A stretch of 64,000 nt of DNA from the human T2T-CHM13v2.0 reference genome, Homo sapiens. A program made the position numbers and the translations under genes. The stretch lies in assembly GCF_009914755.1 (NCBI RefSeq), contig NC_060936.1; one strand, given 5' to 3'. Shown here piece after piece: positions 1 through 64,000 of this stretch. The notes beneath the pieces are model-generated. The model did not search any database. It saw only the letters and a list, made by a program, of their open reading frames with translations, and was not told where the DNA came from. How positions within the stretch are numbered: position 1 is the first letter of the stretch; every line of letters begins with the position of its first letter.

Positions 1-768
<768 letters not shown>

Positions 769-879
769 TAACTTCTTGGTTATAAGTTTTGAGTTTGGCT
801 TTTTTTTTTTGTACTAACAAGAAAGGTATTAAAAAAATAGACATGCCACTTTCACAATTAGGCTATAGAAAATAAAAAA

Positions 880-2256
880 GATACATAGACCAATGGAATA
901 GAATAGAAAACCCAGAAATAAAGCAAAATACTTACAGCCAACTGATCTTTGACAAAGCAAACAAAAACATTAAGTGGGGAAAGGCCACCCTATTCAACAT
1001 ATTCAACAAATGATGCTGGGATAATTGGCAAGCCACATGTAAAAGAATAAAGCTGGATCCTCATCTCTCACTTTATACAAAAATCAACTCAAGATGGATC
1101 AAAGATTAAATCTGAGACCTGAAACCATAAAAATTCTAGAAGATAACACTGGAAAAACTCTTCTAGACATTGGCTTAGGCAAAGAGTTCATGACCAAGAA
1201 CCCAAAAGCAAATGCAACAAAACCAAAAATAAGTAAATGGGATCCAATTAAACTAAAAAGCTTCTGCACAGCAAAATAAATAATCAGCAGAGTAAACAGA
1301 CACCCCACAGAGTGGGAGAAAATATTCACAAACTGCATTCGACAAAGGACTAATATCCAGAATCTACAAGGATCTCAAAAAAGCAAGAAAAAAGCCAAAT
1401 AATTCCATCAAAAAGTGGGCTAAGGACATGAATAGACAATTCTCAAAAGAAGATATACAAATGGCATAAGAAAAATTTTTTGATACGCCTCATACATATG
1501 AAAAAATGCTCAACATCACTAATTATCATGGAAATGCAAATTAAAAGCACAATGAGATACCACCTTACTCCTGCAAGAATGACCATAATTTAAAAATCAA
1601 AATTTAATAGATGTTGGCATGGATATGGTGAAAAGGGAACACTTCTACACTGCTGGTGGGAATGTAAACTAGTACAACCACTATGGAAAACAGTATAGAG
1701 ATTCCTTAAAGAACTAAAAGTAGAACTACCATTTGATCCAGCAATACCACTACTGGGTATCTACCCAAAGGAAAAGAAGTCATTATATGACAAAGACACT
1801 TGTACATGCATGTTTATAGCAGCACAATTCACAATTGCAAAATATGGAGCCAACCTAAATGCCCATCAACCAACGAGTGGATACAGGAAATGTGGTATAT
1901 ACACACCATGGAATACTACTCAGCCATTAAAAAGAAAGACATAATGGCCTTTGCGGCAAATTGGATGGAATTAGAGACCACTATTCTAAGTGAAATAACT
2001 CAGGAATGGAAAACCAAATATTGGATGTTCTCACTTATAAGTGAGAGCTAAGCTATGAGGATGCAAAGGAACAAGAGTTATATAATGGATTTTGGGGACT
2101 TGGGGGAAAGGTAGGAAGGGGTGAGGGATAAAAGACTACACATTGGGTACAGTGTACACTGCTCAGGTGACATGTGCACCAACATTTCAGAAATAATCAC
2201 TAAATAACTTTTGCATGTAACTGAACACCACCTGTACCCAAAAATCTATTGAAAAT
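880..2256 (+). mobile_element. 5'-truncated LINE-1 (ORF2 C-terminus plus 3'UTR; L1PB/L1MA-like)
   Basis: ORF2 remnants ([29 protein letters not shown]; IHTMEYYSAIKK); 3' end cacctgtacccaaaaatctattgaaaa. Confidence 0.9.
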
Positions 2257-2789
2257 TCTTAAAAGGTGTTAATATTTGATAAATCCACTGGAACTTGTCC
2301 TATGGTACATATTTTGGTCAATGTGAACTTGTGCTTAAACTTTTTGTAATAGTTATTTTCATGTATGTTTTCCTCTTTTTCCTCTAACCACTTTAGACTC
2401 TTCTTAAAAGATAGAGAGCATGCATCTTTTGCTTTTGCTGATCCCCACAGCTTCTGAATACGTGTTGTGTTTATCAGCAATTAACAAATACTGCCTAATT
2501 TTATTGTGTGCCTTCATCTGTGTTCATGTGGCATCTTGAAGCACATTTCTCTCTCTATGATACTGATAGTAATGAATTGTGTGACTGTCTCAACTTCAGA
2601 TGAGGCTGTGGGTTCCTTGAAGCCAATTATCTTACTTATTTCTGTGTTTACAGCGTTGATCATTATTCCTGAAATGGACAAGTACTCAATAAAAGGCACT
2701 GAATGATATGTCATCATAATACCTGGACCTGATTGACAGGTAAGACATACCTTTTGCTCACAGGCCTGAACACTTTCCTTTTGACTGTG

Positions 2790-3045
2790 GTTCAAGCACA
2801 CAGCATACTGTGGAGAGCTCAGCGTTCATCTAAAGCCAGAGTGCTGTAGTTTCAGTCCTGGTTCTGCTACTTTACAGCTCTATGGCCTGAGCAAGCTACT
2901 TAATGTCTCTATTTGTTTTTCCCTAAGTTGCAATGTGGGATAATAATGTCTACGTCACAGGGTTGTTCTGAGGGAACGAGTCAATGCATGTTAATTGTAT
3001 TGCAGTACTGCGCATGTGGTAAGCTCTCAGTGGATGCTATTATCA
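2790..3045 (+). mobile_element. MIR SINE
   Basis: MIR core-like text (gagcaagctacttaatgtctct...tgggataataatgtctacgtcacagggttgttctgagg). Confidence 0.7.
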
Positions 3046-3053
3046 GAAGTCTC

Positions 3054-3202
3054 CCTCCTTTTAGTAAGTTAAACTACAGAATGAAAGGCCTTGACTGGCA
3101 AAATAGCACTGTGAGATACAAACCCATGTTTTCTGTGTGAAATCTGTTATTCTGTTACCATGCTCCATTGCCTGTCTTTAAGTTTTTGAGAAAATGTAAG
3201 TT
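3054..3202 (+). repeat. Copy 1 of a ~150-bp dispersed direct duplication (partner at 55802-55950)
   Basis: Ungapped hand alignment gives 22 mismatches in 149 bp. Confidence 0.9.
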
Positions 3203-4715
3203 TCAAGTTTATTTCTCTAGATGTAAGTAAAACATAACAACTTTATTGCAGGTGAGAACAGGGAAAGTTACCTGGCTTAGAAAGCTCTCATGAGAAACAC
3301 AAAGCATGTGTTCAAGCTGACTTTCACTTATTTCTTGCTATTAAAATTCTGAATTAAGAGAAGTCCTTTTACTTATATATTTGACATGAAGCCAATCTGG
3401 AATTTTAAAATAGCATTTATCTTGCTGAAGCCTCTTTTCTCTGTTATCCTTAAAGTGAAGTTTATCAACAGAATCCTCTAATATAAACCATGTGGCTACA
3501 GCTATACCTTCCCGACATTTAGGGGACTGCAGAACCTGAGGCCAACAGCATTTCTGCCCTGAAGGTACATGCTTAATGTGTATAGTGCTGTTATTTACCT
3601 TGGTGGTGTTTTAAAGATGGAGTCAATTTTTCATTTGGGAAAAGAACAAAAAAGGGAAAGGATAATACACTGCCATTGAAGTTCAGCACAAAAGACCATG
3701 GGGAGAGCATTTTAATAATTCTGAGAGTGCCTATGGCGAGGTCTCTTTCAGATTCACTGAGAATGTTCCAGGCTTATCTCTACTTAGAATGAGCATGAAG
3801 CCATTGCATAAAACCTCCTGTCAAATGTGCTGCTGGCTGGCTTTGAAAATGACATTACTAAAACATAACTGCAGCCTTTAATATCTCTGGGGCTATATAT
3901 GTGCATATTTAAAAATCTAATCCATTAAAACAGGCAAAATATTGTTTATAATTTTTGTGAAATGTGAAAAACCGAATTTGAGTTGTTAGAAACGACCGAT
4001 TACAGAGCATTATGAAGCATGTTTAATTTTAGCATTATCTTTCTATCATCTCATTTTGTAATTTTCTACTAGATACAACAAACATTTATCACATACTTCT
4101 TGGTATAAGCAAACAAATAAAAAAGTACCGTTATCATCTCTGTCAATAATACAGTCAAAGGCAAAATATGTCTCATCACAGTTACTCAAAAAAAATCCAT
4201 GCCAAATTTGCTATATTCAGTGACTCCTTGTCTTTTTATTGTGATTATCTGTTTATCCATTTTTTTAATAGTCCAACACACTGCCAAACTACTAAAGTAA
4301 ACCACCACTATATGTGTTTTTCAAATGTTCTAGAATTGTGGTGCTTAAGAGAGCCACAGAGAGAACATTCTGAAAGACAACTATATGGATTAGAAAGACT
4401 TCATTGGATGGTGTGACTGAGGGTGCCACCCAGTGAAAAATATCAACAATATTACTTATCTTGTTAATTATTAGTATGCTCTAAAATTTCTCTTTTGTAG
4501 TAATTTTTTTTTTTAAATGTTGGATATTTAAAAAAAATCTCTGGTGAGATCCACTGAGAAAGCCTGTTTGTGATATCTGGTGGCACAAAAGGCAGGCCGG
4601 TTTATCACCTACTCCTTACTCCCATTTCCAGTGCATCTTTGTGAACGGGAGGTGATACAGACAACATTTCATTGCATTGTATCTTCAGCATGTACATATT
4701 ACACATAGATACTTA

Positions 4716-4934
<219 letters not shown>

Positions 4935-4971
4935 TTAAGTTTTCTGTAGATTACCAGAGGTTGATGAAGAT

Positions 4972-5718
<747 letters not shown>

Positions 5719-5943
5719 ATGCAATGCAATGTTGGATTTAATTAGGTTATTAACATTTTTTCCATCTGTGTTTATAAATAAAATGGATTTCCCTTTTCCT
5801 TTTCTTGTACTACCCTTTTCACTTTTAGAATCAAGGTTATACTAACATCATTAAGTTAGTTGGGTAGTATTTAATCTTTTTCTATCTCCTTTAGCTATTT
5901 GTGTAATACAAGTAATCTCTTCTTTTGGTAGAATTTAGCCATA

Positions 5944-6625
5944 CAGATTGAATATCCCTTCACTGAAATGCTTGAGACCAGAAGTGTTTTGGTTTTTTTC
6001 AGATTTTGGAATATTTGCAAATATATAATGAAATATCTTGGGGATGAGAACCAAGTCTAAATATGAAATTCATTTATCTTTCATATGCACCTTACGCTCA
6101 TAGCCTAGAGGTCATTTTATCCAATATTTGTAATAATTCTGTGCATGAAATAGTTTATATACGAGGAGCCACTGGAAAGCAAAGGTGTCACTAACTCAGC
6201 CACCCATGTGGACAATCTGTGGTTGTTTGGCATCACCATTATTCCTGACTCTGAATTCATGTACTACTGATAAGCAATCATTTTCTTACACTTACACATG
6301 TACTTAACAGTTAAAAATATGATATGCCATTAATACAGTTAAAAAAAATAATGTGTTCAGGTAACTAAGAAGCACAGTAGCATCACCAGAATACCTGTCT
6401 CAGCTGTTAGACAGCAACAGACAACGGCAGGCTTTCCGTCTCTACCATGCTGTGTTTTGATGGAAAGGTAACTGTCCACTGTATTTTTTGTTTTCAGGTG
6501 AGAAGAAACATGAAAAGCAATTGAGGGACCAGGAACTGGGTCCTTTAGGGATGAGGAGGCATTCTGTTGGATGGTTTTGCAAAATGTTGCCTCTAGAGTC
6601 ATCTGCCTCATTAACAATGGCTTTT
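5944..6625 (-). mobile_element. Tigger4/Zombi-type (TcMar-Tigger) DNA transposon, left part
   Basis: TA followed by TIR cagattgaatatccctt...gaaatgcttgagaccagaagtgtttt...gattttggaatatttgc; the element continues after the L1 at ~12363. Confidence 0.8.
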
Positions 6626-9600
6626 TTTCCTTCAACTTTTAAGCTCAGGGGTACATGTGTAGGATGTGTAGGTTTGTTAGACAGGTTAATGTGTACCATG
6701 GTGGTTTGCTGCACAGATCATCCAATCACCTAGGTATTAAGCCCAGCGCCCATTAGCTATTCTTCCAGTGATGCTCTCCCTCATCCCCCAACAGGCCCCA
6801 GTGTGTGTAGTTCCCCACCAAGTATCCATGTGTTCCCATTGTTCAGCTCCCACTTATAAGTGAGGCCACGTGGTACTTGGCTTTCTGTTCCTACATTAGT
6901 TTGCCAAGGATAACAGCCTCCAGCTCCATCCATGTCCCTGCAAAGGACATGATCTCGTTCCTTTTTATGGCTGCACAGTATTCCATGGTGTGTATGTATG
7001 ACATTTTCTTTATTCAATCTATCACTGGTGGGCATTTGGGTTGATTCCATGTCTTTGCTATTGTGAATAGTGCTGCAATGAACAAACACATGCATGTATC
7101 TTTATAAGAGGACGATTTATATTCCTTTGGGTATATACCCAATAATGGGATTGCTGGGTCAAATGGTATTTCTGCCTCTAGATCTTTGAGAAAGCACCAC
7201 ACTGTTCTCCACAATGGTTGAACTAATTTGCACTCCCACCAATGGTGGAAAAGCATTCTTTTTTCTCTGCAACCTTGCCAGCATCTGTTGTTTTTTTGAC
7301 TTTTTAATAATCACCATTCTGACTGGCATGAGATGGTATCTCACTGTGGTTTTGATTTGCATTTTTCTAATGATCAGTGATGTTGAGCTTTTTTTCACGT
7401 TTGTTAACCACATGTACGTCTTCTTTTGAGAAGAGTCTGTTCATGTCCTTTGTCCACTTTTTAATGGGGTTGTTTTTTTTTTTGTCTTGTAAATTTGTTT
7501 AGGTTCCTTATAGACTCTGGAATTAGACCTTTGTCAGGAAGATAGATTGTAAACATTTTCTCCCATTTTGTAGGTTGTCTGTTCACTCTGATGATAGTTT
7601 CTTTTGCTGTGCAGAAGCTCTTTAGTTTGATTGCATCCCATTTGTCAATTTTTGCTTTCATTGCTATTGCTTTTGGTGTTTTTGTCATGAAATCTTTGCC
7701 AGTGCCTATGTCCTGAATGGTATTGCCTAGATTTTCTTCTAGGGTTTTTATAGTTTTGGGTTTTACATTTAAGTCTTTAATCCATCTCGAGTTAATTTTT
7801 GTATAAGGTACAAAGAAGGGGTCCAGTTTCAATTTTCTGCATATGACTAGCCAGTTCTCCCAGCACCGTTTATTAAATAGGGAATCCTTTCCCCATTGCT
7901 TGCTTTTGTCAGGTTTGTTGAAGATCAGATTGTTGTAGGTGTGCAGTCTTAATTTCTGAGTTCTCCATTCAATTCCATTGGTCTATGTGTCTGCTTTTTG
8001 TACCAGTGCCATGCTGTTTTGGTTATGGTAGCCCTGTAACACAGTTTGAAGTCAGGTAGCATGATGCCTCTAGCTTTGATCTTTTTGCTTAGGACTGTCT
8101 TGGCTATTCGGCTCTTTTTCAATTCCATATGAATTTTAAAATAGTTTTTTCCAATTCTGTGAAGAATGTCAATGGTAGTCTAACGGGGATAGCATTGAAT
8201 CTATAAATTACTTTGGGCAGTAGTTTATTGAGAGCTTTTACCATGAAGCGATGTCGAATTTTATCAAAGGCCTTTTCTGCATCTATTGAGATCATGTGGT
8301 TTTTGTCTGTAGTTCTGTTTATGTGATGAATCACGTTTATTGATTTGCGAATGTTGAACCAACCTTGCATCCTGGGGATGAAACCCACTTGATGGTGGTG
8401 GATAAGCTTTTTGATATGCTGCTAGATTCAGTCTGCCAGTATTTTACTAAGGATTTTTGTATCTATGTTCACCATGGATATTGGCCTGAAGTTTTCTTTT
8501 TTTGTTGTATCTCTGCCAGGTTTTGGTATCAGGATGATGCTGGTCTCACACAATCAGTTAGGGAGGAGTCCCTCTTTTTCAATTTTTTGGAACAGTTTCA
8601 GTAGAAATGGTACCTACCCGCTCTTTGTACCTCTGGCAGAATTCAGCTGTAAATCTGTCTGGTCCTGGGTTTTTTGTGGTTGGTAGGCTATTTACTACTA
8701 CCTCAATTTTAGAACTCATTATTGGTCTACTAAGGGATTCGATTTCTTCTTGGTTCAGTCTTGGGAAGGTGTATGCGTCCAGGAGTTTATCCATGTTTTT
8801 CTAGATTTTCTAGTTTATGTGCATAGAGGTATTCATAGTATTCTCTGATGGTTGTATGTATTTCTGTGGGGTCAGTGGTGATATCCCACTTATCATTTCT
8901 GATTGTGTTATTTGATTCTTCTCTCTTTTCTATTAGTCTAGCTAGTAGATCATCTTATTAATTTTTTTCAAAAAAACAGCTCCTGAATTTGTTGATTTTT
9001 TGAAGGGTTTGTGTGTGTGTGTGTGTGTCTGTATCTCCTTCAGTTCCACTCTGATCTTGGCTATTTCTTGCCTTGGGGTTTGTTTGGTCTGGTTTTCTAG
9101 TTCTTTTAGTTGTGATGTTAGGTTGATACCTTGAGATCTTTCTAGCTTATTGATCTGGGCATTTAGTGCTACAAATTTCCCTCTTAACACTGCTTTAGCT
9201 GTGTCCCAGAGATTCTGGTACACTGTCTCTTTGTTCTCATTAATTTCATACAACTTCTTGACTTCTGCCTTAATTTCGTTATTTATCCACAAGTAATTCA
9301 GGAGCAGGCTGTTCAATTTCTATGTACTTGGGTGGTTTTGAGTGAATTTCTTAATCTTGAGTTCTAATTTGGTTGCACCGTTGTCTGAGAGATGGTTTCT
9401 TATGATTTCGGTTCTTTTGCATTTGCTAAGGAGTGTTTTACTTCTGATTATGTGAACAAGTTTTGAGTAAGTGCTGTAGGGTGAGAAGAAGAATGAATAT
9501 TCTGTTGTTTTTTGGTGGAGAGTTCTGTAGATATCTATCAGGTCCGCTTGATCCAGAGCTGAGTTAACTCTTCTTGTTGAATTGAACCCTTTACCATTAT

Positions 9601-12349
9601 ATAATGCCCTTCTTTGTCTTTTTTTGATCTTTGCTGGTGTAAAGTCTGTTTTGTCAGAACTAGGATTGCAACCCTTGCTTTTTTCTGTTTTCCATTTGCT
9701 TGGTAAATTTTCCTCCATCTCTTTATTTTGAGCCTAAGTGTGTCTTTGCATGTGAGATGGGTCTCTTGAAGACAGCACACCAATGGGGGTTGGCTCTTTA
9801 TCCAGTTTGCCATTTTGTGTCTTTCAATTGGTGCATTTAGCCCATTTACATTTAAGGCTAGTATTGTTATGTGTGAATTTGATTCTGTCATCATGATGCT
9901 AACTGGTTATTTTGCAGACTTGTTTATGTGGTTGCTTCATACTGTCACTGGTCTGTGTACTTCAGTGTGTTTTCATAGTGGCTGGTAATGGTTTTTCCTT
10001 TCCACATTTAGTGCTTCCTTCAGGAGCTTTTGCATGGTAGGCCTGGTATTGATGAATTCCCTCAACATTTGCTTGTCTGAAAAGGATCTTATTTCTCTTT
10101 TGTTTATGAAGGTTAGTTTGGCTGAAAATGAAATTCTGGGTTGGAAATTCTTTTCTTTAAGAATTTTAAATATTGGCCCCCAATCTCTTCTGGCTTGTAG
10201 GGTTTCTGCTGAGAAGTCTGCTGTTAGTCTCATGGGCTTACCTTTGTAGGTGACCTGGCCTTTCTCTCTGGCTGCCCTTAACACTTATTCTTTCATTTTG
10301 ACCTGGAATCTGATAAGTATGTGTCTTGGATAATCTTCTCATGGAGTATCCTACTGGGGTTCTCTCCATTTCCTGAATTTGAATGTTGGCCTGTCTTGAT
10401 AGGTTGGGGTAATTCTACTGGATGATATACTAAAGTATGTTTTCCAACTTGGTTCTGTTCTCCCTGTCTCCTTCAGGTACCCCAGTCAGTTGCAGGTTCC
10501 ATCTCTTTACATAATCCCACATTTCTTGGAGGTTTTGTTCATTCCTTTTCATTCTTTTTTCTCTATTCTTGTCTGCCTGTCTTATTTCAGAAAGATAGTC
10601 TTCAAGGTCTGAGATCCTTTCCTCCACTTGGTCTCTTCTGCTGTTGATACTTGTGATTGCACTGTGAAGTTCTCATGTTATATTTTTCAGCTCCATCAAG
10701 TCAGTTATGTTCCTCTCTAAACTGGCTATTCTGGTTATCAGCTCCTGTATTGTTTTATCATGATTCTTAGCTTCTTTGCATTGGGTTACGACATGCTCCT
10801 TTATCTCAGCGAAGTTTGTTATTTCCCACCTTCTGAAGCCTACTTCTGTCAACTCAGCCATCTCAGCCTCATCGCAGTTCCGAGGCCTTGCTGGAGAGGT
10901 GTTGCATTCACCTGGAGAAGAGGCACTCTGTCTTTTTGAGTTTCAGCGTTTTTGCATTGATTCTTTCTCATCTTTGTGGGCTTATCTACCTTCGACCTTT
11001 GAGGCTGCTGACTTCTGAAAAGGTTTCTGTGGGGTCTTTTTTGTTGATGTTGTTGTTGTTTTTTTCTTTTCACGGTCAGGCTACTGACTCTTAGCAACCA
11101 CAGGGCTGCTGTGGTTTGTTGGGGGTCTGCTCCAGACCTTAGTTGCCTCTGCTTTTCCTGTACTTGGAGGTATCAACAGTGAAGGCTGTGAAGCAGCAAA
11201 GATGGCAGCCTGCTCCTTCCTCTGGACACTCCATCCCAGGGTGGGTACTGACCTGCTGCTGGCCCAAATGCTCGTTTCAGAGGTTTCTGGAGACCCTTAT
11301 TGAAAGGTCTCACCCAGTCAGGAGGAACAGAATTAGGGACCCGCTTAAAGAAGCAGTCTGGCTGTAGAGCAGGTGTGCTCTGTTGGGGAGGACCCTTCCT
11401 CATCTGGACTGCCCAGACTCTCTAGAGTAGGCAAGCTGGAACAGCTCAGTTGACTGAACCACAGAGATGGCAGCCTCCCCTCCTTCTGGGAGCTGCATCC
11501 CAGGGAGAGATCAGAGCTCTCTGTCCATATAAGCCCAGCTGGAGTGATTGAAGGCCCCCCACAGGGAGGCCCTGCCCAGTGAGGAGGAATGGATCAGGGT
11601 CCCACTTTAAAGCAGTTTGGGCACAATCTGGCACAGCAGCTGTGCTGTGTTGGGGGTATCCCTTCCTCATCTGGACCACCCAGACTCTCTGGAGCTGGCA
11701 GGCTGGAATGTGCAGTTGACCAAACCACAGAAATGGTAGCCACCCCTCCCACAGGGAACTCCATCCTGTTTCAGGCAGACTCATTGTGTTGCCATTGGCT
11801 GGCTGGAATTCCAAGACAGTGGGACTTAACTTGTGAGGTGCTGTGGAAGTGGGGCCTGCAGAACAATGCTGCTTGGCTCCCTGGATTCAGCCCCCTTCCT
11901 AGGGGAATGTACAAAGGGATCTGTCACCTTGCTGGAAATTCCGGGGCCGGAGTATGTAAAACTCTTGTCTCTGTGTGTACCTGTGCTGAGACTCCGCACA
12001 GCTCTGTTTATTGGACCCAAGGCCCTGGTAGCGTGGGCTCATGAGGGGATCTCCTGATCCACAAGTTGCAAAGATCTGTGGGGAAGCATGGTCCTGGGCG
12101 GGTCGCACAATCGGTCACTGCTTCCCTTTGCTGGGGGTGGGGGTTCCTTTGGCTCCGTGAGGCTCCTGGGTGGGCCACTGACCCACTCTGCTTTTCTTTA
12201 TTCTCTCTGGATCAGGGTGATTGTTTAGTCAGTCCCAATGCGAGAACCTGGATATTTCAGTTGAAGGTGCTGAATTCACTTGATGCTTTCATTCCTCTCT
12301 GTGCTGTGGACTGCAGCTGCTTCTAATGGGCCCTCTTGGCCCCCATCTC
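6626..12349 (-). mobile_element. Near full-length LINE-1 (older L1PA, roughly PA8-PA13 class) with 5'UTR, ORF1, ORF2 and 3'UTR; internally deleted and inactive
   Basis: ORF1 remnants (LRAAREKGQVTYKGKPMRLTADFSAETLQARRDW); ORF2 endonuclease start (MTESNSHITILALNVNGLNAPI...CCLQETHL); RT fragment ([23 protein letters not shown]); TSD aacaatggctttt (6613-6625) / aacaatagctctt (12350-12362). Confidence 0.95.
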
Positions 12350-12362
12350 AACAATAGCTCTT

Positions 12363-14308
12363 ATTTTAGCAGTCTCTCTTTGATTTTATAAATAGACATG
12401 AGTTGTTCTGTTATGAATGCCTGCTGCTCTAGTTCTTCAATAAGCCCATCACACAATTTTACCCTGTCATCTACAGGCACTTTTTCTGCAGTGTTAACAA
12501 TATCACTATTACCACAATTACCTTATTCAGAATCATTTTGGCCATTTCACCATTGGTCAATGAATGAACAAGTAGAGCCTTGTTATCAATGTTAGAAACT
12601 TCTTTAGTATTCACTTCTTCCAGCTAACTGACAGATTGTGAAGGTCTATTTTTTTGCAAAGGTAAGGAGTTCAGCCATCATTTTTTTTCTCACTTGACAT
12701 ATATAATCCTTCAAAGTCACCATCTGGTGACTTCATTACCAGTCGACATAGTTGTAGGCCAGAGTTGTGCCAGTCATGCACACCTGTTTCAAGCAATGGC
12801 AACAGCATATAGAGCATCCTCAGGCTAAACTCCTTTTGAACACTTTCTCACACCCACACCTCTGCACATTGCTGGTAGCTAGCATGCTATTTAAGAAAAG
12901 TGTTTTTTTAATCTACTCTTTATTGATCTAAGGATACTCTGGTCACATGGCTAAATTGATGAAGTCACATTTAGGGGAAAGTACATAGAATAAACATTTT
13001 TTAAATGAGAATTTCAGCTGGGAGATGAGCAGAACAGTTGTCATGTAATAACAAAATCTTTGCAGTCATCATCCAATTGAGTCTCCCTGCAGCAAGCATG
13101 AGCCACTTGGTACCAAATGTTTGTGAAACCAATCAAAAAAGATGTCCCTGGTGCTCCAGGTCTTTTTGTTAGCATAATAACAGACTGGTAAGAAATTCAC
13201 TCCTTGAAAACAGTGAGGACACAAGTTTTTATCTATCACCCCACTTATGTATGCCTGATGCATTAGCATATCCCAGCATATTCTGTTCTTGGCAGCCTTA
13301 ATTCTAGTAGGTGCTGTCTCATCAGCTGTAGTCAGTGTCTTTCTGAGGCAATGATGCCAAAACAGTGATGTTTCATCAGCATTATAGACTTGTTTTGGCT
13401 TCAGATTTTCATTAGCCATGACTCTGGCAAACTCAATGAATTTCTTCACTGCTTTGTGATCAGCAGATGCTTTATCATCACAAATCTTTAAAAATGTAAT
13501 GCTGTGTCTTTTCTTAAATTTCTGCAACCAGACTATTGATTATTCACAGTTCCTTTTAATTTTCAGTTCATCATTGACCTTTGTTTCATGGTCAGCATAC
13601 CACTATGTGCCATGTGTTCACTGTGACGTGGACAGATCCGCACTTTCAATACATGATCAAAATCTTCACGTTTGGCTTTATGCAGTTTTCTAATCTTCAC
13701 TAACTTCTGTGAATCAGTTTCAGCACAGAACTTCAGCGGTGTATCCTTCTGTTTCTTCAGGTCATATATGGATGTTTCATATACTCCTGTCCAGTTTCTC
13801 CAACAGCTTGGCTTTCTGTGCTAGAGGTAAACATAAATGCTTCCTCTTTTTATCAGTTACCCTGAGGGGTATCTGCAGGCCATTTTGTCATTTTCAACAA
13901 TATCTTTACACCACACAGCAAAGAGAGTAAGCAACCAAACACAGTTGAGTCATGCATGCAGGTCTTGGCTCCATGTGGGGCATTGTGGGAAACCTGCCAT
14001 CAGCATGCCTGGCCTGCACATATGCCATTTTACTATCCTTTGTGTGTGTGCTTGCTTGCGTGGGGGAAACTGGGTGTATGTGGAAAAGATATATGGCAGC
14101 TGAAGGGAGCTGGGAGGGTTTTTTTTTTTTTTTTTCTGCTTGAGGATGCTGAGTAAACTGTGTATTGTGTGCCTGCGTTTTGACTGTGACTCGTCACATA
14201 AGGTCAAGTATAACATTTTCAACGCATGGTGTCATGCTGGTGCTAAAAAGGTTTTGGATTTCGGAGCATTTCAGATTTTGAAAATTTGGATTAGGGATGC
14301 TCAACCTA
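12363..14308 (-). mobile_element. Tigger4/Zombi-type DNA transposon, right part, with decayed pogo-family transposase
   Basis: ORF 13069..13527(-) contains QKFKKRHSI (end of CENP-B-type HTH) and VYNADETSLFW (first DDE aspartate motif); terminal TIR ggattagggatgctcaacct. Confidence 0.85.
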
Positions 14309-14494
14309 CATTGCTGTATATCTGCCACTCACTTCCACGGTAACATGGAATCTGTGTTCACCCAGAAAGCTAACTGAGCTGAGAAAAAATCTTAAAGGGA
14401 GATGTCTTTCATTATTTCAGTTTATTTACTGGTTGATGATTAGTCATCTTTTCTGTTTCTTCTTGTTCAAGTTTTGGCAATTTACACACACTAA

Positions 14495-14806
<312 letters not shown>

Positions 14807-15501
14807 CATTATTAACTTTTAAATGGGAAAACTCATCACTATTTCCATACAAATGACTTGCCAATTGACTTTCTGTAACCCACTTATAAGTTTGGATGTA
14901 TATTCAGTCAAATCCATGTTAACTTGATCGCAGTCCTTGCATTTGTTATTCCTGGTTGTAGCTGTAAACTATCGTGGGCACAGTCAGTCTGAAGGAGAGA
15001 ATTTTATTTTTGAAAATATAAAATATCTTGACTTCCAGGAGCTTACTAGAGAAATAAAAAATTGTAGCCTGCAGTTTTCAAAACCAATTCATCACAAGAT
15101 TGAAGGTTATAAATCTAAATAATGGTCAGTATTAGCCCAATAGTGACCAAACAAACAAACATAAAACAAAAATGTAAACAAAACCAAAGCAAAAAACTAA
15201 GCAAAACAAAACCCCCAAACAACCAAACAAATGGACTAAGCCATAAGGACCTCTTGTGAACTCTCATATGGATGTCTGGATTTTAGGAACAGGATTATCA
15301 GATCAGTGGGAGAAAATGTATAAACATTGGGAAGTAGAATCATTTCAAGTTCATTTTGGGCCTTCAGATATGACTTTAATGCTAATCAACTTACTTTAAA
15401 CTGAGCCTGCTTAATATATAATGAAACAAATAACTGTCATGTCTTATTGTTTTTATAATTTAGTCAGTATCTTTTTTTCAATATTAAAAATAGTAGGAAG
15501 A

Positions 15502-15800
15502 AGCTGGGCCTGGTGGCTCATGCCTGTAATTCCAGCACTTTGGGAGGCTGAGGCAGGAGGATTGCTTGAGGCCAGGAGTTTGAGACCAGCTGGGCAACAT
15601 AGTGAGACCCTGTCTCTACAAATGATAAAAAAATTTAGCTGGGTGTTGTGGTATGTGCCTGTGGTTCTAGCTTTTTGGGAGGCTGAGGTGGGAGAGAATC
15701 ACTTGAACCCTGGTGGTCAAGGCTGCAGTGAGCCATGATTATACCACTGCACTCCAGCCTGGGTGACAAAGCAAGACCTCATCTTGGGAAAAAAAAAAAA
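15502..15800 (+). mobile_element. Alu (J-type)
   Basis: Diagnostic ggaggattgcttgag and ggctgcagtgagccatgat. Confidence 0.9.
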
Positions 15801-15949
15801 TAAGGAGGAAGAAAACATGTAATTGTTAGATACAATTGCAATACTCTGTTTATTAGTTATTAAAACATAACTTTTATTAGACTCTCAAAGTGTCCATGAC
15901 TCAAAGGAATTTAATTACTATTTTCTAATGTTTGTTCTATTATAAACAA

Positions 15950-17520
<1,571 letters not shown>

Positions 17521-18086
17521 TACAAATAATATGCTATCAAGTTTCCCTGAAGATTTATCATCTCAGAAGGTACTTGAAAACAAGATGGGGAATCAAATAA
17601 AGTCACAAAATATTTCTTAAAATTTTTGTTTTCTTTTAAAACATGAGAATTTCTTGAGAACTAAAATCTCGCTTTATAGATACATCATACTATACTATTT
17701 AATGATATATGCTGAGATATAATAAAGAGCATTAATGTTTTCATGTTAATTTGTAAGAACAATCATTGAAAACATGTGACTCTAGATGAGGTCTGATTCC
17801 TTAAATGCTGTTTGCTCAGCTTGGGGACAGCATGGCAAAATTTCACTAATTCCGATTTGCTGAGGGAAATGAGAATGCCTGAAGTAGGATGACCTTTAGA
17901 ATTTGCTCCATAAGGAAAATAAGCAATGAGTGCTACCAAATAGAGATTCTGTATTCTAGCTTTTGTAAGTATGTGAGAATGACTGTTAATTCTCTGGTCA
18001 ACTGTTTGCAAATAACACTTCTAATTCATATTGCCTTGATCATTAATGAGGTTGAAAAATGTTTTCAAATGTTTATTGGCCTTTAA

Positions 18087-19389
18087 AAAAAATTTCAACT
18101 TTTAGATTCAGAGGGTGGATGTGCAGGTTTGTGACACGGGTATACTGTGTGATGCTAAGGTTTGTGATATGAATAATCCCGTCACCCAGGTAGTAAGCAT
18201 AGTACATAATAGTTAGTTTTTCATCCCTTTCCCCCTCCTTCTCTCCCTCTTCTTGTAGTCCCCAGTGTCTACTGTTGCCATCTTTATGTCCATGAGTAAC
18301 CATGGTTTAACTCCCACGTATAAGTGGGAGAATATGTGGTATTTGTTTTTCTGTACCTGCATTAATTCACTTAGGATAATGGCTTCCAGATGCATCCATG
18401 TTGCTGCAAAGGACATGATTTTACTCTTTTTTCATGGCTGCATATCATTGCAGGGTGCATATGTACCACATTTTCTTTATCCAATCCACCACGGATGGGC
18501 ACCCTGGTGGATTCCATGACTTTGCTATTGTGAATAGCATGGTGATGAACATATGAGTGCACGTGTCTTCTTGGTAGAATAATTTATTTTCCTTTGGATA
18601 TCTACTCAGTAATGGGATTGCTGGGTGGAATGGTAGCTCTGTTTTAAGTTCTCTGAGAAACCTCCAAACTGCCTTCCACAGTGGCTGAACTAATTTATAT
18701 TCCCACCAATAGTATGTAAGTGTTCCCTTCTCTCCAAAGCCTCACCAGCATCTGTTGTTTTTTGACTTTTTAATAGTAGCCATTCTAAGTGGTATGAGAT
18801 GGCATCTCACTGTAGTTTTGATTGATAATTAATGATGATTAGTGATGATGAGCGTTTTTTCATGTTTGTTGGCCACTGGTAATGTCTTTTTTTGAGAAAT
18901 GTCTGTTCATGTCTTTGGCTCCCTTTTTAAATGGGGTTATTTAGTTTTTGCTTGCTGAATTTTTTAAGTTCCTTACAGATTCTGGATTTAAACCTTTACC
19001 AGATACATACTTTGTGAACATTTTCTCCCATTCTGTAGGTTGTCTGTTTACTCTGTTGATAGTTTATTTTGCTGTGCAGAAGCTCTTTAGCTTAATTAGG
19101 TCCCAGAATAGACAACCCAGCAATGAAGCTCCACACCTACAGCCATCTGGTCTTTGACAAAGTTGACAAAAATAAGCAATGGGGAAAGGACTCCCTATTC
19201 AATAAATGGTGCTGGGATAACTGGCTAGTCATATGCAGAACAAAACTGAACTTCTACCTTTCACTATGTATAAAAATTAATTCAAGATGGATTTAAGATT
19301 TAAACGTTAAGACCTCAAAATGTAAGACTCCTAGAAGAAAACCTACGAAACACCATTCTGGACATTGGCCATGGGAAAGAATTTATAAC
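18087..19389 (-). mobile_element. LINE-1 3' fragment with 5' inversion (18087-19104 minus, 19105-19389 plus), nested in an older L1M fragment
   Basis: Orientation flips at ...aattaggtccc|agaatagacaaccc...; the flanks (~18020-18085, ~19390-19790) read as old minus-strand L1 ORF2. Confidence 0.88.
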
Positions 19390-19790
19390 TGTTAGCTATT
19401 TCAATGTTATCTTTCGTCTATTAAGTCTCTTGTCCATTTATTTTTCTACTGGGCTGTCCATGTCTTGTTTATGTATTGTTACCTCAACTCTTCTATATTT
19501 TCTGGATACCCACGTTTGTTACTTATACATGTTGCAAAAATCTTTTCCCATTCTGTGGTTTGCCTTTTTAATGTCTTAACATGTCTTTTGATAGCATAAG
19601 TTATTAATTTAGTCAATTTATCAAATATTTACTTTAAGGCTAGTCTTTTTTGTGTCCATTTTAATGAAGTCTTTCCCTGTTTCAGGTCATGAAGATATTC
19701 TTCCATGTAATTGTTTAGCATCTTTATTGTTTTACCTTTCATATTTAGGTTTCATTCCTGTTGGTATTTATTTTTGGGTAAGGTATGCGG

Positions 19791-20119
19791 TAGTGGGGAA
19801 GATCCCAACCCCCGGGTCACAGTACCAGTCCGTGGACTGTTAGGAACCCGCCGCACAGCAGAAAGTGAGCAGTGAGCGAGTATTATTAGTGCTTGAGCTC
19901 CACTTCCTGTCAGATCCGCAGTGACATTAGATTCTCATGAGGGCGCAAACCCTATTGTGAACCGCACATGAGGGATCTAGGCTGTGTGCTCCTTATAAGA
20001 ATCTAATTGATCTAAGATGGAACAGTTTCATCCTGAAACTATCTCTCCCCAGCCTAGTCTGTGAAAAAACTGTCTTCCATGAAACCAGTCCCTGGTGCCA
20101 AAAAGGTTGGGGGCCGCTG
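19791..20119. mobile_element. MER1B-like hAT-Charlie non-autonomous DNA transposon
   Basis: Characteristic cattagattctcat...aaccctattgtgaac...gggatctagg and terminal gaaaccagtccctggtgccaaaaaggttggggg. Confidence 0.85.
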
Positions 20120-20184
20120 AGGGAATATGTTTCATTTTTTTCCGATCGATATTAAATAAAGGGCTTTTAAAACTGTTTATTTCA

Positions 20185-21385
<1,201 letters not shown>

Positions 21386-21843
21386 TCAAGTCCAATTCTA
21401 ACAACCTTGGGTATGAATCAGTATCAGTTTAGTGTAAGCTTCCCTTTAGGGATGGCCTATTAGGCCCCTTAGGTATGACTTGGGCCCTTTATGGACCTGG
21501 TACCTTAAATTTTTCCTAGTACTTTAAATTTCTGTTTTTCATCCCAGTAAGACTATTACCCAACACAGGGATTTGTCTTATTTACTGCTGTGTAACCTAC
21601 ACCATAACTGCTAGTGTCTGTTATGTAATATGCTCAAAAGAATGTTTGTTCAGCAAATGAATGTAGGAACTAGGTAATACACTAATATTGAGAGATTAAG
21701 TGGCATAAATATCCCTGTATCCTCAGAAAAATGAAAGCACCCCTGGTCTGGATTCTGTGGGAGGCTCTTGGAATGGAAGAGGCTAAAATCCAAGCTTAAA
21801 GGGTTAGCTTATATTGAACTAGACTCAGACCACAGCAAGCTTA

Positions 21844-21867
21844 CACACACACACACACGCACACACA
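21844..21867. repeat. (CA)n microsatellite, interrupted
   Basis: Directly visible. Confidence 0.9.
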
Positions 21868-22539
21868 ACCCCTCCCCCATTTAATTTTCTTTTATGTTAG
21901 CTGGGAATTAAAAAGAGGGCTTCTATAGTTTAGCAAAGTAAGAGAAATGGTTTTGGGAAACCTAGCATAGGAAAATGGGGAATAACGTGATTCATTAGTG
22001 TCCCTGTGTCATTAAGGGCTCCCTGGTAGTTCCCAGTTTCTTTCTCAATGTACATTTTGCAGAAAGCCAAACAGATGAAAGTTTGGTTGCATTCTTAACC
22101 ACAATGCTAAGGTAAGAGAAATATTGGTTTTAGCATTTCACAATTTTATTCAGAGAACAAGCTTCTGTGTAAACACACATATTAAAGAATAAATATGGTT
22201 TCTCAAGTAAAACATAAATATTTTTTGCTACTTACAATAGTACTTTTCTCTACAGAGATAATTGGAGACTAGACAGACAATGAGCTATTTGGGGGGAGTT
22301 TATTCTAATCGTTTCATGACCAAGGCAAAGAATACAAGCTTAGTTTAAATCATTAAATACTTACAGAATACCTTAATATATAGGAAGGGTATAAAATACA
22401 TGGGGAAGGGAATAACCTTTTACTATTTTAATTATTTTGACTTTGCTGCTATAAAGTAAGTGCATCTGGAAAGAGGATCAGCTCTTTATTTTGTAGTTGA
22501 ATTTCTGGGACACAAAAGCACAGATGGCCTTTCCAACTC

Positions 22540-23142
22540 CATACTGCAGTAGACATCTGCTGTTGTTTTTGCCTTCCCAGCATTTATTCCTCCTTCCTTT
22601 GGTAGTAACAGTCTCATTTTCCATTAGGGAGCACTCCTTTACCATTTCAGCCCATGTGGTACAAGTGGCAGTGGCCCTCATCCAATCAAACCCATGCCCT
22701 GGAAGTGCACATCTGGGCATATGATCCAGACTTGGCCAATTAGAACATCATAGCCTCATAGACACAGGTATTGGTTCAGAAATGGGCAAGAGGCCCAAGC
22801 CAGCCCGTGAGACATATTCTCCAACTTCTTAACAACACTATTGGGAAAATGGTAGTTTGTTTCTTGTGGGGGACACATTGGGCTGATAAAACGTGAGCCT
22901 GAAATAATTCATGGCTGTCTTTGTTACCCTATGGAGAGAGCCTTTGAGAACAAACCCAGCAGAGGAAAACCAAGCCCGGAGATGAAGAAAGTCAACTGTA
23001 ATCACTGGTGCACCTAAGTCCAGTCACGACAGAAAGAAGGCCCACCCTGGAGTTTTCAGTGCCATAAGCCAAAAATTTCCTCTTTTTTGCTTAAACCAGC
23101 TTGAGGCAGGATTCTGAGATCTGTAACTGAAAGAGTACTGAC
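22540..23142 (+). mobile_element. MLT1-type (ERVL-MaLR) solo LTR
   Basis: Start tgcagtagacatctgctg...cccagcatttattcc; end ttgcttaaaccagcttgag...gtaactgaaagagtactgact. Confidence 0.75.
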
Positions 23143-23290
23143 TTGACTTGTCAGTCAAGCAGCCTGACTTGACTTTGCATAAGCTGAGACCGAAGCCCTC
23201 TGTAATTTCTGAGAATTGTCTTTACTAAAATAAGAAACCTTTTTCTCTTCCCTCACTGTTTCATCTCTGAATTGAATGTAGGTATGTCTA

Positions 23291-23536
<246 letters not shown>

Positions 23537-24149
23537 TTAATGCATGTCAGGTGATGGCTATAATTTCACACTCAAACCAGGAGACCAGAAATACTGTCTA
23601 GAAAGGCTCATAATTTGCATAAGAAGCCCTTGAAATAGAAATTTTAAAAGCAAATATATATAATTTCTAATCACTTAACTTTTAGCCCATAATGATTATT
23701 TCTTCCTAATAACACTCCACACCCCTAACTTGATATTTCTCCCAGTGAGAGAAAATTCAGAGAATTAAGCATAGGTCATTCTAGAATGGTTTTCAGGCTG
23801 CTGTTGAGCTAAAAGCTAAATTAGTCACAACCACCCTGTAGATAAGAAAAACAGGCCTGTTCCCTCAGAGTCTTGTGAAAGTGTCCAGGATAGCACCAGG
23901 GTTCTAAATTTACCAGCTGGTTTCCACAAATACCACGATACTCAGAGAAGGAGGGGAGGTTACATTCTCTTAGTTTTCATATCAGTATGGAAATAAATAT
24001 GTATTCCTTCCTATGAGGTTTGCTTTTAGTATGTCCAAAGTTTGTTTTTAGAATACCCAAGGCCAAATATCAGGGCCGACTTTAATAAAAACAATTTATA
24101 TACAATTAGCTATGCTGCATTAAGCTTATTTCCTAACCTATAAGGCATA

Positions 24150-24671
<522 letters not shown>

Positions 24672-25111
24672 TCACAGGACACAGGCTTTAGCTCTTACAA
24701 GGTTTACCAGATGCAACTGGGTGTGCTTAAACTGCGGGTTGCCTGGGGGAAATGCAATGAGTATGGCTAGAAAAGCTAAGGTTTTCATGAACAGTCAGGA
24801 GTACAATGCTAAGAAGTAGAGGCTGAGTCTTTTTAGTTTACTTTCTAAAGAGTGTGTCCAGAACAACTGTATAGCTTAGATACGTAACTTACTAGCCATG
24901 TTGAGCTGGAGAAGGGGAGGAGATACTGTTTATAGGGACCAACTAGGAGGCTATTGCAATAATCGGCATGAAAGATGCACAATGTAGGAAAACATTAGAA
25001 GCATTAGAGGGAAGTGTAAGAACTGAAAGCCTTTTCAGAGGTAGACAGCACACAATTACTCAGATTTCCATCTTCTTTTGGTGGATGGTGATGATTATTA
25101 AGAAGGATTAT

Positions 25112-25878
<767 letters not shown>

Positions 25879-26022
25879 TAGGTTTTAATATTTCTAAGGA
25901 TGAATGGAAGATCTTAGGCTCAGTAAATGAATCAGTGAATAAACCTAAAACCAAGCGGCTATCTTAAGAATATTCTGAAGCATCTTAGTAAGACAAAACA
26001 GGATATTTATCTCTTGAATTAC

Positions 26023-26140
26023 CTTGTCATCTGGCTGGTAATCTGCAATGGTTCCTCTGACATAATGGACCAGTGAGTCAATGAGTCCGTCACATCTTCT
26101 CATCGCTTTTCTCCCATCAGCGCCAGCAGAACTCATGTTT
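26023..26140 (-). CDS. PKP2: Plakophilin-2 exon 8 (118 nt): [39 protein letters not shown]
   Basis: Acceptor tttctgatag|AAA, donor CAAG|gtaatt; within ORF 25945..26190(-). Phase 2 to 0. Confidence 0.97.
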
Positions 26141-27074
26141 CTATCAGAAAAAACAAAAAACAAAAAAGTAAGTCTAGGCTGTGTATCCAACAGGTCTTTG
26201 TTTTGAAGTTTTACTTGATGCTTCTTCCAGGTGTTTGGAAACTGGCAAATTTGTAAAAGTGTGGCAGACTTGCCCAGTCAACAAATCATTGACTGCTTAA
26301 TAGATCAACTATGAACATACTTTCTAAATATTTCCAAACAACACGTAATTGTGTCATAAGTCTTCTACTTCACTCCAAGTACCATGATCAAAACATTATT
26401 TACTTAATCTTCACTCCATTTTGAGTGTGGATATGAGGCAAATGTTTTTGCAACTAGAACAAGAGCAAATGGCACATTAGACATTATAATATACTGGATG
26501 CCAAGTCCCAATTTGCCCCATGTTTTAACTTTAAGTAACTTAAAGTTGCTCTGGGCCTCAGTTTCCTCACTTGTAAAGACAGTGTGTTGGACTACATTCT
26601 TTGTGGTTTTCTAAATTTCAGTATAAACTGTTATTGACAAATATTAAATCAGATGCTCTAAAATGCGATTATTTTATCATTAAAATGGCAGAGAGATGTT
26701 ACAGAAAACATGAGAGTTTGCAGTGTGTAAGGCTTCAGTCAAAAGTATGACCTATAAATATCTTTACACTTAGTCTATTTCTAATATTGCTAAGTCATGA
26801 CACCTTTCTATAAACAGTAACTAAACCTATAATTGGAAGTTGTTTACTGATAGAGAAATGAAACTTATCAAATACAGGAAAGTAATGCATTTGGGGATTA
26901 CAGTGCAGATTCAGATCATGTGTATAGTCTGGTATTATTGTTACTACCTTCCTTTAGATTAAGTTTTTCTTACTAGCATTAACTACTTAAAAAAATATTT
27001 TTTTTTCCAAAAATGTCAATACCTCAGTCAACAAGAATGACAAAAAATAGGGCCTTCAGGTTTTAAGAACTTGA

Positions 27075-28347
<1,273 letters not shown>

Positions 28348-30904
28348 TCACAGAGATCATATCTATAGGTTGAACTCTGGAAACTGACAAAACCCGACTG
28401 TTTTAACCCTCAAAAATGGCAATTTCATGATTCAACGTGACAGTTGAGGAGATAACATACCTAAAACTAAGAATATACTAACAATTTAATGGTTGCTGAA
28501 TTGATACAATGAATTTTTTAACAAAATCTCTTCTGTGACTGATTCTCATTTGACCCTTCTACTTCCTTATTAATTTTTACTGTACCTGAAAAACTCGGAC
28601 AGTTTGTTCATTTAAAAAAAAATGAATGGGTTCATAAGCTGGAAATAAAACAATTTTTTACTTAGCTTTTTTCAAAGAATGATCATTTCAACCAAGATCC
28701 TCTATCTACTTTGTGAGCCCTTTAAGAATCATGGGGATTCAGAAGCTTGACAGAAACTGAAAAAGCATCTTTTCCAGTCTCCTTATTTTATACATGAAAA
28801 ACTAGAAGCCAAAAGTTTCCGTTACTTTTCCTGGTGACAGCAAATTAGTGGTAAAGTCAGGAAAAGAGGGCTGTTCTTTATTCTACACCCAGGGTGGCCC
28901 AGAACAGAGCAAATCCCAGCTAGCATTCATTCAGTCTGCAAATACCATATGTCCCCAACTACATGATGTTATCATATGTTTAAAAGCTTCCCTTTGGCCT
29001 TTTCAACCTCTGGCCAGGATAAATGGCAGTAGTTTAAAATTGCTTTGACAAATCAAAAAGTCTTTCTTCCTGGCTAAGCCCACTACATACCTTGCAGATG
29101 GATGACTTAGCTTTGTTTAACTCCGGGGTGTTTATTTCGGGTTAGAATGGTAAGTCAAGTTGGCAGTACTGCCAGTTCACAAGTACTAACTGTTGTCTTG
29201 CTGTTTGGTATTATCCAGACTCTACTTGCTTGAAATGGGACTTATCAGGGGTTTCTGGCAGTTGATACTTTTGCTGACAGAAAGTGCATGGAACCCCATT
29301 GCTTTAGTATTTGCTCCTGCATATCAAAAATAGTTCCCACCTTACTCAACTACACAGAAATATGAATGATAAGGGTAGATTATTTTATACCACTGCATCC
29401 ATGAATAGAAGTCATTAGACAGAAAGTAATTTGTTATTGCACCATTCCGAAAATAACCAATAACTATAGAAAATGATACATCCATCTTAAAATATTTTTT
29501 TTTAACAGCTAGTACTTAAGCTTGTGGGAATCAGAAAATTAACATGGCTACCTTTAGGCAGAATTGATCTTTTTTACAACGTATCTCTTGAATCATAAGA
29601 ACTATTTATTGATTGGTTTCCCATACATTACCCAATGGTGGCTCAATAGAAAAATATCTCAAAACTGTAAGTGAAATATACTGAAACAATTACCTTATCG
29701 AAAATTAAAAGAGAATGAGCATACAAACATGGTAGTTACTTAATAAATAGTGCTTATTAAAGTTACCAATAGAATATATTAAAAACGTGTAATTTAGTGC
29801 CTGTCGTTTGCATTTGATTAAACGATGGGTTTATTTCCTCTGGTATAATCAAGCCTAAGTCTGAGTAAATATCTGCAGACCTTTAAGAAAACTAAAACTG
29901 CATACTGTTATATACTGAAATTTAAAAACAGGTCCTTAGGGGTTGAAGGCAAGGGGCCAGGGCCTTAGGAGAAGTAGAGTGAGGAAGGAGACAAATTACT
30001 CTTCACATAAAGGCAGGAATTATTTGGAGTTCTTCACCTCCACTGGTCCCAAATGGGAAGACGCCAGTTTGACTTGTGGCCAGTGCTTGATATCGGGAAG
30101 AATCTCTCTAGCAATGTGACTTGTAATGGGGGAAGAAATAGAATCTGGACCTCTGTGTGTCTCTGAAATGGTCACGGAGCTTCACATATTTAGGGGGATT
30201 CAGGTGTTTTATCAGAAAGCAAATCTGTGACTTTTCACTCCCTCTAGGACCTCTTATCTCACACATTCCTGAGTGTCACAATGAAAAAGAGAAAAGAAAA
30301 CACAACACCCTGGACCTTGATAGAATTAAAAGAAAGAATGGTATGTTAATGGTTGAGATTAATGACAGTGTGAGTAAATCTTAGATTCATATGGTAAACC
30401 AAAGAATGGACAGTGACAAATGGAAAAAAACAGCTGCAATTTAGTGTTTGCACTAGACATTATGGTAGGCAACTTATAAATAGCATGATCTGTAATTTTC
30501 ACAAAATTCCTGAAATTAGGGTACCCTAGAATTTCATTCTGGGAAATTCTGACCTGTGATTCTCATTTAAAATCAGAATTAACTGCTCTAACAGGATTGT
30601 TACAGGCTCTTCCACATAAGGTAGGATATAAAGTAGTTTGTCTGTGGCTATGTGCAGGGGTGCTGTCAAATATGCTTAATTGACCAGTGCTGAAAGGAAG
30701 TTTGTTACAACACAGAACATCCAAGCTTAGTGTACAGTGTGTGGTCAGCTGGCCTGGGGAAACAATGAGCTGAAGGAGATGGTTAAAGTAAAAGGCTACA
30801 GTTAGTTTCCAGGACATGAGAATGGCCGGGAACAATAACGTCTGAGTGCATCTTTTCAAGACACTTCACCACCATACAAAATAAATAACTTTAGGAGGCA
30901 GAAA

Positions 30905-32949
<2,045 letters not shown>

Positions 32950-34075
32950 TTAATTCAGCCAGTAATCATCTGGCTGGTAGGCTACATTAATTTCCTCTCA
33001 ATTAGCTAGAATATGTTAGGTAGGACAGAATCCCAAATTCCATTTAAAATTAATTATAAACAGCAAACTATAATTTTAAAAATATACCTAAGAGCTATTG
33101 CAACTTGAATAAGCATTCTTGACATGTAAAGGAGATGTTTGGAATGTCAGACCAGGAATAAGAAAGATGTTTAAGACCTAGAGTAGAATAATATGATGCT
33201 CAATCCATACCTCCAAGATAGGCACAGATTTTAACCACACAATAGTGACAAAATCATCAGTTGCTTTATCCTGATGTATCAGCCCACTCACTTTTTATAA
33301 TAATGAATAAAAAAAATTTTAGCAGTCATTTTGATTATGATGATAGTCTTAAATTTTTTGGAATAAGACCTTGTGTCACAAAATACAGTTCATAAAACAC
33401 CAATTTGAGCTATACACAGATATTTTTCTTTAAACATGAAGATGGTATTAAAAGTATCTGAGAAAGACATTCTTGTGAATTCTTTTTTCTGCCCAAGACT
33501 CAACTCATAAGCTAACCGATTAAGAAAGCCCAGCAAAAAGAGTCCACTTGATATAATGAGTAAAAATTAATCTTTTGTTTCCTTTCCTGATTTTTATTCC
33601 TCTGTATTGTTCCTATTCATGTATTTTCAGGCAGTCAATATTTATGCACTGATTGATAAGAATAAAGAGTCTCTTTAGCAAAGAGAAGTGTTACATAATT
33701 TCTGTAAAGTACAACTTTTAATCTGGACCAATCTGGTAAAGATATGAATAGGACAGTGGAAAATGATAGTCTGAAGAACAGGGACCTTTGTAAGGTGGTC
33801 AACTGGTTGTAGATGGGCTGCTTCAGCATCTCAGTGAGACATGTACTCTTAAAAACACTGGGTTCAGGAAGAACATGGGTGACCAGGCAAGCATAGCCAT
33901 ATTTGTTTTGATTTTATTTGTTTGCTTTAACAACTTAAGAACTGTTGAGAGATTTCAAAATAATGGCCTAAAACCCTGAAGCTTAGTTCATAAAACAATC
34001 ATTTTTAAAAATCAGGATCTTATTTACCCATTTAAATACCACTTCCACCTTTTAAATTTACTTAAAGAAAAAGCT

Positions 34076-35319
<1,244 letters not shown>

Positions 35320-36949
35320 TTAAAAATTATATTTGGTATGTGGTTTTTTTGGTGTGTATGTGCTGGAGAAGACAGTTGTAACTGAATGCATTAAAAATGT
35401 ACATGGAGACATTCATTTTCCAGAGAGTAGCTCATATTGATATTCCAAAACAACTTGCCCTTAACTCTGTGACTAATTAGAAACAAGACTGATAGTTATA
35501 GCCTTTCTTTCCAAAGGTATGGTTTGCTTCCTCTGACAACTCCCCACTCCAGCTAGATTTCCAGTGTAAGAGACAATGAAAATTTCTTTTAAGAATTTAA
35601 ATAATTTTAAGTAATAAAATTTAATATATAAAAGGATATTATACATTCAAAACACATTTACTATACGATGACAGGTGGGAAAAAGTGAAGTTTATGCCAT
35701 TTGTAGGAGAAATGCATTACAAATTGCTTTTCTTCTTTAACCAGCATACACAGGCATAAAATGCATTGAGAAAAAAGAATATGTTTTAAAATGTGTAATG
35801 ACAAATTCTGGGGAGGCCTTCACAAAGCAGACTGCACCTTTATCTTAAGGTGGCAATTTTATAAGCCTGTCTCGTAAGTGGACGGTCAAGAAACTATAGC
35901 AACTCAGGAAAGTGACTTTTTAGGGCTTTATGAATTCACATTTTTAATATGACTACAGTATTTAAGAACGTTGGTGATGACCTAATGATAGAATGATGAA
36001 CTAAAGACTGAGAGGGACATTTAAACACCTACTCATCCTTTAACAGCTCTTTAAGTTTGACTTTCTCCAGAAAAAATTCCCAACTCCCAAGGCAAAGTTA
36101 GTGAAGCAACTTTCATCCCTCTCTTAAATCTCTTACCAAATGCATTGTCATGATCTCTTCAGGTGCCAGTTTCCTCCACGAAACCCAGAGTTCCTCCAGG
36201 GCAAAAATAGGTCCCATTCCCTTTTGAAATCTCAGAAATTTAAATAGTGGTTTGGATAGAGCAGGCCTTCAACAAGTACTCAAGGAATAACAATAGGGTT
36301 GGATAAGAGGGAGAATAAAGGCAGACCAGTGGCAGAATACCAAGAAGGCTGGACTAGCTAGCTGTCATTCTCAAATTTCTGATAGCTGGTTCTACAATTG
36401 CGGAAGAGTCTTGGGGACTTAATTTCTTCACCTGAAGAATGAGGCCACTAACAGAAGCTCCCTAGATGTGTTTGTTTTTGACCTAAATGTTTTCCAAAAC
36501 TTGACTCTCACTGCTCTTGGGGCAAGTGTTTTTTCCCTTCTCTAGTCTGATGGAGCCCCTACCATTCCTCATGGTCTTACACCTGCCCACTTAAGTGCCT
36601 ACCTGAACTCTGAGGCATTTTAATTTATTACCTCTAAATTGCTTCCAGTTCTTGTCCTTTAAGAGAAGAAAGAAGACTGGGGGGGAGGAGGGAAGAAAGA
36701 AGAAAAGAAAGAGGAGGAAAGAAGCTATAAGAATAATATGCAGAAATGATGATAAAACTTTGGCAGCAATTTCAGACTTCTCCCGAATAATAAACATTGG
36801 TTTTATTGATGCTACATCCAGGGGTTTTCCAATCAGTGATGTAGAAAACAGAGTTAATAGTCAGGTCACACCAATGCCCTAGGAACTGATACTATGAGCC
36901 ACAGTATAAATTCACACTAAATTAAAAAAAAAAAAGGGACTCACAATAG

Positions 36950-36951
<2 letters not shown>

Positions 36952-36998
<47 letters not shown>
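36952..36998. repeat. Perfect (GT)n microsatellite, about 23 units
   Basis: Directly visible. Confidence 0.97.
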
Positions 36999-37000
<2 letters not shown>

Positions 37001-37031
37001 TAGGAGGGTATGGAATCAAAGAAGATAGCCA

Positions 37032-37928
<897 letters not shown>

Positions 37929-39239
37929 TGTTTGCCAGTTTCTTAGTAAAATACTCCCATCATGGCTAGTTTCAAGCTACCAACATGATGTCACTGAACA
38001 TGGAATTATGCTGAAATGCCAAGAATCACTCTCACTTGCTGGCTCCAACACACTGGAGTGTACAATTTATTTTCCTCTCCTATCTTGGATTTTCCCACTC
38101 ATTAAGCTAGTGTAGTATTACTTAAGAAAAAATTGGAAACTTACGTGGGCACATGGTTATCCCTATTGCAAAATTTGCATCACCTTTAAGTGAGTGACTT
38201 CAATTGTGAAAAGTATGTAATTCCAAAGGGACCTAAAGACAGCACTGATGCCTGTGGTAAATGCTGTTGTGGGCACATGCTCATTCTAAAGACAAATGAT
38301 CCGATACATCCTCAAGGTGGTGGACCTGACAGTGCTAGTCTTTTTTGAAGGATAAGTTATGCATGTTCTCTTAGATGAGTGATCTCACCATAGAAGCTTC
38401 AGATGGGCAGAACTGAAGTCACTAACACAAGTTCATTAGTTAAGCAAACATTTTATATGCAGAGCAGATTTACTCAGCACCATTGCCACATGCAGACCAG
38501 AAATGATCTCAATGTCAAGTCTAGTAAACGGAGAAAGTTCACTGTTGTATGCACAAGTTTTTCTCCAAAATGGATGGAAATAATTTACTATAGTAATCTA
38601 AATCAAACACAATGCCTGAAATACTACTCAATTTAGTTCACTGTCGGCTCTGAATACACTCTCGGCTCTGAAAATAACACCAATGAATTTGTGGCAATTA
38701 AGATATTCGGTAACATTCATGATTTTTAAAAATATAGCTAAGATTAACTCTTACTAGAACGAGTCAACATCTGTCTTAAGATTTTTAAGAGTGAGCTGTA
38801 GACATAAATGAGCAACTACTCAGCAGATACCTCTATGTCCTGGAAATCAATGCTACGTGACTGCAGGTTCCATGGAGTTCTTTTCTTACATTCTGACTCA
38901 TATCCTGAGTATTCTCCTAGTGGCCTTTCTATTCATTGTGACAACATTTACCCTGAAGTTGTCTACAATGCCATCTCCTACCTTGGAAAGGTGTCCCATT
39001 TCATATGCTTCATCTTTGTATCTTCTTTGATTATATGAAATGCAGTGCAGAGTTCTACATGCACAGAACTTCAAAAAGAACAACACTGAAATGCTGATAC
39101 AGTGCCCATAATGACAACTGAATATGTCTGTAAATTGGCAATATCTGACCCTGTGATGTCTTGAGACTATGAAGGGCAGGGGCTTTATCCACAAAATCAC
39201 AATCTGTGGACATGTGACAAATACTAATGTATCTAGCAT

Positions 39240-39480
39240 ACTGACTAAGACCTTCGAATTTGAAGACAAGCTTCCGGCATTTGAGTTTCAACTCTGTCTA
39301 CTACTAGCCATATGACTTTAGGAAAATCACTCAACCTCTCTGAGGCTGTTTCCTCATCTATAAAATGAGGAAAACCTATCTTGTAGGGAGTGCTACTGAG
39401 AGTAAACTGAGAAAAGCCTCATAAAGCATTTAGAGCAGTTTCTAGAACATAACAACAATAAATGTTAGCTATTATTGTTA
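39240..39480 (+). mobile_element. MIR SINE
   Basis: aatcactcaacctctctgaggctgtttcctcatctataaaatgagg...caataaatgttagctattatt. Confidence 0.8.
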
Positions 39481-39908
39481 TAAATTAGATATACAGATGA
39501 AATCGGAATGGACAGTTTAGTAAGCATATACATTATGGCACTCACTTCCCAGATTTTGGCTATATTCTGCTTTTGGAAGGTGAAATTCAAATGAGTGGTC
39601 TGGACTGTTTTGCAAACACTGTTTAAAACAGTGCTATTCTGACTGGAGTGTATTCAGCTACTATATGTTCTGAAAAATGTGTGCCAACCAGGGCATTGCT
39701 ACAACCAACCAATGTATAGCTTCTACTCATCAATCATAAGGGGAGACTACAGGAAGAGATTTGTAACTAACATCGTTGCCTTTAGATTTTTACCTTCACA
39801 ATACACCTTTCCTGTTAATACTATTATTCTTCTTCTTCCCACAAAAATTATCATATCTCTGTCCTCCATACTAGCTAATTTTGCTTACAGAAGAAAAAAA
39901 TTAACTCC

Positions 39909-40480
39909 TGTTTCTCAAAGAACTGAAAATAGAATTACCATTCAATCCAGCAATCCCATTACTGGGTGTATATACAAAGGAAAATAAATTGTTCTATCAA
40001 AAAGGCACATGCGCTCGCATGTTCATCGCAGGACTGTTCGCAATAACAAAGACATGGCTAGGTTCCCATCAATAGGGGACTGGATAAGGAAAATGTGGTA
40101 TACATACACCATGGAATACTACACAGCCAAGAAAAAGAATGAAATCGTGTCCTTGGCAGCAACATGGATGCAGCTGGAGGCCATTATTCTAAGCAAATTA
40201 ATGCAGCAACAGAAAACCAAATATCACATGTTCTCACTTAAAAATGGGAGCTAAACACTGGGTACAAATAGACACAAAGATGGGAACAATAAACACTGGG
40301 GATTTCAAAAGCAGGGAGGGACAGAGCAGGAAAAAGGGTTGAAAATCCATCTATTGGGTACTAAGTTCACTATTTGAGTGATCGGCACATTAGAAGGCCA
40401 AACCTCGGCATCACGCAATGTACCTGTGTGACAAACCTGTACATGTACTTCCTGAATCGAAAATTAAAAAAAAAAAAAAA
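39909..40480 (+). mobile_element. 5'-truncated L1 3' end with poly-A and TSD
   Basis: ORF2 tail (WIRKMWYTYTMEYYTAKKKNEIVSLAATWMQLEAIILSKL); TSD aaaaaattaactcct on both sides. Confidence 0.9.
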
Positions 40481-41129
40481 TTAACTCCTTAATGTGATCC
40501 TCAAGATCGCCACTATCTGGCTTTAGCCTATGTTTCCAATTTCTGTTTGATTACTTTCTATCACAAACTCCATACTCTTATCAGACTTGATTATTCACCA
40601 ATTTCACCATCAATTTTCATTTGTTCACTCATTCATTTATTCATTTTATTCAAATACCTTGCTTACTTACTATATGCTGAAAACTTTGCTAAGTGTCAGG
40701 CATTAAAAATGTTTTTTAAATGCATAGGCTTAGCTTTTATGGCAAAATCTATTAATAGTAGCAAAGGTATGTAAACAACTATCATATAACAGCAATGTGA
40801 CAAAATCAGTAACAGTGGTGACTTGGCTATGAACTCCCGTTTGAACCCTCAGGAACAAGCACTAGCTTTTGCTGGGGAAGCTGGAAAATGTTTCATAGAA
40901 CATTTATGAACATTATGAACTTTATCTTTGGTTTTAAATCGTTAGGAGATTAAGTATTCAACAGGCAGATAATAGAAAATGTTTACCAGGCAAATAAAAT
41001 TAAATAAAGTATTGATATGAAAGTACTATGACATCTAAGGAAGAGCAAGCACTTTGGTGGGTGTGAAGTATATCTGTGGGAAAAAAGGTGGTAATGAAGG
41101 TTGTGGATAGACTGAAAAAGGCTGTGTAT

Positions 41130-41690
41130 GCTGTGATGGACCAAGATGTCTTCCATTTTTGTTTGGTTCACCCACTAAGTTCTTCCACCCCTTTTCTTAT
41201 GGTAACAGATTTTGCTGTCCTTGCTATAAAAGGAGGTATCTGATCCAGGCTTGGACAATCCAGGCCAACAGTTGCTCAAATGATGTGCCCCTTTCTGAAT
41301 CAAGGCCAGGAAAAAACTTTCCCTGTGATTGGCACAATCATTTTAAGAAAGATGTGCACTTTTTTTTTTTTTTTTTTTGTGGCTAAGCAAGGGCTGCCTA
41401 CGATTAAGTTATCTGCTCAGTAGAGAAGGCTTCTTTGCATTTGCAGGAAATGAGCCCACTATGAAAAAAGAAGAGCAAGCAGAGATGACATACAAACAGA
41501 AAAAGAGTGAGTCCTAGGAATGCTGAATTCTGTCCCAAAAAGGGAATACGGTCATGGTTCCTGGTATACTTCCTTCACTTCCTCAAGTGACCTGCAATAT
41601 CTCAGCCACATGGGCCAATGAATTCCGACTTGTTTCAGTGAGTTTAAGTTCGGTTCCCACCATTTTCAATGGAAAGAGTCCTAATACATC
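41130..41690 (+). mobile_element. MLT1-like solo LTR
   Basis: tg...ca termini and MLT1-like end ggaaagagtcctaataca. Confidence 0.6.
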
Positions 41691-42029
41691 TGCCATACTA
41701 AGAACTCTGTTTTATGTGGTAAGGCAATGGGAGCTGGAGAGAAACTTTAAGACGTGAAATATGTTTAAGCAGGTGAGCGATGGATCAAAGTGCACTAGAA
41801 AAGCAGATTCAATGGGCAGTACAGAAGATGGATTCGAGGAAGGCCACTTAGGCACTTCTTATGCCTTTCAAGAATGTGGTCCTTTATCTTTAGAGAATTT
41901 CTGACTACCAAAATAGTCCAGCAAGGCCCAGCTCACTCGACACCTCTTTTCTAGTGCCCTTCTGATCTCACCAGATGCCATGAATGGTCCTTTGTTCTGC
42001 ATTCCCGCAGCACTTCACTTGCACCTTTG

Positions 42030-42200
42030 ACATCCTAGTTCGCAAACTTCAGTGACTGTCAGAATCACCTAGAGGCTTGTTAAAACTAGATTGCTGGGCC
42101 CAACCTTGAGTGTTTCTGATTCAGAAGGTCTGGGGTGGGACCTGAGAATTCTAACAACTTCCAGGTGGTGCTGGACCTGTGGCCAGCTTTGAGAACTGCT
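42030..42200. mobile_element. MER5A-like hAT-Charlie element
   Basis: tcagaatcacct...cttgttaaaa...gattgctgggccc...tttctgattcag..ggtctggggtggg. Confidence 0.85.
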
Positions 42201-42289
42201 GCTCTAACACATTTCATTGTAGCTGTCTTCTAGTTCACTTGCTTATCTGTGTCCCCTTCTCCACTAAACATTTCTTACGGATATTCTTG

Positions 42290-42900
42290 TTTTATATTTT
42301 TTGAGACAGGGTCTTGCTCTGTCACTCAGGCTAGAGTGCAGTGGTGCAATCATGGCTCACTGGAACCTCAACCTCCTGTGCTCAAGAGATTCTCTGTCCC
42401 AGCCTCCTGAGTAGGTGGGACTACATGTGCACACCACCATGTCCAGCTAATTTTTTCATTTTTTTGTGGAGACAGGGTCTTGCTATGTTGCCTAGGCTGG
42501 TCTCGAACTCCTGACCTCAACTGATCCTTCTGCCTCAGCCTCCCAAAGTGCTGGTATTACAAGTGTGAGCCACCGCACCCAGCCAAGGGTTTTCTTATTC
42601 ATCTTTGTATAGCCTTCAGTAGCTAACATAATGCTTTACACAAAATTGGTATTTGATATGTATTACTGTGTGATTAACTATGGAGATAAAATAAACATCT
42701 TATCATAATAAATTCTTTCAGTTACCATCCAAATAAAGTCTCTCAAAAAATAAACTGTGTAGGCCGGGCACGGTGGCTCACGCCTATAATCCCAGCACTT
42801 CGGGAGGCCAAGGCAGGTAGATCACTGTACTCCAGCCTGGGCAACAGAGCGAGACTCTGTTTTAAAAAAGATAAATAAATAAATAAAATAAACAAACCAT
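42290..42900. mobile_element. AluJ (-) ~42290-42584 and internally deleted Alu (+) ~42762-42900
   Basis: Alu consensus; the second has TSD aaactgtgta. Confidence 0.88.
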
Positions 42901-43012
42901 CAAACAAACTGTGTAACTAGAAAAGAACCAAAGGCAGAATATATCCTGACTTCCTTGGGGCTACCTAATTTTTTATTGCATCTTCTATCAGGGCAGGGTA
43001 CAGGTAGCATTA

Positions 43013-43207
<195 letters not shown>

Positions 43208-44211
43208 TTACCATGAAAACAGTGCAGGGTGGGACCAAAATGACCGCTGAAAAGTTCAGTCAAGGCCATCAACTCCAGGGCTATGACTAGTCATAAAAAA
43301 ATTTGGGGGGTTGGGGGGCCAGCCTCTTTCTCAACTAGAAGAACCCAATTAGAACTCATTAGATGGTGATGGAGGCTGACCCACATGAGCAATAAATACA
43401 TGGCTTAGGCTACAAACTGTGCAGGTTTAAACTAATCAGATATACAAATAAAGGCCAGACATGCTTAAGCATTTATTGCTGTTTCTCCTAAAGGGCCCTA
43501 CCACAAAGCTGACCTGACCGGGATAATAAAGTCTGGGCTCACCAATAGGCAGGCTTAAAATGGTCCTATTGTAACTAAAACTTCAACATTTTTAAAGAGT
43601 CATATTTTTTTCTCCCTTAGATACACATGGGAAAATATCTTCCCTGCCTCCTTCCCCACTAACTGTAACTTTCACCTGACATTGTGCCTCCCAGTAAGAG
43701 CAGGGAAGGTCTGCAGAAAGCCTTTCTCCATGCCTGTCAACAGGAAGCTGATCAACATCACCAATTAATGTTATTGACTGTTACCCAATGACAGAATCAT
43801 GTCCTCCAGCAATTTATTCTGGCTACCTCATGTATCCTTATTTTATAGTTTGGCAGTGAAGGAGAGACAACAGCATCTTCCCTATTGGCCAACTTGCATG
43901 GCCTAAGTACTGCTCAAAGATTAGTACCCTATTTACTCATTAAATTTTCTCTTTCCTCTTGAATCCCCCATATTAAAGAGAAAGACCATATAGGCCAATC
44001 CAGAAGAAACTGAGATAATAGCATGTTGTACTTTATAAGGTATATATTGTGACATACAGACTGAGGCTGAGTACTGAGAGAAAATAGAAAGTGGCATATA
44101 CGTTTAGGATTTTTTTTGTTTTTGAAATTTGGAGCTCGAATCCTTCTGATTCAGTGGAAGGAAGACTGTACACTGATTGCTTGCTATTCCAGGGACTCCC
44201 AGCAGGTGTAA

Positions 44212-45393
<1,182 letters not shown>

Positions 45394-47255
45394 TCACCTC
45401 CCCTGAAATAAGAGCCTGTATAGTTAAAGCTTGGTAATTACTCAGCATACTTATATTTGGTCCAACCAATTAGAACACATTAGGCTTCATGCAGTCTTTT
45501 GGGCTTAAACAGTTTGCTTCTGCTGTGCACAGGTAGCTACTTTTTGAAACTGTAACCAGATTTCCACTGGAGCCTACACAGAGCTTCCATTAGATACAGT
45601 GACACTGTGTCTGGTGTCTTGTGAGGACTAGATTTCTGGCTTATGAGGAGGTATTTTCCTGATCAAACTAGCATTTGGGGTTAAGGAGCAGTGTCCCTCA
45701 GCCACAGGTTTTGCAATACAATGACTTCATTCCTCCTGCTTCTCCTTAAGAGGCCCTGGAAGAGGGACAGATAAAACTCAGAAGGTGGTTGAAAACAATT
45801 TAAAGACAAGTCTGAGGCTGAGTTTTGGTTACTAAGCTACAAAAGCAAGTTAGAAAGAAGAGAGAAATGAAGAAAAAAAACAAAAGCTTCTTTAGTCCTA
45901 AATAAGCAAACAAATTAATAGTCTCTGCCTGCCAGAAGCTTAAGAATGTGAAGCATAATGACATTTCCTCCTTTTAAAAAGGACCACACAGGACACTCAA
46001 AGAAAAAGTACACCTTACAATAAAAACCAGAGAGGATTAATTGGAACAAAGGGAGTGGAATTTTCCTTCAACAGTCAATATCCTTTAGAGCTTGCCATGC
46101 TCCATTATTTCTACAAAAGTATATGATTTTGGAAGTTTCAGCATAATTTTAGAATTTCTAATATAGGATTTTGCATAGAAATGTCATGCCTGTCAAATTT
46201 CTGGGTGGCATGAAAGCTGTGAAAGAACTAAGATGTTCAATAGAGATTCAGAATTACATATGCTCATACACACATACCCTCACACAAAATCAGTGAGTAA
46301 CCAACTACAAACTGGGAAAATATGTACAATATGAGATAAAAGTTTAATACTCTTAATATATAGAATTTTTATAAATCACTAAAAAGCGAAACACCAGTAG
46401 AAAAATTGGGAAGGTACATAACACAAAACCAACTGATATTAGGAGCTAATGTACACAGGAATCCATGTTCTCTAGTAACTAAAGAAATACAAATTTAAAC
46501 AACTAGATATCATTTTCCATGACTAGAGGAGGCAAAACCAGAACCGATGAGTGGAAATTCTAAAGAAGGAGATTTTGGCTCACTGAAAGTATAAACTTCT
46601 AAGAGAGCTTTGAAGAAAACAGAAAGAACTACTTGTAAGACCCAGCTCTATCACTAGAGGGAATAAAAATTAGCTTATCTCTTATCAGAAAGTAGATGAG
46701 GGCTTTTACCCTGAAATTAAAGTGTTAGACTAGATGAGCAGTTTCCAAATGAGCCCAGTGACAAAACAGACTCACAGTCTTGGGCCATGCCCCAAATTTG
46801 CTGAGCCAGAGTCTCAGGATGGAGTTCAGGAACTTATATTTTAAAAAAAGATTCCAGTTTGGGCATGAGGAAACCAATAGACTAGATGATTCTGAATAGA
46901 TGTCCCTTCAATGATCAGATTCTGGATTACCTAATATAATATTTACGGTTTGGGTTTTCATGTGTCTCATCCTTAACTTCTGATCAATTTTTTCATAGTG
47001 TCTTAATGTCTACTAGTATAGCTCTTTGTTGCAGATGGTCTGTCTGCCTGTAATTTTCTACCATGAGGCTCTCATTCTAGCCAAAAAGAAAGGGATCTGG
47101 ACTCTGTTAAGGGATATAATTAGAATAATTACCAATTATAAGAGACAATAACTCCATTAGCCAGAAATTTACTGCCAACCGTGATGTTTGTAAAAAATAG
47201 CTAACCAGTAAAGGGAGCTTAGATATTACAACTCATGTTAAATAATAATGACCTC

Positions 47256-51550
<4,295 letters not shown>

Positions 51551-52250
51551 TGATGGTGATGGCAGGGAGAGTGCTTATTCTGGAACATCAACAAATCATC
51601 TTCTCTTTTATCATACGACTGTTCATTTAAATGAAAGTAGCCCCTTCTCTTCATGCTTAGAGGACATATTACTAACACTGCTGTTTTAATTCTATCTGAT
51701 TAGTCCATCTCTCCAATTCATTGCATAAAAAGGAGACATTTGCTCCAATCAGTATTTGAACAAAAATGTGAAGTAGAGAATTAAAAAAACAAACATATCC
51801 AGTTACTCTTTTCTTCTTTAAGGTTTCAGTGAGCTAAGGAGGTGGTACTGAGAGGAGTCCAGATAATGGAAAGATTGGAAAAAACAGTTTCTAATATTTG
51901 ATTACATTGATCCTCCACACTGGAAAACTATGTGACACTCCATTTCATTTTCTATAGATCCAGCAAGCTGGTTGTTGAGTAAATAATACAAACAACTGGG
52001 TGTGGTTCTTGTCAGTTTTCTTTAGAAAGAAAGAAACCAAAATTTAGTTTGGGACACCTAGGATAACAGTGAAATCCTACACGTTCTTAAACTACAAAGT
52101 GGGCTGTTAGTGAATTTAAGCAGAATTTTCATTGCAGTGAGTCTTGTCAAATTGTTTTAAAGACATTTAGTCAAAGGTGCATAGAGTTTCTAATTAAGAA
52201 TATTAAGCAAAAGCCGCAGAACATTTTCCCCTTTAGAAAAAAGGAATTCA

Positions 52251-52565
52251 GGCTGGGCGCAGTGGCTCATGGCTCATGCCTGTAATCCCAGCACTTTGGG
52301 AGGCCGAGGCGGGCGGATCACAAGGTCAGGAGTTCGAGACCAGCCTGGCCAACATGGTGAAACTAAACTTTAGTAGAAACATCGTCTCTACTAAAAATAC
52401 AAAAATTAGCCAGGTGTGGTAGCACATGCCTGTAATCCCAGCTACTAGGGAAGCTGAGGCAGAATTGCTTGAACCCTGGAGGCGGAGGTTGCAGTGAGCT
52501 GAGATTGAGTCACTGCACCTCAGCCTGGGTGATAGAGCAAGATTCTGTCTCAAAAAAAAAAAAAA
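52251..52565 (+). mobile_element. Alu with small internal duplications
   Basis: Full dimer; TSD aaaaaggaattc. Confidence 0.92.
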
Positions 52566-52740
52566 GGAATTCGAATGTGGCTCAAATCTGGAGTCTAAGC
52601 CAGCAGGTAACAATGTTCCTTTAAAGCCTTCTCTAGCATAACAATGAGCCCATCAATCATTTGCTCCAGGAAACTTAAGAAAAAGAGATGATGTAAGGCA
52701 TCTGGCTGGGGTGCAAATGTGTTAGGTTCTTCAATGTTCA

Positions 52741-53007
<267 letters not shown>

Positions 53008-53458
53008 TCAAGGCATTCAATGTAATACAAACAGATGAAGTTTACTGATGCTGACTATAACCTTTCTTCATCAACAACTATGTGTAGCACAACTGAGGCT
53101 CTTGTAGAATATACCCCGGCTATAAGGCAGTATCTGTCATCAAGGAACTTATAGTACATTTGGGAAGTTAAGACTGAAACCTATGAAATAATTGAAGGGG
53201 AAGATTAAGTGATAAAGGGTGCATAGGTACTAGTTAAACAAAGTTAAGTGATAAAAGCTTGGAGCATAATAAAAATGAAAAGAATTGGGAATCTAGGCAG
53301 TAAGGAGAGTTTTTTTTATTAAATAATCCAAAATTACGTAAGTTTTTTCCTAAGACAAAACTTTATAGTCCATATAAAATGAATAGTATCACTTTCATTA
53401 ACAGAAATAAAAATGCATTTACCATGTCAGCCTCAGTAGTAATGCAAACTAACCCTAA

Positions 53459-55083
<1,625 letters not shown>

Positions 55084-55142
55084 TTAGCTGTCAAGTAAAT
55101 CTGGTCCAACAGATTATTTCATCACTTCATCTATTCCTATTA

Positions 55143-55361
55143 CAGGCTAAGTATCCCTTATCTGAAAATCTGAAATCTGAAATACTTCAAAATCTGAAAC
55201 TTTTTGAATGCTAACATAATGCTCCAAGGGAGTAATTCAGATCTTGGATTTTTGGATTAGGAATGCTCAACCAATGTAATGCGAATATTCCAAAATCTGA
55301 AAAACCCTAAATTCAAAATACTCCTGGTCTCAAGCATTTTGGATAAGTGATACTTAACCTG
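55143..55361. mobile_element. Tigger4a/MER46-type MITE
   Basis: TA|caggctaagtatcccttatc ... gataagtgatacttaacctg|TA: terminal inverted repeats plus TA duplication. Confidence 0.88.
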
Positions 55362-55494
55362 TATTACATTTCCTTAAACGAAAAAAAAAAAAAAAAAACC
55401 AAAATACACAATTTATGTTAAAACAACCTGTAATTCACGTTTCCCTAATTCCCTAATTTTTATTTCATGGTAAGGTTTTAAGGTAAATTCATAC

Positions 55495-55796
55495 TTTTTT
55501 TTTTTTTTTTGAGACGGAGTCTCGCTCTGTCGCTCAGGTTGGAGTGCAGTGACACGATCTTGGCTCACTGCAATCTCCGCCCCCTGGGTTCAAGCAATTC
55601 TCCTGTCTCACTCAGCCTCCCTAATTGCAGGGATTACAGGCGCGCCCTACCATGCCCAGCTAATTTTTGTATTCTTAGTGGAGATGGGGTTTTGCCATGT
55701 TGGCCAGGCTGGTCTCGAACTCCCAACCTCAGGTGATCTGCCGGCCTCAGGCTCCCAAAGTGTTGGGATTACAGGCGTGAGCCACCGCGCCCAGCT
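55495..55796 (-). mobile_element. AluS (Sx-like) joined at its 5' end to the duplicated 150-bp segment
   Basis: Full dimer with poly-T at 55495-55510; no TSD immediately at its 5' end. Confidence 0.92.
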
Positions 55797-55801
55797 GGCT
55801 T

Positions 55802-55950
55802 CCTCCTTTTAATAAGTTAAACTACAGAAAGAAAGGCCTTGACTGGCAAAATAGCACTGTGGGATATATACCCGTGTCTTCTGGGTACGATCTGTTATTC
55901 TGCTACTGTGGCACAGTGCCTGTTTTTAGGTTTTTAAGAAAATATAAGTT
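55802..55950 (+). repeat. Copy 2 of the ~150-bp dispersed direct duplication (partner at 3054-3202)
   Basis: Ungapped alignment, ~85% identity; the first 59 bp have only 2 mismatches. Confidence 0.9.
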
Positions 55951-57477
55951 CATAATATACATTCACACTTTATAAGCTTCATGAATGCCAGATATACCAA
56001 ATCCTCCCAGTAGCAGTATATATATCAGATGCAAAAAAAATCCTATTTGTCCTGAGGTACTTTGGCAGCTTTAGAAATATTTTATTAACTTAATTCATAA
56101 TTTATAAGTTGCTTTCTTCAAAATATGATGGGAAATGGCTTACTGGCCATATTGCATTTCAAGCTGCAATGATAGAATTAGTAAGAAGTGGCATACGGAA
56201 GCCTCCCCAGCTCAGACCTGCTCCCTTACCCTGTCACCTTTATCACCTTGGCTTTCAGCACTTGCTCTAGCCCGGAAAGAGAGAACTACAGACATACCAG
56301 TGCTTAGATAAAGGCCGAAATCCGGCTACAGCTCTACTTACTGTATAACTTGACTCCCTAGTGTCTGGCACTTATCCCAAGCTTAAAAATAGATTTTAGT
56401 TACTTTCATCCATTTTATCAAGCAAATGGATATAAATCCTGCTAAATGCAAAAAGTTAATGACCTTCTCCTTGCATGTAACTAGAAGATGGTAGGTGATG
56501 AATCCTATCCACATTAGGACCAATGTCAAATATGCTGCTATTGTCCCTTAACGTTCAGGGAAGCAGCTGGAACCAGGGAGGTTTGATGAGTTTCCCAATT
56601 ATACTGAATCCTCGGGGTATTTTTCCCTCCTTTGGGAAAAGGAAAAAAGAAATAGACTACCATGAATGTTTCAGAACTTCAAAGAAGTTCTCATTTGAGT
56701 TGGTTTCTAAATACATGAAAGGGCAGAGTCACATATGAGAATTTTAACTCTCTCTGTGGCTTTATTCTATCTTCCCTGCCAATTATAAAATAAGTAAATG
56801 ACGAGGACTTCTGGTTGCAAATAAGCATAGGGAACACACAGCCTCTGCTGAGGCAAAGGCTCTCTCCAGACCTGGAGCCTTTGCTCTTGCTTCCTCCTCC
56901 TGTCTGGAAGGTTCAGTCCACTCTGCCTCTCTTCTGGCAAAGCCCTACTCATCCTGTGGGATCCAGCTCAAATGTCACCTCCTCTATGAAATGTCACTCC
57001 TTTCTCTGCTTTCCCTCCCATTAGAATTAATCACTCCCTGTAAACTGGCATAATCTTTCAGGAAGGCAAGTGGCAATATGTGTCAAAACTTTTAAAATAT
57101 TCACTTCTAGTAACTTTTATTGGGAAACAATGTGAAATGAAGACACAGACTAACATGCAAAAATAGTGACTACATCTTTTGTAATAGCAGAAAATAAGAA
57201 ACCATTAACATCCAGCAATGGGGGAAGACTGGTTGATGGTTGTCACATACCCACATGTTGAGGTATCCACGGGAGAGGCAGAGCTGACACTTTATTAGCC
57301 ATACAGTTCCCTCATTAGTCAAATGGGAATTACTGTGTAAGATGAGCAGTTACATGTCAGGCACACAGTAGTTACTCAACACAAGGTAGCAACTACCATC
57401 ACCTTTAACAATGTTAACTGAAATTTATAAAATATTAATGTTATAAAAATTCATATGTCATTTAAAAAATGGAATAA

Positions 57478-60310
<2,833 letters not shown>

Positions 60311-61435
60311 AAAACCAGGAATAAAAAAAGATTTAAAGATTTATCTCTGACTAGCTATTAAAGGATCAATATTCAGCCCCATTCCCTTCACCTATATGTA
60401 TAAAGAATGTTCATCACTAGCTAAATGTCTTCTAAAATCCTTATTCATTCTTCCTACGGAACAAATAGGCAAAGGGTCAGTGAGAAATGCTCCATAATTA
60501 TACAACTTTTGAAACGGCAAAGTCTAGATGTAGGGATAGGTCTTTTAAAGCAATATCTAAAATATAGACATCGAGATGAAAAATATTTAGTTTGATCTCA
60601 TAAGAATTTTAAAATCCTGCATGATGAAAGATACAAAAAACAAAGTTAAAAACAACAACAAAAATAAAGCAGGAGAAACTATTTGCCACATATGTAACAA
60701 CAAATTAATATGTGTAATAGGTAAAGAACTGTAAGTCATTAAGAAAGAGATATATCTTAGTAGAAAAAATACACAATGGATTAAAAATGACAATTCACTG
60801 AAGAAATACAAAGTCAAAAACCACACCAAAAGGTGCTCAACTTCATGAATAATTAATGAATTCAAGTGAAAAAAAAATCAGCAGAAGCTCTGTTGTGTGA
60901 TCCTTACTTGACTGACCTGCAAGGCTAACCAACAACATTCTCTTTTCCCTCTGTGAAACCTCCTTGATTCTCAGAGTACTATCAAAGCTGGTAGGTTACT
61001 CTATTTGAGCCTTTGCACTTCTATTTCTACCAGTTGAGTTACATGTTTACCAACAGTAATTTAGGTTTGCTTCCCAGGGTATTTATGTCAATTGTATTTG
61101 TTATAATTATGTAATTTACTTACCTATTCTATAAATGGATGAAATATAAGTATAGAAAGAGTACTTATTTCTCTGAAAATTAATTTGATGCTTTGGAAAG
61201 ACTAGATAAAGGTGAAAAGCTTAAGAGAGCTCTGTAATTAGTGATGGATAGAATTAATGTAAGAGACTAGGATTTGAACTCAGATGAATTAGTTCCATTA
61301 AGTTCTCATTCCACTTTAAACTTAAACTAAAAATGGCAGATGATTTATAATGGGCATAGTTTATGCATGCAAGATGATGATAAATTCTATAAAAGCGTTT
61401 ATTTTATCATTTTAAAAAATATTTTTCTCAGTAAC

Positions 61436-61738
61436 TTTTTTTTTTGTGTGTGTGTGTGTGACAGAGTCTCTCTCTGTTGCCCAGGCTGAAGTACACTGGC
61501 ATGATCTTGGCTCACTGCAACCTCTGCCCCCTGGGTTCAAGCTATCCTCCTGCTTCTGCCTTCTGAGTAGCTGGGACTACAGGTGCATGCCACCATGCCA
61601 GTTAATTCTTGTATTTTTAGCACAGATGGGGTTTCACCATGGTGGCCAGGCTGGTCTTGAACTCTTGACCTCAGGTCATCTGCCTGCCTTGGCCTCCCAA
61701 AGTTCTGGGATTACAGGTATGAGCCACTATACCTGGCC
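61436..61738 (-). mobile_element. Alu
   Basis: Full dimer with T/(GT) tail. Confidence 0.9.
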
Positions 61739-61979
61739 CTCAATAACTGTTTGATTGGACAACTATTAGTCTTGATTTCAAATATAAGAAAATTTCTATG
61801 ATAATGAAATGCCTATTTTTGCTTATCAGATTAACAAAAACAAACAAAAGAATAATACCTTGTGGTAGTAATGGTACATGGAAATGAACACTCTGATAAA
61901 ATGTTGATGGGAGTGTAAATTTGTACAATTTTTGGGAGGACTTATTGGGGAGTTATTTATCAAAATTAAAAATGACTCG

Positions 61980-63876
<1,897 letters not shown>

Positions 63877-64000
63877 CTTTCTTTCTTTCTTTGAGACAGA
63901 GAGAGAGTCTCACTCTGTTGCCCAGGCTGGAGTGCAGTGGTGTGATCTCAGCTTACTGCAACCTTCGCCTCCTGGGTTCAAGCAATTCTCCTGCCTCAGC
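63877..64000 (-). mobile_element. Alu right arm, cut by the window end
   Basis: gagtctcactctgttgcccaggctggagtgcagtgg. Confidence 0.9.

What the first reader, a model, noticed from the sequence alone, without database searches (positions are those of the whole stretch)
55484..55971. Chimeric Alu insertion that appears to have captured 150 bp of PKP2's own intron 11
Seen: 55802-55950 aligns without gaps to 3054-3202 (22 mismatches in 149 bp) in the same orientation, 52.7 kb away. It abuts the 5' end of a minus-strand AluS (55495-55796). That Alu has no TSD at its own 5' end. Instead the sequence next to its poly-T (taaattcatacttt, 55484-55497) recurs just beyond the duplicated segment (tacattcacacttt, 55958-55971, 12/14 match), followed by 'at', giving an L1-endonuclease-like CTTT/AT nick site. 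Established: L1 ORF2p can switch RNA templates during target-primed reverse transcription (U6-L1 type chimeras). Inference: one event copied the Alu RNA and then jumped onto the nascent PKP2 pre-mRNA or local DNA; both parts are PKP2-sense. About 15% pairwise divergence is compatible with AluS age.
Basis: partly seen in the sequence, partly recalled or inferred. Interest (0 to 1): 0.85.

Follow-up and report, generated by a model that had tools for sequence, protein, structure and literature searches.

The report
Alu fused to PKP2 intron copy
A full-length Alu in one PKP2 intron carries at its head a 152-base copy of another PKP2 intron, most likely because the copying enzyme jumped from the Alu RNA onto the gene's own RNA during a single insertion; it is a curious example of a known process, not yet confirmed against other primates.

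Summary
Bases 55799-55950 match 3051-3202 without gaps (129 of 152; E 1e-44). The match starts 2-3 bases from position 1 of a full-length minus-strand Alu.

The segment is not a repeat family. The whole genome holds exactly two copies. The same search sees families at 75-83% identity but not MIR-age ones.

A 14-base direct repeat (12 of 14) brackets poly-T + Alu + segment. It reaches this quality by chance at P about 0.0035. The only repeat candidate at the Alu's own 5' end is weak (9 of 11, P 0.05-0.26).

Alu divergence (9.9%) fits half of the pair's 15%.

Best reading (about 0.5): one L1-driven insertion in which reverse transcription reached the Alu RNA's 5' end and continued on PKP2-sense intron RNA.

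Rivals are a DNA-templated patch in the same event, two unrelated events, or a lost fusion source.

The decisive test, primate orthologues, could not be run here. This is a variant of known chimeric retrocopies and of moderate interest.

The parts
55484..55497 (.). Left copy of the candidate target-site duplication (TAAATTCATACTTT). It directly precedes the poly-T, and its last three T are part of the T run.
   Evidence: It matches 12 of 14 with 55958-55971. Strict decoy null P(score >= 8) = 49 of 14178 = 0.0035.
55498..55510 (-). Poly(A) tail of the Alu, read as T on the + strand. The whole T run is 55495-55510, 16 T.
   Evidence: read directly.
55511..55796 (-). Full-length dimeric Alu body, PKP2-sense, of AluS-like age.
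   Evidence: SRP model hits on the minus strand at 55509-55660 and 55679-55795; aligns from position 1-2 to other Alus; 9.9% from the consensus of 26 window Alus, non-CpG 20 of 240.
55797..55798 (.). Two G at the junction between Alu position 1 and the copied segment. They may be untemplated, or the first may already be templated (G at 3049).
55799..55950 (-). Copy 2: the 152-base duplicate of 3051-3202. Under the best explanation it is the 5' part of the chimera, in RNA sense.
   Evidence: 129 of 152, no gaps, E 1.4e-44; only two copies in the genome.
55951..55957 (.). Seven unexplained bases (CATAATA) between the end of the homology and the right repeat copy. 55945-55958 is itself an 11 of 14 look-alike of the left repeat.
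55958..55971 (.). Right copy of the candidate target-site duplication (TACATTCACACTTT), followed by AT. The implied nick site is CTTT/AT.
3051..3202 (-). Copy 1: the presumed source segment. It lies in the PKP2 intron downstream (in gene sense) of exon 4727-4880 and is unique sequence.
   Evidence: No Rfam family. No unusual RNA fold, z -1.0.
2800..3046 (+). Old dispersed repeat, MIR-like by my recognition from memory. Its 3' end lies 5 bases from the left edge of copy 1. It shows that no Alu adjoins the source segment.
   Evidence: two 35-base hits at 94% elsewhere in the genome. The family name is recalled and not tested.

Best explanation
One L1 ORF2p-mediated target-primed reverse transcription event made the whole stretch 55498-55957.

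1. The + strand was nicked at ...CATACTTT/AT.
2. The T-rich 3' end primed on the poly(A) of an Alu RNA.
3. The Alu RNA was copied to its very 5' end.
4. After two extra G, the reverse transcriptase carried on along a second template. That template was a PKP2-sense intron RNA (nascent pre-mRNA or an excised intron fragment) from 52.7 kb downstream in the same gene. It copied 152 nt, corresponding to 3051 up to 3202.
5. The cDNA end was then joined to the other side of the staggered break. This left a duplication of about 14 bases on both sides of the composite.

Shown: the duplicate, its uniqueness, its exact abutment to Alu position 1, the orientation, the bracketing repeat and the compatible ages.

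Inferred: that there was one event, that the second template was RNA and not DNA, and that copy 1 is the source.
For: (1) Homology is sharp-edged, ungapped, 152 bases long and begins 2-3 bases from Alu position 1.

(2) The genome holds exactly two copies with either copy as query (2 of 2 candidates each). The 31-base core with up to 3 mismatches occurs at 2 sites, against 0 for the reversed control. The same search returns 1683 candidates at 75-83% identity for a real dispersed repeat 100 bases away.

(3) The bracketing repeat is 12 of 14. Strict decoy null: 49 of 14178 (0.0035) do as well. Loose null: 96 of 2600 (3.7%).

(4) The Alu's own-end candidate scores only 5. This is reached by 5.3% of strict decoys and 26% of loose decoys. 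In contrast, 18 of the 25 other full-length Alus in the window have an abutting repeat scoring 9 or more.

(5) The copy is in the orientation that a PKP2-sense RNA template requires: the + strand is the cDNA strand for both the Alu and the segment (and the hub table).

(6) Ages agree. The Alu is 9.9% from the window consensus (non-CpG 8.3%, an upper bound), against a pair divergence of 15.1%, or 7.6% per copy.

(7) No Alu adjoins copy 1, so a simple 5' transduction from the present source locus is excluded.

(8) The mechanism is established for other template pairs (PMC2104539 Background passages; PMC13174262 abstract and section 12).
Against: No orthologous genome could be examined, so co-arrival of Alu and segment is not shown.

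The repeat has 2 mismatches in AT-rich DNA. A second 12 of 14 match lies at 56090, and an 11 of 14 match overlaps the segment end at 55945. The 56090 site resembles the right repeat plus its flank (15 of 19 by my count), so it is not an independent match.

Seven bases (55951-55957) between segment and repeat are unexplained. I set the 8-base tolerance of the null after seeing that gap.

The rival repeat at the Alu's own end sits at a perfect TTTT/AA site. Its left copy shares a T with copy 2 where copy 1 has C (55801 vs 3053).

The implied nick site CTTT/AT departs from the TTTT/AA consensus.

The 5' part is an internal intron fragment, not a full-length stable RNA. It has no Rfam match and fold z of -1.0 and -1.5, unlike classic chimeras.

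Nothing marks the template as RNA. T-to-C changes, which A-to-I editing would give on this strand, are 3 of 23 mismatches, my count on the list.

The left edge of copy 1 lies 5 bases from the end of an old repeat, a coincidence I cannot explain.
Confidence: 0.5

Rival explanations
1. Same single event, but the extra 152 bases were copied from DNA, not RNA. The free 3' end of the Alu cDNA invaded nearby chromosomal DNA of the same gene by microhomology. It was extended by a DNA polymerase (a replicative template switch, or a repair 'patch') and then captured at the target.
For: It has the same anatomy as the best explanation: abutment to Alu position 1 and the bracketing repeat. The donor lies in cis only 52.7 kb away. 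CAG and G are shared at the junction (55792-55794 and 55797 vs 3044-3046 and 3049). Mismatches are uneven: 3 in the first 62 bases (P 0.0026, post hoc), and 6 within 10 bases that create the inverted repeat ACTGTG-G-CACAGT in copy 2. That pattern would fit error-prone, switch-prone synthesis.
Against: A DNA donor predicts either orientation equally, and the observed one is the orientation an abundant sense RNA requires. The mismatch cluster could equally be a later template-switch mutation in either copy. Its clustering statistic is weak (P 0.06). Template jumping by the L1 enzyme onto RNA is described in print (PMC2104539 passages), whereas I found no paper describing this DNA route for Alu.
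Confidence: 0.15
2. Two unrelated events. A 152-base templated insertion (a double-strand-break patch of the class 2 kind, or another small duplication) created copy 2. An ordinary Alu then inserted, before or after, at the TTTT/AA site at its left edge with its own 11-base duplication (TTCATACTTTT / TTCCTCCTTTT).
For: A 9 of 11 repeat lies 3 bases from the Alu 5' end at a perfect TTTT/AA site. Its left copy shares T with copy 2 at the position where copy 1 has C. Intronic fragments are known donors of templated insertions without Alu involvement (PMC5110952 abstract and passages). Four of the 25 other full-length Alus in the window also score 5 or less, so poor repeats occur in true insertions.
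Against: That repeat scores no better than 5.3% (strict) to 26% (loose) of decoys. The edge of an unrelated duplication would have to coincide within about 3 bases with the start of the Alu's duplication. From 42 Alu hits in 64 kb I estimate roughly 1% for this. The 12 of 14 repeat just beyond the segment would also have to be chance (P 0.0035). Three bases (GGC) between Alu and repeat would need a separate explanation.
Confidence: 0.12
3. The fusion existed as RNA before reverse transcription. Either it was a 5' transduction from a source Alu that lay just downstream of a (now lost) third copy of the segment, or an intron fragment was ligated to the Alu RNA. It was then retrotransposed as one template.
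For: It has the same anatomy as the best explanation. Alu insertions carrying 20 nt of upstream sequence have been recovered in culture (PMC11260458, passage on clone JVM-21). RNA ligation before retrotransposition is proposed for U6/L1 (PMC6789731, search listing and abstract start only).
Against: Copy 1 is followed, in RNA sense, by a non-Alu old repeat. The genome holds no third copy. Two G that come from neither partner sit at the junction.
Confidence: 0.08
4. The two segments are members of an old, undescribed interspersed repeat, and their position next to SINE ends is accidental.
For: The genome search is blind to MIR-age families: a full-length MIR-like query found only itself and two 35-base pieces. 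The left edges of both copies lie at SINE ends.
Against: Two members of an old family would not be 85% alike and gap-free over their whole shared length while every other member stays below the 75% that the search can see. A profile of the two copies run unfiltered over the window finds nothing better than E 0.04, and one of the top hits is L1-like by my recognition of the printed alignment. Even within such a family this pair would still need a recent copying event.
Confidence: 0.03

Closest known systems
Bipartite chimeric retrogenes / U6-L1 chimeric pseudogenes (template switch or RNA fusion during L1-mediated reverse transcription)
   Same: Two unrelated transcripts are joined head to tail in the same orientation. 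There is a poly(A) at the 3' end, an L1-endonuclease-like site, and short direct repeats around the composite only (features as listed in PMC2104539, Background passages).
   Different: Here the 3' part is a complete Alu, not a 5'-truncated LINE, so the switch came at the very end of the first template. The 5' part is an internal 152-nt piece of an intron, not a full-length small RNA. The donor is the gene that hosts the insertion. I recall that Buzdin et al. 2003 (PMC169886) listed Alu among the 3' parts, but that paper is not held.
Alu/LINE-1 chimeric insertions catalogued by multi-species alignment (Law and Burns 2026, PMC13174262)
   Same: A full-length Alu, mostly sense-oriented, arrives together with another retro-copied sequence, bounded by one duplication. 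It dates from the period of Alu expansion in early primates (section 12: 452 cases, 33% AluS).
   Different: In that catalogue the Alu is the upstream partner and L1 is the primed 3' partner. Here the Alu is the primed partner and the upstream partner is unique intronic sequence. The word PKP2 does not occur in that paper's main text. Its supplementary tables were not opened.
Templated sequence insertions, class 1 and class 2 (Onozawa and Aplan 2016, PMC5110952)
   Same: Short pieces of intronic or intergenic sequence are copied to a distant site, by L1 ORF2p (class 1: duplication, poly(A), TTTT/A) or as a break-repair patch (class 2: microhomology, extra bases).
   Different: Class 1 needs the fragment's own poly(A); here the poly(A) belongs to the Alu. 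Class 2 has no flanking duplication; here a candidate duplication brackets the composite.
5' transduction by a retroelement
   Same: Unique sequence is attached upstream of a full-length element inside one duplication.
   Different: The sequence next to the source segment is not an Alu, so the present genome offers no source element.

Membership tests
Bipartite chimeric retrogene (criteria of PMC2104539, Background) | The 5' part is a full-length copy of a cellular RNA | tested here: not met
   The 5' part is a 152-nt internal piece of a PKP2 intron. No Rfam family reaches E below 3. The fold is not unusual: z -1.0 and -1.5 on the sense strand. An unknown stable intron RNA with these ends cannot be excluded.
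Bipartite chimeric retrogene (criteria of PMC2104539, Background) | The 3' part is a 5'-truncated copy, mostly of a LINE | tested here: not met
   The 3' part is an Alu complete to position 1-2.
Bipartite chimeric retrogene (criteria of PMC2104539, Background) | Both parts are joined directly in the same transcriptional orientation | tested here: met
   Two bases lie between Alu position 1 (55796) and the start of homology (55799). Both parts are minus-strand and PKP2-sense if the template was PKP2 RNA.
Bipartite chimeric retrogene (criteria of PMC2104539, Background) | The composite is flanked by short direct repeats | tested here: met
   12 of 14 at 55484-55497 and 55958-55971. Strict null 0.0035, loose null 0.037. 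Caveats: 2 mismatches, a 7-base gap to the segment, and AT-rich sequence.
L1-mediated (TPRT) insertion in general | Poly(A) tail and an endonuclease-like nick site | tested here: met
   There is a run of 16 T on the + strand. The implied site CTTT/AT is one step from TTTT/A, the consensus quoted in PMC5110952.
Ordinary solitary Alu insertion | Target-site duplication abutting the Alu's own 5' end | tested here: inconclusive
   The best candidate is 9 of 11 with a 3-base gap, score 5. This is reached by 5.3% to 26% of decoys. 18 of the 25 other Alus score 9 or more, and 4 of 25 score 5 or less.
Interspersed repeat family | Many dispersed copies | tested here: not met
   There are two copies genome-wide. 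Positive control: 1683 candidates. The search is blind below about 75% identity. Dfam is not available.
5' transduction | The source locus has the element directly downstream of the transduced sequence | tested here: not met
   Copy 1 is followed, in RNA sense, by 5 bases and then a non-Alu old repeat at 2800-3046.
Class 2 templated sequence insertion (break-repair patch) | No flanking duplication; microhomology or untemplated bases at junctions | tested here: inconclusive
   Extra bases are present at both junctions (GG and CATAATA). A bracketing duplication is also present if the Alu is counted in.
Single co-arrival of both parts (needed for any chimera claim) | Same presence/absence pattern of Alu and segment across primates | not testable with these tools
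   No primate or other mammalian genome is held. The genome tool states that the window's genome has no relatives here.

The most novel reading that the evidence does not exclude
The second template was the nascent PKP2 pre-mRNA (or its freshly excised intron) still at the transcribed locus where the Alu was being integrated. That would be a fossil record that L1-driven reverse transcription at a transcribed gene can pick up the host gene's own intronic RNA by end-to-end template jumping. Local nascent RNA would then be a preferred acceptor, and Alu insertions could shuffle intronic sequence within a gene.
Probability: 0.3. Interest if true: 0.55.

Novelty: new variant of a known kind. Interest (0 to 1): 0.35.

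Why it matters
If confirmed, it adds a case in which Alu, not L1, is the primed partner of a chimeric insertion, and in which the captured partner is unspliced intronic RNA from the very gene being hit.

That bears on two questions. One is where and when target-primed reverse transcription meets cellular RNA. The other is whether proximity to nascent transcripts biases template choice.

A systematic search would turn one anecdote into a testable rule. It would look for full-length Alus whose flanking duplication lies beyond a short unique segment that has a cis paralogue.

For PKP2 itself (a cardiomyopathy gene, from my own knowledge) the insertion is deep-intronic. No functional effect is indicated by anything seen here.

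Tried and rejected
Small structured RNA as the 5' part (snoRNA-like, which would explain the sharp ends). Rejected: Rfam gives nothing below E 3 on either copy, and fold z-scores are -1.0, -1.5 and +0.3.

Homology continuing on the far side of the Alu (the Alu simply interrupting a longer duplicate). Rejected: local alignments of both outer flanks are at shuffle level.

A third copy or an old family.
- Genome BLAST with both copies found none.
- An exact-core pattern search found none.
I ran it unfiltered on the window only and found no third copy.

Defining the empty site from paralogues of the flanks. It led nowhere. The left flank is a dispersed repeat only up to about 55377, and the right flank is unique.

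RNA-editing signature as a mark of an RNA template. There is no excess: 3 T-to-C of 23 mismatches, my count on the list.

MIR-driven copying in the opposite direction (copy 2 as source). Rejected on my own reasoning: the extra sequence lies at the MIR-like element's 3' side, and 15% divergence is too young for that family.

Buzdin et al. 2003 is not held.
Full report
**What is in the sequence**

Bases 55802-55950 against 3054-3202 give 22 mismatches in 149 ungapped positions. BLAST extends it by three bases to 55799-55950 vs 3051-3202: 152 bases, 23 mismatches, no gaps, 84.9%, E 1.4e-44, same strand. Every other hit of that 600-base query lies in the Alu part.

The homology ends sharply on both sides.
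- The 250 bases left of the Alu against the 300 bases left of copy 1 score 19. Shuffles average 21.0 (sd 3.0).
- The 300 bases right of each copy score 28. Shuffles average 26.6 (sd 4.6).

The element to the left of copy 2 is a complete dimeric Alu on the minus strand.
- Both monomers match the 7SL/SRP model at 55509-55660 and 55679-55795.
- It aligns to 25 other near-full-length Alus of the window from its position 1-2 (26 of 42 hits are near full length, itself included).
- On the + strand the order is: T run of 16 (55495-55510), Alu body (55511-55796), GG (55797-55798), the 152-base copy, then CATAATA (55951-55957).

**Is the 152-mer a repeat family?**

No, within what the tools can see.
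- Each copy used as query against the whole 3.1-Gb genome raises 2 first-look candidates, and both are the PKP2 sites.
- The 31-base identical core, with up to 3 mismatches allowed, occurs at 2 sites. The reversed control occurs at 0.

Two controls bound the sensitivity.
- The stretch 55200-55377, a dispersed retro-element ending in poly(A), raises 1683 candidates. The 40 that were scored are 75-83% identical. Families of that age are therefore seen.
- A full-length MIR-like element (2800-3046; the name is from memory) finds only itself and two 35-base pieces. Families near 70% identity are therefore missed.

Run unfiltered on the window, it finds nothing better than E 0.04. One of the top hits is, by my recognition of the printed alignment, L1 sequence.

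Two copies that are 85% alike without a single gap, with no third copy above 75%, mean one copying event of moderate age, whatever the sequence's deeper origin.

**Is it a small RNA gene?**

No evidence supports this. Rfam gives nothing below E 3 on either copy. Sense-strand folds are ordinary, with z of -1.0 and -1.5.

**Target-site duplications**

I scored flanking repeats the same way for all 26 full-length Alus: +1 per match, -2 per mismatch, with the upstream copy within a few bases of the 5' end.
- Among the other 25 Alus, 18 have an abutting repeat scoring 9 or more. Four score 5 or less.
- This Alu's abutting candidate is 9 of 11, scores 5, lies 3 bases off, and includes four bases of the A/T run.
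- The repeat that brackets Alu plus segment is 12 of 14 and scores 8.

Null distributions:

| Null | Procedure | Score >= 8 | Score >= 5 |
|---|---|---|---|
| Loose | Any start in 80 bases downstream; 100 decoy boundaries for each of 26 Alus | 96 of 2600 (3.7%) | 682 of 2600 (26%) |
| Strict | Downstream copy anchored at this Alu's poly(A) end; decoy boundaries every 9 bases on both strands of the window | 49 of 14178 (0.35%, true sites included) | 748 of 14178 (5.3%) |

The bracketing repeat is therefore about 15 times harder to get by chance than the abutting one. It is of normal quality for an Alu of this age. The abutting one is of the quality seen in the poorest sixth.

Caveats:
- I fixed the 8-base tolerance after seeing the 7-base gap.
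- The 14-mer is AT-rich. 14-mers ending in TTT find a 12 of 14 partner somewhere in a 500-base span in 161 of 4000 trials.
- The span here holds a second 12 of 14 match at 56090 and an 11 of 14 match at 55945. The 56090 site resembles the right repeat together with its downstream flank (15 of 19 by my count). It is a local look-alike of that site and not an independent match.
- In favour of the abutting candidate: it sits at a perfect TTTT/AA site, and its left copy shares a T with copy 2 where copy 1 has C.

**Ages**

Against the majority consensus of the 26 window Alus, this Alu differs at 20 of 240 non-CpG positions (8.3%) and 7 of 34 CpG positions, 9.9% overall. It ranks 18th of 26 by non-CpG divergence. 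The figure is an upper bound, because subfamily differences from a mixed consensus are counted.

The pair differs by 15.1%, or 7.6% per copy if both have drifted since one event. Of the 23 differences, 16 are transitions and 3 lie in CpG context. The two numbers agree, as one event requires. The test is weak.

**Mechanism**

On the + strand the poly-T and the reverse-complemented Alu are the first-strand cDNA. A template for 55799-55950 must therefore be minus-sense, which is PKP2-sense (hub table). Copy 1 lies in the PKP2 intron next after exon 4727-4880.

The simplest account is an end-of-template jump by L1 ORF2p from the Alu RNA onto PKP2 intron RNA. It added two bases at the jump, and the cDNA end then joined at the far side of a 14-base staggered break.

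Weighing two unrelated events against this:
- The abutting repeat would have to be real although poor (about 0.16 by the window's Alus).
- The bracketing repeat would have to be chance (0.0035).
- The edge of an unrelated duplicate would have to fall within about 3 bases of the start of the Alu's duplication (about 1% from the Alu density in the window, my estimate).

Under one event, only the abutting look-alike has to be chance (about 0.05). This favours a linked origin by orders of magnitude.

The data cannot separate three forms of a linked origin: an RNA template, a cis DNA template, and a pre-formed fusion RNA. The sense orientation favours RNA modestly. No editing signature or splice junction marks the copy as RNA-derived. 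No Alu adjoins copy 1 and no third copy exists. This argues against a plain 5' transduction.

**Comparison with what is known**

PMC2104539 (Background passages) lists the features of bipartite chimeric retrogenes:
- a full-length cellular RNA as the 5' part;
- a 5'-truncated, mostly LINE, 3' part;
- direct same-sense junction;
- flanking direct repeats.

This locus meets the last two and fails the first two. The 3' part is a complete Alu and the 5' part is an internal intron fragment.

PMC13174262 (abstract; sections 12, 18, 23; passages) catalogues 452 Alu/L1 chimeras, always with L1 as the primed partner. It reads mRNA-L1 chimeras mostly as splicing products. PKP2 is not mentioned in its main text, and I did not open its supplements.

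PMC5110952 (abstract and passages) shows that intronic fragments are copied to distant sites both by ORF2p and as break-repair patches.

PMC11260458 (passages) reports a cultured-cell Alu insertion with 20 nt of upstream sequence, and others with one or two untemplated 5' bases.

I recall that Buzdin et al. 2003 listed Alu among 3' parts of chimeras. That paper is not held.

My three literature searches turned up no paper describing an Alu joined to its host gene's own intron. They are far from exhaustive.

**Verdict**

It remains unproven until primate orthologues are compared. It is a variant of a described process and not a new kind of element. Interest is moderate.

Noticed in passing
window 55905-55917 vs 3157-3169: Six of the 23 differences between the copies fall within 10 bases (55907, 55908, 55911, 55912, 55913, 55916). 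They turn ACCATGCTCCATT (copy 1) into ACTGTG-G-CACAGT (copy 2), a perfect 6-base inverted repeat. This looks like one short template-switch mutation and not six substitutions. The clustering is only marginal (P 0.06).
   Followed up: partly
window 3051-3112 / 55799-55860: The first 62 bases of the duplicate carry only 3 of the 23 mismatches, including a 31-base identical run. Positions 63-117 carry 16. The permutation P is 0.0026, chosen post hoc. The cause is unknown: uneven mutation, error-prone copying or constraint.
   Followed up: partly
window 2800-3046 (+): A full-length old SINE (MIR-like, recognised from memory) ends 5 bases before the left edge of copy 1. So the left edges of both copies lie at SINE ends. 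I have no explanation for the coincidence at copy 1.
   Followed up: partly
window 55200-55399 (+): A dispersed retro-element 3' end followed by a poly(A) of about 19 bases (55381-55399). It has 1683 first-look candidates genome-wide, and the 40 scored are 75-83% identical. The family was not named. It served as the positive control for the genome search.
   Followed up: no
window 56090-56111 vs 55958-55979: A local look-alike of the right duplication copy plus its downstream flank (ATTCAYAMTTTATAAG core, 15 of 19). It explains the second 12 of 14 match to the left duplication copy.
   Followed up: partly
window 44684-44953 and 44987-45265 (-): Two adjacent minus-strand Alus share the flanking motif AAGTAGGAATTGCTG-like on three sides. 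This suggests one Alu inserted at or next to the other's target duplication. The hub table places an alternative PKP2 exon (45168-45299) inside the second Alu.
   Followed up: no
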